Source of the DNA: Candidatus Krumholzibacteriia bacterium | GTDB taxonomy: Bacteria; Krumholzibacteriota; Krumholzibacteriia; LZORAL124-64-63 | Reading direction: 5' to 3' | Assembly: GCA_016744705.1 (NCBI GenBank) | Contig: JADGDU010000004.1 | Location: forward strand, 14,209 to 78,208 | Length of the DNA stretch: 64,000 nt | Shown here: positions 1 to 64,000 of the stretch, piece by piece | How positions within the stretch are numbered: the first letter of the stretch is position 1 | Layout: every line of letters begins with the position of its first letter | The notes under the pieces: model-generated | What the model was told of the DNA's origin: nothing | Seen by the model: only the letters and a program-made list of their open reading frames with translations | Database searches by the model: none | Position numbers and translations under genes: made by a program

Positions 1-158
1 CCAATTGACCTTATCGCCGGCCTGCAGAGTGTGAAAAGCCACGCCGTATGCTCTCAAATGATTGCGCTGGGTCAGGTCCATGGGAATGAGCAGATATTGC
101 ACTGCCCAACTCTGGCCCACGCTGCCAATTAAAAGAAACAAGACTAGAAACAAACGCC

Positions 159-2117
159 TCATGGTAAACTCCGAACGGCATCACGCACGTCATCGATAAA
201 GAGATAATCTGGGTATTGGGCCAGTAGCATTTCGAGGGATTGCCGCGCATCCTCATCCAGGCCGGCCTCCTTTTGAAGACGACTTTCCATCAGCAATGAT
301 TCGGCAGGAAACCGTCCCCGGGGGTGCTCCAGAACCAGAACCTTCAGCATGGCGATGGCTTCTTCCTGGCGACCTTGCTCCGCATAAGCACCGGCCAGTT
401 CAAATCGAGCACGCTCCAGCAGGTGCTGTGGTTCTTCCATGTCCAACCGGCGTACGGCATCGGCAACAAACTCTTCCAAAGCCTGAATTCGGAGCTCTGG
501 CCTAACCACCAATTCAAAATAAACAGACTGGGAATACATCACCATCAACTCGGGTCCTCCACTGGGGTTTTCCATTTCTTCGGTGATTGCCAAACCCAAC
601 TCAAGAGCATCGTTAGCATAAGGAGCAGCCGGATTGTCCATGGCCACCACAGCAAAGCGATCCCGCGCTGTCACCAGATTACCCTGAGCCAGATCCAGAC
701 GGGCCAATTGATAGTGGGCATGCCCTCCCGCCTGACGGAAATCCGGATCACGTCCCAGGCTGGTCAGAACGATGCGGCCCCGGCTGGTATCACCGGCCGC
801 CAAATAACACTCCCCCAGGGACAGCCGTACCAAAGCAACACCCGGCAAAGGCAGATCCAGATCCATCAGCATGTTTTCCAGGTTCCTGGCCGCCACCATG
901 GGCTTTTGCAATTCATCGCGGGTGTAAGTCGCAAGTTTAATCTGAGAAGAGTAGAGGTACTCGCTGGACGGATTCACCCGCCGCACTTGTGCCAACAAGG
1001 TGGTAAAACGATCGGCAGCTTCCTGGGGGTCATCCCCCAGAACCCTCTGTACCAAGGCCTCTTCACAAACCTGAGCCAGGGCCCCAGCGGCGCGTTTGCG
1101 AATCCCTGGATCATAATTGCTATCACTGGAGAGCCACGACAGGACATCCAGCAAATAATCCACTGTGGCTTGCAACTCCAACTGGTTGCCAGGTTGGTCA
1201 TCAGTAGCCTGATCCGGCAAAACAGCCAGCAGGGGTAACTCCCGAGTCAGAGTCATACAGTTTTGTAAAGTGGCGGACATGTTGCTGCGTTTGCCTCGCA
1301 AAGACTGAGCTTTCTCGATGGCCTGTTCACTCTCGCCCTCCATGAGAAACAAATTGGCCGTCAGCAAAACTTCAGCGCTGTTTTTTTTCGATTCGGTGGC
1401 GCGTTCTTCCAAACGAGAAATAAATTCGGGCATTTCACCCGGGCTGTATCCGCCCTCCAAAATCTCATTGCGGACCAAGCCCAAGTTGAATGGATTGCTG
1501 CGCAGATTGGCCACCACTTCATCGGCCGATTCTTCATACTCTTCCAGGGCCAGTAAAGCCACGGCTTTCTGCCGCCCCAGGAAAAATTGATCCGGCAGAA
1601 AACTCCGCATGGAGTCGATGAGACCCACCACCATTTTGGGTCGTTGGGCATCCTGGAACAGCTCCACAGCAACCATGCCGGCACTGCGCCTGTTGGGACT
1701 GGTGGAGATAAAATTACCCGCAGCCAAACGGGCAGAATCCGGCGCATCAACGGCCAGCAACGAAATGGTAAAAGAGCGCCACAGAGAAGCATTCAGTGGT
1801 TGGAGGGCCAAGGCTTCACGGCAGATATCCACGGCTAACTCATGATTGTCACGAAGCTGGGCCAGCCGGATCCGCCGGGTCACGAGTTCATTTTTCAAGG
1901 CACTGTGTTGTTCCAGATCTTGCAGCAAGCTCTCGGCTCGCCCTACACTCTTGAGGGTCAACAGACGGTCCAATTCCACCAGGCGCCGCCGCATGTCCAT
2001 TACACTTTGCCCGGAAGGCATTTCCGGCCGAATCATGCGCTCATGCTGGGCCTCAACAGGACTCGCCAATAACAGCAGCCCCCAAAGGGCCATCAGAATC
2101 CTTGAGGAAAACATCAT
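159..2117 (-). CDS. Exported tetratricopeptide-repeat (TPR) protein, 652 aa
   Basis: Signal peptide (MMFSSRILMALWGLLLLASPVEA); helical TPR-like repeats; BamD/YbgF-like C-terminal TPRs (ERARFELAGAY...EHPRGRF...QYPDYLF); ATGA overlap with upstream gene. Confidence 0.8.
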   Translation of the reverse strand: MMFSSRILMALWGLLLLASPVEAQHERMIRPEMPSGQSVMDMRRRLVELDRLLTLKSVGRAESLLQDLEQHSALKNELVTRRIRLAQLRDNHELAVDICREALALQPLNASLWRSFTISLLAVDAPDSARLAAGNFISTSPNRRSAGMVAVELFQDAQRPKMVVGLIDSMRSFLPDQFFLGRQKAVALLALEEYEESADEVVANLRSNPFNLGLVRNEILEGGYSPGEMPEFISRLEERATESKKNSAEVLLTANLFLMEGESEQAIEKAQSLRGKRSNMSATLQNCMTLTRELPLLAVLPDQATDDQPGNQLELQATVDYLLDVLSWLSSDSNYDPGIRKRAAGALAQVCEEALVQRVLGDDPQEAADRFTTLLAQVRRVNPSSEYLYSSQIKLATYTRDELQKPMVAARNLENMLMDLDLPLPGVALVRLSLGECYLAAGDTSRGRIVLTSLGRDPDFRQAGGHAHYQLARLDLAQGNLVTARDRFAVVAMDNPAAPYANDALELGLAITEEMENPSGGPELMVMYSQSVYFELVVRPELRIQALEEFVADAVRRLDMEEPQHLLERARFELAGAYAEQGRQEEAIAMLKVLVLEHPRGRFPAESLLMESRLQKEAGLDEDARQSLEMLLAQYPDYLFIDDVRDAVRSLP

Positions 2118-5100
2118 GGCACCTCCGTTTCCCGAGCACCTGATTTGCGTAATTCCTCCAGGGCCTGGAAGTATTTGCGCACCAAACTACGGTATTCTTG
2201 AGGAGCTTTTTCCAGGGGAACATAACGCAACTCGAAAGGGTCGTTGGCCCCCTGAAGAGAAGGGTCATCCAGCAAACCGCCATCGGCATTATAAAGCTCC
2301 CGGGCCGTATGGCTTTCCCGGCGGGAGGAATAATCACGCTGCCGAACACTGTTGCGCGCATCCAGCATGCGGCTCAAAATTCTTTCCTGACGAATCAAAG
2401 TCTCTTCGCTGATCAATCCCTGATCCACTTCCTGGCTGAGGGTCTCCATCATGTTGCCCATTTCTCCCAGGTCCCCCAGCACTCTTTCGCCTTCGGGTGC
2501 CTGTTTGGATTCTTCAGCCAGCTCCTGCATGCGGCCCGCCAATTCTCCCTGGCCTTCGCCTAGCCGTTTCATTTGGGACCGAGTCTGCTGGCTCATGCCC
2601 CGGTTGGCCAGTTGTTGGCGCAGGGCTTCTGTCATGGCGTTGAGCTCAGCCTGATCTTTGGCCATTTCCTTCAGCTGTTCGGACATGCTTTTCTGTTGTT
2701 GCTGTTGTTCCCCGCTGCCCCCACTGCTGCTACTGCTCATCTGTGCTTCGGTGAGCAAACCAATGACCATGCGGTTACAGAGAGCCAGACTATTGGTGGC
2801 ACCTTTGCGCGCGTGTTGGGCGCGATTTTCTTCCAGAGAATTCAGGCTTTCCCCCATGGCCTCAATCACTTCATCCAACTTTTCCAATAGCCTCATGATG
2901 CGGGTGGGGTTCTCGCTCAACAAATCACTGAGTTTATCGCGGGTCCCCAGAATGGCCTTTTGCACCCGGTGCTGGCTGCGTGTCAAATTCAGACTGCGAA
3001 CATCGCGGATGCGTGCGGGAATGCGTGCGGCAATTTCCTCTTGCCGGGCCGAAAGCACCAGCATGTCAGCGGCCAATTGCCGCAGAGACGAGACTTGATT
3101 CTGATCCATGGCCATCTGCATGGCCGACTGGGATTTTAAAATCACGTGGTACAAGGCCCCCATATCGCGCAAGGCCTGTTGCTGCAACTTGGCTGCCATT
3201 TCCGGATCCATTTGGGCCAGTTCATCTGAGGCTTCGCTCATGCTGTCTTGACTATTCTGTTGCTCCATCTGCTCCAAAGCCTGCTCCAAGGCCTCTTGCA
3301 TCTCTTCGCTGCCCGGTGTGCTCTCTTCAGCGTTTTGCTCTTCTAAATTGGCCAAAGCCTCTTCCAGCTTTTCCTGCAGTTCCTGCATTTCTTCAGAAAG
3401 GGCTTCCTGACGGCGGGCCAGCTCTTCCGCGTCGGGCGTCTTTTCGCTGTCAGACTGTTCTCCATTCTCATCACTGGTCTGTCCCTCCTGGTCGTTGGGA
3501 CTTTCCTGGCTGTCCGGGCCTTCCTGGCTGTCATTCTTCTGCTCTTCAGCCAATTGCCTGCTCATATCTGCCAGTTCCTGCTGCTTGCGGATCATTTTTT
3601 CCAGCAAACTGGCGATGCCTTCCATTTCCTGTTCCTGATCCATGCGTTGCAGCATGGCCAGTGCAGCGTCCAGTTTTCGAGCCATTTCTTTCTGGTTTTT
3701 GGCCACTTCCTTCATGGCCTCAGCCATTTCCTCAGGAGAGAGTTTCCCGTCCGCATTCTGCATCTTCTGCATCATCTCATTCAACTCGTCGCTGTTGCTT
3801 TGATCCAGCAGCTGGGACACTTCTTCTGCCCGATCCAACATCTTCTCAGATGTCATCTGCCCTGAGGCCAATTTATCCACATCCTGTTGCAACTGTTCTG
3901 CAACTTTGGCCAACTCCTCCTGCATTTTTCGCTGGCGCTCCATGGCCGCTTCCATCTCCTGCTGGCGGGCCCAGTCGGGGATCGGATTTTTTAGAAGCTC
4001 CCGAGCTAAACGGTCCAGATCAGCACCCAATTGGCGTCCTCGGTGGCGCATCTCTTCCAGTTCGCTGCGGCGTTCCTGGCTGCTGTCGGCTTGAGCAATC
4101 AGCACATCAGCTGCCGAAGGCAATTTCAAACGCAACACCGAAGAATGTCCCCGACCCGCTGGCCCCGGCCTTCGGTTATCTTTGGCCTCCATCCGCAATT
4201 CGAGGATGTCACCGGGTACCATGTTCAAATGATCAAAACGAGCCTCCACCATCAGGCCAGTTTGGAGAGGCTGTCTTTCAGAAGAGTCCACGCCAGCGAG
4301 AAAGTCGGAACGCAGTGAAACCAGGCCATGGGCCGTGGTCCATTCCAGCCAGCCTTCAGAGTTTCCAGGCAACACCTTTCCGGATGACCAAAGAACCTGC
4401 TTTTCGAAATCCGGTTCTTGCTCATGGTCAGTTTCATCTCTCGCCAAAATTCTCATATCCAAACTGAGCTGGGCCAGGCCGTAATCATCCGCAGCATCTG
4501 TGCGCAACTCTACCCGGCCCGTGACAGACAGAATCCCATCATCATCCTGGCGTTCCAATCCTACCGAAGGATCTTCATCCTCCGTGGCGACAATTTCGTA
4601 CCGCAGGGGGTCCTGATTCCAAAGACCAAAGCTGTCCTCCAGAGCCAGGTGAAAGGCCAACGATTCATCCACTGGAAATTCCCCTGCAAAACTGCGATCA
4701 GCAAAATCCAGAGCGGTGGTATCACCGGTCTCGGTGACCAGCAACATGCGCCGCAAGGGTTGGCTGGTCACGCCGGCTAAAACCATTTGAGATCCCACAG
4801 GCGCTTCTATCCAAGTGGGCAGACGGGACATTTCCCGCAATTTCAATTGGGTGTAAGAGGGAGGCTGGACGGATCCGGCCAATTCCGTAACCAGGGGATG
4901 GCGCCGGACCTGGACCTGGTGCACTTCGGTGACCATGGTCCCCCGCCGGAAGCGCCACTGAAAGTCTTCATGGACCTGCTCCAGGTGAGCCACCCACTTC
5001 CGGTAGGGGGGCTGCAAACCTGGTGGATCTACAAACATGATTTCGCGGCCGGTGGTGACCGGCTGCCATTGGCCAGAACCAATCATAATTTCACAGAGAG

Positions 5101-5788
5101 CGGCATCGGGGTCGCCGGTGGCATCAAGGGCCGCCAGCGAAATATCCCGGCCCGCCACTACGAATTCTTCACCGGCAGCGGCGTAAAGCCCGCCGGTGGG
5201 AGCAGCGGTCCAGATGGACCATGGATTCCACAATCGGGACCAACCGGTTCCCAGAGAGTCATCTCCCGCAGTCAGCAGGGAGACCGTCAGCAATAGGCAA
5301 ACCGCCACCGAAAGCCAGGTCTGGCCTACACGGTTGATGGGCACGGCATCCGCTGGCCCCAGAGGAGCCAGAACTTCTGCCCCACGCTTGAATAACCGCC
5401 GTCGCAGCTCCACGGCTACCGGAGTGTCATCATTCCACCGTACGGGATCGCGCAGGGCTTCTTCCGAAGCCACCAGAACATTGGCAAAATAACCCCGCCG
5501 TTCCAGCACCTGCACCAGTTGCCGCAACTTTCGCAACCGCCACAATCTGCCCAAAAGGTTATTCCAGGCCAAAGCAGCCAACCCCGCGCCCAGGGAAGCC
5601 AGCAGCCCCCAAGTCACAAACCTTCCAGGTTGATCCACACTGCCCAACATCCAAGCAGTCAACATGAGCATGGATCCCCCCACACCCACCATCCGTGCTG
5701 AGCCGAACCAGGCTACCCGCAAAAGGGTGCGCCGGCGCAGCTGGTGCAGTCGCTTGTGGAAGAGGTTTCGGGGTTCAGGGCTCTGCAT
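2114..5788 (-). CDS. DUF4175-like membrane-anchored coiled-coil protein, 1224 aa
   Basis: About 3 N-terminal TM segments, a beta-rich middle (PPSYT, DDYGL, EAKDN motifs typical of DUF4175-type proteins), a long Q/E/M-rich coiled coil and the terminal 'PQEYRSLVRKYFQAL' motif. Confidence 0.7.
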   Translation of the reverse strand: MQSPEPRNLFHKRLHQLRRRTLLRVAWFGSARMVGVGGSMLMLTAWMLGSVDQPGRFVTWGLLASLGAGLAALAWNNLLGRLWRLRKLRQLVQVLERRGYFANVLVASEEALRDPVRWNDDTPVAVELRRRLFKRGAEVLAPLGPADAVPINRVGQTWLSVAVCLLLTVSLLTAGDDSLGTGWSRLWNPWSIWTAAPTGGLYAAAGEEFVVAGRDISLAALDATGDPDAALCEIMIGSGQWQPVTTGREIMFVDPPGLQPPYRKWVAHLEQVHEDFQWRFRRGTMVTEVHQVQVRRHPLVTELAGSVQPPSYTQLKLREMSRLPTWIEAPVGSQMVLAGVTSQPLRRMLLVTETGDTTALDFADRSFAGEFPVDESLAFHLALEDSFGLWNQDPLRYEIVATEDEDPSVGLERQDDDGILSVTGRVELRTDAADDYGLAQLSLDMRILARDETDHEQEPDFEKQVLWSSGKVLPGNSEGWLEWTTAHGLVSLRSDFLAGVDSSERQPLQTGLMVEARFDHLNMVPGDILELRMEAKDNRRPGPAGRGHSSVLRLKLPSAADVLIAQADSSQERRSELEEMRHRGRQLGADLDRLARELLKNPIPDWARQQEMEAAMERQRKMQEELAKVAEQLQQDVDKLASGQMTSEKMLDRAEEVSQLLDQSNSDELNEMMQKMQNADGKLSPEEMAEAMKEVAKNQKEMARKLDAALAMLQRMDQEQEMEGIASLLEKMIRKQQELADMSRQLAEEQKNDSQEGPDSQESPNDQEGQTSDENGEQSDSEKTPDAEELARRQEALSEEMQELQEKLEEALANLEEQNAEESTPGSEEMQEALEQALEQMEQQNSQDSMSEASDELAQMDPEMAAKLQQQALRDMGALYHVILKSQSAMQMAMDQNQVSSLRQLAADMLVLSARQEEIAARIPARIRDVRSLNLTRSQHRVQKAILGTRDKLSDLLSENPTRIMRLLEKLDEVIEAMGESLNSLEENRAQHARKGATNSLALCNRMVIGLLTEAQMSSSSSGGSGEQQQQQKSMSEQLKEMAKDQAELNAMTEALRQQLANRGMSQQTRSQMKRLGEGQGELAGRMQELAEESKQAPEGERVLGDLGEMGNMMETLSQEVDQGLISEETLIRQERILSRMLDARNSVRQRDYSSRRESHTARELYNADGGLLDDPSLQGANDPFELRYVPLEKAPQEYRSLVRKYFQALEELRKSGARETEVP

Positions 5789-5797
5789 TGTATCCGA

Positions 5798-6475
5798 TCA
5801 GGGGTGAGTCAGGGCGTACATCATAATGTTAACGGCCATGCGGGCCGCCGCTTCGCGAACCGCAGGCGGATCGTTGTGCACATGGGGATCTTCCAGACCA
5901 TCGCCAATATCCGAGGACCAGGTATAAAAAATTACCAGACGCCCTTCTTTGGATACGCCAAAACCCTGGGCGGGTTCCCCATCATGCTTATGTATCTTCG
6001 GCAAACCCGGCAAATCATAAAAGGAATGATAAATGGGATGGGACACAGGAAGAGGAACCAGGGGAGACTCAGGATAGAGCTGTGCCACCATTTCCCGAAA
6101 AGACGTGTCCAGGCCGTAGTTATCGTCAGCGTAAAGAAAACCACCGGCATCGAGATAGCGTCTCAGCTCCTGCAACTCCAGATCTTCCAAAACAATGCGG
6201 CCGTGCCCGGAGAGGTACAGGAAGGGATACTGGTACAGATCTTCACTGTCCAGTGTCACGACGGCCTCTTCTGCGGCTGTCACAATTCCGGTGCGCTGGC
6301 TAAACGATTCCAGCCAATTGGGCAGACTACTCGGGTCACAATACCAATCGCCTCCGCCATCATAGTGCAAGCGAGCAATGCGCAATTCCGGTTCCACCAC
6401 AGGAGCGGCTAAGGCCTGTCCGGAAAAAACAGTCATGGTCAGGATTAACAGCAGGCTCAGGCGCATCGACATCAT
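5798..6475 (-). CDS. DUF4159 domain-containing exported protein
   Basis: Motifs YDGGGDWY, YPFLYLSGHG, GGFLYADDNYG, DIGDG, MAVNIMMYALTH; signal peptide. Confidence 0.88.
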   Translation of the reverse strand: MMSMRLSLLLILTMTVFSGQALAAPVVEPELRIARLHYDGGGDWYCDPSSLPNWLESFSQRTGIVTAAEEAVVTLDSEDLYQYPFLYLSGHGRIVLEDLELQELRRYLDAGGFLYADDNYGLDTSFREMVAQLYPESPLVPLPVSHPIYHSFYDLPGLPKIHKHDGEPAQGFGVSKEGRLVIFYTWSSDIGDGLEDPHVHNDPPAVREAAARMAVNIMMYALTHP

Positions 6476-9400
6476 CGTCCTTCAAGGTTGTTGGCTTCCA
6501 GGCGGGGAAGAGTCAATTCGGCCAGGGCGCCCGGGTGCTCTGCCGTGCCATCAGGGCGGTTGCGCAGAATGATGCTGCCCCCCATGCGGTCGGCCAGGTT
6601 CCGGCAAATGGCCAGGCCCAATCCGGTGCCCTTGCTCTTAGTGGAAAAATAAGGATCAAAGAGCCGATCGGCCACTTCAGGAGCCAAACCTGTGCCGTTA
6701 TCCGCCCACAAAAGGGTGACTGATTCTTCCTGCACCCGCCACCGGATGTCTAATTCCGTGGCACAACCTTCCGCAGTAGCATCCAGGCTGTTTTGCATCA
6801 GGTTGCCCAGAATTTTCTGTAGAGAATCGTCATGGGCCAACACCAGAGGCAGGGCGGCCGCCTCCAAATTCACCTGCAAAGCTGTTCCCGGGCTCTGGCT
6901 TCCATACCGGTCCACGGCTTGGGCCACCAACTGGTGAAAATCCATGGCCTGCCGCTCAAGCACACCCGGGCGCCCCAAAAGACTAAATTCTGCAGCAATG
7001 GAGCGCAGGAGATCAACCTGACTCAACACCCGTTTCACCGTGTCGGGCACAATGTGATCCAGTTGGGGATGCTTATCCCGCCAAGCCTGGTCCAGCAGTT
7101 GAACCGAAAGCTGGATGGGTGTCAGCGGGTTCTTGATCTCGTGAGCCACCTGTCTGGCCAGTTCAGCATTGATAGCCATTTTCCGAGTTTGCAGGAACTC
7201 CGTGATATCTTCGAAAACCAACATGGTATCGGTCCGGCCGTCGGGCAGATCCAGAGGGGCCATGGCGCCGCGCAGAGTGCGCAGACCGTCAGCACTGGTC
7301 ATCTCGCCGCCCCAACGTTCCTTACCCTGGGCCAATTTGAGAACTCGTTCCAGCAGGCGCAGCATGGCCTGTTTCTCTTCCACCGACGCATCGAATTCAG
7401 CGAGGATTTCACTGCCCGCGGGATTCAGAGACACCACTTCCAAACTTTCATCGATGACAGCGACTCCCACTGTGACCCTGTTCAACACCGAAGTGAGAAA
7501 CTCTTCTCGCGCTTGCAGTTCATCCCGCGCCGCAGCCAGATCCGACCGCATGCCCCGGAAGGCACTGGTCAGCCGGCCCACCTCGTCCCGTCCGGCTTCT
7601 GGCAGAGGGGCCTCGAAATCTCCCCGGGCCATGGAACGCGTGGCAGTCAGCAGCAAGCGCAGAGGACGGAATAAATTCCAGGACATGAGCAACGCCAGCA
7701 ATAACGCCGTCAGCAACACCAAATTGGCCAGGCCAGCCAGAAAGAGCATGGTGCCCCGGCGTTGGTTTCCGTAATCCTTCTCTCGATCAGGAAAAGCAAC
7801 AGCCAGCACGGCGGGGGTGTTCAGATGCTGAACTCCCCCATTCTTCCCCCGGGAAAAGGCTGGCAGAGGTTGGGCCCCGGTGAATGAAAATGGTTTATTT
7901 TCTGCGGCAAAAACACCGGCGGCATGGGCGTGGTCCAGCAGGGTGCTCATCATATCCGGATCAGCCAGCAAGGCTTCCTGGCCCGAGAAAATGCCCTCGG
8001 GATGACTGGCTAAAACCGGGCGCCCACCCAACCTCAGGGTGGCCTGACCGTGAACCAAGTCAGCCAGTCCCCCCAACAAATCCCGGTCCAGGCGCTGCCG
8101 ATAGAGAAAGAAACCATTGCGGATGCGGCCATCTCTCAAGATGGTCGAATCGGATATGGCCAGGATCCCTGTCAGATCGATGGGAATAACCGTGGCCACA
8201 AACAAACCACTTTCCTCTTCCATCACAATCATGGGCGCAGTGCGGCCGGCCGCTAGCAAAACCCGGGCTTCCTCACTGCTCAAATTGCTAAGAGTTTCAT
8301 CCAGGAGGAGGGTACCGTCGCTGCCAAAAACCATGGCTTGCCTGGCTTCAAGGGGCCCCACAGGCCGCTGGCCTGCCAGCTGCCCCACCAGCATCTCGTT
8401 GATGTAATCACTGCGGGATAGGGCCCGGGCCTGTTCTTCCAAAAGACTGCGCAGCTGTTGCACCGCTGTGTCCAGGCCGGATCGAGTTTGGGTCCGGGCT
8501 TGGGCACTTACCCGCTGGTGACCAACCCGGTCCACCGATGTGCCCACCACCAGCAACAACAGCAAGCCAAAAAACAAATATCCAGCAAGGAAGCGTTCCT
8601 GGAAACCAGTGGACCACGTGGCCGACAGGCCACTTCTGCCAGAATATGGAGAGAGCGATTGAAGACGCCGGGAAAGATGAAGACCCAGCATAAGAAGGGC
8701 CAGGAACACCAGGTTCAGGAGCATGAGGCGGGAAAGGTCCAGCAGCCTGGTGGCCAAGGGCGCCTGCTGCACACCCAGCAAATAACCTTCGCTGCCCCCA
8801 CCGGGCAGGAATTTCCAAAGACACAGAAAGACATCGTTACCAATTTCGATCTGCGCCCAAGGCAGAACGCCACTTTTCAGTTGGTCCAGGGTGGAACGTG
8901 AAGCTGCATGGGGAATACCCAATTGTCCCACATCCAGCCAACCTCGGTCGTCGCCCCGCAACAATAGCACCGGACGATCCACTTCCGAACGGGGGCGATA
9001 TTCACCCAGGTTGGATTTATCCAGAGGGGCCAGCCCCGCCAGCTGGGTCGCGATGCGAGAGGAATGCACAGGTAGCTCCACCCGCAGCCAACCGCGATTC
9101 CCCTCCCTGCTCACCTCGCAGGCCAACACCAATTCTTCACCATCGGGATAGAGCCGGAGTTCCTCTTGGAACATACGCCCCACATCACCGTCACCAGGGG
9201 GCAGGCGGGAGTCATCCAATGCCGCGCGCCAATTCACCTGAAAATGGAAATCTCCCATAAAGCCCGTGGTGAACAGACTTTCTTCCCGGTCAAATTCATC
9301 AATGATTTCCACCAGCAGAGGAAAGCCCAAATCTCGCAAACTGGAATCGCGCCACAAAAGGTAGGCCGGCTCATCTCGCCACACATCCTGGCCCATGGCC

Positions 9401-11244
9401 GGGGAAAGATCGCTTCTGCCATCCTGCAGGCGCATCTCTTTCAAGGCTTCGTTTAGCAGGTACGGAGCAGAACTGTCAGACGGTTCTGCCAGAAAATCTG
9501 CTTTGGTCACCAACCAGCTATGTTCGGCCCGCTGGTAAACTTCATTCAGGGATGAGTAATTCCAAACGCTCACCATCAACAATACAACGGGCCATACAAA
9601 TCGGCGTAAGACAAAGGGGCGCGACCCCAGAGAGGGTGTCACCAACCACAATCCGAGAACCGCCAAAGCCAGTAAAAGGCGAGTCGCCCACCACAGATCA
9701 TTCACCAGCAGAGAGAGAGCCAACGAGGCCGCGAAAGCCAGGACTCCGCCACCCAGCCAGGTGGACAACCGAGCCCTTGAAGGCCAGGACCCTCCCGCCC
9801 AAAGCCCTACCAGGAGTGCAAAGAATGAAAAGACCAAAAGCATCAGAACCAGATGCAGGCTCCAAAAAGAAAGGAACGGCAGAGGGACATCCTGCCCCAG
9901 AAGCCGTGGATTCGCATTGGTGGCCAGCATAGAAGCCAGAAAGCGGCTCAGCATCAGAATACCAAAGCCTGAAAGACCAAAGAGCAAACCCGACACGAGA
10001 CCTTGTCCGGGAAGGAACGGCGGCTTATGGATGGCATCGCCCACCAGGCCCAACCACCGCAGGGCCGACCACACCGTCACCGCAATCAGGACCGAAGTCA
10101 GCAGGGCGTCGGCAGTGGAGGCAAAAAATCCGAAGGCAAAGGGGGTGGCAAAATAGGCAGGGTCCAAAAGGCTGACCAGTCGGCCAGGAGCCGCGGGCAA
10201 GGTGTCCTGGGGAAAGGCCCAGGTACCCCACCGAAAAAAGCCAGCAGAAGCCAGTAGGAAGCGCCCACCCCAAAAGGCAAGCAGAAACCCAGGCTGCCCC
10301 AGCCAGATTCGGCCCAATGACAGAGCAGCCAGGAACCAGGCCAGCCCTGCACCCAACATGATCCGAGCGTAGGTTTGTCGCAATCCGCCATGGCTGCGAA
10401 CCTCAGGATCAAGAGTCAGGACCAAGCCCAAACCATGAACAGGATCCTGATAAAGCACATCCGCTACGGCATCGCCAACATCATTAAACTGTACCGGAGC
10501 TTCTGTCAGCGGTAGAACCTTCCATTGGAAAATGCCGCCCAGGGAAGGGTTTAAGCCGTTGCCAAGGGAAACCTGAAGCTCAAGAATAAGACCAGGTCCC
10601 ACGGAACGGGTGATGCGCCGATACCAGTGATGCCTTCCCTTTTCCAGAACGTCGGAATCTTGCATCCCCGGCTCCAGGTCCAATGGCTCAGCGCCCCTGG
10701 TCCAGGCACTGCGTTGGCCATCTTGCCAAATCACCCCTTCCACTGACAAACCGCCAGCCTCAGAAGCCAGGTCTTGCCAATGAGCAGAACTCTCTTTCAA
10801 TTCGCGGAAAAGGTCGCCCCCACGCAGAGACTGTTCCGGGTCATTTAATGAGGACACCACCGAAGCCATGATTTCCGGAAAAGCGGAATCCAGAGCTCTC
10901 CAATCCGCCTCTACCTCAGTTCGTTTCCGGATTTGAGATTCAGAAAGTGGCAGCGAAAAAGTGGAATCGGGAGAAGAATCCATACTCACGGTTTTCAACG
11001 AAACTGCCAAAAGGACCGCCATGGAAAACAGCAGTAGAATCGACCAGAAAGCAGACCCTTCTTTTTGGGTATTGCGTTTCAAGCTCACCAGCAAAGCCAA
11101 AACCACCGTCAGCAGCAAAACCCACCATGAATGAGGCATGCCCTCAAGCAGAGGTTTTCCACCCCCTTGAAAGAGCAACAATCCCTGCCCGACGAGACAG
11201 AGAACACCTATGGGTTTGATGGTTTGGGCCAAATGCCCCCTCAT
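6472..11244 (-). CDS. Very large multi-TM HAMP/PAS sensor histidine kinase (NtrY-like core), 1590 aa
   Basis: H-box ARQVAHEIKNPLTPI, N-box NLMQNS, G boxes DNGTG / FDPYFSTKSKGTGLGL, HAMP (RPLRLL...DEVGRL), more than 10 hydrophobic segments in the N-terminal two-thirds. Confidence 0.92.
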   Translation of the reverse strand: MRGHLAQTIKPIGVLCLVGQGLLLFQGGGKPLLEGMPHSWWVLLLTVVLALLVSLKRNTQKEGSAFWSILLLFSMAVLLAVSLKTVSMDSSPDSTFSLPLSESQIRKRTEVEADWRALDSAFPEIMASVVSSLNDPEQSLRGGDLFRELKESSAHWQDLASEAGGLSVEGVIWQDGQRSAWTRGAEPLDLEPGMQDSDVLEKGRHHWYRRITRSVGPGLILELQVSLGNGLNPSLGGIFQWKVLPLTEAPVQFNDVGDAVADVLYQDPVHGLGLVLTLDPEVRSHGGLRQTYARIMLGAGLAWFLAALSLGRIWLGQPGFLLAFWGGRFLLASAGFFRWGTWAFPQDTLPAAPGRLVSLLDPAYFATPFAFGFFASTADALLTSVLIAVTVWSALRWLGLVGDAIHKPPFLPGQGLVSGLLFGLSGFGILMLSRFLASMLATNANPRLLGQDVPLPFLSFWSLHLVLMLLVFSFFALLVGLWAGGSWPSRARLSTWLGGGVLAFAASLALSLLVNDLWWATRLLLALAVLGLWLVTPSLGSRPFVLRRFVWPVVLLMVSVWNYSSLNEVYQRAEHSWLVTKADFLAEPSDSSAPYLLNEALKEMRLQDGRSDLSPAMGQDVWRDEPAYLLWRDSSLRDLGFPLLVEIIDEFDREESLFTTGFMGDFHFQVNWRAALDDSRLPPGDGDVGRMFQEELRLYPDGEELVLACEVSREGNRGWLRVELPVHSSRIATQLAGLAPLDKSNLGEYRPRSEVDRPVLLLRGDDRGWLDVGQLGIPHAASRSTLDQLKSGVLPWAQIEIGNDVFLCLWKFLPGGGSEGYLLGVQQAPLATRLLDLSRLMLLNLVFLALLMLGLHLSRRLQSLSPYSGRSGLSATWSTGFQERFLAGYLFFGLLLLLVVGTSVDRVGHQRVSAQARTQTRSGLDTAVQQLRSLLEEQARALSRSDYINEMLVGQLAGQRPVGPLEARQAMVFGSDGTLLLDETLSNLSSEEARVLLAAGRTAPMIVMEEESGLFVATVIPIDLTGILAISDSTILRDGRIRNGFFLYRQRLDRDLLGGLADLVHGQATLRLGGRPVLASHPEGIFSGQEALLADPDMMSTLLDHAHAAGVFAAENKPFSFTGAQPLPAFSRGKNGGVQHLNTPAVLAVAFPDREKDYGNQRRGTMLFLAGLANLVLLTALLLALLMSWNLFRPLRLLLTATRSMARGDFEAPLPEAGRDEVGRLTSAFRGMRSDLAAARDELQAREEFLTSVLNRVTVGVAVIDESLEVVSLNPAGSEILAEFDASVEEKQAMLRLLERVLKLAQGKERWGGEMTSADGLRTLRGAMAPLDLPDGRTDTMLVFEDITEFLQTRKMAINAELARQVAHEIKNPLTPIQLSVQLLDQAWRDKHPQLDHIVPDTVKRVLSQVDLLRSIAAEFSLLGRPGVLERQAMDFHQLVAQAVDRYGSQSPGTALQVNLEAAALPLVLAHDDSLQKILGNLMQNSLDATAEGCATELDIRWRVQEESVTLLWADNGTGLAPEVADRLFDPYFSTKSKGTGLGLAICRNLADRMGGSIILRNRPDGTAEHPGALAELTLPRLEANNLEGR

Positions 11245-11251
11245 CTGAATC

Positions 11252-11791
11252 CTACCTCTGCGAGATGGAGTTGAACTCCGCGAGACACCATTGCAAGTCC
11301 TGTTTCAAAAGCACCACTACCAGTTTGGAAACCTCAGGGAATTGCCTTTCCGGACGGAGGAATGTCCACTCGACCATCCCCTGTCCACGGCTTCCGTCGG
11401 GGGAATCGGGAAGCCTCCGGAATAAAAAATCCTGCGTTTCACAGCTTTGAAAAAGGTCCTGAAAATAATAGAAAGCCTGATCGGGACTGTAGGTGGTGAA
11501 ACGATCGTAGTCACCACCATGGGTCACTCGCAAACCGTCCCGATGCACCAGGGCGGCCATGGCTTTTTCATCACCCTCTTGCCAGGCCTTGGTCATTTGA
11601 ACAAAGACGGAGTCGGCCGAGACAGAAACCGAAGATGGGGCAATGTCAGGTTCGGCGGCAAGCAAAGAGCCCGCCCAGACGACCATGATGAGGCCGATTT
11701 TAAAAACTAAGCCAGCCAGACTGTTGTGAGAAAAGAACAATTTCAGCTCCTTCAATGGGTTCCCATGAGGCACGTCTTCTATTTTACCCAT
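11252..11791 (-). CDS. Exported hypothetical protein, DUF4783/NTF2-like (start uncertain)
   Basis: Hydrophobic signal then 'AWQEGDEKAMAAL...TYSPDQAFYYFQDLF', resembling DUF4783; co-oriented with neighbours. Confidence 0.55.
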   Translation of the reverse strand: MGKIEDVPHGNPLKELKLFFSHNSLAGLVFKIGLIMVVWAGSLLAAEPDIAPSSVSVSADSVFVQMTKAWQEGDEKAMAALVHRDGLRVTHGGDYDRFTTYSPDQAFYYFQDLFQSCETQDFLFRRLPDSPDGSRGQGMVEWTFLRPERQFPEVSKLVVVLLKQDLQWCLAEFNSISQR

Positions 11792-11838
11792 AATCGACTG
11801 GTTTTCGCCATGGAGAAGGCAATTATTTTTTAGAATGC

Positions 11839-11878
11839 AAAAAAAAAGCCCCTCCAGCGCTCAAAGCACCAGAGGGGC
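11839..11878 (-). terminator. Rho-independent terminator after secF
   Basis: Minus strand GCCCCTCTGGTGC-loop-GCGCTGGAGGGGC followed by T9. Confidence 0.8.
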
Positions 11879-11907
11879 CAATTCTCAAAACCGAAGCAAT
11901 CGGCTTC

Positions 11908-12834
11908 TTACATATCCATGGCCATGCGCTTCTTATCAGTAATTTTCCGCTCGGTCCACCAAACCAGAATAGGACTGGCGATGAACATCGAACTGTAAGT
12001 ACCAACCACCACACCAAAGGTCAGTGCGAAGGCGAAGTCGTGAATGACGGCGCCGCCAAACAGGAACAGACAGATGGCCACCGCAAAGGTGGTCAACGAT
12101 GTCAACACAGTACGGCTCAGGCACTCGTTGATGGAACGGTTGATGACCTGACTGTAGCTCTCCTTGCGGCGCAGCTTCATGTTCTCCCGGATACGATCGA
12201 AGACCACGATGGTATCATTCAGGGAGTAACCGATAATTGTCAGGAAGGCCGCAATGATCGACAGGCTGATCTCCAGGTCAAGCAAGGAGAAAATACCCAG
12301 CGTCAGTGTCACATCATGGACCAGAGCCAAAATGGCCGCGATACCATAACGGAACACAAAGCGAAAAGTGATATAAAGCACGATGAGAGCCAAGGCACCA
12401 AACACGGCGCTGGTGGCTCCCTTACGCAGCTCGTCACCAATTTTTGGACCGACGCTTTCTTCACGACGAAGCTCGACCGCATTATTGGGAAGACTTTCAC
12501 GCAGGTCATTCAATAAAACCTGAGCTGCATCCAAAGTTTGGGTGCCTTCTTCCACATTGGGGAAAGTGATGAGGAATTCATCGGCCGAGCCGAATTCCGT
12601 CACCTGGATACCATCGTATCCTTTTTCCGTCAAAGCACTGCGAATTTCTCCCACTGTAGGTGCGGGATCCATTATGACCTGAAGAACAGAGCCACCGGTG
12701 AAATCGATGCTCAACCGGGGTCCACCGTGAATACCCATCAGAACAAGGCAAACCACGAGGAGAACAGCAGAGAAGCTGAATGCCGGCTTCATTGCTCCCA
12801 CGAAGTTGATGTTTGGGTTCCTGAAGAATTCCAT
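11908..12834 (-). CDS. secF: Protein translocase subunit SecF
   Basis: SIDFTGG, VGPKIG, LVHDV, GYSLNDTIVVFDRIREN, GTYSSMFIA motifs. Confidence 0.98.
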   Translation of the reverse strand: MEFFRNPNINFVGAMKPAFSFSAVLLVVCLVLMGIHGGPRLSIDFTGGSVLQVIMDPAPTVGEIRSALTEKGYDGIQVTEFGSADEFLITFPNVEEGTQTLDAAQVLLNDLRESLPNNAVELRREESVGPKIGDELRKGATSAVFGALALIVLYITFRFVFRYGIAAILALVHDVTLTLGIFSLLDLEISLSIIAAFLTIIGYSLNDTIVVFDRIRENMKLRRKESYSQVINRSINECLSRTVLTSLTTFAVAICLFLFGGAVIHDFAFALTFGVVVGTYSSMFIASPILVWWTERKITDKKRMAMDM

Positions 12835-12921
12835 CTTCCTGTCCGACCTTTCCCGAATCTTTTTTGATTCGGATTCATGCCCCTGGGGGCGAAAAAATAT
12901 GCTCAGCCCGAAAAGCCGGGA

Positions 12922-14622
12922 CTAGATGCTCATTGTTTGTTTGCCCTTATTCCGCGTGGACATTTCCATGATGACGCGGGTCATGACCAGAGCCGTAAAC
13001 ATACTGGTGAGAATACCGATGCTCAGAGTGACAGCAAAACCCTTGATGGGGCCAGTGCCGAACATGAGCAGAATGCCACCGGCGATCAGAGTCGTCACGT
13101 TGGCATCGATGATGGTACGGGTCGCGTTCATATAACCAGACTGCACAGCAGCACGGATGGTTTTATCTTTCCGCAACTCTTCACGAATACGTTCGTTGAT
13201 CAGCACGTTCGCATCCACGGCCATACCCACCGTAAGAATAATACCGGCAATACCAGGCAGCGTAAGCACCAGCCCAAACTGAGCCAGCACGGCCATCAGA
13301 ATGATAATGTTGCTGACCAGAGCTATCACGGTGATGATGCCGCTCAGGCGGTAATAAAGAATCATGAACAGGACCACAAAGATGGATCCGTACATGGCTG
13401 CCGAAACACCCTTTTGGATGGAGTCGGAACCAAGGCTGGGGCCAACTGTGCGTTCTTCAACAATTCGCACATCGGCAGGCAAGGCACCGGCACGCAGCAG
13501 CAAGGCCAGATCGCTGGCTTCGTTGTTGCTGAACTGTCCCGTGATGACGCCTTGTCCTCCGGGAATGCGGCCTTGGATAGTAGGAGCACTGCTGATGCGG
13601 CCATCAAGACTGATGGCCAATTTGCGGCCCTGGTTGTCGCCGGTCATTTTGGCGAAACTGCGAGCACCGCGGCTATCAAGAGTGAAGCTCACCTGGAAAC
13701 GACCAATGTTCTCATTGTCGTTGGTGGCCAAAGCGCCTTCGAGACGGTCACCAGTCAGTGCAGGCACGCCGTCTACCAAGTAGAGAGCGCGGAAGGAAGT
13801 ACCTTCGCCTACATCCAGGGGTGCATCACCCATTTGGAATTCCACATCACGCAGGACGCGAGCGGTTCGGGCATCATCCAACATGGCCTGCATGCGGCCC
13901 ACATCCTTTTCGTCCAGGAAAAGTGTAGCACCTACGCCACCCAGACCGGGCTGGGCAATGAGGTAGCCACTGAAAGGATGTTCTGCCAGATAGAGTTCGT
14001 CGCTGACATCACTTTCTTCGTCGGGAGCAAGAGTTCCAAATGGATTCTCTTCGCCGGCGGCGGTGGTGTCGGCTAAAGCCACTTCCACATCAGAAGGCTC
14101 GGCTGCTTTGGCAGCAGCCACAACAGCTTCATCCAGGAAAGCTCTGTCCAGTTTTTCCAGCACTGCCTGCAATTCAGTATCAGGCCGCACCAACCGGAAT
14201 TCCAGACGGGCAGTTTTACCCAGCAGGTTTTTGGCGCGTTCGGGATCTTGCAGCCCCGGCAACTTGACCACAATGCGGCTGGCGCCGAAGGTGGTGATTT
14301 CAGGCTCGGAAACACCGAATTTATCAATACGGCGCACCAGGCTCTCCTTGACTCGTTGCAAAGCATCCTGTGCTTCGGCTGGAGTCATTTCAGACTGGTC
14401 AATTTCCAAGACAAGGTACATGCCGCCTTTGAGGTCAAGCCCCCGGCGAATGGCCTTGCTGTCGAGCTCTTCGATTTCGGCCAGTCGCACAGGATTATCC
14501 TGGGCAGCTGCACGCTCTTCCTTGGAAACGGAAAGGGCCTGGAAAGTGGGCCACAGTCCGATGAGGGAAACCAACAGGACGATAACACTCAATCCTGCCC
14601 TGATCTGCAGGGAACGATTCAT
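12922..14622 (-). CDS. secD: Protein translocase subunit SecD
   Basis: GLDLKGG, RIDKFGVSEP, LRAGALP, VGPSLG, GMAVDANVLINERIREE. Start placed at ATG 14622 (SD AGGAG upstream) rather than 14697. Confidence 0.97.
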   Translation of the reverse strand: MNRSLQIRAGLSVIVLLVSLIGLWPTFQALSVSKEERAAAQDNPVRLAEIEELDSKAIRRGLDLKGGMYLVLEIDQSEMTPAEAQDALQRVKESLVRRIDKFGVSEPEITTFGASRIVVKLPGLQDPERAKNLLGKTARLEFRLVRPDTELQAVLEKLDRAFLDEAVVAAAKAAEPSDVEVALADTTAAGEENPFGTLAPDEESDVSDELYLAEHPFSGYLIAQPGLGGVGATLFLDEKDVGRMQAMLDDARTARVLRDVEFQMGDAPLDVGEGTSFRALYLVDGVPALTGDRLEGALATNDNENIGRFQVSFTLDSRGARSFAKMTGDNQGRKLAISLDGRISSAPTIQGRIPGGQGVITGQFSNNEASDLALLLRAGALPADVRIVEERTVGPSLGSDSIQKGVSAAMYGSIFVVLFMILYYRLSGIITVIALVSNIIILMAVLAQFGLVLTLPGIAGIILTVGMAVDANVLINERIREELRKDKTIRAAVQSGYMNATRTIIDANVTTLIAGGILLMFGTGPIKGFAVTLSIGILTSMFTALVMTRVIMEMSTRNKGKQTMSI

Positions 14623-14865
14623 TTTTTCACTCCTGGATAGCCTGATCTCCGATAGGAACCTGAGCCCCAACCGGGTCAATTGAACAAAAAAAAGCACGCC
14701 TTTAGACTGGTCCCGGCAGGGAATAATGCTTCAAGGCGCACAAAAAAGACTCGCCCTGCCGATTTCATAGGGTCACGAAGGCGCAAAGCCCTCCGAATTA
14801 ACCGCAGAGTATCATAACACATAGCAGTGCACTTGGCTAGAAATTGCCCACTTTGGGTGGATATT

Positions 14866-15951
14866 TCAAATCAAATTCACCAAATCGTATGCCCGGCGCC
14901 CCATTCCCAGGGTGGCCGCTCGTTCCATCAGAGGCGTCGGCTCCTGCATAAACCCGCTCCACTGCCGCAATCCGTGCACGGCCCCTTGGACGAGAAGGTC
15001 CCAAGTGGCCTGATCCAGAGCCAGCGGATCCGCAGAAAGCAAAGCCCCAAAATGGCCTTTTAAAAAACGATCCCGTCCCGAAGCTCCCCCAGCCTGTCGG
15101 GGTAAGGGAGTCAAAAAGTTAACATGCAAAATTCGTCCGGCCCTCCCCGCACGGCTATCGGTGGCCACGGCAGAAGCCGCTTCGGCCGTCATCTTCTGAT
15201 AACGGGGAATGCTCATGCCGTTTTCGGGTCCAATGCCAGCCAAATGACAGGCGCTCATGCACTCGCCACAACCCGTGCAAATTTTGTGATCAATCATAGC
15301 CCGACCACTGCGGATACCAATGGCGTCGTAAATGCACGAAGCCAGGCAGGAACCGCATCCAGCGCATAACGGGGTGTCCACCGTGGGTTTCACATTTCGG
15401 TGAAGAGACAACTTGGTGGTTCGGTCCAAAACTCCTTGGCCGAGGCCTATCATAGCCCCGCCCAGGCCTGCAAAAGGATGAGGGTGGACCGCGTTCAGCA
15501 ACAGCAGGCCCTCGGCTTTGGCAGCCACGGCCGACAATCCCACCGAGGGCATGGAAAATTCTTCTTTCAAACTCAGGGAAAGCCCCGCTGGTCCGGCCGG
15601 GTCATCTCCCACCAAGAATTCTTGCAAACCCAGTTTCTCTGCCCGCAGCCTCAGCCCTTCCGGCGTATCCAGGCCTCCCGTGGTGATAGACAACGTTTCA
15701 AAAAAGGGACCGGTTTCGAGCCCGGCATCCTGAATACCGGCCCGCGCCGAATTCATCAATTCGGCCGAGAGGGGGATATGAGCTCCCAGAGCACCGAAAG
15801 GAACCTTTATAGCCCATGGATCTGAAGAGTCTGATGCCAACCCTTCCGCCATTTTCACCAGGGCTTGGCGAAGTTGAGCCTGAAAATCAGGGCCAAAGCC
15901 TTCGGCCACTGTGGGGCAATATAAAACAAGACTTTTCATTTGATCGCTCAC
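14866..15951 (-). CDS. DUF362 family protein with 2x[4Fe-4S] ferredoxin domain
   Basis: CAGCGSCLASC and CTGCGECMSAC motifs, C-terminal SADPLALDQA; GTGA overlap with upstream gene. Confidence 0.8.
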   Translation of the reverse strand: MSDQMKSLVLYCPTVAEGFGPDFQAQLRQALVKMAEGLASDSSDPWAIKVPFGALGAHIPLSAELMNSARAGIQDAGLETGPFFETLSITTGGLDTPEGLRLRAEKLGLQEFLVGDDPAGPAGLSLSLKEEFSMPSVGLSAVAAKAEGLLLLNAVHPHPFAGLGGAMIGLGQGVLDRTTKLSLHRNVKPTVDTPLCAGCGSCLASCIYDAIGIRSGRAMIDHKICTGCGECMSACHLAGIGPENGMSIPRYQKMTAEAASAVATDSRAGRAGRILHVNFLTPLPRQAGGASGRDRFLKGHFGALLSADPLALDQATWDLLVQGAVHGLRQWSGFMQEPTPLMERAATLGMGRRAYDLVNLI

Positions 15952-17426
15952 TGGACTCCTGCCGTTTCCACATCATTTTCCAAGGCTATCATTTCCGAAA
16001 CTGTCACAAACCGGACCCCCAGCTTTTGCAGTCGGGGAATTTCCCGGGCCAGAACCTTCCAGGTGGCCACATGGGGGTGGCCGATTCCCATGGCAAATCC
16101 CTTTTTCCGGGCGGTGCGCACCAGAACTTCCAAATTAGCCGCAATGGTCACTTCGTTTTCGCTGTCGTAATCCAGAAAAATCCGGTTACGCAGGCCGGGC
16201 ACTCCCGCGGCCAAAGCTTCCCCATGACCCGCAGACCGGGAACTGGTAAGACTGTCCACAAAGAAGAGGTCTCGCTGCTTCAAAATATCCATGAGAATGG
16301 CCATGGTGGGCTGATCGCTGGTGGCTGCACTACCCATGTGGTTATTCAGGCCCCTGACGTCCGGCAAATTTTTCAAGGCCACATCCAGAATACTGGAAAT
16401 CTCCTGCTTGTTCATACCCACCAAAAGAGCATTGGCCCCCGGATTAGTATCTGGGTAGCCCTGGGGCTCCATGGGTAAATGCAGAATGGCTTCTCTGCGT
16501 TTTTCGGGCATGGCCATCACTTTGGTTTTACCCAGGCGCAGCTCCACAAAACAGCCCGCTTCAAGACGTTGGGATCTGCCAGCCGAATTTTGGGAAAGGG
16601 CAGCAGTCTGCTCGGCCCGGGGCAAAATCAACTCGGTTCCTTCCAGATAATACTGTCGGGAGTATGGCAAATTTGGCAGGATGGCCATGGTCAAGGGTGC
16701 GGGCAGCCGCAGCATTCCCCTGGTGGCCTCGTTTCGGGAGTTTCCCCAATCATCAATGACCAAAGCCACCACTGGGCCGTTGGATTGTTCCTGGAGAAGA
16801 TTCCAAGCGGTCGGCCCAGCTTGGTCGCCCCAGGTGAGGGGCGGTGTTTTTCCGGCTCGATGAAAGACCAGAGTGTGAGTGGGTTTGCCGCGGACACCGA
16901 GATCCATACGTAACAAATCTTTATCTTCATTGGCATGAAGTTGGTCGGCATCAGGAATGTCGGGATAAAGGCGCTGCGCCCAGAGAACCCTGGCTCCCAT
17001 GCCATGAAGTGCCTGCTCCAATTCCCATTGGATTTGGTCATAGGGGGCATCAGAATCCAAGGCCACCAGACGGCACCGCACCTCTGCAGTGGGCCCCAAG
17101 TCGGGAGCTGGCCAGTCGAGGCCGTTTTCGACCATACTCGCAGGCCCGGGTTGCATACGGGGAAACATCTGTACTAGAATTTCTTCCACGCCGCCCTGTA
17201 CATCCTGATAAGCCTGCTCGGACCCCAAAGAGAGCAAAGTGGCCTGACCTGAACCCGTTTCAGCCCATTTGAGCAAACCAATGCCACCAATCAGGAGCAC
17301 AATGGCCACCAGCAGAACCCAAGTCAGTGGCGTGACCTGCATCCCCTGAGACTTTTTACGGGTCTGGCGGGTTTTCTTCTTTCGGGGATTTTGGGGCTTG
17401 CCTCCCAGGCGACCAGGCAATTTCAC
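15948..17426 (-). CDS. Divergent polysaccharide deacetylase family protein (YibQ-like), N-terminally anchored
   Basis: ALVIDDWG, LHLPMEP, GLNNHMGS, FFVDSLT, RNRIFLD, IGHPH motifs; basic N-terminus followed by a TM helix. Confidence 0.9.
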   Translation of the reverse strand: MKLPGRLGGKPQNPRKKKTRQTRKKSQGMQVTPLTWVLLVAIVLLIGGIGLLKWAETGSGQATLLSLGSEQAYQDVQGGVEEILVQMFPRMQPGPASMVENGLDWPAPDLGPTAEVRCRLVALDSDAPYDQIQWELEQALHGMGARVLWAQRLYPDIPDADQLHANEDKDLLRMDLGVRGKPTHTLVFHRAGKTPPLTWGDQAGPTAWNLLQEQSNGPVVALVIDDWGNSRNEATRGMLRLPAPLTMAILPNLPYSRQYYLEGTELILPRAEQTAALSQNSAGRSQRLEAGCFVELRLGKTKVMAMPEKRREAILHLPMEPQGYPDTNPGANALLVGMNKQEISSILDVALKNLPDVRGLNNHMGSAATSDQPTMAILMDILKQRDLFFVDSLTSSRSAGHGEALAAGVPGLRNRIFLDYDSENEVTIAANLEVLVRTARKKGFAMGIGHPHVATWKVLAREIPRLQKLGVRFVTVSEMIALENDVETAGVQ

Positions 17427-17456
17427 GTGTGGGCTCTCCAGCTGTCAGGGATGATT

Positions 17457-17489
17457 GAAAAAGAGGGAGTCCATCCAGGACTCCCTCTC
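17457..17489 (-). terminator. Rho-independent terminator after lipoprotein gene
   Basis: Inverted repeat AGAGGGAGTCC/GGACTCCCTCT (about 17462-17489), with a T-run on the minus strand. Confidence 0.7.
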
Positions 17490-17549
17490 CATATTATTGT
17501 CTCTCTCCCCATGTCACAAGGGAGGAATTTTCGAAACTGTGAAGAGCTT

Positions 17550-18158
17550 TTAAATGCTGCTTCCCCGTTGGCCCAACATGTACCACAGGTCATCGCCGCC
17601 CTGGACCACAAAGAAGTCCACGTTTTGCTCCACCTTGAAGCGGCTGCCATCTGGCTTATTAAAGTACATCAGCAGGGTGTAGCGGGCAAACCAGGCATCC
17701 CGGCCCCCGAAATACTCTTCAGATTGTTCCACGGTCTCCCAAGCGCCCACTTTATCCATTACTTCAACGTTGATGGAATCGATGGGCGGAATGGTCAAAC
17801 CAGCTTCATTCACACCAAACAGGCCTTCAAAAATATTCCGGTGAATCTGAACTTCAGAATCATGATCGAAATACAATTCCTGCAGAGGAGTATCACTGTC
17901 AGCCCAATCATCAAATGTAGATTGCAACAGAACGGTGCGATAATCCGGATGCAGCATAGCCTCGTATTCAGCCGAATCCATATCCTCGTAGATAAGTCTG
18001 AAGTTGGAAATCAGAATATCCTTAGTGGTATTATCTTCAAGACCAACGGGATCTGGTGGATCAATATCTTCGGAATCATCCGGTGAAAAAAGGCAACCGG
18101 TGGTGCCCACAAGCAGAGTCAGAATAGCGAACAAGAGCAACAGATTTTTTAGTTTCAT
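17550..18158 (-). CDS. Acidic lipoprotein (NTF2-like fold suspected)
   Basis: Lipobox TTGC followed by LFSP; SD GGAGG; similar to the adjacent gene. Confidence 0.75.
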   Translation of the reverse strand: MKLKNLLLLFAILTLLVGTTGCLFSPDDSEDIDPPDPVGLEDNTTKDILISNFRLIYEDMDSAEYEAMLHPDYRTVLLQSTFDDWADSDTPLQELYFDHDSEVQIHRNIFEGLFGVNEAGLTIPPIDSINVEVMDKVGAWETVEQSEEYFGGRDAWFARYTLLMYFNKPDGSRFKVEQNVDFFVVQGGDDLWYMLGQRGSSI

Positions 18159-18279
18159 TGCTTTACCTCCCGAAAAACAGTTGATAACCCCAGGTCAGAT
18201 TATGTTACAGACCCCATCTAACCCCGGATTCCAGCATTGGTTCCAAATTATTCATGCCTGATTTTAACATATCCTATGA

Positions 18280-18879
18280 TTAATTGCTACCAAATGTTCC
18301 TCGCAGCACCCCCATGGTGGGTAAAGTGTTACTGTTATCAGGGTCACTTTCCCCGATCAAGTCTTCCCAGCTATAAACATACCAAAAGTTTCCCTCAAAA
18401 CGAAAGGTAATTTTAGCAGTGGCCCTATATCGCGTTTCAGAACCATCGCTGGCATTGGTCACCCGCAGGTAATAAATCACATCTTCCCACACAACTTCTG
18501 TTCCAACAGGGTCGGGAACAATAAAATCCTCGTCCCTCATTTCGGACAGATTGCTCACCCCGGAAGAATAAAAGTTCGTGATAAAACTCATTTCCTTGGC
18601 CAGGTCCCAGCCTACAAAGACTCCGGGAAACTGCAATTCGGCCTCTGAATCGGGAAGGTAGGTAAAATCTACGTGCAGGTTTTCTTCCCACCCAAAGCTA
18701 TCGTTATAGTTTAACGACAATTGCAGGTTTTCCCATACTTTTTTGGGATCGGTGCGTGGCAGGTATGGAATGGGCTCTCCGGTGGGAGGTTCGGCATCCC
18801 TGGGCTCAAAGAGGCAACCGCTAAAAAACATTAGCGCAGTCAAAATCATCATGGGCCAGGCAAAACGTATTTTCATCAC
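18280..18879 (-). CDS. Acidic lipoprotein, paralog of 17550-18158
   Basis: Lipobox FSGC followed by LFEP; shared N..xxL(H)xD(F/Y) pattern and C-terminal W-Y strand. Confidence 0.75.
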   Translation of the reverse strand: MMKIRFAWPMMILTALMFFSGCLFEPRDAEPPTGEPIPYLPRTDPKKVWENLQLSLNYNDSFGWEENLHVDFTYLPDSEAELQFPGVFVGWDLAKEMSFITNFYSSGVSNLSEMRDEDFIVPDPVGTEVVWEDVIYYLRVTNASDGSETRYRATAKITFRFEGNFWYVYSWEDLIGESDPDNSNTLPTMGVLRGTFGSN

Positions 18880-18880
18880 C

Positions 18881-20920
18881 CTAGAACTCCCATTTCAGCC
18901 AAATATCAGATTCCCAGTAGTCAGCACTGGCTTCTGAAATACTGGGCCCGTAAGCATTGTGTTTTTTAACCATAGCCGACAAGGTGATGGGATTTTCAAC
19001 ACCCCAGGTGCGGTTCACCCGGGTGCCTACCCATATTTTGCCTTCCAGACGGTCGGTCACTTGGTCCTGGGTGCTGATGATGGTCTTCTCATCTTTGGTG
19101 CTGTAGGTGGCCCCTTCCAGGGTCACGCCATTGGCCACTCTAAACACAAACGACAAATCGATTTTGTTGATTTTCTGGCGCTGGCTCACAAAATACTGAT
19201 TGCTTCCGGTGCTGCCCTCATTGGTTTTGTCTGCATTAAAACGCTTGTTGTAATCATGTTTTACATTGATATCCAGGCGTTCGCTCGCTTTAATTTTGAT
19301 ATTGGAGGTCAAATTGCCCCGTTTGTTGTAATTGTCCACGCGGGTGGAATTCTCCAAGGCGGAATACACATAATCAATGTACTGGATATAGATACGATAA
19401 CTCTGGCTGAATGTCAGCCAATCGGCCAAGGGCCAACTGTATCCAGGGGCAATTTCATAACTGTCTTTGATGTTATTATTGGCCGATTTGTTCGAGTTCA
19501 GGGCCAGAGATTGGTCGTCTTTGAAGGCAAATATCATGGTAGCCTGGAATTTATTGGCCCAACTGCGCTCCACCCTCAGGGAATAATCGTACCGCAGGTT
19601 ATCCTTGTCATTGCTCACGTAGCCATTTTCCGCGGTGTCCTGGCTGATACCTGTGCCCCAGCGCATGGTCATTCTGGTGGCTTCAAAAAGGGTCCGGCTC
19701 CAATATAAACTGAGGGCTCTTTCCTTACGGTATTGCTTGCCTCGGCTAATGGTGGAACCTTTGGTCTGCTGGTCATCCCATTTCCATTTGTATTCGTAAC
19801 CGGCGTAGAAAGAATCTCGTCCGGCAGCAAAACTGAGAGCAAAATCGGCGGTCTGCTCAAGTTTTTCCTTATAACCCACCCGGCTGACGGCAAAATCAGA
19901 TTCATTCATTTTGTGACTCAGAGTGGTCTCAAGATTGACGCCCATCACACGGGTCATGTTAAGAAGATCAATGGTAAGAGCGTCTTTGATTTCCATTTCA
20001 TCGACGACATTTTCCATGCCCGCCCCTGCAATGGTATCGATCTGGCCCAGATCGTCGCGCTTGTAATCCAGGAACTCCCGATCAAAGTTGCCCCGGGTCA
20101 AGGCCACACGCCCTTTGGCGAAGTTGCGATCATAATAAACGCCCACACCCAGAGAGTCTGCCTGGGATGCTGAAGGTGCTGTCAGGTCACCCAAAGAACG
20201 GTCACCACCAGTGGTGCGCCCAAATAACCGACCCGCCACCGAGATGCCATCGACAACCTCGGTCCCCACCTGCAAGCCACCGTCCAGATAGCTCTCACTG
20301 ATGTCGTTGCGCTGGTCCTGGCTCACGGCTTGCTGGTCATTGCTACCAGCCGAGGATTTGAGAGTAAAATTGAAATCGCCGAGTATGAGCTTGGGCTTGG
20401 AAAGCATCAATCCACCGGTTTTGTAGTCACGCTTGGAAACGTTTTCGTGGCCACTGGAGTTGGTGGTCAAATCTTCACTCCAGGTGCGACTGCCCTGCAA
20501 GGTAGCCATAAAGGGCAACATCAACCCGGAGCTGAAACTGGAGCTGGCATTGCGCTTCTCCGAAGTCTTGATCTGCTGGCGAAAATCTGTCCAGGAAAAG
20601 CCAACTTTGTTGGTCATGGCGGCAGAATTCTTTATTCCGATGGTATTGAGAAAATCACCGTAATACATGGTGCTGGTGACATTCGTCCTGATACCCGCTT
20701 TGGGTGTGTTCTCAAATTTGGAAAAGAAGGAGTCCGTGTCCTCGCCCTCGGCGGGCACGGCCATTTGAGATGCCTTCCCGGCATAAGTGGTATCACCTTC
20801 AGCAACGGACAGGGTATCGCCAGGAGCCGCCCCTCTCTCCTGAGCACAAGCCACCGACGCCCCCAGCAAGAGAACCAGGACAGACAAGAGAATGAATAAA
20901 TTTAGATGGGACCGAATCAG
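18881..20920 (-). CDS. Putative outer-membrane beta-barrel protein (about 680 aa); start probably CTG at 20920 (ORF track gives TTG 20887)
   Basis: Signal peptide, many amphipathic beta strands, terminal SDIWLKWEF (C-terminal Phe beta-signal). Confidence 0.7.
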   Translation of the reverse strand: MIRSHLNLFILLSVLVLLLGASVACAQERGAAPGDTLSVAEGDTTYAGKASQMAVPAEGEDTDSFFSKFENTPKAGIRTNVTSTMYYGDFLNTIGIKNSAAMTNKVGFSWTDFRQQIKTSEKRNASSSFSSGLMLPFMATLQGSRTWSEDLTTNSSGHENVSKRDYKTGGLMLSKPKLILGDFNFTLKSSAGSNDQQAVSQDQRNDISESYLDGGLQVGTEVVDGISVAGRLFGRTTGGDRSLGDLTAPSASQADSLGVGVYYDRNFAKGRVALTRGNFDREFLDYKRDDLGQIDTIAGAGMENVVDEMEIKDALTIDLLNMTRVMGVNLETTLSHKMNESDFAVSRVGYKEKLEQTADFALSFAAGRDSFYAGYEYKWKWDDQQTKGSTISRGKQYRKERALSLYWSRTLFEATRMTMRWGTGISQDTAENGYVSNDKDNLRYDYSLRVERSWANKFQATMIFAFKDDQSLALNSNKSANNNIKDSYEIAPGYSWPLADWLTFSQSYRIYIQYIDYVYSALENSTRVDNYNKRGNLTSNIKIKASERLDINVKHDYNKRFNADKTNEGSTGSNQYFVSQRQKINKIDLSFVFRVANGVTLEGATYSTKDEKTIISTQDQVTDRLEGKIWVGTRVNRTWGVENPITLSAMVKKHNAYGPSISEASADYWESDIWLKWEF

Positions 20921-21765
20921 GACAGTTCCTTCCTCGGCAATAGTTTTGCCATGCGCCGCCAGGCTTCCGCTTCCAAATGTTCAGGACGCAATTCCACGTC
21001 AATATCCCCTTCAGAGGCCAGCGCCTCCATGCTTTCCGGATCCACATTGAAATGGCTGCGGAGCTGGGTGCGCAGCTTCTTGCGTCTCTGCTGGAACAGG
21101 GCTTTCACCACCGCAAGGAAATGCCGGTATTCTTCATCAGACCAGGACCCTTTGGGCACCAATTGCACCACTGCCGACTCCACATCGGGCTTGGGCCAGA
21201 AAACCGACGATGGCACCGTTCTGATTATCTGGATGTCGAAAATCGACCCCAGCACCACGGCCAGGATGCCGTAATCCCGGCTTCCGCATTCGGCGATCAT
21301 GCGCTCGGCCACTTCTTTTTGGACCATAAAAACAGCACCACTGATCACCTGCCGATGATCGGCCAAGGCGAACAAAACCTTACTCGTAAGTACATAAGGC
21401 AGGTTACCGGCCACCACTGGACGTTTTCCGGTACTGGCCAAAATTTCGGCCCAGTCCAATTTGGCCAAATCGCCTTCCCGCAACTCGAAGTTTTCCAGCT
21501 CACCATATTCTGATTGCAACAAGGCACAGAGGTTGCGGTCCACTTCCAGGCAAACCACCCGCTTGCCTTCTTCCAGAAGGTGAACAGTCAAAGCCCCCCC
21601 GCCGGCCCCCAGCTCCAGGATCTCATCTCCCAAATCCAGGCTGTCCTGGGCGATGGCCCGGGCCAGATTGGTGTCGATGAGGAAATTTTGTCCCCGCCGC
21701 TTCACCGGGCGAATACCATAAGAGCGCAATAACGATTGCTGGCTACGTGTCAAAGGGCCCTCCAA
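20917..21765 (-). CDS. rsmA: 16S rRNA m6(2)A1518/1519 dimethyltransferase
   Basis: GQNFL, ELGAGGG, GNLPY, MVQKEVAER, FWPKPDVES, QRRKKL motifs. Confidence 0.97.
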   Translation of the reverse strand: MEGPLTRSQQSLLRSYGIRPVKRRGQNFLIDTNLARAIAQDSLDLGDEILELGAGGGALTVHLLEEGKRVVCLEVDRNLCALLQSEYGELENFELREGDLAKLDWAEILASTGKRPVVAGNLPYVLTSKVLFALADHRQVISGAVFMVQKEVAERMIAECGSRDYGILAVVLGSIFDIQIIRTVPSSVFWPKPDVESAVVQLVPKGSWSDEEYRHFLAVVKALFQQRRKKLRTQLRSHFNVDPESMEALASEGDIDVELRPEHLEAEAWRRMAKLLPRKELS

Positions 21766-22546
21766 GAAACAGGCGATGGAAATTATCTGTTGTCATGCGA
21801 TCCACGTCTTCCACATCCAGGCCCAGGGCGGTGGCCACTCGGGCGCAGGTATGCACCAGGTATGCCGATTCATTTCGTTGGCCCCGGAACGGCACCGGCG
21901 GCAACCAGGGGGCGTCGGTTTCCAAAACAATCATCTCCGCGCCAGCCAAGGCCACCAGAGAATCAAGTTTACTATTTTTATAAGTGACAGGGCCACCGAT
22001 GCCCAGAAAAAAACCATTTTTTTGAGCCCACTCAACCGAAGCTTCATCCCCGGAAAAGGAGTGCAATATCCCCCGACGAGGTGGAATGCCAATTTCATCC
22101 AGAAAAGCCAGGGTTTCGGACCAGGCATCCCGTATGTGAAACACAACGGGCAAGTCTAGTTCCGTGGCAATTTCCAGCTGCATTTTCAGGGCGGCGTATT
22201 GGGCGGGACGGGGGCTCAGATCGCGAAAAAAATCCAGGCCGATTTCGCCGATGGCCACCACTTTGGGGTGGGCGGCCAAGGACCGCAGCTGATCCAGAAC
22301 CTGGGCTGTTTCCGTAAGAATCTGGCCCTCTTCATCGGCCAACAGAGCCGCATCGTGGGGATGAATACCCACCGTGGCCAGAATGTCCGTGTTGGCTTCG
22401 GCCAAAGCGATGCTCTCAGCACTGCTTTGCAGATCGTATCCGACATTGAGAAATTTTGTGATGCCGGCTGCCCGAGCCCGGGAAATGACCTCGTCCTGCT
22501 GGCCCTGGAATTCATGGCGGTTTAAGTGGACGTGGCTGTCGATCAT
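21743..22546 (-). CDS. tatD: TatD family metal-dependent hydrolase/DNase
   Basis: MIDSHVHL, VGIHPH, IGEIGLD, FHIRDA, LHSFSG, LETDAP. Start set at ATG 22546; upstream alternatives are possible. Confidence 0.93.
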   Translation of the reverse strand: MIDSHVHLNRHEFQGQQDEVISRARAAGITKFLNVGYDLQSSAESIALAEANTDILATVGIHPHDAALLADEEGQILTETAQVLDQLRSLAAHPKVVAIGEIGLDFFRDLSPRPAQYAALKMQLEIATELDLPVVFHIRDAWSETLAFLDEIGIPPRRGILHSFSGDEASVEWAQKNGFFLGIGGPVTYKNSKLDSLVALAGAEMIVLETDAPWLPPVPFRGQRNESAYLVHTCARVATALGLDVEDVDRMTTDNFHRLFLGGPFDT

Positions 22547-22758
22547 AGAACAGGGATTCCTTACATGACTCACAGAAACAATGGGCATTTTATTTATTCG
22601 AAATCTTGGAGGAAAGACCGGAAAATGGCAAGGAATTGTTGTTCTGACCACCTTTATCGGTCTTCCCATGAAGCCCATAGTAAAGGACTATTTAACCAGT
22701 CCTGCAATATCCGGCCGGGGAAAGATCAGACATTCCTCCGGCCGAAATCAATGCACCG

Positions 22759-24090
22759 CTAATCCTCTTTTGATGATGAAGGCTTAGGCAAGACCATGAC
22801 CAGAATCACCATCCCAATCACCGCAGCCAGCAGACTGGCCCCCAGCACTCCCACTTTGGCGGTTTGCAGATCCGGACCACTCAAAGCCAACCCAGCAATA
22901 AACAGCGCCATGGTGAAACCAATGCCCGACAAAAACCCGCCGCCGGCCAGCCCGGGCCAAGTGAGTCCTTCGGGCAATGACTTGGTCACAAGTTTCACTG
23001 CCAAAAAACTCATTAAGAGAATGCCCAGGGGCTTGCCCAGAACCAGCCCAGCCATGATGGCCAGGGACACCGGCTCGCCAAAATCGGACAGGGAGAAAGG
23101 CACCCCGGCGTTGGCCAGGGCAAAAATCGGCATAATCACAAAACTGGTCCAGGGATGAAGGGTCCCTTCCAGGTACTCCAGGGGAGAAATCACTTCGCGT
23201 ACCGAGTCCGTAAAACTGCGTACGTGATCACTGCGGTGATGCATGTTTATCCATGTGCCGCCATGCAGGGTTTTATCAGCACGCCGGAACAAGTTGCTGA
23301 TGGTGCTTTCAGAAAGATAGCTGCGGGCGGGGGTCAACAGACCGATCAGGACTCCAGCGATGGTGGCGTGCACTCCTGATTCGTGAAAACCGAACCAGAT
23401 CAGGATCCCCAGGAGAACATATAGGCCGAAACTGCGCACTCCGGCGCGACCCAAACCATAGATCATGGCCAGTCCGGCGAAAGCCAACATCAGGGCTGTC
23501 AGATTGAGCGATTCCGTATATCCAATGGCGATCACAAGGATGGCCCCAATGTCATCGACAATGGCCAAGGATAAAAGCATAACCCGCATGATGCGGGGAA
23601 CCCGAGGACCGAGTACGGCCATGCACCCCACCACAAAAGCAATGTCTGTAGCCATGGGGATCCCCCAACCGCGGGCTGCGGTCGTGCCCCCCTGCAAAAG
23701 CAAATAAAGGCCTGCCGGCACCACCATGCCCCCAATGGCTGCAAATACCGGTAGGGTTGCCCGCTTCACGTCGCGCAATTCACCGGTCACCATTTCCCGC
23801 TTCACTTCCAAACCAACAACAAAAAAGAAAATGGCCATCAGCCCATCATTGATCCAATGCTGGAGCGAATGCATCATCGTAAAACTGCCGATACTGAAAC
23901 CGACCTTGGTTTTCCACAATGCCACATACCAATCGCTGGCCCCGCTATTGGCCAGAATCAGGGCCACGGCGGTGCAGATCAGCAACAAAACGCCGCTGGC
24001 GGCCTCCACATGGAGAAAGCGCTGCACAGGTTTGATCACTTGATGGATTGGCTCATTGGGGAGCAAGTCCTTGCGCGTTTCGTTGCCCAT
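22759..24090 (-). CDS. nhaA: Na+/H+ antiporter NhaA
   Basis: WINDGLMAIFF, GWGIPMATDIAF, LAIVDDIGA, SGVHATIAG, GKPLG, GIGFTMALFI. Confidence 0.97.
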   Translation of the reverse strand: MGNETRKDLLPNEPIHQVIKPVQRFLHVEAASGVLLLICTAVALILANSGASDWYVALWKTKVGFSIGSFTMMHSLQHWINDGLMAIFFFVVGLEVKREMVTGELRDVKRATLPVFAAIGGMVVPAGLYLLLQGGTTAARGWGIPMATDIAFVVGCMAVLGPRVPRIMRVMLLSLAIVDDIGAILVIAIGYTESLNLTALMLAFAGLAMIYGLGRAGVRSFGLYVLLGILIWFGFHESGVHATIAGVLIGLLTPARSYLSESTISNLFRRADKTLHGGTWINMHHRSDHVRSFTDSVREVISPLEYLEGTLHPWTSFVIMPIFALANAGVPFSLSDFGEPVSLAIMAGLVLGKPLGILLMSFLAVKLVTKSLPEGLTWPGLAGGGFLSGIGFTMALFIAGLALSGPDLQTAKVGVLGASLLAAVIGMVILVMVLPKPSSSKED

Positions 24091-24252
24091 GTTTCAATCA
24101 TCTTCCTGGAAATTCATGTATAAATGAAAAAAGTATTTTACTATGGTGTTTCCTTTGTGTAAACAGGAACAGACTGCAGGCATTGTCAAATGCTCTCAGC
24201 AATTGAGGAAAAAGAGAATTTATTTCAGACCACCCTCTCTTAAGGATTCACG

Positions 24253-25332
24253 ATGCCAATCACCCGCGGGTTCTTTTTTCACTTATGCATCACTATCCTA
24301 CTGCTGCCGGCCATTGCCCTGGGAATGGCTAATGGCGAAGAAAGCACTGGCGACCGCATCGAAGACAGTGTCAAATTTCTGCCCATCCCATACCTCAACT
24401 ACGATCGGTCCATCGGTTTCCAGGCCGGTGGTTTACCTATGGTCATGTTCAACCCCGTCAAGAGTGATACCATTTCCCCGTCCTCCATGGCCGGTCTATT
24501 CGGCATGTATACCACCAATGACACTTGGATGCTCATGGCTTTTGGTAGACTGCATCTGGATGAGGGCAACTGGCGGATCATGACCGCAATCGGCAGGGGA
24601 AACTACAACTTCCAGTTTTTCTTAGATGCCCCCATCGCATCCTGGATTCCCTACAATACGGACATGAATCTCGCTTTTATCCAAGTGCAGCGCCGCATGT
24701 ACCAACAGCTCTATGGTGGGCTGAGTTATATCTATCTGGATTTCGAAACAAATCTGGAAGGCTTTCCCCATTCAAAAGAAACCACCCTTAACGGCCTGGG
24801 CCTAGATCTTAGTCTGGATCACCGATCCAGCGTTTTTTATCCGCACACGGGCTTTGAGACCAACCTTCGGTATTTCACTTATCCTCAGGGATTGGGAAAC
24901 GAATCGGAGTCCGACAAAATTCAGTTGGAATACCACCATTTTTTCTCCATGCGCAAAGAGGAAGACGTCCTCGCTTGCCGCTTTTTTGCCGGAATTGGTC
25001 TGGGGAATCTTGCCTTTGAACAGCAATTTGTGGTGGGTAGCAGACAAGACATCAGAGGATACACCCAAGGTGAGTACAGGGGTGATTATCTGTTTGCCCT
25101 TCAGGGAGAATACCGCTGGAATCTGCACTCCCGCATTGGCCTGGTGGGATTTGCCGGAGTTGCTACAATTTTCCAATCCATCAATGAGGACGATGATGGC
25201 AAGCTTCTGCCCGGAGCTGGAGCCGGTTTCCGTTATACTGTCGACACAGAAACGAACATGAATGTGGGGTTGGATATTGCGGCAGGCAAAGACGACTGGG
25301 GAATATACTTTAAACTTGGGGAAGCCTTTTAA
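24253..25332 (+). CDS. Omp85 (BamA/TamA) superfamily barrel-only outer-membrane protein
   Basis: Signal peptide, DHR..FYP..G, loop-6 IRGY motif, terminal GIYFKLGEAF; no room for POTRA domains in 359 aa. Confidence 0.85.
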   Translation: MPITRGFFFHLCITILLLPAIALGMANGEESTGDRIEDSVKFLPIPYLNYDRSIGFQAGGLPMVMFNPVKSDTISPSSMAGLFGMYTTNDTWMLMAFGRLHLDEGNWRIMTAIGRGNYNFQFFLDAPIASWIPYNTDMNLAFIQVQRRMYQQLYGGLSYIYLDFETNLEGFPHSKETTLNGLGLDLSLDHRSSVFYPHTGFETNLRYFTYPQGLGNESESDKIQLEYHHFFSMRKEEDVLACRFFAGIGLGNLAFEQQFVVGSRQDIRGYTQGEYRGDYLFALQGEYRWNLHSRIGLVGFAGVATIFQSINEDDDGKLLPGAGAGFRYTVDTETNMNVGLDIAAGKDDWGIYFKLGEAF

Positions 25333-25358
25333 AAGCCTCCCCAACCCTCGCAATCAGA

Positions 25359-28300
25359 CTACAAGGTCAATTTCATCAACCCAGCGAGAGCTCGGACCAA
25401 GGCACTTGGAGGCGGCAACAAGGCATCCAGTTCTTCCGTGGTTTCCACCCAATCGCACAATCCGGGCAATAGCAGGAAGTCCATAAAACCATACAAGCTC
25501 TGCCATCCTCCCACCACCACCATCACCTCTCCATCCATAACCATGCTGCGATAATCCAAATTGGTGCTGCCCACACAAAGGTAGTAGATCAGTTCTTCAC
25601 GCTCCTCAGGTGTCAGGTCTGCGATCAACCCCTCGATTAGAGCCAACCATGCTGAGCTCATCTGATCCGGGAAGTGGCGAACATCCGGATGGTGAGACTC
25701 TTTGTCTGCAGTCACGGCCTGGTTGGCCAGATACTGGGTATGGCCGCGCAGGACCATGGCTAATTCAGGCCGGATCAGCAGCTTTTCCCAGGCCTTTCCT
25801 GAAGCAAAGAAATTGGCTTTGAGATGAATTTTTGGCTTCAACTCTTCTTCATGCTGGGACAGGTATTCAATGGCATAACCCAGAGAATCCAAATAGGCAG
25901 CCGTGTTTTCCAACTCTGATTGGACCGCGGCATTTTCCGGGTAAACCTCCCGAATCCACGCAGGTGAATTGTTTTGCGCTTGATGCGTGCGGCCAGCGAT
26001 ATCGGCAACGCCTTGCTGAGGAGCGTAGAGCCCTACCTTCAATAATCCTCCCTGGGATCGAAGGGGCTCCTCCATCTGGGTTGAAAACTCAATCAAACGC
26101 CCCAAAAGCCCATGGGCCCGAGCCAGAGTTGGCGCAGCCCCACTGGGTGCTGAGTCCTCGGTGGGAGCAATGACCAGTACCTTACAACCACGCTGAGCAC
26201 TACCTGCTAACAAAGAGGCATAGATGTAACTCTGCCACAGTGAGTCAGGTACCTTGAGAATCGACCCTGGGGGCATCAAACTATAAAGCACCGCCTTGGC
26301 CACATTGACCGGCTTGTTATGAAATCCAGTTTCGTTGTGCAGTTGGAGGACAGACCCTCGATGAGCAACCCACTCGGAAGAGTTTTGGGCTTTTTCCGCG
26401 GCAAGACCCTGGTCATAATCGTGGCTTTTAGGTTGCTTACGCAGTGAGAAAGGCAACTCCTGGGGTTCATAGCCCTGGGCCAGAAGTAAGTCCCGTGCGG
26501 CATCCTTGACCGCCAAGGCACCGGGACCGGAAATCATCAGAGCCCGGTCTTCCCAATTGGCCCCCACATAATGTTCACCAATACCCATACCCGTGAAAAT
26601 GGCTGTTCCCCGATAAGGGTCCTCTTCACTGATGTCGTAGAAGGATATTTTGCGATGATCGCGCATCATGTTGTCGGGAATGGGCATCATCCCCACACTG
26701 TGCCAACTGAAGAACGAGGGATCCGCAGGATTGGTAATATTGATGTGAACCTTGATACGGTTTTTAAGCCATTTCTGCCCATATTGGCTGGAGCCCATCT
26801 GCAACAGCACCGACCTGTCCACTGCCTCGCGCAATTCGTCCTGGGCACTGGAGAGGCGCTCTTCCCATTCAGCGAAATCATCGGGCAAACTCAACTGGTA
26901 CCCCATTGGGTCGGCCAGCAGACGCAACCACAGACGAGCTTTGTTGATTTCAAAATAATGCTGATCCAGCAGGATAAAATATTGGGGTAGTTTTCCTGCT
27001 TCATCGTAGGCCTTGACCCTTTCGGTCATGGCTTCCAGATAATTCAGTGTTTGAGCATAGGCGATGGCATCGGGTTTGCCGGCACCATTGAGACCGCGGT
27101 AGTCGTGGATCCAGAGCACATGATAATCTTCGGCCTTGCGGACGGAACGCGCCATCTCCCATTGGAATTCCTCATTGATCACATACCAGACCCGGTTCTC
27201 CACCGTAAATGGATGCTCAGTGCAGCGGGCGATGATCTCGTCCAATTCCGCCTGGGAGTCGTGTTGATCAGGAGTGAGAGCATATTGCAGAGGCAGCCAG
27301 ACAAACCGTGAATCGTCCCAACGGTTGCGCAGTTCCAAGCGGTTTTCTTCCATCTGATCGGCCAGGGTTTGGAAGACAAAGAAGACGTTCCGATTAGCAT
27401 CATCGGACAATTGGTTTTCGAGCAACACCCAAGAGGCAAAGTTGGTTTGGGCGATAGCAATAAAATGGGCCAGTGAGTCGCCGGTTTTCCTTTGGCCAAG
27501 AAGAGAGTTATAAGGAATAAGGATTTCTTCCAACAGGGTGCTGCGAGCTCTGGCACTTAGCTGGCGCCCAACTTCAGTGGTGGCATTGCCCCCCGTGGCC
27601 AGGGAAAAAGCGCGATCCAGAGTTTGATGGAAGGCCTGTACTTCGGCGGGCAAAGAATGACCATGGGGAAACCGAATATCGGTGGAATCGATATGGGCTA
27701 ACAAAGGCCTCAAAACTGGTGCCATGGCCTCTTGAGCGTCGCTCCCATCCTCCTCGGCAAAAGGTTGGCTCAGCCGGGCCACCCAGCGGGATCGTTCGGC
27801 CAGTTCTGCTAAAACTTCGTTCAGGCTTTCCACCTTGTGGAAATCTGCCATCCGTTGGGGAGAGCACCTTTGAATCTTAACGTTATCACTCGACGGGCGG
27901 GTGGCTCCGATATTCCGGCCCCACAAAGGCACATTGATTCCTGCGCTGAAGGTTTGATCGCGAGATGGCAACCAGCGCAGCGCAAAAGTTGTCCCTCTCC
28001 CGAACAATCCACCACGGCGCAGGGGCAAATCCAGCTGCAGCAGAAAGTCAGCCTCCTCATCGGTGCCGTTGAAATCGACACCAACACCGCAATAAAAACT
28101 GGGGATTTCGAACAGGGCGCGCGCACCGCCGTCAAAAGCCTGGTCCCGCCAACCACCGTAACCTTCCAAACGCAGCCCACCAATGCCCACCACGGGACTG
28201 CCCAAATCTTTGGATAAACCAAGGCTGAGATAGGTCGCCATTTGGCTGGAACTTCGGGGGCGAAACCACTGCATCTCCACCCCAGCGCGCCCTTTATAGA

Positions 28301-28448
28301 CAGGGGGCATACCCAGGGAGTAGGTCGTGCCACCGCGCTCGGGACTCAGATCGCGCTGAGACCTGGCCGGTTGCGGTATGCAGATAAGACTTATCCCCAA
28401 GAACAAGGCTATGAAGCTGAGACGACCGGATAATTTCAAACGGACCAT
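25359..28448 (-). CDS. Exported phospholipase D-superfamily protein with N-terminal beta-rich domain, 1029 aa
   Basis: HRKISFYD (HxKxxxxD, H598), second HLK (H875) and cardiolipin-synthase-like VGSTNLDYRS..D.E (G960); signal peptide. Confidence 0.7.
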   Translation of the reverse strand: MVRLKLSGRLSFIALFLGISLICIPQPARSQRDLSPERGGTTYSLGMPPVYKGRAGVEMQWFRPRSSSQMATYLSLGLSKDLGSPVVGIGGLRLEGYGGWRDQAFDGGARALFEIPSFYCGVGVDFNGTDEEADFLLQLDLPLRRGGLFGRGTTFALRWLPSRDQTFSAGINVPLWGRNIGATRPSSDNVKIQRCSPQRMADFHKVESLNEVLAELAERSRWVARLSQPFAEEDGSDAQEAMAPVLRPLLAHIDSTDIRFPHGHSLPAEVQAFHQTLDRAFSLATGGNATTEVGRQLSARARSTLLEEILIPYNSLLGQRKTGDSLAHFIAIAQTNFASWVLLENQLSDDANRNVFFVFQTLADQMEENRLELRNRWDDSRFVWLPLQYALTPDQHDSQAELDEIIARCTEHPFTVENRVWYVINEEFQWEMARSVRKAEDYHVLWIHDYRGLNGAGKPDAIAYAQTLNYLEAMTERVKAYDEAGKLPQYFILLDQHYFEINKARLWLRLLADPMGYQLSLPDDFAEWEERLSSAQDELREAVDRSVLLQMGSSQYGQKWLKNRIKVHINITNPADPSFFSWHSVGMMPIPDNMMRDHRKISFYDISEEDPYRGTAIFTGMGIGEHYVGANWEDRALMISGPGALAVKDAARDLLLAQGYEPQELPFSLRKQPKSHDYDQGLAAEKAQNSSEWVAHRGSVLQLHNETGFHNKPVNVAKAVLYSLMPPGSILKVPDSLWQSYIYASLLAGSAQRGCKVLVIAPTEDSAPSGAAPTLARAHGLLGRLIEFSTQMEEPLRSQGGLLKVGLYAPQQGVADIAGRTHQAQNNSPAWIREVYPENAAVQSELENTAAYLDSLGYAIEYLSQHEEELKPKIHLKANFFASGKAWEKLLIRPELAMVLRGHTQYLANQAVTADKESHHPDVRHFPDQMSSAWLALIEGLIADLTPEEREELIYYLCVGSTNLDYRSMVMDGEVMVVVGGWQSLYGFMDFLLLPGLCDWVETTEELDALLPPPSALVRALAGLMKLTL

Positions 28449-28553
28449 GCTATCAAACTCCTATGACTGGAAGGGCCAGGCGAGTCTATTGTATGGTCTA
28501 TCCGTGGGTTGGGTCTAGCTGAAAGCTCCAGTTTCCTAAAGCCAGAGGCGCGG

Positions 28554-29276
28554 CTATTTCACCAGCGCCATTTTTCTGGTTTCAGAGAAATCTTCCCCTT
28601 GCAGGCGGTAGAGATAAATGCCCGCAGGCAGCGCCTCTGCATTCCACTGAAAACGATGCCCCCCGGCGGGCAAGTCCCCTTCATAAACAAGAGAGACCAA
28701 ACGCCCCCGGCTGTCATAAACCTTTAAAGAGACCATTTCATCCTGGGGCAATGTAAAGGCAAGGGTCGTGCTGGGGTTGAAGGGATTGGGATAGTTTTTC
28801 TCCAGACTTGCCATCCCCGGAAGGCTTCCGTCTGGAATATCTGTGAGCCCAGTCCGCGATAGAGTAATGACTCCAGCCTGGGGGTGAGGTTCTGGATCAT
28901 CCCAGTAATTGTAATGCATTTCTATGGTCGCTCCTGTGTAACTGACCACTTCATAGAAAAAATGTTGGTAAAAATATTGCCCAGCATAAACGGTTTCTAA
29001 ATACCAGAAATGCAACCGGTTGGTGGCCTCGTCAAATTCCCATTGTTGGGTATCTGGATAATAATAGGGAGGCATCAGATGGTCCGAAGAGTCGGTATAA
29101 AAACCATTCTCCTGCACCTCCAGAGTCATGTCAAAATGGGAGCCGCCAAAGGTGGTGGAATCAAAGGTCCCCTCCCAGGTTCCCACAAAGTCTGCTTCGG
29201 TGAAGGCCCAAGCGGACAGTGGCGTCAAGCCGATGATGATGACGAATATGGCTTGGAGCGATGGGATAAATTTCAT
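28554..29276 (-). CDS. Secreted Tyr/acid-rich protein with FlgD-Ig/T9SS type-A-like C-terminal sorting domain
   Basis: Signal peptide (…PLSAWA); C-terminal NYPNPFNPST...VYDSRGRLV...LPAGIYLYRL...RKMALVK. Confidence 0.85.
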   Translation of the reverse strand: MKFIPSLQAIFVIIIGLTPLSAWAFTEADFVGTWEGTFDSTTFGGSHFDMTLEVQENGFYTDSSDHLMPPYYYPDTQQWEFDEATNRLHFWYLETVYAGQYFYQHFFYEVVSYTGATIEMHYNYWDDPEPHPQAGVITLSRTGLTDIPDGSLPGMASLEKNYPNPFNPSTTLAFTLPQDEMVSLKVYDSRGRLVSLVYEGDLPAGGHRFQWNAEALPAGIYLYRLQGEDFSETRKMALVK

Positions 29277-29575
29277 GGAAACGTTTCTCCTGGAGAATGA
29301 AAACCACTGATGCGGTTAGGGATCCTATATTTCACACATAAACGCTATCCTTTAAGGCTGGCAAGGGTCCTCGGTAGCCATTCCGCCGAAAGAATCAAAA
29401 TAATCCGGGAGATTTTTCCTTCTCGGCAAACATCACAGAAAAGCATGGTGGGGAAACCTTGGAGGGAAACCGCCATTTGCCGCAATGGGCGGTATGAGCA
29501 AAAGAGGACTAATTTATCAACAAAGGAATTGCAGATGACGGATCATTCTCAATCCATTCCCACACAACAGGTTTT

Positions 29576-30106
29576 ATGGATACCCAGAGCCCCAGGCCAA
29601 ACCCCCAATCCCATTGGATTTCACAGTTGCGCCAGCGCTTCAGTGAAGTGGCCCGGCGACGTGTGCCCTCTGATGCCGTCGAAGATCTGGTGCAGGATGC
29701 CTTGTCCATCGTGTGGAATAAAGGACCAGCAGAGGCCATCAAGGATGGGCGTGACCATCCTTCCTTACGCTGGAGTTTCAACGTGCTGCGCAACGTGATC
29801 GGCAATTACTACCAGAAACGCCGTTCCTTCGACTCTGTGGACGACCATGAATTCCCTGACGAAAAACCAGATGTATTGGCTGCCATGACCATGCAGGAGC
29901 GATCCCAAAGCATTCGAGCGGCCGTGGATGAACTGAAGGAATCCCGGCCCAGCTGTGCCCATTGGTTGTGGTCTATGGCCCAGGGTATCAAAGCCGGAGT
30001 TCTGGCAGAAAAGGATGGCTTGGAACATGCTGCCTTTTACCGAAAAATTTACCGCTGCCGGAAAATGCTGGCTGAAATTCTTCAGCGCCGGGGGGTGAGC
30101 CCATGA
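29576..30106 (+). CDS. ECF RNA polymerase sigma factor
   Basis: Region 2 AVEDLVQDAL and W..vlRN; region 4 ending YRCRKML; 176 aa. Confidence 0.85.
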   Translation: MDTQSPRPNPQSHWISQLRQRFSEVARRRVPSDAVEDLVQDALSIVWNKGPAEAIKDGRDHPSLRWSFNVLRNVIGNYYQKRRSFDSVDDHEFPDEKPDVLAAMTMQERSQSIRAAVDELKESRPSCAHWLWSMAQGIKAGVLAEKDGLEHAAFYRKIYRCRKMLAEILQRRGVSP

Positions 30107-30735
30107 GCCATCGCAAAGATGAAAAACTGGAACGCTGGCTGGAATCAGATCTCGACCCTCGCGAAATGGCCGAGTTTGAGAAACAGGCCCTCGGTGATGA
30201 GCAACTGGCCGAAGAACTATTTCAGGCCATGGAGCTGCAAGCCGGATTGTTGGAGGCTGCCAATTCAGTAGAGGATAAAGAGATTTTAAAGCCTCGGCGT
30301 AAATCCATGAAACCCAGGAATTTTGCCTGGGCCGGTGGGTTGATGGCCGCTGTTCTGGCTTTATTCGTCCTCTTCCCACAAGCCCCGTCCCCCTACAAGG
30401 AATTGCCTCTGCGGTTGCGCGGTGGTGGCGACGCCGGTGCGGCCATCGGAACTGAGCCCATGGGTGAATTATTACACTTCCCCCGTATTTTCCGTTGGCA
30501 CCCGCCGGCAGCCACTCCAGGAACTCGGTACCGCTGGGAACTGTACGATGCCCAGGCCCGGCGCCGGGCGGTGGCCGTGGTCAACGACAGTTTGCTGGTG
30601 CGCAACGCGGCAGAGACTCCAGCTGATAGCCTGGGCTCTTGGCGCTGGCTCGTCATCGAATTGAAGCCCAACGGCCTTGAGGGCGCCACCAGTGCTGCCA
30701 TTCCATTCTCTGTGATCAGGGAGAAGTCCGAATGA
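30103..30735 (+). CDS. Putative single-pass anti-sigma factor with periplasmic beta-domain
   Basis: N-terminal 'LERWLESDLDPREMAEFE' anti-sigma-like helices, TM FAWAGGLMAAVLALFVLF, LRGG motif, then a beta-rich domain; ATGA overlaps on both sides. Confidence 0.7.
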   Translation: MSHRKDEKLERWLESDLDPREMAEFEKQALGDEQLAEELFQAMELQAGLLEAANSVEDKEILKPRRKSMKPRNFAWAGGLMAAVLALFVLFPQAPSPYKELPLRLRGGGDAGAAIGTEPMGELLHFPRIFRWHPPAATPGTRYRWELYDAQARRRAVAVVNDSLLVRNAAETPADSLGSWRWLVIELKPNGLEGATSAAIPFSVIREKSE

Positions 30736-33140
30736 GTCGTACCCATTTCATGGTCAGTATTCTGACCCTGTTTCTTCTGGTTAACATAGCCATTGTCGCC
30801 ACGGGGAACGAGTCCGGCGGCTTGCAAAAACGCGCATTGGCGGCCATGTCCGACCGCAGTGCTGACCCCACCATCCAGGGTCCCCTCTTAGCCCAATACG
30901 CTGATAGCCTGCGCAGTCTGAACCCGGTGCTGGCTGCCCACTGCCTTGAGCGTTCCGGCATTGCAGCTTTCCGTGCTTCGAATCTGGACACGGCCCTGGC
31001 TCGTTGGCAAAGAGGTGTGGATTGGGCCAGAAACGTTCCAGCTGCCACAGATTCTTCCCGGCAGGCGGAATCGTCACTGCTCAATGCCCTGGCCATCGGC
31101 CACACCGCCCGTGGTGATGTGGAAGCCGCCCTCCCCATTTATGACCAGACCCTCCAGTTGCGCCACACCATGAAAGACACTCTGGGGCTTAGCCGGACCT
31201 GGGGAAATCTGGCTACGGGCTATGCCAACATCGGTCGCACCGCCGAGGCCCTCAGTGCCACGGCTGAAGCCGGACATTGGCTGAAGTTCGTGGACAACCC
31301 TCGAGGCACGGTGAGCAATGCTCTTCGCCCCGTTCTTCTTTTGACAAGCATGGGACGTCTGGATGAAGCTCTATGGCAGAGCCGCCTGGCCCTGGATATG
31401 GCCGACAGCCTTGGCGGGTTAGAAGAACGGGCCATGGCCACCATGTACCATGGCAACGCCCTTCAGGATAACGGTCGAGCCAAAGAAGCACTGCCCATGT
31501 TGCAGCAAGCTGAAAAATTGATGATCGAAAGTGGGGATGATTATTCCCTCATTTTTGTTCGGCAGAGTCTCATCCAATGCCTGCTATTTCTCGAACGAAA
31601 CGCGGAGGCACTGGCCCAGGTGCGCGCACTTCTGCCATTGGTGGAAGAAGCCAATCTTCCCCATTTGCAAACGGTCTTGCTACGATATGAAGGCCACGCT
31701 CTTTTTGCTTTGAATCACCCTTTGGAAGCCCAGCAAAAACTGGAGCAGGCCCTGGTTCTATTTGAAACACGGCGGGACAACCTGGAAGACGATCGCAGCC
31801 GCACGGGGATCTTTCAGGCCAGTGGTGAAATCTACGCAGCCCTGGCTCGGTGCCAACTGGCCGCCGGTCAAATTGAAGAAGCATTTTTGACGGTAGAACG
31901 AGGGCGAGCCAAAATCTTCAGTGATCAGATGGGCCAACCGGAGATCCGGCTGGAGAGCCTGCAAGACAAGCTGTGGGATACTGAAGCGGCCTTGGTTCTT
32001 TTTAATGACCCGGGTCGTGATCCTCTGGTGGCCTTCATTTTGGATGGCCGCACTCTGCAGATTGTGGAGTTGGGCAATGTTTCCCCCATTGCCGAAGATG
32101 CTCGTGCGGCTTTGCGGCTTTTGGCTGCCGGACAAAACCTGGAATCCTGCCGCCCGGCACTTCATCGTCTTGATGAATCCCTTTGCATTCCCATCCTATC
32201 CAGAATCAACCCCAGGGTGAAACGATTTTCGGTGGTCCCCCCTTCATTCCTTACCGGGTTTCCCCTTGGAATGTTAGAGGGCCCTGAAGGCAAAGCCTGG
32301 GGTGCCGAAACGCCCCTGAATTATTTGCCCAACGCCACGGCCCTCTTGAACCTGGGCCTACGAACCGCGCCCGCAAGCGGGGTTCTGGCCTTTGCCGATC
32401 CCAATACAACGTCACAATCCGAGGGCCTTTTGCCTTCCTCCTCTGCCCGTGCCCAAGCGGGTGTCCCCTTGCCCGAAGCCCGCCATGAAATCCAGGCTCT
32501 CACGCGAAACCCGGATCGGCAACGTATGGGCGCCCAAGCTTCGGGCACAGAGTTACGGCACGCTTTAGGCACACCACTCTCTGTATTGCACCTGGCCACC
32601 CACGCAGTAGTGGATCCTGTTGACGGAGGCCGATCTGCCATCGTTCTGGCCGGAGACAAAGGGCTGGACGCGGTCACAGCACAGGAAATTTCCGCCTTTG
32701 ATTTCAAGGGTGATCTTGTTGTCCTCAGTGGTTGCAGCACCTTTGGCACCCACCAGGTGCTGGGCGAAGGATGGTTTGGCTTGCCCCGCTCTTTTCTGGT
32801 TGCTGGGGCGCGCACTGTCATCAGTACCTTATGGGATGTGGATGACCTTGGTGCCCGGCGCTTCATGACAGCGTTCTACCAGGCCTTGTCCTCGGGCCTT
32901 CCCCGGGATCTGGCCCTGGTTCAGGCACGGAATACCTGTCGTGACCAGGGCATGCCTCCCCGAGAATGGGCTGCGTTTGTTTTGACAGGAGTGGGTGATG
33001 AAGGCCTGCCATGGTTTGCAGAGTCCCAGCTGGACCAGCAAAAATGGAACAGAAAATGGGGAGTGCTTTTGCTGGCGCTGACCGCTCTGGTGGCAACAAT
33101 CATTTGGTTTCGGCGTGATACGGGCACCTCCTCAATGTAG
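30732..33140 (+). CDS. TPR + CHAT (caspase-like, clan CD) protease, exported with C-terminal membrane anchor
   Basis: TPRs; ERGRA linker; catalytic HLATHA (H624) and VVLSGCST (C668); AGARTVISTLWDVDD; WAAFVLTG; N-terminal signal and C-terminal TM. Confidence 0.92.
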   Translation: MSRTHFMVSILTLFLLVNIAIVATGNESGGLQKRALAAMSDRSADPTIQGPLLAQYADSLRSLNPVLAAHCLERSGIAAFRASNLDTALARWQRGVDWARNVPAATDSSRQAESSLLNALAIGHTARGDVEAALPIYDQTLQLRHTMKDTLGLSRTWGNLATGYANIGRTAEALSATAEAGHWLKFVDNPRGTVSNALRPVLLLTSMGRLDEALWQSRLALDMADSLGGLEERAMATMYHGNALQDNGRAKEALPMLQQAEKLMIESGDDYSLIFVRQSLIQCLLFLERNAEALAQVRALLPLVEEANLPHLQTVLLRYEGHALFALNHPLEAQQKLEQALVLFETRRDNLEDDRSRTGIFQASGEIYAALARCQLAAGQIEEAFLTVERGRAKIFSDQMGQPEIRLESLQDKLWDTEAALVLFNDPGRDPLVAFILDGRTLQIVELGNVSPIAEDARAALRLLAAGQNLESCRPALHRLDESLCIPILSRINPRVKRFSVVPPSFLTGFPLGMLEGPEGKAWGAETPLNYLPNATALLNLGLRTAPASGVLAFADPNTTSQSEGLLPSSSARAQAGVPLPEARHEIQALTRNPDRQRMGAQASGTELRHALGTPLSVLHLATHAVVDPVDGGRSAIVLAGDKGLDAVTAQEISAFDFKGDLVVLSGCSTFGTHQVLGEGWFGLPRSFLVAGARTVISTLWDVDDLGARRFMTAFYQALSSGLPRDLALVQARNTCRDQGMPPREWAAFVLTGVGDEGLPWFAESQLDQQKWNRKWGVLLLALTALVATIIWFRRDTGTSSM

Positions 33141-33210
33141 CATTGATGACGATTTCTCCCCTTCCCGATCCAACCTTTGAGGGGACCTAATTAATTATTC
33201 TTTTTATGTT

Positions 33211-33253
33211 TTTACCCGGATAATATTGACAATTATTTTTACCCGGGTATAAT
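33211..33253 (+). promoter_or_regulatory. Consensus sigma70 promoter with two TACCCGG(G/A)TA palindromic operators
   Basis: TTGACA 33226-33231, 16-nt spacer, TATAAT 33248-33253; TTTACCCGGATAAT 33211-33224 and TTTACCCGGGTATA 33238-33251. Confidence 0.85.
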
Positions 33254-33281
33254 TACTGGTATCTCTAACGAAAAAGGATAC

Positions 33282-33893
33282 ATGAAAATGGAAATTGGAG
33301 AATCCTACACCGCCTTTGCCGACCAGGAATGCCTAATTCGCGGCGACTTAGCCGAAGTCGCCACTCAGGTCAAAGAGTTGGTCGACAATGATGATCCCCG
33401 CACCTTGCTGGTTTTTGATGACCACAACGGATCACAGATGGACCTCGACTTGCGTGGAGAGTTAAAACACGTCCTGAACTGGATCGCCTCTACAAAAAAG
33501 CGAAAAACGGAGAAGACCCAGGAAGCACCCGCCCCTCAAAAACGGTCCCCTGGCCGCCCACGGCTGGGTGTGGTGGGGCATGAAGTGACCCTGCTTCCCC
33601 GCCATTGGCAGTGGTTGAAAGCCCAGCCCGGTGGAGCATCTGTCGCCCTTCGTAAGTTGGTGGACCAAGCCCGCAATGGTAATTCCCGGCAGGACCGAGT
33701 GCGCAAAAGCCGGGAAAATACGTTCCGCTTTATGAACGCCATTGCTGGAAATGAACCGGGGTTTGAAGAAGCCAGCCGCGCCCTTTTCGCGGGCAAAAAA
33801 ACATCTTTCGCCAAGGAAACCGAAAACTGGCCCAAAGATGTGCTGATTTTTGTGAATAATCTTGCCAGTGATAGTTGGATTGATGCCCCTTGA
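33282..33893 (+). CDS. DUF2239 family protein
   Basis: YTAF, L.FDD..G...DLDLRG, PGRPRLGVV..EVTLLPRHW.WL..QPGGAS..LRKLV, AGNEPGFEEASRALFA. Confidence 0.9.
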   Translation: MKMEIGESYTAFADQECLIRGDLAEVATQVKELVDNDDPRTLLVFDDHNGSQMDLDLRGELKHVLNWIASTKKRKTEKTQEAPAPQKRSPGRPRLGVVGHEVTLLPRHWQWLKAQPGGASVALRKLVDQARNGNSRQDRVRKSRENTFRFMNAIAGNEPGFEEASRALFAGKKTSFAKETENWPKDVLIFVNNLASDSWIDAP

Positions 33894-33994
33894 AAAGGGT
33901 AAACTCAGGCGAGATTTCTTTCACCGTATTACATTGACGACCGACCAATTCGGTCTTCATAACAACCATTCCAGTTTTTGAAAGGCCTTCTGCT

Positions 33995-35563
33995 ATGAGC
34001 CTAAGGGTTCTTATTTTCATATGTGGCCTCGTTTGGCTGATGGGCGCCACACCCAGCGCTTTTGCTGCCAATGATTCACCAACTCACCCCGACAGTGATT
34101 TGGTGAAAACCATCCAGAGTTTCCCCGGTCAATGGCTGAGTTTAGCCGACGCCCTGACTGAGGCCACCGCCCAGGCCTCCACCGCCCGGGCGGCCGAAGC
34201 CCGACTGGATGCATCCAAGGAGGCTGTCCGGCGGGAAAAAGGTGCCTTCGACCCAGAGTTGTATGGAGCAGCACAATGGAGTGGCGATCGATCCCCCACT
34301 TCTTCAACATTTGCCGGTGCCGATGTTCTGGAAACCGAATCGTCAGACTACTCGGCAGGCGCTCACATCAAAACCCAGTGGGGAACCGAACTGACGGCCT
34401 CCATGAACTCACTGCGCCTTTCATCCAACAGCCAATATGCCGGGCTCTCTCCCCAATACCAATCCTTTGCAGCACTGAATTTGCGCCAACCCCTACTCAA
34501 AGGATTTGGCCCCTCAGCTGCCAGTGATCTCAACTTCGCCCAAAGTATTATGGCCGCTGACGGAGCCCGTTATCAGGGCGCCGTACTCAACGTTCAGGCT
34601 GAAGTGGAAACTGTCTATTGGCAACTGTACGCAGCGGAGCGCAACCACGCAGTAACCATCATGATTCGGGACCGGACTTCAGTTTTTCTGGACGAGACCC
34701 GCAAGCGCGCCAATGCGGGTATGATTGGACCAGGCCAGGTAGCCAACGCAGAATTTTTCCTCACCGAAGCCGAACAGGCCGTGCTGGACACTGAAGAACA
34801 GATGGACCGTGCCAGCGATCGCTTGGCCAGTTTGATGGGCCGCCGAGCCGTGGGCCAACGTTTCCGTCCACAGGACGAGCCTCCTCGGGACTTTCCTCAT
34901 GTGGACCAGGACTCTCTTGTGGCCATGGCCATCCAACAAAACCCTGAACTCCAGGCCATAGCCCTGGACACCGAAGCCCTGCGAGCCCGGGAACGGGGAG
35001 CCGTGTGGGATGCTCGCCCTTCGTTGGACTTGGTGGGTAGCCTCGGCGGAAACGGACTGACCGGAGACCCCACGGCGGGATCAGGTCCCTTTCCAGATAA
35101 CATCAATGGCGGCCGCGGCGATTCGGCCAGCCAAGCCCTGACCCGTGATTTTCCCGCCTGGGATGTGGGCTTCGTTTTTTCCATACCTCTGGGAAACCGA
35201 CAAGGCAAAGGAGAGCGCCAACGCTGGCGCGCTGAAATTGCCAGGGCCGAGCAACTCCAACTGGGAGCCCAACGGCTCTTTGAAGAAGAAGTCCGGGCCC
35301 AATACCGGGAACTGGAACGCGGAAAGCAGCGGCTGGAGATTGCCACCCGTGGTGTCACCGCTTCAACCCAACAGGTGGATTTCGGTTTAATCGAATACCG
35401 GAATGGCCGCACCACCGCCTTTGAATTAGTAAGATTGGCCGCTGATCTGGCCACTGCCCAACAACGTTATTCGGACGCCATTGTGCGTACCGTCCGGGCC
35501 GTTGCCGTACTGCGGCAACTGACCGGTGGCTGGTATCCTGGAACCAAGGAGAGCGGATCGTGA
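33995..35563 (+). CDS. TolC family outer-membrane efflux protein
   Basis: Signal peptide, LRQPLLKGFG, V...YWQL, YRNGRTT..EL; first gene of a tripartite RND operon. Confidence 0.9.
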   Translation: MSLRVLIFICGLVWLMGATPSAFAANDSPTHPDSDLVKTIQSFPGQWLSLADALTEATAQASTARAAEARLDASKEAVRREKGAFDPELYGAAQWSGDRSPTSSTFAGADVLETESSDYSAGAHIKTQWGTELTASMNSLRLSSNSQYAGLSPQYQSFAALNLRQPLLKGFGPSAASDLNFAQSIMAADGARYQGAVLNVQAEVETVYWQLYAAERNHAVTIMIRDRTSVFLDETRKRANAGMIGPGQVANAEFFLTEAEQAVLDTEEQMDRASDRLASLMGRRAVGQRFRPQDEPPRDFPHVDQDSLVAMAIQQNPELQAIALDTEALRARERGAVWDARPSLDLVGSLGGNGLTGDPTAGSGPFPDNINGGRGDSASQALTRDFPAWDVGFVFSIPLGNRQGKGERQRWRAEIARAEQLQLGAQRLFEEEVRAQYRELERGKQRLEIATRGVTASTQQVDFGLIEYRNGRTTAFELVRLAADLATAQQRYSDAIVRTVRAVAVLRQLTGGWYPGTKESGS

Positions 35564-36633
35564 ACTGGAACAAGAACCTGTTTTTTGGGGCATTGATGAC
35601 TCTGTTTTTGCTGGCCGGATGCTCCGACGACTCCGGGCAATCAGCAGGCGGTTTCCAAGCCCCACCAACCCCGGTGGAAGCGGCCTTGGTGGCTGTTGCT
35701 CCAGTGGTTGATAGTTTCTCCACTGTAGGGTCTTTGGAAGCCGGCGAAGCCATCATGGTCACGACGGAAATCGACGGAATGGTCACAGCCATTCCCTTCC
35801 GCGAAGGTGGATCTGTTACCGAGGGTGAACTGATTGCCCAGCTGGATGACGCCCAACTTAAGGCGGAAGTGCAAAGGGCCAAGGCTTTGTTTGCCCAATC
35901 CAATGCCACCTGGGATCGGGTCAAAAGCATCGTCGACCAGGGCGCCGGTGCCCCTCAGGATCTGGATGATGCCCTGGCCGCCCTTAAAGTGGCTGAAGCC
36001 AACCTGGTACTGGCCAAAACGCGATTGGATAAGACCCGCATCACCGCCCCCTTCTCTGGCCTCACGGGAAAACGAAAAATTAGCCGTGGCTCTTTTTTAC
36101 GCGCCGGCTCAGCCATCACTTCCTTGGCTCAGATTGAAAATCTCAGAGTGACTTTTGCCATACCTGAACGGATCCTGGCCTCGCTCAAAGTGGGAGCCAA
36201 AGTGAGCGTGACCACCACCGCTTACGCCAACGAGCCGCTGATAGGCACCATTGATGTCATTGAACCCCAACTGGATCCGTTGACCCGCAATGTGGCCGTC
36301 GTGGCCTTGGTTGAAAACCGGGGCGGATTGCTGCGCCCCGGCATGTCGGCCACCATCGACGTAGTCCTGAACCACCGGGCCGACGCCCTCACCGTACCCA
36401 GTGAGGCCGTTTTTGTAGAGGGTGGCCAGGCTTTCGTCTTTGTGATCAAGCCCGACAGCACAGTCACCCGAACCACCCTGTCTCTGGGCACCCGTTTGAC
36501 AGCCGTCGTGGAAGTTATTGACGGCCTTCTGGATGGCCAGCAAGTCGTCAAAACGGGGCACCAGAAACTTTATGAAGGAGCCAAAGTGGCGCCCATTTCG
36601 GCCCAGACCGCAGAAGGCGGGGCCACCCCATGA
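35560..36633 (+). CDS. RND efflux periplasmic adaptor (MFP) lipoprotein
   Basis: Lipobox LAGC, lipoyl half-motifs, I.APFSG, LRPGMS; GTGA overlap. Confidence 0.93.
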   Translation: MNWNKNLFFGALMTLFLLAGCSDDSGQSAGGFQAPPTPVEAALVAVAPVVDSFSTVGSLEAGEAIMVTTEIDGMVTAIPFREGGSVTEGELIAQLDDAQLKAEVQRAKALFAQSNATWDRVKSIVDQGAGAPQDLDDALAALKVAEANLVLAKTRLDKTRITAPFSGLTGKRKISRGSFLRAGSAITSLAQIENLRVTFAIPERILASLKVGAKVSVTTTAYANEPLIGTIDVIEPQLDPLTRNVAVVALVENRGGLLRPGMSATIDVVLNHRADALTVPSEAVFVEGGQAFVFVIKPDSTVTRTTLSLGTRLTAVVEVIDGLLDGQQVVKTGHQKLYEGAKVAPISAQTAEGGATP

Positions 36634-39600
36634 AGCTGAGCGAAATCGCCATAAAAAGACCAGTTTTTGCCACGGTGATGAGCCTGGCCATTCTGCTGTT
36701 GGGGTATATTTCTTTTACCCGGCTACCTGTTCGCGAATTTCCTGAAACGGACCCGCCCATTGTCTCGGTGACCACCCTGTACCGCGGGGCCAGCCCCAAC
36801 GTGGTGGAAACAGAAATCACCGATGTCCTGGAAGAGCAGTTCACCACCATCGAGTCGGTCAAGACCATCACCAGCAGCAGCCGCGAGCAGGGTTCGGTCA
36901 TCACCATCGAATTTGAATTGAGCCGGGATGTTGATGAAGCGGCCAATGATGTGCGCGACCGTGTCTCCCGGGTGGGTGGAAGTCTGCCCCGGGAAGCCGA
37001 AGACCCCATTGTGGCCAAGGTGGATGTGAATGCGCAACCCATCATCTGGTTGGCCATTTCCAGCGACAACCATTCCACATTGGAGTTGTCAGACTACTCC
37101 GACCGTATTCTCAAAGAACGGCTGCAGCGGTTGGCCGGGGTGGGAAATGTCTTTATCGGAGGCGAGCGCCGCTATGCCATGCGAGTCTGGCTGGATCCCC
37201 TGCGCATGGCCGCTTACGACTTGACGGTGCAGGATGTGGAAAGAGCCATCCGCGCCGAGAACGCCGAAATTCCCGGTGGTAGAGTGGAAGGCAGCGAGCG
37301 GGAATTTGCCGTCCGAACCCGGGGCGAATTGAATTCACCTGAGGGTTTTGGAGCCATCATTGTGGCCAATCGCAACGATCAAATTGTGCGTTTGAGCCAT
37401 ATTGCGGAAGTGGAAGTGGGCCCAGAGGACGAACGAACCCGAACCCGTTTCAACAACTCCCCCAGCGTGGGCCTGGGCATCGTTAAACAGAAGCAAGCAT
37501 CAACCCTGGAAGTGGCCAAAGCCGTGCGCAACAGCCTTCCTGAGTTGCAATCGCTGATGCCGGCTGGCATGACCATTAACATGGCTTTCGATTCATCTGA
37601 ATTCATTGACGCGTCCGTCACCGAGGTGCAAAAAACCATTCTGGTAGCTCTCTGCCTGGTGGTGCTGGTGGTCTTTGTTTTCCTGAAGAGCATGCGGGCC
37701 ACGATCATTCCCATTCTGGCTATTCCTGTTTCAGTGGTCGGTGCTTTCGCGGTGGCCTTCGCCCTCGGATTCACCATCAACATTTTGACTCTTCTAGCCC
37801 TGGTTCTAGCCATCGGTTTGGTGGTGGATGACGCCATCGTGGTTCTTGAAAACATTGTGCGCCATGTGGAAATGGGAAAATCAAGAAGGCAGGCCGCTTT
37901 CGATGGCTCTCGCGAAATCGGCTTTGCTGTGATCGCAACCACCATGGCCCTGGTGGCCGTTTTTATTCCCGTGGCTTTCCTGACCGGTTCCGTGGGCCGG
38001 CTTTTCCGTGAATTTGGTATCACCCTGGCAGTGGCCGTCATGCTCTCGTCCTTCGTGGCGCTGACGCTGACTCCGGTGCTTTGCTCCCGTCTTTTGAAAA
38101 AGGTAGATCCCAACAAATCCCGCAGTTGGGCAGAGCGATCCTTTGATGCTTTCTTCAACTGGTTGGGAAAAACTTACGAAGCCACCTTGCGTTTCTGTCT
38201 GAGGGCGCGGCCCCTGCTGATTTTCTGTGGCCTGGCCCTGATCGCTTTTGGTGCCTGGATTTTTGGCGAGTTACCCGAAGAGCTGGTGCCCACTGAAGAC
38301 CGCGGCACCGCATTTGGTATAGTGCTCGCCCCTGAAGGTGCCACCCTGGATTACACCGATCGCTACATGCATCAGATTGAAGATCATTTGTTGCCTTTAC
38401 CCGAGCGCCGCGGACTGTTCACCGCCACTGGTTTGGGTTTTGGAGGCCCGGGCCGAGTTACCGACGGGTTTGTTTTTCTGAACCTGAAAAACCTGAGCGA
38501 GCGCGATCGCTCCCAGCAGGAGATTGTGGCCCAGATGTTCCCCCGTCTGCTGGGTGTTCCTGGTGTTTTGGCCTTCTTGGTCAACCCTCCCAGTTTGGGC
38601 GGAAACTTCTCATCGTCCGATGTGGAATACGTTCTGCAAGCTGACAGTTATGAAGAATTGGGTCACGCCGTCAGTATCATGATGGCCAAAGCCTCAGAGC
38701 TCGGATACCTCATCAATCTGGACAGCGACTTACGCCTGAACAAACCCGAACTGGAAATCCAGATTGACCGGGAAAGGGCGTCGGGGCTGGGTGTTTCCGT
38801 CACTGATATCGGCACCACACTGGAAACCTATCTCGGTGGACGGGTGGTTGGCAATTTCAAACGCGGCGCCAAACAATACGACGTGATTGCCCAGATGCGA
38901 GCCAGTGGCCGGTCCACCCCTGACATCATCGAACAGATCTATTTGCGGGGAGCCGGTGGCTTGGTGCAATTGGCCAATGTGGTCACTGTGACCGAAACCG
39001 TGGCCCCCAAAGAGCTCAACCACTTCAACCGGGTTCGTTCGGCAAAAATCACAGCCAACCTGGCGCCGGGTGTGGGCATTGGCAAGGCCCTGGACGATCT
39101 TGATGCCATTTGGCGCAGTGAATTGCCTCAAACGGTAAAACGAGATTTGGGTGGACAGTCCCGTGAATACAGGGATAGCAAAGGCTCTCTATACTTCATG
39201 TTCGTGCTGGCCCTGGTCTTTATCTTTCTGGTGCTCTCGGCCCAGTTCGAAAGTTTCGTCGATCCCATGACGATTCTTCTTTCGGTGCCCCTGGCAGTAT
39301 TTGGCGCTCTGCTATCGTTGTACATTTTCGACCAGACGCTGAACATTTTTTCCCGCATCGGCTTAATCATGCTCATTGGTTTGGTCACCAAAAATGCCAT
39401 CTTGATTGTGGAATTTGCCAACCAGTTGCGTGCGCGGGGACGGGATATCGCTGAGGCCGTAGTGGAAGCGGCGGGCATTCGCCTGAGGCCGATTCTGATG
39501 ACTTCCTTTTCTACCATCTTTGGAATTTTACCCATTGCCATTGGTTTTGGCGCCGGTGCAGAGTCTCGCCGGCCTTTGGGTATCGTGGTTGTCGGTGGGG

Positions 39601-39713
39601 TGATGTTCTCTACATTCCTTACCTTGCTGCTGGTGCCAGTGGTTTATTCCCTGCTGGCAAAATATACCAAAGTTAAAACACCCGATGAGGATGAAGGGCC
39701 CAGCCAATCCTGA
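36630..39713 (+). CDS. RND efflux transporter permease (AcrB/MdtB family)
   Basis: 1027 aa; proton-relay motifs LVVDDAIVV, VTKNAIL, RLRPILMTS. Confidence 0.96.
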   Translation: MKLSEIAIKRPVFATVMSLAILLLGYISFTRLPVREFPETDPPIVSVTTLYRGASPNVVETEITDVLEEQFTTIESVKTITSSSREQGSVITIEFELSRDVDEAANDVRDRVSRVGGSLPREAEDPIVAKVDVNAQPIIWLAISSDNHSTLELSDYSDRILKERLQRLAGVGNVFIGGERRYAMRVWLDPLRMAAYDLTVQDVERAIRAENAEIPGGRVEGSEREFAVRTRGELNSPEGFGAIIVANRNDQIVRLSHIAEVEVGPEDERTRTRFNNSPSVGLGIVKQKQASTLEVAKAVRNSLPELQSLMPAGMTINMAFDSSEFIDASVTEVQKTILVALCLVVLVVFVFLKSMRATIIPILAIPVSVVGAFAVAFALGFTINILTLLALVLAIGLVVDDAIVVLENIVRHVEMGKSRRQAAFDGSREIGFAVIATTMALVAVFIPVAFLTGSVGRLFREFGITLAVAVMLSSFVALTLTPVLCSRLLKKVDPNKSRSWAERSFDAFFNWLGKTYEATLRFCLRARPLLIFCGLALIAFGAWIFGELPEELVPTEDRGTAFGIVLAPEGATLDYTDRYMHQIEDHLLPLPERRGLFTATGLGFGGPGRVTDGFVFLNLKNLSERDRSQQEIVAQMFPRLLGVPGVLAFLVNPPSLGGNFSSSDVEYVLQADSYEELGHAVSIMMAKASELGYLINLDSDLRLNKPELEIQIDRERASGLGVSVTDIGTTLETYLGGRVVGNFKRGAKQYDVIAQMRASGRSTPDIIEQIYLRGAGGLVQLANVVTVTETVAPKELNHFNRVRSAKITANLAPGVGIGKALDDLDAIWRSELPQTVKRDLGGQSREYRDSKGSLYFMFVLALVFIFLVLSAQFESFVDPMTILLSVPLAVFGALLSLYIFDQTLNIFSRIGLIMLIGLVTKNAILIVEFANQLRARGRDIAEAVVEAAGIRLRPILMTSFSTIFGILPIAIGFGAGAESRRPLGIVVVGGVMFSTFLTLLLVPVVYSLLAKYTKVKTPDEDEGPSQS

Positions 39714-39730
39714 TCGGTTGAGAGAACGAA

Positions 39731-41737
39731 TCAGTCCTGGGGTTTGCCCAGGACCTTGTGAATGGTATCCACCAGAAGCCCGGTGGATACCGGTTTCTGT
39801 AAACAACCGGCGATGCCGGCATCTTTAAAACGATCGACAACTTCCTGTTCGCTGAAACCACTCATGAGGATGATGGGAATGTCTTTGCAAATGGCGTGCA
39901 TTGCCCGTTGCACCTCTTCCCCATTGAGACGTGGCATGCTGAAATCAAGCAGCACACAATCAATGGATTCGTGATGTTCGGTAAATACATCGACCGCATC
40001 CTGACCATCATTGGCCTCCAAAATATCAAAGCCGGCATGTTTCAGTTTACGGGAAAGAATATCCCGCAGAGCACGTTCGTCGTCCGCAACAAGGATGCAT
40101 TTTTGCTCAGTGCTTATAATGGAAGATACCGCATCTCCGGCAGGTGCAGAGGCTTTTTCTACAGTAGGCAATAAGACGGTGAAAGTGGTTCCTTTTTGTT
40201 CTTCACTTTCGACGAGGATCACACCCCCGTGTCTTTTGACAATACCCTGGACTGCTGACAGCCCGAGGCCATGGCCAGTGGCCTTGGTTGTGAAGAAGGG
40301 ATCAAAAATTTGCGCGATTAAATTTTTGTCCAACCCCGGCCCAGTGTCACTGACACTCAAGCGGACATACTGCCCCGCTTTCAGCTCTCCATGAGGGTCC
40401 AAAAGCTCAAGTTCGGATTGATCGTATTCCACAAGTGTGGAGCGAACCACAATCCGTCCCGCGTTTTCGCCAATGGCTTCCCCAGCATTGGTCACCAGGT
40501 TCATAAAGACCTGGAGCAGTTGATTTTCGTCGCCTTCCACATGGATTGGTTGCTTCGAGAGCTGGTATTCGAGGGTCGCTTTTTTGGAAATCGATGCCAG
40601 CACAAGGTTACTGATTTCCGGAACCAGGACCCCGATCTCAATGGTAGAACGTTCAATGGATCCGCGTCCCGCGTAGTCGAGCATCCGCTGGCAGAACTGC
40701 CCAGCACGTTTGCTGGCCTCGACGATGTCGGACAACATTTCCTGAACCACGGAATCTTCAGGCAGGAGCTCACGGCCAAACTCGGCATTGGCTAAAACAG
40801 TGGAAAGTACATTATTGAAATCATGGGCTATCCCCCCGGCCAGCACACCCAGGGCTTCCATTTTGGCAGCTTGCCGCAGTTGCTCTTCCAGGACCAATTC
40901 CCGGGCCCGTTGTTCCCGTAGTGATTCTTCAGCGCGTCCTCGTTCCACCGCCAGGCCCGTCATGCTGGCCGCAGCCTTCAGACGTCCCAATTGCTCTTCA
41001 GTGGGAATACAAGGGACAGGAGAATAGAGCGCACACGCCCCCAATACATTTCCGGTTTTACTGGCGAAAGGAAAAGACCAGCAGGCGGCAACTCCCGCAC
41101 TTTTAGCCAACACGGCCAAATCCGCCCAAAGAGGATCCGCCTGAATATCTGTTACGATGACCGGAACATTCCAATAGATAGCTGTACCACAGGAACCAAC
41201 GGTGGGGCCAATGGCATACCCATCAACGGCTGCATTATATTCTTCGGGTAAACTGGGACCGGCACCGCGCACAAATTTTCCGTCGGCCACCAAAAGGATA
41301 GAGCATTTGAAACCAGGGTTTTGATCTTCAACAATCTTGGCAATGGTGTGCAGCGTTCCCAGGACGGTGGCTTCATCATCTGAATCCTGGGGTCCGCTGG
41401 CTTCCTCCACAGATTCCACACATCGGGCCAGAATTATGGATTCACCCTTGTGCTCAACAACACGCATGTTCAGTGAGAGAGGCTCTCCATGGCGGGTTTT
41501 ATGCCTGACCTCACAGCAGGCCTGCTTCCCCTGGAGAGTCAATTCTGCCGCCTCGACGTCGGCCGGATTAAGCCACTGGAGGAAGGGTTTTTTGGTCAAT
41601 TCCTCTTGGTTGAATCCCGTTTGGCTCAGAAAAGAAGCATTGGCTCGAAAGAAACCTTCAGTACCCTTGGTACGCAAAACCATGGCGGGGTCTGGAAATT
41701 TTTGCTCATATGGGGATCCAGGTGTTGATAGGTTCAT
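39731..41737 (-). CDS. Cytoplasmic hybrid histidine kinase (PAS-GAF-HisKA-HATPase-REC)
   Basis: GAF (GSCGTAIY...DIQADPLW), H-box GIAHDFNN, FDPFFTTK..G.GLGL, receiver LLDFSMP...KP. Start placed at ATG 41737. Confidence 0.92.
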   Translation of the reverse strand: MNLSTPGSPYEQKFPDPAMVLRTKGTEGFFRANASFLSQTGFNQEELTKKPFLQWLNPADVEAAELTLQGKQACCEVRHKTRHGEPLSLNMRVVEHKGESIILARCVESVEEASGPQDSDDEATVLGTLHTIAKIVEDQNPGFKCSILLVADGKFVRGAGPSLPEEYNAAVDGYAIGPTVGSCGTAIYWNVPVIVTDIQADPLWADLAVLAKSAGVAACWSFPFASKTGNVLGACALYSPVPCIPTEEQLGRLKAAASMTGLAVERGRAEESLREQRARELVLEEQLRQAAKMEALGVLAGGIAHDFNNVLSTVLANAEFGRELLPEDSVVQEMLSDIVEASKRAGQFCQRMLDYAGRGSIERSTIEIGVLVPEISNLVLASISKKATLEYQLSKQPIHVEGDENQLLQVFMNLVTNAGEAIGENAGRIVVRSTLVEYDQSELELLDPHGELKAGQYVRLSVSDTGPGLDKNLIAQIFDPFFTTKATGHGLGLSAVQGIVKRHGGVILVESEEQKGTTFTVLLPTVEKASAPAGDAVSSIISTEQKCILVADDERALRDILSRKLKHAGFDILEANDGQDAVDVFTEHHESIDCVLLDFSMPRLNGEEVQRAMHAICKDIPIILMSGFSEQEVVDRFKDAGIAGCLQKPVSTGLLVDTIHKVLGKPQD

Positions 41738-41839
41738 AATGACCACGGCTTCTTTCCTCGTTGATTCCTGTCGTCTCCTTCCCCCATAAATCGACACAAT
41801 CATAAATTACCTAAGCCATATTGTGAACATAAGAATTCA

Positions 41840-41880
41840 ACAAAGCAGAGGAAACCGGTGTGCCATCGGTTTCCTCTGCT
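41840..41880 (-). terminator. Rho-independent terminator after ECF/HEAT operon
   Basis: Stem AGCAGAGGAAACCG/CGGTTTCCTCTGCT (41844-41880), followed by TTTG on the minus strand. Confidence 0.75.
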
Positions 41881-41900
41881 CCATTATTCCACAAGGATAA

Positions 41901-43238
41901 TCAGTGTTTATCTTCTAATATTTCCACCAAAAAGTCTGCCGCCCTCGGGTCATCAAACTGTCCCAGCCAGAACACCATATCCTGCTTCACTTCGAGATCT
42001 TTCTCATTGCGGGCAAAATCAAGCATCACATCCAATGCTTTGTCCTGGTCCTTATGCATGCTCAACAAGTGCCAAACCTGAGATTTCAAATCTTCCGATT
42101 CTGGTCCGGCTTTGCTGTAAATATCCTGGAGAAATTGTACCGACAGCTTGCTGTGCGCCCCCAAAGAATACAGAGCCTGAGTTTTTAAATCTTCGTCCAA
42201 ATTCTCTTGGTTGATCATGTCCATCAGAATTTTGTCTGCCTTGGCATTGTCCATATTTGCCAGAGCCATGAGCATGGCTTCCTGCATTTCCGGGCTTTCA
42301 GTTTTATCGGAGAACTGGTCCAGAAACTCCAGCAATTCTTCATCCCTATCAAACTCACTCATGGCCAGAAGGGCATGTTGCCGGATATCCATTTCGAGGC
42401 TCTTGTCTTTAACCGTAGTAGTCAGAAAACTAAAGACTTTAGCAGATTGCTGGTGGTCATCCATATTCATCATGGATATGAGGATAGCCTCGGCCAAATG
42501 GGGGTTTTTATTACGCTGAAAAAGCCCCATCAGTTTATCAATGCCTTCGTCGCTGGGATTCATGGCCACGCAGAAGATGACATTCTCCAAAAATTCCTCA
42601 TCAGTTTCTGTTTCGAGCATATCCAAAAGCATTGTTTGGAACTTGGGCCCTCCCTGATGGCAAGCCACCATAACGGCATGGTTACGCAATTCCCTGTTTT
42701 CCGGAGAATCATCCTGCATGATTTTTTCCAGCATGGGCAAGGCTCGGTCAGGGTCCATTTGCAACAGCGCCTGCAAAGCCGCCACCCTGGTTTGGACCCG
42801 GCGTTCCTGACCCTTTGCTCGTTCGTGCACTTCACGGACGGCGTCGGCTTCTCCGCGGCGGGCCAGCTCACCATAAATTCGGGCTGCCAAAGCTTCACTT
42901 TCAGCCCGGGTTTCACGGTCGGCGTATTGCATCTCTTCCAGGTTCAACAATTCAGCAGCCCGCTTCAATTCGTGAGTGGGACGAAGCCGGGAGCGGGAAA
43001 ATGCTTCCCAATATAGGGCCAGGCTAATCTCTTCTTTTTCCTGGGCCAGCTTGCGTGATTCAGCAAACAGCTTCGCCGCCTCGGCATAGTCGGACCGGTT
43101 CAAGGCCTCCCGGGCTTCACGGGACAGTTCTTCAGAATCAGGGTCTGCTGCCAGAACTTGGCCGGAGAAGGAAAGCAAGACCAGCAGCACCAGAACTAAA
43201 CCTGCGATGCCAGCTGCATTTTGAGTCAATCGTGACAT
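41901..43238 (-). CDS. Exported HEAT-repeat protein
   Basis: Signal peptide, TPR-like N-terminus (ALYWEAFS), HEAT repeats ending VFWLGQFDDPRAADFLVEIL. Confidence 0.82.
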   Translation of the reverse strand: MSRLTQNAAGIAGLVLVLLVLLSFSGQVLAADPDSEELSREAREALNRSDYAEAAKLFAESRKLAQEKEEISLALYWEAFSRSRLRPTHELKRAAELLNLEEMQYADRETRAESEALAARIYGELARRGEADAVREVHERAKGQERRVQTRVAALQALLQMDPDRALPMLEKIMQDDSPENRELRNHAVMVACHQGGPKFQTMLLDMLETETDEEFLENVIFCVAMNPSDEGIDKLMGLFQRNKNPHLAEAILISMMNMDDHQQSAKVFSFLTTTVKDKSLEMDIRQHALLAMSEFDRDEELLEFLDQFSDKTESPEMQEAMLMALANMDNAKADKILMDMINQENLDEDLKTQALYSLGAHSKLSVQFLQDIYSKAGPESEDLKSQVWHLLSMHKDQDKALDVMLDFARNEKDLEVKQDMVFWLGQFDDPRAADFLVEILEDKH

Positions 43239-43250
43239 GATGAAACCTTT

Positions 43251-43871
43251 CTATAGAGGAGCCAACTGGTTGTTGCGGGTTGAGGCCGCACGCAACCGAT
43301 CGACAGTAGCTCGTTGGGTAAGGCCGGAACGTATCCAGGCCACATCCCGATCGCACCGATCGGGATTGATGGTGATGATTTGTGCGAGAACCAATTCCAG
43401 ATCCGTCAAAAGACCTGCCAATTCCACATTTTCGGACGCGGGACTGTTTTGCAAGACCCTGGTCTGGATTAACATGTTGCCAGCCCAACGGCTTGTGGAT
43501 TCCATTTGCTGGGCACTGCAGCCCTCCATGCGAAAATCCGTCAAAAGAGCATCAGCGCGGTCAAAGAGGGCCAAAGTGGTGACCGCATACATCTCCGACA
43601 CATGCACGGGTGTCGTTTCCGCCGGCGCGGCCAATTCGGCCACAACAGGGTTTACGGGCTCGGGTAAAGCCCAGCGACCAATGCCAATACCGATGACCAA
43701 AACCGCCGCCGTGGCCAGGGCAGCTCTCCACAGCGGAAACCGTGGCTTTAGAATGGGCTGACTTCGTCCAGCCTGCACCGCCTTCCACATACGCTCCGCG
43801 GGGACCTCCGGCGGCACATTGTGCGTTTGGCGGGCCTCATCAAGCAGTTGTTCAAATTCTTTTTCGTTCAT
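43251..43871 (-). CDS. Putative anti-sigma factor (single TM)
   Basis: PAERMWKAV motif, TM AALATAAVLVIGIGIG; directly downstream of and overlapping the ECF sigma. Confidence 0.75.
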   Translation of the reverse strand: MNEKEFEQLLDEARQTHNVPPEVPAERMWKAVQAGRSQPILKPRFPLWRAALATAAVLVIGIGIGRWALPEPVNPVVAELAAPAETTPVHVSEMYAVTTLALFDRADALLTDFRMEGCSAQQMESTSRWAGNMLIQTRVLQNSPASENVELAGLLTDLELVLAQIITINPDRCDRDVAWIRSGLTQRATVDRLRAASTRNNQLAPL

Positions 43872-44431
43872 GATCCCGTCTCCAGATCGGTCTTCATGGT
43901 TTTGTACTCAGACAACAGGGCCCGCAGTTTTTTCCTGGCTCGGGACAACCGTGCTTTGGCTGTGCCCACCGGAGTACCCATGGCTTCGGCAATCTCCGGA
44001 TGGGTGAATCCTTCGAGGTCATGCATCACCAGGACCAGGCGATGTTTCACGTCCAAGGTCTCGATGGCCCCATCCAGCCTGCGCCGCAGATCACTGTCTG
44101 CTGGTGGTACAGCCGTGGCCGATTCCAAAACCTCGGGGTCCACTTCTCCGGTTTCGAATTGCCGGATGCGTTGGCGTTTTCGCAATGCCGAATAGATCAC
44201 CGAAGTGGCAATGCGGTGCAACCAACCCTGGAAGGGTCCGTCACCTCTGAAATCGGCCAGCCGGTCGAAGGCCCTCATGAACGTATCCTGAGTCAAATCT
44301 TCAGCCAGGGTTGCATCCCCTGTCATGCGGTAGGCCAAGCGGTACACCCGGCCCACATGGGCGTCGTACAATCCGCGTTGCGCTGCAGCATTTCCGCTGA
44401 GGGTATTTTTAATCAGGCTTTGCTCGTCCAC
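43868..44431 (-). CDS. ECF RNA polymerase sigma factor (RpoE/SigW-like)
   Basis: AEDLTQDTF, WLHRIA, HDLEGFTHPEIA..MG.PVGTAKARLSRAR. Confidence 0.95.
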   Translation of the reverse strand: MDEQSLIKNTLSGNAAAQRGLYDAHVGRVYRLAYRMTGDATLAEDLTQDTFMRAFDRLADFRGDGPFQGWLHRIATSVIYSALRKRQRIRQFETGEVDPEVLESATAVPPADSDLRRRLDGAIETLDVKHRLVLVMHDLEGFTHPEIAEAMGTPVGTAKARLSRARKKLRALLSEYKTMKTDLETGS

Positions 44432-44478
44432 GTCTACTCCGCTGAGGCCGCTGTTGGTTCGGTGATCTTCTTATTGTC

Positions 44479-44507
44479 TAGACACTATGTTCGAGCCAAG
44501 GGTTGCA
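44479..44507 (-). promoter_or_regulatory. Putative ECF-type autoregulatory promoter
   Basis: Minus strand TGCAACCC-N16-GTCTA, matching the AAC / GTC pattern of ECF promoters, about 48 nt upstream of the sigma start. Confidence 0.6.
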
Positions 44508-44631
44508 CTGAAAGAAATATTTTTAAAATTCACCAAAAGGAATTGGTGGCTGGTTGGTTTGGCTGGGCAAGAAGGTTCACACAATACACCATTTATACAA
44601 CGTCCCCCCCGTATTTTCAGGAGCAGAAATC

Positions 44632-45933
44632 ATGAACGATCTTAAAACTTTTCTCACCATAGTTTTGGTCTTGGTCCTCAGCACGTGCCTCCTCTCGGCT
44701 TGTTCCGATGATGACCCCGTGACCCCTTCAGGGGACGACGAAGGCACCTATGAGCCTCCCGAGTTGGCCGGTACCTACATCATCGTAGACACAGATCAAA
44801 TCGTTTGTTATGACGACGAAAACGTGGTTTCTGCTCCAGCCTCTAGTGAAGCGTTCTACGGACAGGATGCCCAAATCGAGGGTGCCCAACCCAGCTTCGT
44901 TGTCAGTGACGACGGGCTGACCACCTATGATGAAGTGACGGGCCTGACCTGGGTGAGCTCGCCTGATACTGACGGTGATGGAGAATTGGAATCCCCCGAA
45001 GACAAACTGACCTGGACTGCGGCCCAGACTTACCCCGCCACCTTGAATGCAGCAGAATTTGGTGGGTTTGACGACTGGCGTCTACCGACCATCAAGGAGC
45101 TCTACTCCTTAATCCAGTACAGCGGTGAAGATGTTTCCCCTGAAAGCCCAAACGGCAGCTTGCCCTTCATCGATACCGATGCTTTCACTTTTGTTTATGG
45201 CAATACAGATGCGCAAGAACGGGTCATCGATTCTCAATATGCCAGCAGCACTCTGTACGTAGGCCAATCGGCCGAAGGTCAGCTTCTGTTTGGAGTCAAC
45301 TTTGCCGACGGCCGCATCAAGGGCTACGGCCTGGAGATGCCCGGGATGGGCGAAAAAACCTTCTTCGTCCAGTGCGTGCGGGGTAACAACGCCTACGGCA
45401 TCAATGCTTTCGCCGACAACGCAGACGGCACCATCACCGACAGCGCCACCGGCTTGATGTGGACCCAGGACGACAGTGGAGTCTCCGTTCCTGCTGGCTT
45501 CAACTGGGAAGAGGCCTTGGCCTGGGTGCAAACTCAAAACGCCGCCGAGTATTTGGGCTACAGCAATTGGCGCCTACCCAACGTTAAGGAACTGGAGAGC
45601 ATCGTCGATTACACCCGCTCACCCTGGACCACCGATTCGGCTGCTATTGACCCCTTGTTCAACGCCACCGTCATCACCGACGAGGCCGGAGAAGACGACT
45701 ATGCCTTCTACTGGAGCGGAACCACACATGCCAGTACCATGGGCGGCGGAGGCGCCTGTTATGTGGCCTTCGGAAAATCTCTGGGCTATATGAATGACAC
45801 TTGGATGGATGTGCACGGTGCTGGCTCCCAACGCAGTGACCCCAAAGCCGGGAACCCCGATGACTATCCCAACGGCCATGGTCCCCAGGGTGATGCCATC
45901 AGGATTTACAACCTGGTGCGGTTGGTCAGGTAA
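44632..45933 (+). CDS. DUF1566 (Lcl C-terminal domain) tandem-domain lipoprotein
   Basis: Lipobox LSAC; two copies of D..TGL.W ... WRLP..KEL; C-terminal DVHGAGSQRSDPK. Start ATG 44632 with SD AGGAG. Confidence 0.9.
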   Translation: MNDLKTFLTIVLVLVLSTCLLSACSDDDPVTPSGDDEGTYEPPELAGTYIIVDTDQIVCYDDENVVSAPASSEAFYGQDAQIEGAQPSFVVSDDGLTTYDEVTGLTWVSSPDTDGDGELESPEDKLTWTAAQTYPATLNAAEFGGFDDWRLPTIKELYSLIQYSGEDVSPESPNGSLPFIDTDAFTFVYGNTDAQERVIDSQYASSTLYVGQSAEGQLLFGVNFADGRIKGYGLEMPGMGEKTFFVQCVRGNNAYGINAFADNADGTITDSATGLMWTQDDSGVSVPAGFNWEEALAWVQTQNAAEYLGYSNWRLPNVKELESIVDYTRSPWTTDSAAIDPLFNATVITDEAGEDDYAFYWSGTTHASTMGGGGACYVAFGKSLGYMNDTWMDVHGAGSQRSDPKAGNPDDYPNGHGPQGDAIRIYNLVRLVR

Positions 45934-45978
45934 ACAGATTTTACACTCTACAATGGCAATCATTATCACATGATGGCC

Positions 45979-46012
45979 AATAAAACGGGGAGCCCACGCT
46001 CCCCGTTTTATT
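45979..46012. terminator. Rho-independent terminator (possibly bidirectional)
   Basis: Perfect 15-bp stem AATAAAACGGGGAGC-CCAC-GCTCCCCGTTTTATT. Confidence 0.85.
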
Positions 46013-46123
46013 CCCTCCTCACACCAACAGGCCCTAAACTCTGCCAGATTTGTCTTGAATCGTCTCCTCCCCAAGGATACCATACTTAAGGGATAGGATT
46101 TTACCTCAACGGGGAGAAAAACC

Positions 46124-47074
46124 ATGACACAATCAACACCCATCATTCCAATACTCCGCTACACGGTTTTCACCCTCCTCATTTTTCTGATCCCCTCCCA
46201 AGCTTCGGCCTATACCAAATACACTATTAATGACGATGAGACTTATTGCGGCAGTTGCCATGGAGATTTCCGGGATAATAATTACATATCTGCAGTGGAC
46301 GGAGAAAACTGGGGAGATATCCACGACCTGCACCGTAGCACAATGCTTAGCGGCGATTGCAACGCCTGCCACATTGCCGGAGACTACTTTCCCGTTTACA
46401 TGGATTCTTCAGTGGGCGGAAGTGGGTTGGATCCTATCGGTTGCATGGGATGCCATGGTCGGGACGAAGACAATGTCCCTGGAAACCCCTCTTATCCTTT
46501 TGGGGCCGGAGCCGGGCTCAGACAACACCACACCAACACAGGTGTTGATGATTGCCTCGCCTGCCATGATGATGCCAGCCCCTCAAATTATACCCCTGTG
46601 GGTGAGTCAGTTTTGCCTCCCTATTATGCCGACCCGGGAAACTCCCATCCAGCCATGCCCACTGTTCCCTGCAATGACGATGGATCCGAAAATTTTGCCG
46701 GCCTCAGCATTGGCTTAGACAATGATGGAGACGGCCTATATGATGCGGTCGATCCTGAGTGCAACCTCTCCGGTCTGCCTGATGGTGTGTTGCCTGTGGC
46801 CATGCTATCCCAGAATCATCCGAACCCATTCAACCCCAGCACCACCATTGAGTACATGGTCAGCAGCCCAGGCCAAGTGCGGTTGCAGGTTTTCTCCATG
46901 AGTGGGAAACTGGTCACCACTCTGGTTGATGCACAGCACGATGTAGCTGATACGTATCAAGCGGTGTGGAATGGTCATGACGATCAAGGCCGGCCCCTGC
47001 CCAGTGGAGTCTTTTTCTATCGCCTGGCATCCTCCAGAGGGTCTGAAATGAAGAAAATGATTTTACTGAAATAG
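46124..47074 (+). CDS. Tetraheme c-type cytochrome with FlgD-Ig/T9SS-like C-terminal sorting domain
   Basis: Signal peptide; CGSCH, CNACH, CMGCH, CLACH; DNDGDG motif; NHPNPFNPST...SGVFFYRL...KKMILLK. Confidence 0.9.
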   Translation: MTQSTPIIPILRYTVFTLLIFLIPSQASAYTKYTINDDETYCGSCHGDFRDNNYISAVDGENWGDIHDLHRSTMLSGDCNACHIAGDYFPVYMDSSVGGSGLDPIGCMGCHGRDEDNVPGNPSYPFGAGAGLRQHHTNTGVDDCLACHDDASPSNYTPVGESVLPPYYADPGNSHPAMPTVPCNDDGSENFAGLSIGLDNDGDGLYDAVDPECNLSGLPDGVLPVAMLSQNHPNPFNPSTTIEYMVSSPGQVRLQVFSMSGKLVTTLVDAQHDVADTYQAVWNGHDDQGRPLPSGVFFYRLASSRGSEMKKMILLK

Positions 47075-47097
47075 CTTTCCATCTCAGGAATAGTCAG

Positions 47098-47133
47098 TGA
47101 CCCGCCCCACCCAGGGCGGGTCATTTTCCTTTT
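47098..47133 (+). terminator. Rho-independent terminator after cytochrome gene
   Basis: TGACCCGCCC-CACCCA-GGGCGGGTCA followed by TTTTCCTTTTT. Confidence 0.85.
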
Positions 47134-47423
47134 TGCGCAATGAATCGAGTGGGCCAATATTTACCCCGCATGGTGAAAATACTTCCTCAAAAAGACATAA
47201 CCCTATTGTTTCTATAGGGGTTATTTTGAAAACAAAGAAAAGGATTAGACAAAAAAGGATTTCCAAAGTCCAATTTTCATCCTCGAATCATAGAGAATCG
47301 AGAATGATGGAGATTGGACTAATTTGTGCAATAGGGGTTCGTTGGATTTTATTCCGTTCCATGAGGGAGCGGGTTATTTCATGTCTGGTCCTGGCACCAG
47401 ACGCTTCAAGACGGAGGACCCCC

Positions 47424-48281
47424 ATGAAGAAGAACTCTTGGCTTCTGGTAGCAGCAGTGTTGCTGAGCTTGAGCATGGTATTGTTTGCTGGCTGTGACGA
47501 AGACTCGGAAACAATAACCAATACCACCATTATTGAGAGCAAACCATTTGTCAAAGCCATCATTGGACTGGGAGCAAGGTACAAAGCGGAAGACTATTCC
47601 AGTCAGGCCTTAGTCCAGGTTAGCAATTTTTCCATCGTTCCTGGGGTCATGATCAATGGGGGCGTATTACCAGTGAATACTGAATCTACCATTTATGGCG
47701 GTGGAATAGGCTTTGTGGGCGAATATCCAGAGACTGATGATTTCATGGCTAATCTCGTGGTAGGCTTTGGTGAAGGATCCGAGACCGGGACAGCCAGTAT
47801 TATCATGCCTGGCACGAGCGAAGAAATCGGTGATACAGAAATTCAAATGGTCGATTTTGAAGGCATCGAAGTTTCCTGGACCACTGCGGAAAGAGCAGAA
47901 AAATACATGGTCATTGGATACTTTGAGGGCAATTACGTGGACCAGGATGATGAGAATCAGAACTGGTTTTATCAATTCTCCCTTGAAACCACTGATACAA
48001 CCTTAACAATCGCGGCCTCACATATCTGGCCTCCCGAAGCAGATGTTCTTTCTATCAGCAACATTTGGGGAGACCTGGATGTCTTGCCGGTGACAGGTCC
48101 AACAACGCCTGGCGAAGCGGGAAATGTCACTGGCTCCTGCCAGGGAGTCATGGTCGGTTACGGGCATTTCCTGGATTGGGATTTGAACTATAACCCTCTA
48201 AAACAGGACCCCGAATTTGAAAACCGGGAAGCCGATCTCGATTGGCCAGTCCGTTTGATGGAAATGATTTCTCCCCGGTAG
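47424..48281 (+). CDS. Acidic beta-rich lipoprotein of unknown function
   Basis: Start ATG 47424 (SD GGAGG), lipobox FAGC. The upstream extension in the ORF track (from 47097) is probably non-coding. Confidence 0.78.
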   Translation: MKKNSWLLVAAVLLSLSMVLFAGCDEDSETITNTTIIESKPFVKAIIGLGARYKAEDYSSQALVQVSNFSIVPGVMINGGVLPVNTESTIYGGGIGFVGEYPETDDFMANLVVGFGEGSETGTASIIMPGTSEEIGDTEIQMVDFEGIEVSWTTAERAEKYMVIGYFEGNYVDQDDENQNWFYQFSLETTDTTLTIAASHIWPPEADVLSISNIWGDLDVLPVTGPTTPGEAGNVTGSCQGVMVGYGHFLDWDLNYNPLKQDPEFENREADLDWPVRLMEMISPR

Positions 48282-48302
48282 GAAAAATCGAAATATCAGA
48301 AA

Positions 48303-48345
48303 GAAACGAGCCGCCGGAGAATGTATCTCCGGCGGCTCGTATTTT
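48303..48345. terminator. Bidirectional terminator between convergent genes
   Basis: 15-bp stem ACGAGCCGCCGGAGA/TCTCCGGCGGCTCGT (48306-48340), flanked by A and T runs. Confidence 0.85.
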
Positions 48346-48362
48346 ACGAAGCCATCTATGAC

Positions 48363-49151
48363 TTAAGCTTTGGCCGATTGAAATAGACCAAAAACAGCAT
48401 TCTGAGGATCCTGAACCACCGAAAAATGCCCCATGGAAGGAATCTCCGTGGTGGGAACCAGAATGTTGGCGCCCAACTCTGCGGCTTTGCTGGCAGCCCC
48501 AGCGCAATCATCAACCTGGAAATAAACCATCCAGTTGGGAGGAATGGGGCCCATTTCTGGAGTAATTGCCATCATACCGGCAGCAGGTCCTGCACCGGAA
48601 ATGAAGATTGTATAATCTCTCATCCCCTCGGTGTCACTGGTTTGAGTCTTCATATCCAGCAGATTACTATAAAAATCTGTGGCCGCTGCTGTGTCGTTGG
48701 TCAGCAATTCGCCCCAACAGAAAGTATTGGCTTCTTCTTTCAACTGGATGCCCCCATGAACATTGGCTTGCCAAAGGCAGAATGTGGCACCCTGAGGATC
48801 GGCCAGTACAGACATTCGGCCCGCATCCATAATATCCATGGGGCCCATGAGCACCTGCCCACCCAGTTCGGCGACTTTGTTGGTGGTGGCATCAACGTCC
48901 GCGACATTGAAATAGAGGCCCCAGTGGGGTGGAACATTTTGGCTGGCTTGCTCGGGGGTTAATTTGTGCATGGCCCCAGTGATTTTGTCATTGAGCATGA
49001 ATTGAGTGTACAGACCGTAATCGCCCATATCCTGATCGCTACGATTCCAACCAAAGAGCGAGCCGTAAAATTTTCCCGAGGCATCGGGATCCGGGCTGGC
49101 TAATTCAACGTAACAAATGGTGCCGGGTGCGTGTTCCTTGAAATCTGGCAT
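48363..49151 (-). CDS. VOC/glyoxalase family protein (two domains)
   Basis: PGTICYVEL, FYGSLFGW, W..YF.V.D, DPQGA.F repeated twice. Start placed at ATG 49151. Confidence 0.92.
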   Translation of the reverse strand: MPDFKEHAPGTICYVELASPDPDASGKFYGSLFGWNRSDQDMGDYGLYTQFMLNDKITGAMHKLTPEQASQNVPPHWGLYFNVADVDATTNKVAELGGQVLMGPMDIMDAGRMSVLADPQGATFCLWQANVHGGIQLKEEANTFCWGELLTNDTAAATDFYSNLLDMKTQTSDTEGMRDYTIFISGAGPAAGMMAITPEMGPIPPNWMVYFQVDDCAGAASKAAELGANILVPTTEIPSMGHFSVVQDPQNAVFGLFQSAKA

Positions 49152-49367
49152 GATGCAATCCTTCCAGCTAAAACCGATACGCAAGGATTATCACGTTCGG
49201 TAAAATGTACTTTTAGTCGGGAAACTTCCTTGGTGGAATTTACATAAATCTGGAGAGTTCCGCCTCTCATTAAAATAGAGAAGTGCCTGGCATGGCTTCA
49301 CCACTCTCCCAATCGGGCAGTCCCCAAAAATCACTCTATTTCAAGGAGGTTTTGTTCGGTGAGTGTT

Positions 49368-51347
49368 TCAAACAAGATTTCTCTTCAAAAATCCCTCAAC
49401 AGTGCTTCCCAATTTTTTGATGCTAATAGGTTTGGTAATATACCCATCCATACCGGATTCAAGTGCTGCCAGCTCATCCTCGGCTCGGGCATGAGCCGAC
49501 ATGGCAATGATCGGAATATGCTCTCTGGTAATAACTTCGCGCTGGCGAATAATCTGAGCCGTTTCATGCCCTCCCAAAATAGGCATCTGAATATCCATCA
49601 AGATCAAATCAAACTGCTCCTCGTCCAAGAGGGTCAAGGCCAATCGGCCATTACCCGCTACCACCACCTCGTATCCCTGCTTTCCTAAAGCCGCCAATGC
49701 TACCTTTTGATTGACCAAATTATCTTCCACCAGAAGAATACGTATAGCCGTATCAGTGGATGGAGAAATAGAAACTAAGTGGGGTTGTTTCTGAATGGGA
49801 GCATCGGACTTTTGCGTTCTATTTTCAGCTTCCTTATCGACTTCCAATTCAACTGTGAAATGGAAACGGCTCCCTTTTCCTTCTTCACTGTCTACCTCAA
49901 TCTGGCCGCCCATGAGTCCAACAATTTTTCTGGAAATAGATAAACCCAGGCCGGTGCCACCAAAACGGCGAGTCGTAGTTCCGTCAGCCTGGGAGAATGA
50001 TTGGAATATTTTTTCCTGATTATCCTTGGAAATACCAATACCGGAATCCACCACCGAAAAATGAATCACTGAAGTCTCGGTTGAGCATTCCAATTCGAGG
50101 ATTTCCAGTCTAACCTCTCCATTGGGAGTAAATTTTATGGCATTTCCCAGCAGGTTGATCAGAACCTGGCCCATCCGGGTAGGGTCTCCCATCATCATCC
50201 GGGGAATCGACTCTGAAATAGTGACGGAAACATTCAATCCCTTTTCATTGGCCAGAGCCTCAATTGGCATCACCCAGGATGAAATGTTATCTCGGAAGTG
50301 GAAAGAAACATTTTCCAACTCCATCTTGTTCGCTTCGATTTTTGATAAATCCAGGATATCGTTGATCAGAACCAATAAATTGTTCGCAGAAAGTTGGACC
50401 AATTCCAGATAGCCTCTTTGTTCTTCATCGAGATCTGTTTCCAACGTCAGATCCGTCATGCCAAGGATGCCATTCATCGGTGTGCGTATTTCGTGGCTCA
50501 TGTTGGCCAGGAATTGACTTTTGGAATGGTTTGCTTGTTCTGCTTCAAGACGGGCCTTCTTCAAATCAATGGTGCGCCCTTGCAGTTTTTCGGCCATGGT
50601 GTTAAATGAATCGGCCACCTGCGCAAAATTATCATTTCCAGGAATAGTGATGCGCCATTTCAACTCCCCATCTCCCAACCGAGTGGCTCCTTCCATAAGT
50701 CTTTGGACCGGAGCTTCCAAAACCAACCTCAGAACAACTAACAAGAGGGTTCCCAATACGATGGACCCGAACAGGAAAACAACCATGAATTTTTTTTCCC
50801 GCTCCACATCCTGGAGAAGTTCTGAATTGTGCTTTTTTATGTTTATAACCAAGTGTTCCACAATAAGTGGCAGATGGGCTCCAGCATCCTGGTACGCTTC
50901 AAGAACGATGGGCTCTATTTCCATGGAGCATGCGAGGCTGGGGTCAAGGAGAGCCTCTTGACTGTATATTTTCAGGGCAAACTCAAGACGCTTTATGCCT
51001 AACTGGAATCCCCTAACAGCATCCGCCCCTGAGTCCATCATCAATTCGTTCAATCCTTCCAATTCTTCCAGAGAACTCCTGCACTGGCTCACATTTGCCA
51101 CTAAGTCTTGGAAGGAATCGATATCACCGGCTAAAATGTTTTGAACTTGGGGGTAAAGATCTTGATACGAAACCTGCAATTGCAACATGGAATCAAGAAC
51201 AGGTTGATCTATACGAACAATACTTTCCACTCGGTTTGAAATAGATGTAAGACCATGGATTAGGTACAAAAAGACAACTAATGCCAGGGCACCCTGTATG
51301 AGAGTCCCCATATTCAAAATTCGGTTAAAAGAAAAGTAGTTTTGCAT
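49368..51347 (-). CDS. Membrane hybrid histidine kinase (periplasmic helical sensor-HAMP-HisKA-HATPase-REC)
   Basis: [31 protein letters not shown], receiver VEDNLVN / LMDIQMP / TKP. Confidence 0.95.
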
Positions 51348-52244
51348 CTACCTCTCTCTCTCTTCCGTCTGAGATGCAAACTCCAGGGTCAGAACTTCAG
51401 AAATCTCTCCACAACCATATTTAGGTTGTTGAGAATCGGGTTCTTCTTTTCGGCCAGCAATTTCAAAGCGGGAAACCCCAAGTCGGTACGATTGCCCGGG
51501 GAATAATTGAACGTCGTCATCATGTTTCGTTTGCAGTTGACGACCAAATTCAATAGTCCAATACCCGTCAGCCCACACACCCTTGGCTCGAATGTCTGCT
51601 CTACTTCCCTCAGGTTTTACCTCTGCAAATCGGGAAACCACTGGGCCTTGATTTATCACCAGGATCTGAGTTTTGTATGCTGGTTTACCCTCGTCGCCCG
51701 AACGTATCAAGTGCATGGATGATCCAGTTTTGCTTGTCAATTGGCTACTGCGAGCCAAAACGGTGGCGGACAATTCCTGGGTTTTATCATCAGCATATCC
51801 GGATCCATTGGTACGGCAGGCTTTCCAGAACCAAATGTCGGCAGTATAAGAAGTGGGAGACAATAGAGTCAGATCCGTATCATCACCGCTGAGAAACCAT
51901 TTAAAAACAAAAACATCCTCTCGGTCATTCCCTGGTGCATACTCATCCTGATCAGCATTCCAAAACCAGCTTCTGTGCGATTGAGAACAGTCTGAATCGG
52001 GATACCGGACCAGAAAATAAATGTGAGTACCCGTATGAACGGCCTTTAATTCCATGGGAATGTTCGCCACTATATCAGTGGTCACTATTCCTGGAACGCT
52101 GCTCCAGGCGCTGTCCAGAGCCGACCCGTCCACGGTAGGCGATATAGAAACTATCTGCGAGACAAGCAATTGATCGGCTTGGCAAAAGCCCGCTATTAAA
52201 ACCAATGCTCCCCAGAGAATGATCAGAAAGATTCGTGATGCCAT
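51348..52244 (-). CDS. Periplasmic EB_dh / DOMON-like (ethylbenzene dehydrogenase gamma-type) domain protein
   Basis: Signal peptide; P.VDG...D.AW, LKAVH...IYFLV.YPD, REDVF...W, DIWFWKA.RT...GYADD, G.W..G.WT.EF.R.L.T...DD. Confidence 0.75.
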   Translation of the reverse strand: MASRIFLIILWGALVLIAGFCQADQLLVSQIVSISPTVDGSALDSAWSSVPGIVTTDIVANIPMELKAVHTGTHIYFLVRYPDSDCSQSHRSWFWNADQDEYAPGNDREDVFVFKWFLSGDDTDLTLLSPTSYTADIWFWKACRTNGSGYADDKTQELSATVLARSSQLTSKTGSSMHLIRSGDEGKPAYKTQILVINQGPVVSRFAEVKPEGSRADIRAKGVWADGYWTIEFGRQLQTKHDDDVQLFPGQSYRLGVSRFEIAGRKEEPDSQQPKYGCGEISEVLTLEFASQTEERER

Positions 52245-52284
52245 TTCCCGGTCCTTTAAAAAAGAGTTCCTAGCTTCAAGGGTA

Positions 52285-52311
52285 TTATCGGATAGAGCAG
52301 GGAAATCCTTA
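52285..52311 (-). promoter_or_regulatory. Putative sigma28 (FliA)-type promoter
   Basis: Minus strand TAAG-N15-TCCGATAA versus consensus TAAA-N15-GCCGATAA, 40 nt upstream of the start. Confidence 0.55.
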
Positions 52312-52497
52312 GGATCATTCTATGGCTGGGCAATAAGTAGGGCACCGGGAAGTCGTTGAGAAGTTAGTTTCACACACAGAGTTAATAATCTGCCTAATAA
52401 CAATAAATATTCGAAAGCTTTCTGGCGTGGATGATCTCTCGCATTATAATGCTGAGGTGAAAAGATTATCTCATGCCATTCTCTCCAGGAGTTACCG

Positions 52498-53100
52498 ATG
52501 AACACTTTCGACGCCATCGCAGCCCGCCGCTCAGTCAAAAAATTCGACCCCGAGCACACAATGACCGAAGCCGAAATCACCCAACTCATGAATGCCACCA
52601 TTTTAACCCCTACGGCTTTCAATATCCAAAACTGGCGTTTTGTTGTGATCACCGATCAATCGGTCAAAGAGCAATTCAAAGCCATCGGGTGGAACCAGGC
52701 TCAATTCAGTGATTGCTCTGCTCTGGTTTTGGTTTGCGGCGACCAGCAGGCTTATGGACAGGATACCGAGCGGTATTGGGCCAGCACAGATGAGAAAACT
52801 CGTGAAATCATAGTAGGAATGATCAAAGGATATTATGGAGCCGATGCAGGGCTTTGTCGTGACGAGAATCTTAAATCCGGCGGTATGGCCGCCATGACCA
52901 TCATGCTGGCAGCACAGGCCATGGGTTATGACAGCTGCCCCATGAGTGGTTTTGATTTCGAAAAAGCGGCCGAAATTGTTAAATTGCCGGCCCAGCATGA
53001 CATCATTATGTCCGTGGCTGTTGGCAAAGGCGATGAGGCAGCACGCCCCCGTGGCGGTCAGCTGCCCCTTGAGGATGTGTGCTTCCGCGACAGTTTCTAA
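52498..53100 (+). CDS. Nitroreductase family protein
   Basis: AARRSVKKFD, PTAFNIQNWRFVV, AAQAMGYDSCPMSGFD; SD AGGAG. Confidence 0.95.
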   Translation: MNTFDAIAARRSVKKFDPEHTMTEAEITQLMNATILTPTAFNIQNWRFVVITDQSVKEQFKAIGWNQAQFSDCSALVLVCGDQQAYGQDTERYWASTDEKTREIIVGMIKGYYGADAGLCRDENLKSGGMAAMTIMLAAQAMGYDSCPMSGFDFEKAAEIVKLPAQHDIIMSVAVGKGDEAARPRGGQLPLEDVCFRDSF

Positions 53101-53157
53101 ATGCTTTGGGATGGGATGCCAAGTTGATCACTTGGCATCCATCTCAAATCCCATATC

Positions 53158-53754
53158 TCAGTCTCCACCCTCATGGTCTTCCCGCCAGTCATTCAACGCC
53201 CGCATCCGGCGCCGGAACTTATATGGTTCTTCAAAAGCCACCGGCCCCACCTCGCGTGAGGCCGCCAACACCGCTTCCGAAGCTCCAGGCAATCCATTGT
53301 CCCCATAATGGCTAACCGTTTCCATGGCAAAGCCAGCTGTGACAGCCAGAACCGAATAATTGCGACCATTGACGAAGAGGTAACCCAAGGTCCGGCCGTA
53401 GCCATCCGGCTCTGCTGAACGGAGCAGTTCCACCGTTTCGGCCATGGCAAAAACACCTTTGGCAAAGGCCGTGGCCTCCGGGCCAAAGGGTTGGTCGTCA
53501 TACCACCCCATGGAATGATGGGCCACTTCAGGGGTGTCGATGCCAAGGATACGGATCCGTTCCTTGTCCTCACCATTCCAATGGATAACCACAGTGTCCC
53601 CATCGCCCACATCTATCAGGGCCGGGTCTACGGGAATTCGTTTGAGGCTTTGGCGAGTGGGATTGACGTCCTCAGCATAAACCTGAGTTGCGACCAGAAT
53701 GAGAATTAACAGGACGAAGTGCCGGAATCGATTCGGGAGCATGGGGTCCTCCAT
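53158..53754 (-). CDS. Exported thermonuclease (SNase-like)
   Basis: DGDTV, RIRILGIDTPE, DGYGRTLGY; signal peptide. Confidence 0.9.
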   Translation of the reverse strand: MEDPMLPNRFRHFVLLILILVATQVYAEDVNPTRQSLKRIPVDPALIDVGDGDTVVIHWNGEDKERIRILGIDTPEVAHHSMGWYDDQPFGPEATAFAKGVFAMAETVELLRSAEPDGYGRTLGYLFVNGRNYSVLAVTAGFAMETVSHYGDNGLPGASEAVLAASREVGPVAFEEPYKFRRRMRALNDWREDHEGGD

Positions 53755-53988
53755 GGCTTAACAAGTGATCGGTGTTTGGTCCGCCTAAAATAGGCAGGCC
53801 AGGCTCATGACACCAGACTCACCCCAAAAACAGACCAATTCAGGGTCATTTTCAGTAAAATTTTGAGACCAACCTCCCAATGAAAATGCCCTCGCAAATC
53901 TTTTTGTCATTAAGGGGAATGTGCTATCTTGCAGGAGTCTAATCTGCCAAGTGATTCCTACTTTCACCCAATCTGAGAGGGGTCCCCC

Positions 53989-56034
53989 TTGTTGATCTCT
54001 GGCCTGCCCTATTTCCAGCGGATGCTCCTGGCTTCCGTACTGATCATTCTGCTTCCCTTAATAGCAGTGGCCCAAAATGATCTTCCCCCCGGTGAGAAAC
54101 CTGAAAGCGATGCCTTCAGCAGGTTGGACGATGCCGGTTGCACCAAAGACCATTCCAGTTCCGATCATGTCATCGTACTTTCCCAAGCCGTGAATCAAGT
54201 CAAACCCAGCGGCGTGACCACCGTGGACGGTTACGACTTACTGAAAATATTGACCGATGCCGGCTGCCGAAACCAGAGCGTCCTGAACTGGCACTACGAT
54301 CCCCAGAGCAGTCACGTGGAAGTTCGGGAAGTATATATTCTGCGGGATGGCGAGCGCTTGCCGGTGGATGTGGCCCTCGTCCACGACCTGCCTGCACCCC
54401 AGTCGGCCATCTATTGGCGCGACCGCGTTAAGACATTGCAGTTGCCTCGCCTGGAAGTTGGCGATGGCATTGAAATCATCACCTATCGCAAGGGCTTCAC
54501 CTACGCCTTGTTGGCGCAGGGCCAGGGCGGATCTGCAGGTTCAACAGCACCCGATGACGAACGCTACATCCCTCCCATGCCTGGAGAATATTTTGACATC
54601 GTAAAATTCACCGACAGCGCACCCGTGTTGGAAAAAAGATACGTTTTGCGTTTGCCGGTGGAAAAGCGCCTGCACGCGGAAGTTTATAACGGCGCCTTGT
54701 TCAGCCGAGTGACTTATGGTGACGATTATACAGAGTATTCCTGGTGGGGACTGGACCTGCCCGCACAAATCCATGAGCCCAGCCAACCAGACGCTTCTGA
54801 CTTTGCCCCCAAGGTGGTCATGGCTACCGCTGAAAGCTGGGAAGCCAAGAGCCGCTGGTTCTTCGATGTAAACCGCGATCAATTCACCGTCACCCCCGCC
54901 ATACAGGAAAAAGTGGATCAAATTCTCAAAGACCAGGGATTGACTAAATCCGGGGAAGAAAAAAAAGCCAAAGCCCTGCTGCACTGGGTGGCCCAAAACA
55001 TTCGTTATTCGGGCCAAACCATGGGCGAAGGGGAAGGCTTCACTTTGCACTCCGGAGAAATGATTTTCGACCAGCGCAGCGGAGTCTGTAAGGACATCGC
55101 CGGAATGCTGGTCACCATGATGCGAGCCGCGGGTATGGACAGCTATGCAGCCATGACCATGGCCGGCAGCCGCATCGACGATTTACCTGCCGATCAGTTC
55201 AATCATTGCGTCACAGCCTTGCGCCTGGAAGACGGCAGTTTCCGCATGTACGACCCCACCTGGGTCCCGTACAACAACACCGTCTGGTCTATGCTGGAAA
55301 CCGAACAACACTACCTGGTGGGCACGCCGGAAGGTGAGACCCTCAGTCGCATCCGTTACAGCCCACCAGAAGAGTCCACCCTCAAAGTCAGGCATAAAGG
55401 CGAACTCAAAAAGGATGGCACCCTGAAGGGAACCTTCCATCTATTGGGGTCTGGTGCCCTGGATGGCCGCCTGCGCCGTATCGTCTCAGGCACGCCCCGC
55501 AAAGACATCAATGCACGAGGAGCCCGACTGCTTTCAGCCCTCAGCCCAACCGTGCAAAAGATCGAGGTCAAACATTTGTCCGCCGAAGATTTTAACAAGG
55601 ACATGTGGATCGAAATCCAATACGAAATTCCACGCTACGCCCAGCTCTTGGCCGGGGGCCTGGAATTTCAAAGCCCTGCTTTGAAACTGGTGCTCAGCGA
55701 CGGCAGCCTGTTCCGAGCAGGAAGCACTCACTGGGCCGAAGAGCGGCAAAGCGATTTGCTGCTCTATTTCACCCAGCTGGTGGATATTGAAGAGAGCATC
55801 AAGGTGCCCGGTGGATTCAAGCTGCACCAGAAATGCACCCCCATCGCGCTGGATGAAACCTACGGAGGCTTCAACGCTGAAATGAATCAGAAGGGTAAGC
55901 TGGAATCGAAAATAACCGCTCAGGTCAAGCGTCGCCAAATACCGCCCGAGGGTTATGAAGGATTTCGTAAAACCATGGTCGCAGCTCAGGATTGGGCCGA
56001 AAAAACCATCCGTCTGGAAAAGGAGGGCGAATAA
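53989..56034 (+). CDS. DUF3857 + transglutaminase-like domain exported protein (catalytic triad intact)
   Basis: WVAQNIRY, GVCKD (Cys), FNHCV (His), YDPT (Asp). Confidence 0.88.
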   Translation: MLISGLPYFQRMLLASVLIILLPLIAVAQNDLPPGEKPESDAFSRLDDAGCTKDHSSSDHVIVLSQAVNQVKPSGVTTVDGYDLLKILTDAGCRNQSVLNWHYDPQSSHVEVREVYILRDGERLPVDVALVHDLPAPQSAIYWRDRVKTLQLPRLEVGDGIEIITYRKGFTYALLAQGQGGSAGSTAPDDERYIPPMPGEYFDIVKFTDSAPVLEKRYVLRLPVEKRLHAEVYNGALFSRVTYGDDYTEYSWWGLDLPAQIHEPSQPDASDFAPKVVMATAESWEAKSRWFFDVNRDQFTVTPAIQEKVDQILKDQGLTKSGEEKKAKALLHWVAQNIRYSGQTMGEGEGFTLHSGEMIFDQRSGVCKDIAGMLVTMMRAAGMDSYAAMTMAGSRIDDLPADQFNHCVTALRLEDGSFRMYDPTWVPYNNTVWSMLETEQHYLVGTPEGETLSRIRYSPPEESTLKVRHKGELKKDGTLKGTFHLLGSGALDGRLRRIVSGTPRKDINARGARLLSALSPTVQKIEVKHLSAEDFNKDMWIEIQYEIPRYAQLLAGGLEFQSPALKLVLSDGSLFRAGSTHWAEERQSDLLLYFTQLVDIEESIKVPGGFKLHQKCTPIALDETYGGFNAEMNQKGKLESKITAQVKRRQIPPEGYEGFRKTMVAAQDWAEKTIRLEKEGE

Positions 56035-57917
56035 TGAAGCGTCTCACATGCCTCAGCACCATCATCATCCTCCTGCTTTCGGTTAACCTTTTTGCTGCCG
56101 AAATGGGATCCTCCCTTGGCCAGGACCTGGACCAGCTGTGGGCCCAGGCCCAGCAAAATTTTGATACCCAGCAGGAAGATTGCATCCTCCTGCTCGAAAG
56201 CCTCGAAGTGAGCTTGAACAAGGACCAAAGCCTCAGCACCCGCGTCCACCGAGTAGTCTGGATCGGCACTGCCGTAGGAGTGCGCCGCTATGCCGATTTG
56301 CGCGTCCCCTGGAACAGCGCCACGTCAGAGTTGAAGGTGGAAAAACTGCGCACTTGGCGTGAAGGCCGGTGGTGGCCCGATGCCGAACAAATCAGTGAGA
56401 CAGCCGTGGTTCACACCCTACCCTATGCTGTGAACCGTGCCGATGATTACACAGCCATGCGCGAAACCATGCTTCTGCATGATGGCGTGGAACTGGGTTG
56501 CATCATGGAAACGGTCTATACCATCACTGAACAAAAGGTACCCGCCGCTGGTGGTCTCTTTATTTTTGCTCAGGATGATCCGGCGGTCCGCACCCAACTC
56601 AAGATCAGCGGAGCCCAGATAAAGTCCGAAGAGATCAACGGTGCTGTGGAATGGATTGCCCAGGGAGGCCAACAAAAAATCTGGACCTCTTCCCTGACTC
56701 AAGCCCGCCGGCAACCAGCAACCGGCAGCCCCCAGTCCATAGAACCCACCGTGGCTTGGACACTTTGGTCAGATTGGAATTCACTGGCCGAGAACTGGCT
56801 GAAAAATTTCGAGAGGGCCCAAATTCTTGAATCAAGACAGACTGATTTATTGCAGAAGGTTTTGCATCCCGCCCTCAGCACTCGCCAAAGAGCTGTGGCC
56901 GTAGGAGATTTTCTCAATCAAAAAGTCCGCCCCATTCATTACGACACAGGGTTCTGGACTTTTGCCCCGCGTTCCGCCGTGCGCACCCTTGATACGGCCT
57001 ATGGTCATGACCTGGACCGAGCCGTGTTGGCCGCAGCACTTTTGGGTGTCGCTGGCTTCACCGTCGATCCCATGTTCATCGGTCAGGGCTCAAGTTTGGT
57101 AGCCCCGGACATTCCTCGCCTCCAGGATATACAGCGGATTATTCTCCGCCTGAGGTCGGGTTCCGGTCTCTGGTTTGATCCCGCCAGCGGCACGGTCATC
57201 TCTCCTGACGAAATTATGGGCCATGCCTTCTGGGATCTTCACCAGTCTGGCGACAACAGGCCCCAAACTCCAACCCTTCCCCAGTCAGAAATGTCCTTCA
57301 CTGTGGGACTGAACCTTTCTCCCGGTGAAGATGATTTATTCAAAGGCGAAGGTTATTTCAGGGGAACCGCGGCCTTCAGCCAACACGGAGAAACCCGCTC
57401 TCCTGAAGGCCTAAAGGATGGGTTTGTCTCTCCCTTATCGGAATCCATTCTGCCCGGCTTAAAGCCTGCCTCAGTTCTCCCGGGCTCCATCGAACCAGCG
57501 GTGGTGGAGCTGGACTTCACTCTCCAGGAATTTGAAATCCCCCATGACGGTTTGGACCGCAAGTCCCTTGTTTTGTCTGCTCCTCTGGGTGGGATTTTGG
57601 ACACCCTGCCCCAGGGAGTGCATCTCTATGACGAAAAGAGAGACACTCCGGTGCACGGGATGAAAGGTTGGCATCAAACAGTGACTTTGCGTCTGGAGAC
57701 CTCGGCCGCAGATCTGAAACACATACCTCAGGCTTTTAAATTGGCTAATGACGTGGGCCTGTTTGAACTCCAAATTCATCAGAACGAGGATTGTTTGACC
57801 CTGATTCGAACTCTCGTCCTCACCCAGAAAGATGTGATGGCTGAACAATGGCCGCAATTGAGAGCTCTGTTGTTGGCTGAATTGGATCCGGCACATGGAA
57901 CAGTGATCTGGAATTAA
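56034..57917 (+). CDS. DUF3857 family paralog with degenerate transglutaminase domain
   Basis: Start ATG 56034 (TAATG overlap); same layout as the upstream gene, but YGHDLD in place of GxCxD; WFDP retained. Confidence 0.8.
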   Translation: MKRLTCLSTIIILLLSVNLFAAEMGSSLGQDLDQLWAQAQQNFDTQQEDCILLLESLEVSLNKDQSLSTRVHRVVWIGTAVGVRRYADLRVPWNSATSELKVEKLRTWREGRWWPDAEQISETAVVHTLPYAVNRADDYTAMRETMLLHDGVELGCIMETVYTITEQKVPAAGGLFIFAQDDPAVRTQLKISGAQIKSEEINGAVEWIAQGGQQKIWTSSLTQARRQPATGSPQSIEPTVAWTLWSDWNSLAENWLKNFERAQILESRQTDLLQKVLHPALSTRQRAVAVGDFLNQKVRPIHYDTGFWTFAPRSAVRTLDTAYGHDLDRAVLAAALLGVAGFTVDPMFIGQGSSLVAPDIPRLQDIQRIILRLRSGSGLWFDPASGTVISPDEIMGHAFWDLHQSGDNRPQTPTLPQSEMSFTVGLNLSPGEDDLFKGEGYFRGTAAFSQHGETRSPEGLKDGFVSPLSESILPGLKPASVLPGSIEPAVVELDFTLQEFEIPHDGLDRKSLVLSAPLGGILDTLPQGVHLYDEKRDTPVHGMKGWHQTVTLRLETSAADLKHIPQAFKLANDVGLFELQIHQNEDCLTLIRTLVLTQKDVMAEQWPQLRALLLAELDPAHGTVIWN

Positions 57918-57923
57918 TGAACC

Positions 57924-57955
57924 AGGGCCGGCACTCAGTGGCCGGCCCTTTTTTT
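57924..57955 (+). terminator. Rho-independent terminator
   Basis: AGGGCCGGC-ACTCAGTG-GCCGGCCCT followed by TTTTTT. Confidence 0.8.
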
Positions 57956-57965
57956 AAAGGACACA

Positions 57966-58721
57966 GTGATGAATGAGAAGCAGCATCTAGCTTTTGTAAC
58001 GGGCACTAGCTCCGGGATTGGACTGAGCATGGCCCAAAGCCTGGTCCAGAATCAATGGCGTGTTTGTGGCCTGTCCCGTCGCCCGGCCGCGCTGGAAGCC
58101 GAACGTTACACCCACCTTCAAATAGATTTGGCAGATTTGGAAAATTTGCCGGCTCAGATATTGGAAAACTGGCAGGACATCTTGATTCAGCAGCCCTGGC
58201 ACACTGTAGCCTTAGTGAATAATGCGGCCCTGATCGGCGCATTGCGGTGGATGCACCAAACCGATGCCAGCCATCTGGGACGAATTTTTGCCATCAACGC
58301 AGCAGCCCCAGCCTACCTCATGGGTTGGCTCGCCAAGTCTACAGAATCTTCGCAAAATATTCGAGTCGTCAACATCTCGTCGGGGGCTGCCCACACCCCC
58401 TTCCCCGGTCTTGGGGATTACAGTGCCACCAAAGCGGCCCTCCGCCTGAGCGGCCAAACGCTGGCCAAAGAATTCGAGTTGGAAGGACGCACAGCAGACC
58501 AGGCCGCGGTCTTCAGTTATGAACCAGGGGTGGTTGATACCGAGATGCAGGACCAGGCCCGCGCCACCTCAGCAGAGGATTTTCCCGCCCACCATACTTT
58601 TGTGGATTTTCATGAAAAGGGAATCTTGGTTTCACCAGATATGGTGATCAAAGATGTCTTGGCGTTCCTGGAATCTCAGCCAGAAGCCCACTTTTGCGAA
58701 AGTCGTTTCCAAAAGGAATAA
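57966..58721 (+). CDS. Short-chain dehydrogenase/reductase (benzil/sepiapterin reductase-like)
   Basis: TGTSSGIG, NNAA, NISSGAA, YSATK, PGVVDTEMQ. Confidence 0.92.
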   Translation: MMNEKQHLAFVTGTSSGIGLSMAQSLVQNQWRVCGLSRRPAALEAERYTHLQIDLADLENLPAQILENWQDILIQQPWHTVALVNNAALIGALRWMHQTDASHLGRIFAINAAAPAYLMGWLAKSTESSQNIRVVNISSGAAHTPFPGLGDYSATKAALRLSGQTLAKEFELEGRTADQAAVFSYEPGVVDTEMQDQARATSAEDFPAHHTFVDFHEKGILVSPDMVIKDVLAFLESQPEAHFCESRFQKE

Positions 58722-58816
58722 TGGCTGTCAGAATTTCAGCCAAGGCTGAATGATCCACTCCATGGGTAGATACAAATGGTTACAGGCCGAAGCGGTTGCT
58801 CCGGCCTGTTATTCAA

Positions 58817-59242
58817 CTATGCGTAGATGCTCTCATACGAAGAGACGTCCTCTTCCTCACCGATACTGAAAAGAGAACTCAGGTCCGTTTCACCCGAAGC
58901 ACTGAAACTCAAGCTTGAGAGCAAGGATTCTTCCTCTTCACCAGGCGGAGGACCAGGTGGCGGTCCGGATGGTGGGCCTTGGGGACGGCCGGCCTCGAAC
59001 TCAGCAAAACTCATGGCTCCATCACCATCTGAGTCAATCTGAGCCATGAGTTCATCTGCCGTTGGAGCTGCATCGCCCATTTTTTCAGCCATCATATCGG
59101 CCATGGACTGTACTTCTGTCGCGTTGACGCTACCATCTCCGTCAGTATCGATTTTATTAAATAAATCTTCCTGACTGGGACGGGCTTTGGCTCCCTGCAT
59201 GGCGGCCATCGAGCTGCCCATGCCTGAAATTGAACTGATCAT
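58817..59242 (-). CDS. EF-hand calcium-binding protein
   Basis: Two canonical loops DTDGDGSVNATE and DSDGDGAMSFAE; Pro-rich and acidic tail; SD AGGAGG. Confidence 0.9.
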   Translation of the reverse strand: MISSISGMGSSMAAMQGAKARPSQEDLFNKIDTDGDGSVNATEVQSMADMMAEKMGDAAPTADELMAQIDSDGDGAMSFAEFEAGRPQGPPSGPPPGPPPGEEEESLLSSLSFSASGETDLSSLFSIGEEEDVSSYESIYA

Positions 59243-59334
59243 GAGATTCCTCCTAAGGAAACAAGACCCGGCCCTTTGCCGAATCGTACCTTGGAAAAAG
59301 CATTTAACATTCCTGAATGTGTGGGATTTTTGTA

Positions 59335-60024
59335 TCAGGCTTCGCCAACCATAAGCATATAACCTTCGCCTCGAACTGTACGAATGAAAACGGGTTCATG
59401 GGGGTTGTCCCCCAATTTCTGGCGAATGCGGGCAATGCGCAAATCGATTGCCCTGTCGCGAACCTCATGGGCCAGTCCCCGCATTTGTTGGCAGATGGCG
59501 TCCCGGCTCACGGCATGACCGGCTTGCTGGGACAACATGTTCAGAAGATCGAACTCCGCATCGGTCAAAGAAATGCTGACTCCATTAACCCGTACAGAAC
59601 GCGAGCCAGACAGCAGTTGAAGGCGTGGAACCTGTGGGGTTGGGTTCTTTCCCTTCAACCGCTGAAAAGCCCGCACTTGCGCCACGGCCCGTCGGGCCTC
59701 CGCCGGTCGGGGGATCACAGCGTCGGCGCCAATTTCCAAGGCAATAGATTCTTCCCATTCGCCAAGCCCCTCGTGGACCAGGCACAGAGCACAATGGGGA
59801 AAAGCTGTTCGCACTCGCCCGCATAAGGCCAAACCCCGTGAACCGTTCTGGCCCAAGTTCAGGATAACCATGTCCGGGTGGTCTGGCGTAGATGTAAATA
59901 GATCAGGTTGCTCCGCCATTAACACCGTCACATCAAACCCTTCTAAGCGCAGGGCTTCTTGAAGCGTCTGGTCACCGGTGCCGGAATAATCGATCAAATG
60001 AACAACGAACGCGGAGTCCTGCAT
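59335..60024 (-). CDS. OmpR/RstA-family winged-helix response regulator with atypical receiver
   Basis: C-terminal LTDAEFDLL...DRAIDLRIARIRQKL...IRTVRGEGY; receiver has N56 at the phospho-Asp position. Confidence 0.88.
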   Translation of the reverse strand: MQDSAFVVHLIDYSGTGDQTLQEALRLEGFDVTVLMAEQPDLFTSTPDHPDMVILNLGQNGSRGLALCGRVRTAFPHCALCLVHEGLGEWEESIALEIGADAVIPRPAEARRAVAQVRAFQRLKGKNPTPQVPRLQLLSGSRSVRVNGVSISLTDAEFDLLNMLSQQAGHAVSRDAICQQMRGLAHEVRDRAIDLRIARIRQKLGDNPHEPVFIRTVRGEGYMLMVGEA

Positions 60025-60216
60025 GAGGCGATTCCTTTCTAAGAGTCGTGCCTAACTAAACGCAGGGAATCGCCAAAACTTTCGGTAATTTTCAATTATT
60101 CAGAATTTGAAAGCCAATCCTTCAAGATTAAACGAAAGGATTTCAGTATTGGGGAGTTTGGCTACTAAATATGTTAATAGTTCCCGTTGAACTGGTGAAA
60201 TCAATGGATCGACAGA

Positions 60217-61017
60217 ATGGAATCTGAAATGACGGACTTGAATCAAAAGAATAAATTGCCCATTCGAACTTCGTTTCGGCGTTATGAATGCAAGTACCTC
60301 ATTTCCGAAGAACTCGCGGCGGCAATTCCCACCTTTGCAGGTCCGTACATAGAACCGGACCCATACGCCGCCGCCAGTCCCGACCTGAGTTATGACATCA
60401 CCAGTCTCTACCTCGATTCCCCGGAGATGAAACTCTTCCAGGAAACCGAAGATGGCTTGTTGAACCGTATCAAATTGCGCATTCGGTCATACAATGAAAA
60501 GCCGGAATCCCCTGTGTTCCTGGAAATCAAAAGACGCTTCGACCGTCTCGTTCTCAAAGGGCGGGCGCGCATCGACAAAAAAACCATGGCCCTTATTTTG
60601 GCCGGAGGTTCTACGGGTCTCACTTCCCTCACAGGGGACCAAAGAGAGTCTTACGAAGAATTCATCGCTTGGGTGGCCCGTTGGTTGGCCGAGCCCATGG
60701 TCTGGGTAAAGTACCGCAGAGAAGCCTACGTTGGAGTCATCAATCCCGACGTAAGGGTCACCATGGACCGCAATCTCTGTTGCTTACCTGCCAAGGGAAT
60801 TTACGGTATCGGAAAAGCCGGTTCGTGGATACCGGTGGAACCCCGGAATGTTGTCCTTGAATTGAAATTTGATGACTCCTGTCCCGACTGGGTGGCCCGT
60901 ATAATTCAGCACTTCGAGTTGGACCGGACATCGTACTCGAAATATGGAAATTGCGTCAAAAAGGGGTTACTGGATCAGAGCCCACCCCTCTCTTTTTCCC
61001 AGGTCGTAAACTTATGA
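60217..61017 (+). CDS. VTC domain (CYTH-like polyphosphate polymerase) protein
   Basis: RYECKY, ITSLYLD, RIKLRIRSY, FLEIK, YRREAY, RVTMD, LELKF, SKY motifs. Confidence 0.92.
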   Translation: MESEMTDLNQKNKLPIRTSFRRYECKYLISEELAAAIPTFAGPYIEPDPYAAASPDLSYDITSLYLDSPEMKLFQETEDGLLNRIKLRIRSYNEKPESPVFLEIKRRFDRLVLKGRARIDKKTMALILAGGSTGLTSLTGDQRESYEEFIAWVARWLAEPMVWVKYRREAYVGVINPDVRVTMDRNLCCLPAKGIYGIGKAGSWIPVEPRNVVLELKFDDSCPDWVARIIQHFELDRTSYSKYGNCVKKGLLDQSPPLSFSQVVNL

Positions 61018-61697
61018 ACGAGCTCCTTAATCACAGAGCTGGCGGCGGCATACTGGGGATAGACTCCATTGTCCTCTGTTTGCTGGCCACATTCCTTCTG
61101 TCCCATGTTATCTCCTGGGTTTACCTCAGGACGCACCGGGGGGTATCCTACTCCGGAACCATGGCCCGCTCCCTGATCATTCTCTCCCTCATTGTTGCTT
61201 TGGTGATGCTGGTTATTGGCAACAACATTGCCCGCGCTTTTGGTCTTTTTGGTGCCCTGGCCCTGATCCGTTTTCGGACTCCCGTCAAGGACGCCAACGA
61301 TACCGTATTCCTTTTCTTCTCAGTGGCCGTTGGCATTGCCGCGGGAACTAATAACATCATGGTGGGCAGCATCGGCACCCTGATCATCTGCGCCATCATT
61401 CTCTACCTAACGGCCACCGGCTTTGGCAACCCTCTGAGCCATGATGGACTGCTGCGCTTCCAACTGCCTTCGAGCGGAGGCCCGGATCAAGATATCCGAA
61501 CTGTTCTCAAGCGATATTGTGATACGTTCAATTTGCTCCACATTCGGGAAGTCCAGGATGGTGCTTCTGTGGAAGTATCCTATCAGGTCAAGCTGGTGGA
61601 CCTCCAGGAATCGTCCCAACTTGCCGAGGAAATCGGGGCTTTTGCCCATGTCAGTAAACTCTCCCTTCTCATGCAGGACACCGAGGCGGCTCCCTGA
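61014..61697 (+). CDS. DUF4956 family membrane protein
   Basis: IGNNIARAFGLFGALALIRFRTPVKD; C-terminal ACT-like region; start ATG 61014 (ATGA overlap). Confidence 0.92.
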   Translation: MNELLNHRAGGGILGIDSIVLCLLATFLLSHVISWVYLRTHRGVSYSGTMARSLIILSLIVALVMLVIGNNIARAFGLFGALALIRFRTPVKDANDTVFLFFSVAVGIAAGTNNIMVGSIGTLIICAIILYLTATGFGNPLSHDGLLRFQLPSSGGPDQDIRTVLKRYCDTFNLLHIREVQDGASVEVSYQVKLVDLQESSQLAEEIGAFAHVSKLSLLMQDTEAAP

Positions 61698-62851
61698 TGG
61701 CACCAACGAAAACTATCCCAGCAAACTTGAATGACCTGCTTTCTCGACGCTTAAAAACCCGCCTCCGACGCCTGACGCCTCTCTTAGTATGGCTTGGCGT
61801 TTTAATTCTGGCCATACCCCTGTATCTCAGACAGGTGGAAGGTGGATCGGTCACCGGTTTTGCCAGAGAAGTCCGATATAATGTGGCGTCCGAGACTGCC
61901 GGCCGACTGAATCGCGTCGAGGTAAAACTCAACCAGGATGTATCCCAGGGGCAAATTGTGGCGACCCTGGGTGACGATGAAGCTTTGCTACAACTACGAG
62001 AAGCCCGTACCGAGCTGGACCAACTGTCTCACCAATTGGGCAGGGAAAAGGCCATATGGGAACTCAATGCCGCCGGCCAACAGGTGGACCAACAAACAAA
62101 TCTGCGGCGATTTGCCCGGGATGCTTCAGATGCCCACATCCAGTACCTCACAGCCCTGGCCAGTTTGACTGAGAACCGCATCCAACTGCAGGGGCTGGAA
62201 ATGGCCCTTGACCGAACTCGCCAACTGGAAGAGAAGGAGATGACCTCCGGCGCGGCCCTTGATGATGCGCGGGTTGCATATGAGGCATTGCAGAAAAGTA
62301 TTTCCGGCCAGGAAAACACCGTAGCCACCATGGTCAAGGCCCATCAGGAGGCTGATGCTAGGTACCGGGAATTTCTCGCTGGGTTCCTGTTGGAAGTACC
62401 CGATTCTGATCTCTTGCTCAAACCTCTTGCAAGTGGGTTGAAGATTCAGGAAATCAAAATTGAGATGGTGAGTCTGGCCATCAGCCGCTGCGTGCTCAGG
62501 GCCCCCGCCCATGGCCGGGTGGTGGCAATCCATCACGAAAATGGTGAGGTGGTGGCCGCTGGGCAGCCGGTGCTATCGATCCTGGCTCCACAATCCACAG
62601 GTATTGTGGCCTATCTCCCCGAAAATCAGATTCTGAATTTGAAACCGGGGACTGAGGTGCACTTGAGAAGAGTCGCCGACCCCCGCCATAAGATCATCAG
62701 CTCAGTGTCCAGCCTAGGAGCAAATGTGGAACAAATGCCTTTGCGCAATGATCCCCTGGCCTCTGTCCCTGGTTGGGGCCTTGCAGTCTATGTTCCCTTG
62801 CCGGAAACGCCGGACATCAAACCTGGCGAAGCATTCACAATATCATTTTAA
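61697..62851 (+). CDS. HlyD family membrane-fusion protein
   Basis: N-terminal TM, lipoyl half-motifs (VASETAGRL..V.V...Q.V..GQ; LRAPAHGRV), long coiled coil; TGATG overlap. Confidence 0.85.
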   Translation: MAPTKTIPANLNDLLSRRLKTRLRRLTPLLVWLGVLILAIPLYLRQVEGGSVTGFAREVRYNVASETAGRLNRVEVKLNQDVSQGQIVATLGDDEALLQLREARTELDQLSHQLGREKAIWELNAAGQQVDQQTNLRRFARDASDAHIQYLTALASLTENRIQLQGLEMALDRTRQLEEKEMTSGAALDDARVAYEALQKSISGQENTVATMVKAHQEADARYREFLAGFLLEVPDSDLLLKPLASGLKIQEIKIEMVSLAISRCVLRAPAHGRVVAIHHENGEVVAAGQPVLSILAPQSTGIVAYLPENQILNLKPGTEVHLRRVADPRHKIISSVSSLGANVEQMPLRNDPLASVPGWGLAVYVPLPETPDIKPGEAFTISF

Positions 62852-62869
62852 AATTCGGAAGGCACGTTC

Positions 62870-64000
62870 ATGAAGAAAGTACTACTTGTCGTTCTACTCC
62901 TTGTCACCGGAGCCATCACTTTGGTTCTCATGCAAGGCAAAAGTAGCCAGGAAACGGTCAACTACCGTCTGGTGACCGTGGAGCAGGGCGATGTGGAATC
63001 TCTTGTCTCAGCCACCGGCACCCTCGACGCTGTCACTACGGTTGAAGTGGGCACACAGGTATCCGGAATCGTCCATGAAATCTGCGTCGACTTTAACGAC
63101 CCCGTCAAAGAGGGTCAGGTCATCGCCCGTATCGATACTGCCTTGCTGGCCAACGCCGTGGCCGGAGCCGAAGCCCAATTGGCTCGCAGCCAGGCCGAGC
63201 TCAAACATGCGGAGCGGGAGTTTACCAGAACCCAGGCCCTTCATGAAGAGTACATGGTCTCAGACAGCGAATTTAACAGCGTCCAATACAACTTGGATTC
63301 CGCCCGGGCATCAGTGCAAGCAACCGAGGTTGATCTGACCCGTGCCCGACAGAACCTCAGCTACGCCACCATCACCTCTCCCATCGATGGCACCGTCATC
63401 AACCGAGCCGTGGATGTGGGCCAAACTGTCCAGGCCAGTTTTTCTTCCCCAGAATTATTCCTTATAGCCGGGGACCTGACCCGAATGCAGATCCTGGTCT
63501 CAGTTGACGAAAGCGATATTGGTCAGATCGCCGAAGGCCAAACCGCAAGATTTACAGTGCAAGCCTACCCCGACAACAGTTTTTCTGGCACCGTCCGCCA
63601 GTTGCGGTTGCAATCTGCCAGTGAAGAAAACGTGGTCAACTACACGGCGGTGGTTAACGTCAACAATCCCGAAGGAATTTTGCTGCCCGGTATGACCGCA
63701 ACAGTCGATTTCCTGGTGGAAACAGCAACAGATGTCCTGTACGTGGCCAACGCCTCTTTGAGGTATAAACCCGATCAGGAAACGATGTCCGCCGCGCTGG
63801 AACGGAAACGCTCCGAGAGGGCCGCGCTTCCAGGTGGAAGCGACAAGCCCCCTCACTCGCCCAGGGGCTCCCGTAAAGGCGCGGCGGATGCAAATCGCGG
63901 TATGCTTTGGACCCTCAACACCGAAGGGCAATTGGAGATGGTTCCCGTCCACCTGGGCATCAGCGACGGCACCAATACCGTGGTCATGGGCCGTGATCTG
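62870..64000 (+). CDS. MacA-like efflux periplasmic adaptor (partial; runs off the window end)
   Basis: Translated from ATG 62870: VSATGTLDAVTTVEVGTQVSG...DFND.VK.GQ...I.SPIDG.V....VDVGQTV.ASFSSP.LF...VDESDIG...LLPGMTA. Not in the ORF track because it has no stop in the window. Confidence 0.9.
   Translation, partial: MKKVLLVVLLLVTGAITLVLMQGKSSQETVNYRLVTVEQGDVESLVSATGTLDAVTTVEVGTQVSGIVHEICVDFNDPVKEGQVIARIDTALLANAVAGAEAQLARSQAELKHAEREFTRTQALHEEYMVSDSEFNSVQYNLDSARASVQATEVDLTRARQNLSYATITSPIDGTVINRAVDVGQTVQASFSSPELFLIAGDLTRMQILVSVDESDIGQIAEGQTARFTVQAYPDNSFSGTVRQLRLQSASEENVVNYTAVVNVNNPEGILLPGMTATVDFLVETATDVLYVANASLRYKPDQETMSAALERKRSERAALPGGSDKPPHSPRGSRKGAADANRGMLWTLNTEGQLEMVPVHLGISDGTNTVVMGRDL

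Follow-up and report, generated by a model that had tools for sequence, protein, structure and literature searches.

A divergent ECF-like sigma factor, an anti-sigma-like membrane protein and a separately encoded TPR-CHAT protease: a possible split form of the DdvA/DdvS type in Krumholzibacteriia

The window analysed here, a stretch of 64,000 nucleotides from an uncultured Krumholzibacteria bacterium, contains a trio of plus-strand genes for a sigma factor, an anti-sigma-like protein and a TPR-CHAT protein, with a divergent gene on the opposite strand. The features are listed below in window coordinates; the dyad codon coordinates were obtained by arithmetic from the ORF start.

28554-29276, minus strand: ORF of 240 aa, the divergent T9SS-tagged gene
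29407-29432, plus strand: promoter-like two-part motif GGGAGAT-N12/13-CAAACA, 144 nt before the sigma start codon
29576-30106, plus strand: ORF of 176 aa, divergent ECF-like sigma factor
30103-30735, plus strand: ORF of 210 aa, single-pass anti-sigma-like protein
30409-30426, plus strand: LRLRGG, anti-sigma residues 103-108, after the TM helix, pLDDT <50
30415-30423, plus strand: conserved core Leu105-Arg106-Gly107, candidate cleavage or docking motif
30732-33140, plus strand: ORF of 802 aa, predicted exported TPR-CHAT protease
32601-32735, plus strand: catalytic dyad, His624 codon at 32601-32603 and Cys668 codon at 32733-32735

The trio genes are coupled by two ATGA overlaps (30103-30106 and 30732-30735), both of which had been reported by the first-pass annotation and are confirmed by direct reading of the sequence; the former combines the sigma stop codon with the anti-sigma start codon. 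The order sigma, anti-sigma, CHAT is kept in all five loci found in genome contigs, two of which (L033 and L034) lose one end of the trio at a contig end. Two other arrangements were identified, one with the CHAT gene first (CHAT, sigma, anti-sigma in G051) and one with the CHAT gene divergent from the other two (G056, G057 and G058), giving three gene orders across eight genera of Krumholzibacteriia. CHAT orthologs (E<=1e-60) are present in 17 of 208 genomes of the phylum, and 15 of these 17 also carry the sigma/anti-sigma pair (14 by the anti-sigma family search and G058 by direct inspection); as for the remaining two, the CHAT gene of G117 is cut off at the contig start and that of G034 is a weak partial match. 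The pair was found with no adjacent CHAT gene of this family in two genomes, G039, whose two CHAT orthologs are located elsewhere, and G059, where it adjoins a different TPR-CHAT of 1301 aa. This conserved neighbourhood and the matching presence and absence across genomes uphold the view that the three genes form a functional unit, but the divergent cargo gene is not kept with them. Every locus examined encodes the anti-sigma and TPR-CHAT proteins in separate ORFs; a fused form is absent among the 150 listed representatives, and a search among longer proteins, of little weight as evidence, gave none either. PADLOC gave no match on seven neighbouring proteins except a generic TPR model, and neither CRISPR or tandem arrays in 15000-48000 nor a Cas protein or CBASS nearby were detected.

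The 176-aa protein, first described as an ECF sigma factor, is only ECF-like and misses every curated cut-off: Sigma70_r2 scores 19.9 bits (cut-off 24), TIGR02937 23.9 bits (cut-off 42.9) and TIGR02989 35.2 bits over residues 32-167 (cut-off 124.55). Many ECF NCBIfam models match below cut-off, spanning residues about 20-170, and the type III-E sigma model matches weakly (25.5 bits, cut-off 100). The protein is the weakest of the 36 sigma-70/ECF matches in the genome, and Sigma70_r2 reaches E<=0.01 in 5 of 13 family members. Region 2 and region 4 blocks are conserved across 13 homologs, and the best sequence match in the PDB is the ECF SigE entry 2q1z (E 0.02). The family represents a strongly diverged sigma lineage whose promoter-like motif is distinctive.

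No Pfam or NCBIfam match was obtained for the 210-aa protein, and none even at E<=1 in 18 of 18 family members. The AlphaFold model consists of three helices (residues 2-13, 19-31 and 33-61), a TM helix (76-90), a predicted disordered linker (92-116, pLDDT <50) and a beta-sandwich (121-204), and Foldseek returned generic FN3/Ig domains. Residues 1-61 carry no Cys/His zinc motif, and with no PF13490 match either, the protein falls outside the zf-HC2 class (PF13490, often with H-x3-C-x2-C). The nearest named Atlas clusters contain zf-HC2 anti-sigma domains in 14-54% of members (score 0.95), a lead from a language model only. At 50% identity the family falls into about 208 clusters, none of them named among those looked up, and it represents an unannotated type of anti-sigma. 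An exposed LRLRGG directly after the TM had been pointed out by the first-pass annotation; the juxtamembrane position is confirmed, but conservation is confined to a hydrophobic-Arg-Gly/Ser core. Among 153 family representatives, position 106 is Arg in 140, position 105 is L/F/M/V in 130 and position 107 is G/S in 120, and with variable positions on both sides, no other part of the linker is as well conserved as the motif. It is present in seven aligned distant sigma-linked loci and missing in all four orphan homologs that lack the sigma and CHAT genes.

The TPR-CHAT protein begins with a signal-like segment (residues ~1-23), followed by the TPR solenoid (~27-400), a helical hairpin (450-489), the CHAT domain (475-753 of 802 residues; PF12770, E 1.4e-47) and a TM segment (~777-793), and was modelled with a pLDDT of 87.8 and a pTM of 0.84. 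The His624/Cys668 dyad is intact, as first described, and invariant in 18 of 18 aligned homologs. Each of these also has a hydrophobic segment at the N-terminus and another at the C-terminus that is followed by Arg/Lys; based on these segments, with signal peptides and topology judged by eye and by the positive-inside rule, the CHAT part is most likely periplasmic, in line with the original prediction. Among PDB structures, the fold is closest to DdvA (8rot_A, E 2.2e-15), with craspase Csx29 and separase ranking next.

The interaction between the FN3-like ectodomain of the anti-sigma protein and the CHAT protein was modelled with a score of 0.67, against 0.00 for the best of three controls; 58 of 80 solved complexes attain that mark, as do 2 of 110 mismatched pairs. 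Contacts agree between runs to 57% or more, and the partner has a pLDDT of 72 or higher. The interface is formed by residues 144-159 and 181-199 on the anti-sigma side and by residues 455-476 and 629-630, the latter near His624, on the CHAT side, and these are the most conserved stretches of both proteins. The confident contacts exclude anti-sigma residues 103-109, and the motif is not placed in the active site. The modelling supports the binding of the ectodomain to the CHAT protein; cleavage at Arg106, which lies outside the confident contacts, is putative. The genome has two genes for M50 site-2 proteases, including one of the RseP type.

The two-part motif upstream of the sigma gene recurs at ten other loci (11 loci in all) and ends 6-7 nt before the ATG at four of them. 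The whole genome contains two sites only, the second on another contig, and none for a reversed control pattern. Within the genus, each of the two other genomes with the trio has one site, and the three genomes lacking the trio have none. Copies precede T9SS-tagged genes in the relatives G127, G051 and G053, and no copy was found at the divergent CHAT genes of G056, G057 and G058. On the strength of this conservation, from which the promoter reading is entirely drawn, the motif is probably the autoregulated promoter of the sigma gene.

Collectively, these observations are consistent with a three-gene envelope signalling unit, which we regard as a split variant of the DdvA/DdvS type because, among solved structures, it most resembles DdvA, in which anti-sigma, TPR and CHAT are fused in one protein; we assign this reading, with the mechanism that follows, a probability slightly below one half (about 0.47). 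The anti-sigma protein in the membrane would hold the ECF-like sigma factor via its three-helix cytoplasmic domain, and in the model its FN3-like ectodomain docks on a conserved helical hairpin adjacent to the CHAT domain. The His624/Cys668 dyad may be activated when the TPR solenoid senses a signal, and would cut the anti-sigma in the disordered juxtamembrane linker, after Arg106 of the hydrophobic-Arg-Gly/Ser motif. By analogy with RseA and DdvA, the shortened anti-sigma would then be passed to the RseP-type site-2 protease, freeing the sigma factor to read GGGAGAT-N12/13-CAAAC at its own promoter and possibly at very few others before genes for secreted proteins, of which this genome has one, on another contig; in relatives, these other targets may often be T9SS-tagged proteins. 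Somewhat less probable is the full statement that a separately encoded periplasmic caspase-like protease, docked on the FN3 ectodomain, cuts its own anti-sigma after the motif Arg, a dozen residues outside the membrane, and that the divergent ECF-like sigma factor then drives a small secreted, often T9SS-tagged, regulon.

The alternative that survives best, although unlikely, is that the CHAT protein acts as a co-anti-sigma or shield that binds both ectodomain and linker, the Arg-Gly motif serving as a pseudosubstrate (as in securin/separase) or the protein as a bulky block (as in RseB/RseA); signal-induced release or self-destruction of the CHAT protein would then expose the anti-sigma to a general protease and afterwards to RseP. 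This idea is in keeping with the complex model, where two domains are in stable contact and no peptide occupies the active site, and with the TPR-CHAT part of DdvA, which blocks RseP, with protease activity not seen in the work described in the cited passages of PMC11506125. A pure shield would, however, have no need of a dyad that is invariant in 18 of 18 homologs, and the conserved P2-P1-P1'-like motif in a disordered linker resembles a cleavage site.

We consider it more doubtful still that the CHAT protein is mainly an output of the sigma factor, an autoregulated operon raising a periplasmic protease against T9SS cargo, envelope proteins or invaders while the anti-sigma is inactivated by other means. 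The CHAT gene does lie behind the sigma promoter in the same operon in this genome and seven others, and the genome offers few further motif sites (two in all). Against this, the CHAT gene stands divergent and without a motif copy in G056, G057 and G058, so the CHAT protein fits a regulator better than an output, and the specific interface predicted with the ectodomain, together with the absence of the motif in orphans without CHAT, points to the anti-sigma as its partner.

The model first proposed, in which the CHAT protein cuts the anti-sigma and the sigma factor turns on 28554-29276, appears improbable. The divergent gene does encode a small secreted protein with a T9SS sorting domain, as described at the outset (PF18962, E 2.7e-8; TIGR04183, E 2.1e-9, 37.2 bits against a cut-off of 23; both above cut-off). 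It qualifies as T9SS cargo: its sorting domain, at the C-terminus, is of type A, and the genome has a T9SS, with a PorU-type sortase encoded (493.5 bits, cut-off 420). A regulatory link would agree with the 299-bp intergenic region common to this gene and the sigma gene, and with the motif copies before T9SS-tagged proteins in the three relatives. However, the sole conserved promoter-like motif in this region faces the sigma gene, and the best score towards 28554-29276 is 1.4 bits, compared with 21.8-28 for true copies. The gene is also not kept beside the trio, its place upstream being taken at other loci by a co-directional LVIVD-repeat protein gene, by queG and a radical SAM gene, or by a PPDK-like gene; and since the genome holds 145 matches to the T9SS sorting domain, T9SS-tagged neighbours are common. 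The divergent gene is probably not among the sigma targets; it adjoins the unit, of which it is at most a putative member. The comparative data (start and stop codons that overlap, linkage in three gene orders and eight genera, matching presence and absence) and the complex model with its clean controls already contradict the idea that the three proteins are neighbours by chance and do not cooperate, for which nothing speaks beyond how weakly the sigma and anti-sigma proteins match known families.

In canonical RIP, which PMC11506125 also summarises, the single-pass RseA is cut in the periplasm by DegS (site-1) and then by RseP (M50 site-2). The present unit likewise has a single-pass anti-sigma and an M50 protease in the genome, whereas its site-1 candidate is a dedicated, co-encoded clan-CD cysteine protease instead of a shared serine protease.

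The idea has a precedent: DdvA/DdvS of Myxococcus xanthus is already described (PMC11506125), and DdvA is the best structural match here. According to the cited passages, DdvA is a transmembrane anti-sigma with a periplasmic TPR-CHAT, proposed to cleave itself as a site-1 protease; in the experiments they report, no self-cleavage was seen, and dyad mutants showed wild-type behaviour. Within what is cited from PMC11506125 and PMC6061681 (PDB 8rot, 8rw5), both systems pair a sigma factor of ECF type (ECF-like here) with an anti-sigma that spans the membrane once, and have a His-Cys dyad in a TPR-CHAT part that is periplasmic (by prediction here) and a flexible juxtamembrane linker as the proposed cut site, followed by RseP. 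In contrast to DdvA, the TPR-CHAT here is encoded apart from the anti-sigma and brings its own signal segment and a C-terminal anchor; the ectodomain of the anti-sigma is small and FN3-like, and the protein lacks a Cys/His zinc motif; the linker is marked by a sharply conserved Arg-Gly/Ser motif, and no CBASS or CRISPR defence island was detected nearby; sequence similarity between the CHAT protein and DdvA is undetectable. The locus belongs with the DdvA/DdvS type in its predicted periplasmic TPR-CHAT with a dyad and its transmembrane anti-sigma, and departs from it in not being a fused polypeptide. DdvA is the only studied anti-sigma with a periplasmic TPR-CHAT, and neither its signal nor the proposed self-cleavage has been demonstrated. 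The natural split form separates enzyme from substrate and offers a candidate site (Leu105-Arg106-Gly107) and a predicted docking surface, so whether a caspase-like protease starts sigma release across a membrane becomes answerable by co-expression of two proteins. If true, this would be the first system in which intramembrane proteolysis of an anti-sigma, initiated by CHAT, can be demonstrated with enzyme, substrate and site all defined.

Craspase (type III-E; Cas7-11/gRAMP, Csx29, Csx30, Csx31, RpoE; PMC10028731) also ties a TPR-CHAT protease to sigma control, and Csx29 is the second-best fold match. It is cytoplasmic, RNA-guided and CRISPR-linked, whereas the protease here is predicted to be exported and has no CRISPR/Cas nearby; identity with craspase was rejected on the signal-like N-terminus and C-terminal TM of the CHAT protein and the lack of Cas or defence matches nearby. 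Specificities vary among known CHAT proteases, a point against the proposed cut: as summarised in PMC11506125, craspases cut after Met or Leu and separase after Arg in an unstructured motif. The candidate site here follows Arg. Separase-securin (PDB 5u1t, 7nj1) also resembles the CHAT protein in combining a TPR-like solenoid with a caspase-like domain, although separase is eukaryotic and cytoplasmic or nuclear, and no sequence similarity between the two was found. ECF54, compared by its description in the cited part of PMC8999054, comes from Actinobacteria, is described there without an anti-sigma and has CHAT, subtilase and carboxypeptidase genes in its genomic context; it shares with the present unit the genomic linkage of an ECF or, here, ECF-like sigma factor to a CHAT gene.

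The four ORFs reported in the first-pass annotation are present as described, and the ATGA overlaps at both gene junctions of the sigma/anti-sigma/CHAT trio can be read in the sequence. The observation as a whole was confirmed, and its interpretation was only partly supported.

28554-29276, minus strand: T9SS-tagged protein gene (240 aa; type A T9SS sorting domain, above curated cut-offs), the divergent gene
29407-29432, plus strand: two-part promoter-like motif GGGAGAT-N12/13-CAAAC
29576-30106, plus strand: ECF-like sigma gene (176 aa)
30103-30735, plus strand: anti-sigma-like gene (210 aa)
30732-33140, plus strand: TPR-CHAT gene (802 aa)

A CHAT domain (E 1.4e-47) accompanies TPRs in the 802-aa protein. 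Although ECF-like, the 176-aa protein falls below every curated cut-off of Pfam and NCBIfam, being the weakest among the 36 sigma-70/ECF matches of the genome, and the 210-aa protein has no family match in Pfam or NCBIfam. A PorU-type sortase and 145 matches to the T9SS sorting domain were identified in the genome, and the intergenic region gave no match in Rfam. Coordinates of sub-features were derived arithmetically from ORF-level outputs.

The trio is kept together across genomes. In all five loci from species-representative genomes (5/5) the sigma gene comes first, then anti-sigma, then CHAT, the genes overlapping or abutting; in two of these loci the trio loses one end to a contig end. 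This order recurs in one metagenome locus, and the ORFs of a second, truncated metagenome locus match it as judged by layout alone. Across the phylum, the anti-sigma profile matched 30 of 208 genomes at E<=0.001, 19 of them with a full-length match at E<=2e-11. Among 15 loci inspected for gene order, five have the order of the window (G053, G127 and the refetched species-representative loci G149, G152 and G154). The order is CHAT, sigma, anti-sigma in G051; the CHAT gene is divergent from the sigma/anti-sigma pair in G056, G057 and G058. Besides these 15 loci, G052 shares the order of G051, judged by coordinates, and the trio genes lie at two contig ends in G054. The pair stands alone in G039, where two CHAT orthologs are encoded elsewhere in the genome, and beside a different, 1301-aa TPR-CHAT in G059. 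In four genomes of one family an anti-sigma-like gene stands as an orphan, lacking both sigma and CHAT. A 16th locus (G117) consists of a single CHAT gene truncated by the contig start. Conversely, a CHAT ortholog was found in 17 of 208 genomes at E<=1e-60 and the anti-sigma in 15 of those 17, the remaining two being G117, with its cut-off gene, and G034, with a weak partial match. Conservation of the triad elsewhere, for which a gene-neighborhood survey had been proposed, was borne out, related genomes in these counts not being independent. Because the linkage survives three gene orders in eight genera, the comparison gives strong evidence that the trio genes work together. On contig C247 of G004, a genome of the same genus, a partial and weak anti-sigma-like match (E 1.8e-5) shares a short contig with a different, 1218-aa CHAT protein, a hint that the genus holds additional paralogous sigma/CHAT modules.

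The claimed dyad of the CHAT protein is intact, with His624 and Cys668 invariant in 18 aligned homologs. All 18 also retain hydrophobic segments at both termini, the N-terminal one signal-like and the C-terminal one with basic residues after it, and from these segments we infer that the bulk of the protein faces the periplasm. The AlphaFold model is confident (pLDDT 87.8, pTM 0.84). Among solved structures it resembles the anti-sigma DdvA most closely (8rot_A, E 2.2e-15), and after that the craspase Csx29 and separase; a sequence search of the PDB with the CHAT protein gave no match.

In the model of the anti-sigma-like protein (pLDDT 72.4), three helices at the N-terminus precede a TM helix (76-90); a linker of low confidence (92-116) then connects to a beta-sandwich (121-204) resembling generic FN3/Ig domains. 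A PDB sequence search with the anti-sigma profile found no match, and cluster look-up of 10 distant relatives returned 'hypothetical protein' or no name, and gave no taxonomy for them. A language-model look-up placed the protein close to clusters in which some members carry the zf-HC2 anti-sigma domain, which we take as a lead only. An exhaustive profile search yielded 208 cluster representatives at E<=0.001, of which the best 150 are nearly all 185-235 aa long; fused anti-sigma-CHAT forms were sought among longer proteins and none was found, which is weak evidence.

The LRLRGG sequence noted just past the TM helix (residues 103-108) is real, and proves to be the local form of a broader hydrophobic-Arg-Gly/Ser motif. 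Arg106 and Gly109 are invariant in the close anti-sigma family. In an alignment of 153 proteins (148 new representatives among those listed plus 16 first hits, 164 in all, minus 11 outside 150-270 aa), position 106 is Arg in 140, position 105 is L, F, M or V in 130 and position 107 is G or S in 120, while the flanking linker positions vary freely. The motif is present in all seven distant sigma-linked loci aligned and missing in four orphan homologs without sigma and CHAT. Three conserved residues in a disordered tether have the look of a protease site or a docking peptide. The four orphans (L059, L060, L062 and L064; one family, same class) show the same layout of helices, TM helix and FN3 domain without the Arg-Gly motif, their genes being flanked by those of an MscS-like channel and a lipoprotein.

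Modeling of the CHAT protein with the LRGG loop had been suggested, and a complex was predicted from CHAT residues 25-765 and anti-sigma residues 93-210. In this model, which passed its test, the ectodomain docks on the CHAT protein with a score of 0.67 (runs 0.63, 0.67 and 0.68), against 0.00 for the best of three controls; the runs share at least 57% of contacts, with a partner pLDDT of at least 72. Of 80 solved complexes 58 scored this high, as did 2 of 110 mismatched pairs; these counts apply only roughly here because our own alignments were used. In the modeled interface, a conserved face of the FN3 domain (144-159 and 181-199) packs against a conserved helical hairpin of the CHAT protein (455-476) and residues 629-630 near His624. 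Since the Arg-Gly motif is absent from the confident contacts, the model supports a partnership, not cleavage.

The closest described system is DdvA of Myxococcus xanthus, a transmembrane anti-sigma with a periplasmic TPR-CHAT (passages of PMC11506125). The proposal made there is that a signal causes DdvA to cut its own juxtamembrane linker, after which RseP acts; in the same passages cleavage was not observed, dyad mutants behaved as wild type, and DdvA-like fused proteins were found only in Myxococcota and one Comamonas (PMC11506125). In contrast to DdvA, the TPR-CHAT and the anti-sigma are split here, the anti-sigma has an FN3 ectodomain and no zinc motif, and no defense genes lie near the trio. 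PADLOC on seven neighboring proteins gave only a generic TPR match, and Tandem Repeats Finder found no repeats in 15000-48000. A literature search for a split sigma/anti-sigma/periplasmic CHAT module returned only DdvA and CRISPR papers, in which no split form is described. For the trio, cleavage, sigma binding and promoter use are all points that we infer, and the trio offers a concrete cleavage hypothesis open to test.

The two-part motif lies upstream of the sigma gene in 11 loci, 144-201 nt away in the window's clade. In four GC-rich relatives 6-7 nt separate its end from the sigma ATG, a spacing expected for the promoter of a leaderless transcript. A pattern derived from the sigma-upstream copies occurs at two sites only in the genome, and the reversed control pattern at none. 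One site is that of the window; the other is found on a different contig, 79 nt ahead of the gene of a 193-aa secreted protein.

G000 (the window's own genome), contig C22:29183-31828, locus L038, outside the window: second motif copy and the genes behind it, a 193-aa gene then a 652-aa hydrolase-like gene

A PWM scan found no third site close to these (next best 20.4 bits); both sites of this genome, together with an unrelated regex hit in the window, had gone into the matrix, so that the top two scores are partly by construction. Within the genus, two other trio genomes have one site each and three genomes without the trio have none. The 193-aa protein has no family match, has three paralogs in the genome and ends in a short conserved DG(I/V)KS(L/Y)YR tail; in G005 the same tail recurs on an unrelated secreted protein of 236 aa, whose gene lies 1.7 kb past the CHAT gene.

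The sigma had been proposed to switch on the divergent T9SS-tagged gene. In relatives, motif copies precede a 1049-aa T9SS-tagged protein gene just after the CHAT gene (G053), a 183-aa T9SS-tagged protein gene just before the sigma gene (G127), and, in G051, both a 180-aa homolog of the latter and a lipoprotein. Toward the window's divergent gene the best motif score is 1.4 bits, versus 21.8-28 for true copies, and this gene is not conserved beside the trio. For these reasons sigma control of secreted, T9SS-tagged proteins in general has support from relatives, and the divergent gene as its target does not. Where the CHAT gene is divergent from the pair, it lacks a motif copy, which fits a regulator better than an output. 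A minus-strand promoter is at odds with the motif's orientation, which always follows the downstream gene, and with two loci that have no divergent gene; a palindrome or RNA hairpin fails as the palindrome is not preserved between loci. Three pattern hits (G056 C10, G057 C6 and G057 C9) look like chance, since they fall within ORFs and no signal peptide follows.

A second conserved element, TGGACC-N18-TATA(C/G)T, resembles a housekeeping-type promoter. It is placed about 75 nt before the sigma start codon in L031, L032, L034, L035 and L036, within the long leader between the two-part motif and the sigma gene, and is not recognizable in the window itself. In L031, L032 and L036, the co-directional gene upstream of sigma codes for a beta-propeller protein of LVIVD repeats whose C-terminal domain is of FlgD_ig/T9SS type; the sequence ahead of that gene falls beyond the contigs.

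Several neighbors in the window were also recorded. A 1029-aa protein with a signal-like N-terminus (25359-28448, minus strand) has no Pfam, NCBIfam or PADLOC match, and its gene is missing from the related loci; because 105 nt separate it from the T9SS-tagged gene ahead of it on the same strand, the two may form one operon. On the 3' side of the trio (33282-39713, plus strand), a DUF2239 gene (E 5.5e-70) is followed by an apparent TolC-like/membrane-fusion/RND pump operon, the names being assigned by eye from the translations alone; no gene of this stretch is conserved beside the trio. Further along, at positions converted from contig coordinates, are a second, canonical ECF sigma gene (43919-44383, minus strand; 101.7 bits, above cut-off) and another T9SS sorting domain (46820-47062, plus strand).

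Follow-up and report, generated by a model that had tools for sequence, protein, structure and literature searches.

Characterised extracellular cytochromes are either type II-secreted lipoproteins or filament subunits. MtrC, OmcA, and MtrF of the diderm Shewanella are multihaem c-type cytochromes that sit at the outer cell surface and are exported as lipoproteins via the type II system. OmcE of Geobacter is a small, mostly loop-built, extracellular nanowire cytochrome with four c-type haems, and the archaeal tetrahaem filaments are of the same kind. Type IX secretion system (T9SS) type A cargo of Bacteroidota, such as the gingipains, PorU, and PorZ of P. gingivalis and RemZ of F. johnsoniae, starts with a Sec signal, which is followed by the functional domain and, after a flexible linker, by an Ig-like C-terminal domain (CTD) of about 80 residues. 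A literature search at the level of titles and abstracts found no description of T9SS-sorted multihaem cytochromes, and a search for Krumholzibacteri together with type IX secretion found nothing. Extracellular multihaem proteins have been predicted in MAGs of Bacteroidota and Krumholzibacteriota, type IX secretion being unmentioned in the available portion of that source (PMC11495043), and the available portion of a second paper likewise makes no mention of secretion (PMC7914226).

Here we describe a gene that likewise encodes a Sec signal, a functional domain, a linker, and an Ig-like CTD, and that differs from the Bacteroidota cargo in its passenger, a putatively haem-loaded multihaem cytochrome, in its host, probably a marine member of the Krumholzibacteriota rather than of the Bacteroidota, and in the GldK, GldL, GldM, and GldN components, which went undetected. 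The protein is predicted to lie outside the cell, where MtrC, OmcA, MtrF, and OmcE are found. Unlike the Shewanella proteins, it has neither a lipoprotein signal nor flanking beta-barrel domains, and a T9SS CTD points to the route it would take. Membership in the MtrC/OmcA family was rejected, as the MtrC/MtrF domain II/IV model PF22113 matched aa 26 to 87 with 27.7 bits against a gathering score of 30, TIGR03507 gave 16.6 against 209.3 bits, and the protein has four haems rather than ten; PF22113 also matched 67 of 124 family members at an E value of 1e-3 or less. The small periplasmic cytochromes with four haems (c3, STC, and c7 types) are similar in size and haem density, whereas the protein described here has in addition a conserved, cysteine-bracketed acidic loop and a C-terminal sorting signal. 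Membership in the c3/c7 group was also rejected (Cytochrome_C7 PF14522, 22.1 against 24.8 bits; Cytochrom_c3_2 PF14537, 20.9 against 25; PF02085, 11 against 22.9), and no c3 or STC structure was found among the Foldseek matches to the haem module.

The gene and its flanks

The window is the whole stretch of DNA that was analysed, 64,000 nucleotides in length, and conservation was read from alignments of 30 rows (A1), 100 close homologues (A2), and 124 more distant rows (A5), among others. The features of the locus are as follows.

45979..46012, plus strand: upstream hairpin resembling a bidirectional terminator (A-run, eight G+C-rich pairs, T-run)
46124..47074, plus strand: whole gene, from the ATG start to the stop codon inclusive, encoding a 316-aa precursor; putative T9SS-tagged tetrahaem c-type cytochrome
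46124..46210, plus strand: Sec-type signal peptide, aa 1 to 29, read by eye from the translation, with predicted cleavage between ASA and Y
46211..46669, plus strand: haem-binding core, aa 30 to 182, with invariant columns in alignments A1, A2, and A3
46247..46261, 46358..46372, 46442..46456, and 46553..46567, plus strand: CxxCH motifs at C42, C79, C107, and C144
46670..46762, plus strand: acidic loop between invariant C183 and C213, GLDNDGDGLYDAVDPEC, a calcium-binding-type, thrombospondin-type-3-like motif that belongs to the conserved module
46763..46819, plus strand: linker, aa 214 to 232, of low model confidence and probably disordered; the expected region of CTD removal
46820..47071, plus strand: T9SS type A C-terminal sorting domain, aa 233 to 316 (NHPNPFNPST...GVFFYRL...KKMILLK), TIGR04183
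47096..47125, plus strand: downstream intrinsic-terminator-like hairpin (terminator scan: 12 pairs, 8 of them GC; T-run), followed by TTTTCCTTTTT

The cytochrome ORF is an uninterrupted, monocistronic frame. The terminators that an earlier, sequence-only reading had placed on both sides of the gene were supported by folding against shuffled sequences, which gave −24 kcal/mol and a z score of −7.56 for the upstream hairpin (0 of 200 shuffles folded equally well) and −23.4 kcal/mol and a z score of −6.26 for the downstream hairpin. Near the upstream hairpin, the terminator scan listed a single site, of 5 pairs on the minus strand (45997 to 45985). The upstream hairpin forms the divider between the cytochrome gene and an Lcl_C lipoprotein gene (44554 to 45933), and a composition scan showed neither GC content nor skew to be unusual near the cytochrome gene. 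The Sec signal noted previously also held up, with an MTQ start, R12, a hydrophobic stretch from residue 14 to 24, and A27-S-A29 before Y30, all read by eye from the translation. A29 was at least 90% conserved in both A1 and A2, and the n, h, and c regions were kept in homologues.

A search of sequencing runs returned three matching DNA runs, which all belong to a single marine-metagenome study, but no RNA run containing the cytochrome gene. The host genome is a 155-contig metagenome-type assembly, which could be taken to favour a chimeric join, in assembly or in gene calling, of a cytochrome gene with a foreign CTD. Two further runs of one study, in which 91% and 25% of sampled words were recovered, and the uninterrupted frame with a terminator on either side speak against such an artefact, as do 70 of the best 120 homologues, which come from several sources, are 305 to 333 aa long, and combine four CxxCH motifs with a CTD-like tail. 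A chimera is effectively refuted by these many full-length homologues, and we consider its probability negligible. We conclude that the ORF at 46124 to 47074 is genuine and conserved widely, and that it encodes a small putative electron carrier with four haems.

Haem module and acidic loop

The four CxxCH motifs had been placed exactly by the sequence-only reading. All four were invariant in 30/30 rows of A1 and in 100/100 rows of A2, such that the motifs are conserved far beyond chance, and the conservation among homologues on which that reading had been staked was thus found. In A5, the third motif and H148 remained invariant and the other CxxCH positions were at least 90% conserved. Haem would be expected at each motif, in a mature module of roughly 20 kDa. 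The proposal of bis-histidine ligation fared less well. The spare histidines H67, H70, H135, and H136 on which it was based exist, and in A2 H70 and H136 were invariant and H67 and H135 at least 90% conserved, as was a fifth histidine, H175, that had been overlooked earlier. Among the spare histidines, however, only H70 and H136 were still at least 90% conserved in A5, and bis-histidine ligation of all four haems is therefore not secured. Alignment A4 contained an invariant methionine, M74.

AlphaFold2 (AF2) modelled aa 29 to 216 with a pLDDT of 90.6 and a pTM of 0.86. Foldseek found no cytochrome fold in the PDB that matched this apo model, and haem packing cannot be judged from it for that reason. 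The best sequence match in the PDB was an unrelated bc1 subunit with an E value of 0.19. Profile searches of Pfam and NCBIfam gave cytochrome matches that were all below threshold, no curated model above its cut-off for the haem module, and no peroxidase-type or sensor-type domain in the protein.

One way in which the exported module could act is by polymerising into a cytochrome filament, as OmcE does. The haem count equals that of OmcE, the module is extracellular-directed, and the five spare histidines conserved among close homologues would leave one beyond the four haems for ligation between subunits. Searches of the PDB found no match in sequence or fold to OmcE/OmcS-type filament subunits, however, nor to any other solved cytochrome, and many relatives carry bulky C-terminal domains that better fit a tethered monomer. 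When a pair of haem domains was submitted to complex prediction together with four haems, the scores were 0.00 and 0.04 where the mark is 0.42, a result that speaks neither for nor against a homo-oligomer. We regard a filament as very improbable.

The haem core is followed by the acidic loop, laid out as C183...D199-N-D-G-D203...D207..D210..C213. The motif noted earlier as being of the calcium-binding type, C...DNDGDG..D..DPEC, is present, and C183, N200, G202, and C213 were invariant in A2. The NCBIfam model NF033662 (acid_disulf_rpt), which expects several repeats where this protein has one, gave 26.3 bits and so stayed below its cut-off of 41; it also matched 47 of the 124 scanned family members. 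The sequence suggests that the loop probably binds calcium and that C183 and C213 may be joined by a disulfide.

Sorting domain and export genes

The extreme C terminus of the protein, ending in a lysine, matched TIGR04183 over aa 233 to 313 of 316 with 29.1 bits, above the cut-off of 23, and the same CTD was recovered in a scan of the whole genome at C100:61028-61270. TIGR04183 is restricted to the FCB superphylum, as given in the part of the source available (PMC5317091). The CTD was modelled by AF2 with a pLDDT of 89 to 97 over aa 240 to 300, and Foldseek matched it to the CTDs of PorU (6za2; E, 9.9e-6), PorZ (5m11; E, 2.4e-4), and RemZ (8gl8_D; E, 1.6e-3); FlgD Ig domains matched as well. 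The full-length model had a pLDDT below 50 for linker residues 216 to 223. Thus, of the TIGR04183/FlgD-Ig identity proposed for the C-terminal domain, the TIGR04183 match and a fold like those of the PorU, PorZ, and RemZ CTDs were upheld, but the Pfam models fell below their cut-offs (Por_Secre_tail, PF18962, 21.9 against 27 bits; FlgD_ig, 22.2 against 27 bits).

The host genome was searched for the T9SS core genes that the proposed export would call for, with a mixed outcome. SprA was found in a 2,182-aa ORF (509.5 bits summed, against 200), PorU scored 493.5 bits against 420, with Peptidase_C25 at 251.5 bits, and the ORF directly downstream of PorU was PorV (57.7 against 27 bits in Pfam and 91.3 against 250 in NCBIfam). 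In contrast, the best GldK score was 74 bits against 350, and the genome had no match to GldL, GldM, or GldN, so the canonical T9SS motor and ring (GldK/L/M/N, PorK-N) went undetected; none of 14 control genomes matched any of these models either, which leaves them without a positive control, and the genome assembly is 94.7% complete. GldM, again with models lacking a positive control, turned up in none of 61 genomes from the phylum. The genome also contained 145 TIGR04183 CTD matches, 142 of them above the cut-off, and a cargo set of 142 tails together with SprA, PorU, and PorV would be difficult to account for if the system did not function. The cytochrome c maturation genes that had been called for were present as a fused ResB-CcsA (CcsBA) in one 1,197-aa ORF on C95 (PF01578, 122.4 bits; PF05140, 36.4 and 32.6 bits), and a second CcsA-like ORF was found on C144.

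A rival reading, with the undetected GldK/L/M/N in its favour, makes the protein a periplasmic tetrahaem shuttle, either because export fails without a T9SS motor or because the Ig-like domain at the C terminus serves in structure or binding, in the manner of FlgD-Ig, and does not operate as an export signal. Consistent with a shuttle, the Pfam T9SS-tail models stayed below threshold with FlgD_ig scoring about equally, and in 20 of the best 120 homologues the haem module is followed by no more than a short tail. The motif at the end of those short-tail forms is also found, however, on further small proteins that look exported, and other relatives bear the surface signals MYXO-CTERM, PEP-CTERM-like, and dockerin. 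Moreover, the TIGR04183 score above cut-off, the position of the domain at the extreme C terminus with its final lysine, and the 142 such tails encoded alongside SprA, PorU, and PorV all argue against periplasmic retention, which we consider improbable. We conclude that assignment of the tetrahaem protein as a putative T9SS cargo is well supported and that the cell surface is its probable destination.

The preferred route of surface export would begin with the Sec-dependent entry of the precursor into the periplasm, where the fused ResB-CcsA (system II) would attach four haems covalently. The protein would then fold around the haems and the disulfide-bracketed, probably calcium-binding acidic loop, and the type A CTD would direct it to the T9SS translocon SprA, with PorV as shuttle. 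By analogy with known T9SS behaviour, the PorU sortase would cut off the CTD within the disordered linker, after which the 20-kDa haem module may be linked to the cell surface or released.

Family, surface tags, and putative role

The haem module defines a family of 783 clusters at 50% identity that spans many phyla, with 997 homologues at an E value of 1e-3 or less among 2,002 candidates. The supposition of a one-off fusion was wrong, as the tetrahaem-CTD protein is one of the tail variants that occur in a large cytochrome family shared by many phyla. The haem module is N terminal in the relatives, and the tails among 124 scanned members included the T9SS CTD (8 members), PKD (7), MYXO-CTERM (6, above the cut-off in P0093 and P0106), choice-of-anchor D (6), dockerin (4), and FG-GAP (2). 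When loci were compared, the type of tail tracked the host lineage, with the following forms.

CTD forms: loci L014, L015, L018, and L025 (Krumholzibacteriia/ota) and L020 (Latescibacterota)
Tail of a cysteine, a transmembrane segment, and basic residues: Polyangiaceae locus L021
PEP-CTERM-like tail: gammaproteobacterial locus L043

Finding the same module with different surface tags argues for a surface-directed redox module. The pattern is that of the NCBIfam "choice-of-anchor" domains, in which one N-terminal module is joined, according to lineage, to a T9SS CTD or to a MYXO-CTERM, PEP-CTERM-like, or dockerin tail, whereas no existing model of that kind covers the haem module (the sole match was choice_anch_V; E, 0.18).

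Of 151 genomes from the phylum, 8 had strong matches to the gene, and the 3 other genomes available from its genus had none. Clustering of 862 ORFs from 80 related loci and the window revealed no conserved neighbour gene, the next largest neighbour clusters occurring in 10, 8, and 5 loci and consisting of kinases, antisense-frame ORFs, and histidine kinases. Being this patchy, the gene, which also stands alone, is not a core respiratory component. The genome nevertheless offers a setting for electron transfer across the outer membrane, as it encodes 26 ORFs with at least two CxxCH motifs, one of them a 19-CxxCH protein fused to cytochrome b, and a candidate MtrA/MtrB-like conduit. The conduit candidate consists of a decahaem protein of the DmsE/MtrA family (209.8 against 192.2 bits), then a 627-aa outer membrane protein that scored 0.98 to MtrB/PioB clusters in the Atlas, and then another protein with 10 CxxCH motifs. 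The tetrahaem gene is not adjacent to this cluster.

An extracellular electron transfer role is plausible from these sequences, in which the haem module on the outer face would pass electrons between the MtrA/MtrB-like candidate conduit and external acceptors or donors. Export, CTD cleavage, and both the direction and the partner of electron flow are what we infer for the protein, and the complete chain, a small Sec-exported tetrahaem cytochrome that is sorted by the T9SS, relieved of its CTD, and active as an outer-face electron carrier, is a reading that we favour slightly. Alternatively, the protein could be exported to the surface by the T9SS and serve something other than mineral respiration, such as the reduction of ferric iron or of another metal for iron acquisition, Fe(II) or Mn(II) oxidation, electron uptake, redox buffering, or scavenging of peroxide or radicals. 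The gene is accessory, lies alone between two terminators, and lacks a conserved partner, a MopE-type metal-binding motif was found in 6 of 124 members, and the locus labels of relatives include the aerobe- or lithotroph-labelled lineages Nitrospira, Nitrospinota, Acidiferrobacteraceae, and Lysobacterales. Relatives are also found in mostly aerobic lineages (loci labelled Nitrospira, Nitrospinota, and Lysobacterales), and this counts against the favoured outer-face electron carrier if its role is limited to metal reduction. The abundance of multihaem cytochromes, the MtrA/MtrB-like conduit, and the quinol-side 19-haem/cytochrome b fusion are nonetheless the usual setting of respiratory extracellular electron transfer, and the protein has no domain of the peroxidase or sensor type. 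We judge a non-respiratory surface role to be rather unlikely, though a serious contender.

Returning to the outer-face electron carrier, the family may, in a broader and distinctly tentative reading, represent a hitherto unrecognised, structurally new, anchor-swappable outer-face tetrahaem cytochrome that is present in more than 10 phyla and is posted to the surface via whichever of the T9SS, myxosortase, exosortase, or dockerin a lineage possesses, with the T9SS (in the FCB group) exporting cytochromes with covalently bound haem even without a recognisable GldKLMN. If so, there would be a secretion route for extracellular electron transfer beyond those characterised, and redox proteins loaded with cofactors would join hydrolases and adhesins as T9SS cargo. 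How SprA, PorU, and PorV function in phyla without a detectable GldKLMN motor would then become a question. Marker-based surveys of electron transfer probably miss the family, because it has no curated model above cut-off and no solved relative. The swapping of anchors would also provide an experimental handle, as one module carries different tags in different hosts.

The same genome encodes a second CTD-tagged cytochrome, P0121, which is 635 aa long, has 5 CxxCH motifs, and ends in a tail that scored 38.6 bits with FlgD_ig and 34.3 bits with TIGR04183.

The cytochrome gene and its haem module

The cytochrome is encoded by a 316-aa ORF, and terminators had been proposed on both sides of it from sequence alone. 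Folding supported that proposal, as strong hairpins were found on both flanks, and the gene therefore looks monocistronic. No conserved neighbor gene was found across 80 related loci (the best 80 of 185 relatives), and neighbors in the window encode an Lcl_C lipoprotein, a further lipoprotein, an ECF sigma factor, a glyoxalase-fold protein, and histidine kinases.

Features around the cytochrome gene (window coordinates)
44554-45933, plus strand: upstream flanking gene, 459 aa, lipoprotein-like, two Lcl_C (DUF1566-type) domains (150.8 bits)
45979-46012: upstream hairpin, -24 kcal/mol, z -7.6
46124-47074, plus strand: cytochrome ORF, 316 aa (ORF listing, DNA, and translation)
47096-47125: downstream hairpin followed by a T-run, -23.4 kcal/mol, z -6.3
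47097-48281, plus strand: downstream flanking ORF, lipoprotein-like, internal MKKNSW...FAGC lipobox, no family match
49368-51347: hybrid histidine kinase
51348-52244, minus strand: EB_dh (ethylbenzene-dehydrogenase-like haem-binding) domain protein (72.1 bits), adjoining the kinase

Inspection of the translation by eye agreed with the sequence-only reading on a Sec-type signal (charged R12, hydrophobic residues 14-24, and A27-S-A29 ahead of Y30), and the four CxxCH motifs it placed at C42, C79, C107, and C144 were all present, as was the calcium-binding-type stretch C183...DNDGDGLYDAVDPEC213. Of the 2002 candidates from a protein homology search, 997 had E<=1e-3. Conservation of the CxxCH motifs in homologues had been set beforehand as a test, and all four were invariant in an alignment of 100 homologues (A2), together with H70, H136, C183, N200, G202, and C213. 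H67, H135, and H175, the last a fifth spare histidine that had not been listed earlier, were conserved at 90% or more in A2. In a wider alignment of 124 rows, mostly 50%-identity representatives (A5), motif 3 and H148 were invariant and the other haem-motif residues, H70, H136, C183, and C213 remained at 90% or more, with H175 below 90%. The four spare histidines predicted as ligands (H67, H70, H135, and H136) were thus all present, but H67 and H135 fell below 90% in A5. We conclude that the module can securely be predicted to carry four haems, and that in close relatives all four haems are likely to be bis-His ligated.

No curated family model exceeded its cut-off on the haem module in Pfam and NCBIfam scans. 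The best Pfam match was the MtrC/MtrF domain II/IV model (27.7 bits against a cut-off of 30), and Cytochrome_C7 (22.1 against 24.8), Cytochrom_c3_2 (20.9 against 25), and the NCBIfam OmcA/MtrC model TIGR03507 (16.6 against 209) were likewise below threshold.

The sorting domain and the export genes of the host

The C-terminal domain (CTD), NHPNPFNPST...KKMILLK, was located at the C-terminus as claimed. The profile matches expected for the protein were obtained in part: TIGR04183, the type A sorting domain of type IX secretion systems (T9SS), scored 29.1 bits over residues 233-313, the cut-off being 23 (NCBIfam), but the multihaem profiles fell short of their cut-offs, as did Por_Secre_tail, FlgD_ig, and CHU_C at 21-22 bits against 27 (Pfam). 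An AlphaFold2 model built from 100 homologues had a mean pLDDT of 85.1, with CTD blocks at 89-97 and linker residues 216-223 below 50. The best PDB matches of the full-length model in Foldseek all fell on the CTD and included PorU of P. gingivalis (6za2, E 9.9e-6), PorZ (5m11), FlgD Ig domains, and the RemZ CTD in the SprA translocon complex (8gl8_D). Moreover, a fragmentary homologue (P0073) carries the NCBI pipeline label "T9SS type A sorting domain-containing protein," and thus the tail is already machine-recognised. A second type A CTD in the window (28569-28793, minus strand; G000:C100:42777-43001; 39.2 bits) terminates a 253-aa open frame.

The host assembly, from what we infer to be a marine member of Krumholzibacteriota, comprises 4.43 Mb in 155 contigs at 94.7% completeness and 0.88% contamination, and contains 145 TIGR04183 matches, 142 of them over cut-off. 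Core T9SS genes were recovered in part. SprA was present as a 2182-aa ORF (509.5 bits summed, against 200), PorU scored 493.5 bits against 420 (Peptidase_C25, 251.5 bits), and PorV was encoded directly downstream of porU (57.7 against 27 in Pfam; 91.3 against 250 in NCBIfam). The named relatives of this PorU are four Krumholzibacteria/-ota/-ia records and one Gemmatimonadales record. Cytochrome c maturation, also expected of the host, was represented by one 1197-aa ORF with both ResB and CcsA domains. GldK reached at best 74 bits against 350, GldL, GldM, and GldN gave no match, and GldM was without a match in all 61 genomes of the phylum (the host and 60 others). Because the Gld models were silent in all 14 control genomes too, GldKLMN counts as "not detected" rather than absent. 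Were the absence real, the T9SS of the phylum would run without its known motor and ring.

Parts for each step from Sec export to CTD removal are therefore present. T9SS action is established in Bacteroidota and is the model for how these parts would act on the cytochrome, as we infer that they do. The precursor would cross by Sec export, CcsBA would attach the haems, and the protein would fold, with the C183-C213 bracket and probably calcium in the DNDGD loop. PorV and SprA would then recognise the CTD, the folded holo-protein would be translocated, and PorU would remove the CTD within the disordered linker. The haem module would be attached to the surface or released, with electron exchange at the outer face. 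We conclude that the cytochrome is quite probably T9SS cargo.

One module with many tails

Nineteen haem-module sequences were made into a profile (A4), which, when run over 1.84 billion representatives, recovered 783 clusters at E<=1e-3; 618 of these reached E<=1e-10 and 272 reached E<=1e-30. Among the 150 matches listed, the module began within ~40 residues of the N-terminus in nearly all, and protein length ranged from 119 to 1303 aa. The close named relatives of the cytochrome are from Krumholzibacteriia and Eisenbacteria.

Tail classes by regular expression among the 120 top-ranked close homologues (counting the record of the query itself)
T9SS-CTD-like: 76/120, 70 of these with four CxxCH
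Short ...WGxxKxx[FY]R: 20/120
Cys + hydrophobic + basic: 6/120
GC-dockerin-like: 6/120
Other: 12/120, with P0055, P0067, and P0071 CTD-like by eye

HMM scans of 124 family members detected an acidic disulfide repeat model in 47, TIGR04183 in 8, PKD in 7, MYXO-CTERM, choice-of-anchor D, and a MopE-type motif in 6 each, Dockerin and Big_9 in 4 each, Cadherin-like in 3, and FG-GAP in 2. MYXO-CTERM exceeded its cut-off of 20 in P0093 (25.1) and P0106 (22.8), and PEP-CTERM-like tails were visible in P0174, P0237, and P0254.

A scan of the species-genome collection confirmed 185 relatives among 599 pattern matches, of which the best 80 were kept. Within these 80, CTD-bearing copies with at least three CxxCH occur at loci L012-L015, L017-L020, and L025, the named ones being Krumholzibacteriia/ota (L014, L015, L018, and L025) and Latescibacterota (L020). 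Locus L021 (Polyangiaceae) carries a Cys+TM+basic tail, and locus L043 (gammaproteobacterial) a PEP-CTERM-like one. Tail type in this collection goes with the host, the exception being L016, which is labelled Acidobacteriota and matches the query through residue 312. As one module is joined to many surface-sorting signals, it would act beyond the cytoplasmic membrane, at or past the outer membrane, and we consider this anchor swapping the strongest indirect argument for that location.

Five Gammaproteobacteria/Lysobacterales copies (L023, L024, L026, L031, and L041) and the proteins P0139, P0143, and P0151 share a conserved C-terminal end of another kind, ...CNSGTVEYNIPSI..G.VPIQR....N...CE. 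The tail that replaces the T9SS CTD in 20 of the 120 homologues, W-G-x-[ILV]-K-x-x-[FY]-R, had no match among NCBIfam models and might be a sorting signal not yet described. Followed by a stop, it recurs at the extreme C-terminus at 20 sites in G151 (the genome of L059) and 12 in G152 (that of L022), and a reversed-pattern control gave 0 in each. Ten host ORFs end in it, encoding small proteins with PPC, lamin-tail, C-type-lectin, or RskA_C matches.

Host ORFs ending in W-G-x-[ILV]-K-x-x-[FY]-R (contig:positions)
C55:15455-16090
C67:87416-88114
C67:192730-193764
C69:25473-26276
C71:13107-13706
C78:179250-180230
C80:17517-18218
C99:3010-4038
C122:432-1376
C155:66314-67234

Electron-transfer context and proposed role

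A script count found 26 host ORFs that encode at least two CxxCH, the highest number in a single protein being 19. At C133:6731-11729 (L105:4732-9730) lies a DmsE/MtrA-family decahaem protein (TIGR03508, 209.8 bits against 192.2), followed by a 627-aa signal-peptide OMP-like protein with a terminal F, which had no HMM match and whose Atlas features scored 0.98 to MtrB/PioB clusters (18/30 matches), and then by another 10-CxxCH protein and a rhodanese lipoprotein. This cluster is a candidate porin-cytochrome conduit. At C89:96832-99657 (L106:4833-7658, minus strand), a 941-aa protein fuses 19 CxxCH to a C-terminal cytochrome b membrane domain that is formate-dehydrogenase-gamma-like (FdnI/Ni_hydr_CYTB-like), a candidate inner-membrane gate from quinol to periplasm. 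The genome thus has candidate quinol-side, trans-outer-membrane, and outer-face extracellular electron-transfer proteins; no linkage to the tetrahaem cytochrome gene was found for the candidates on C55, C133, and C89.

Of 151 genomes from the phylum, 19 matched the haem-domain query at E<=1e-3 and 8, the host included, matched it strongly (E<1e-40); the other three genomes of the host's genus gave no strong match. The best 80 of 185 relatives include some from lineages labelled Nitrospira, Nitrospinota, Lysobacterales, and Acidiferrobacteraceae. This patchy distribution and the lack of a conserved neighbor count against a core respiratory role, and a part in respiratory extracellular electron transfer is evenly balanced. 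The combined proposal, a T9SS-exported tetrahaem cytochrome acting as an outer-face electron carrier, is slightly favored.

Full-text literature searches found no description of T9SS-sorted multihaem cytochromes. Extracellular multihaem proteins have been predicted in Bacteroidota and Krumholzibacteriota MAGs, in passages where type IX secretion goes unmentioned (PMC11495043). The protein would define a new class of T9SS cargo and a tetrahaem family, not yet described or structurally assigned, whose surface anchors are interchangeable. A T9SS-tagged tetrahaem cytochrome, with the function proposed here, would surprise T9SS and multihaem-cytochrome specialists alike and is directly testable.

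The candidate on C55, P0121 (G000:C55:48812-50719; L104:5813-7720), is a second T9SS-tagged cytochrome of 635 aa with five CxxCH, in which FlgD_ig (38.6 bits) and TIGR04183 (34.3 bits) match at the same place. Its sequence architecture is unrelated to that of the tetrahaem family, and a CotH-LTD protein with a CTD is encoded upstream.
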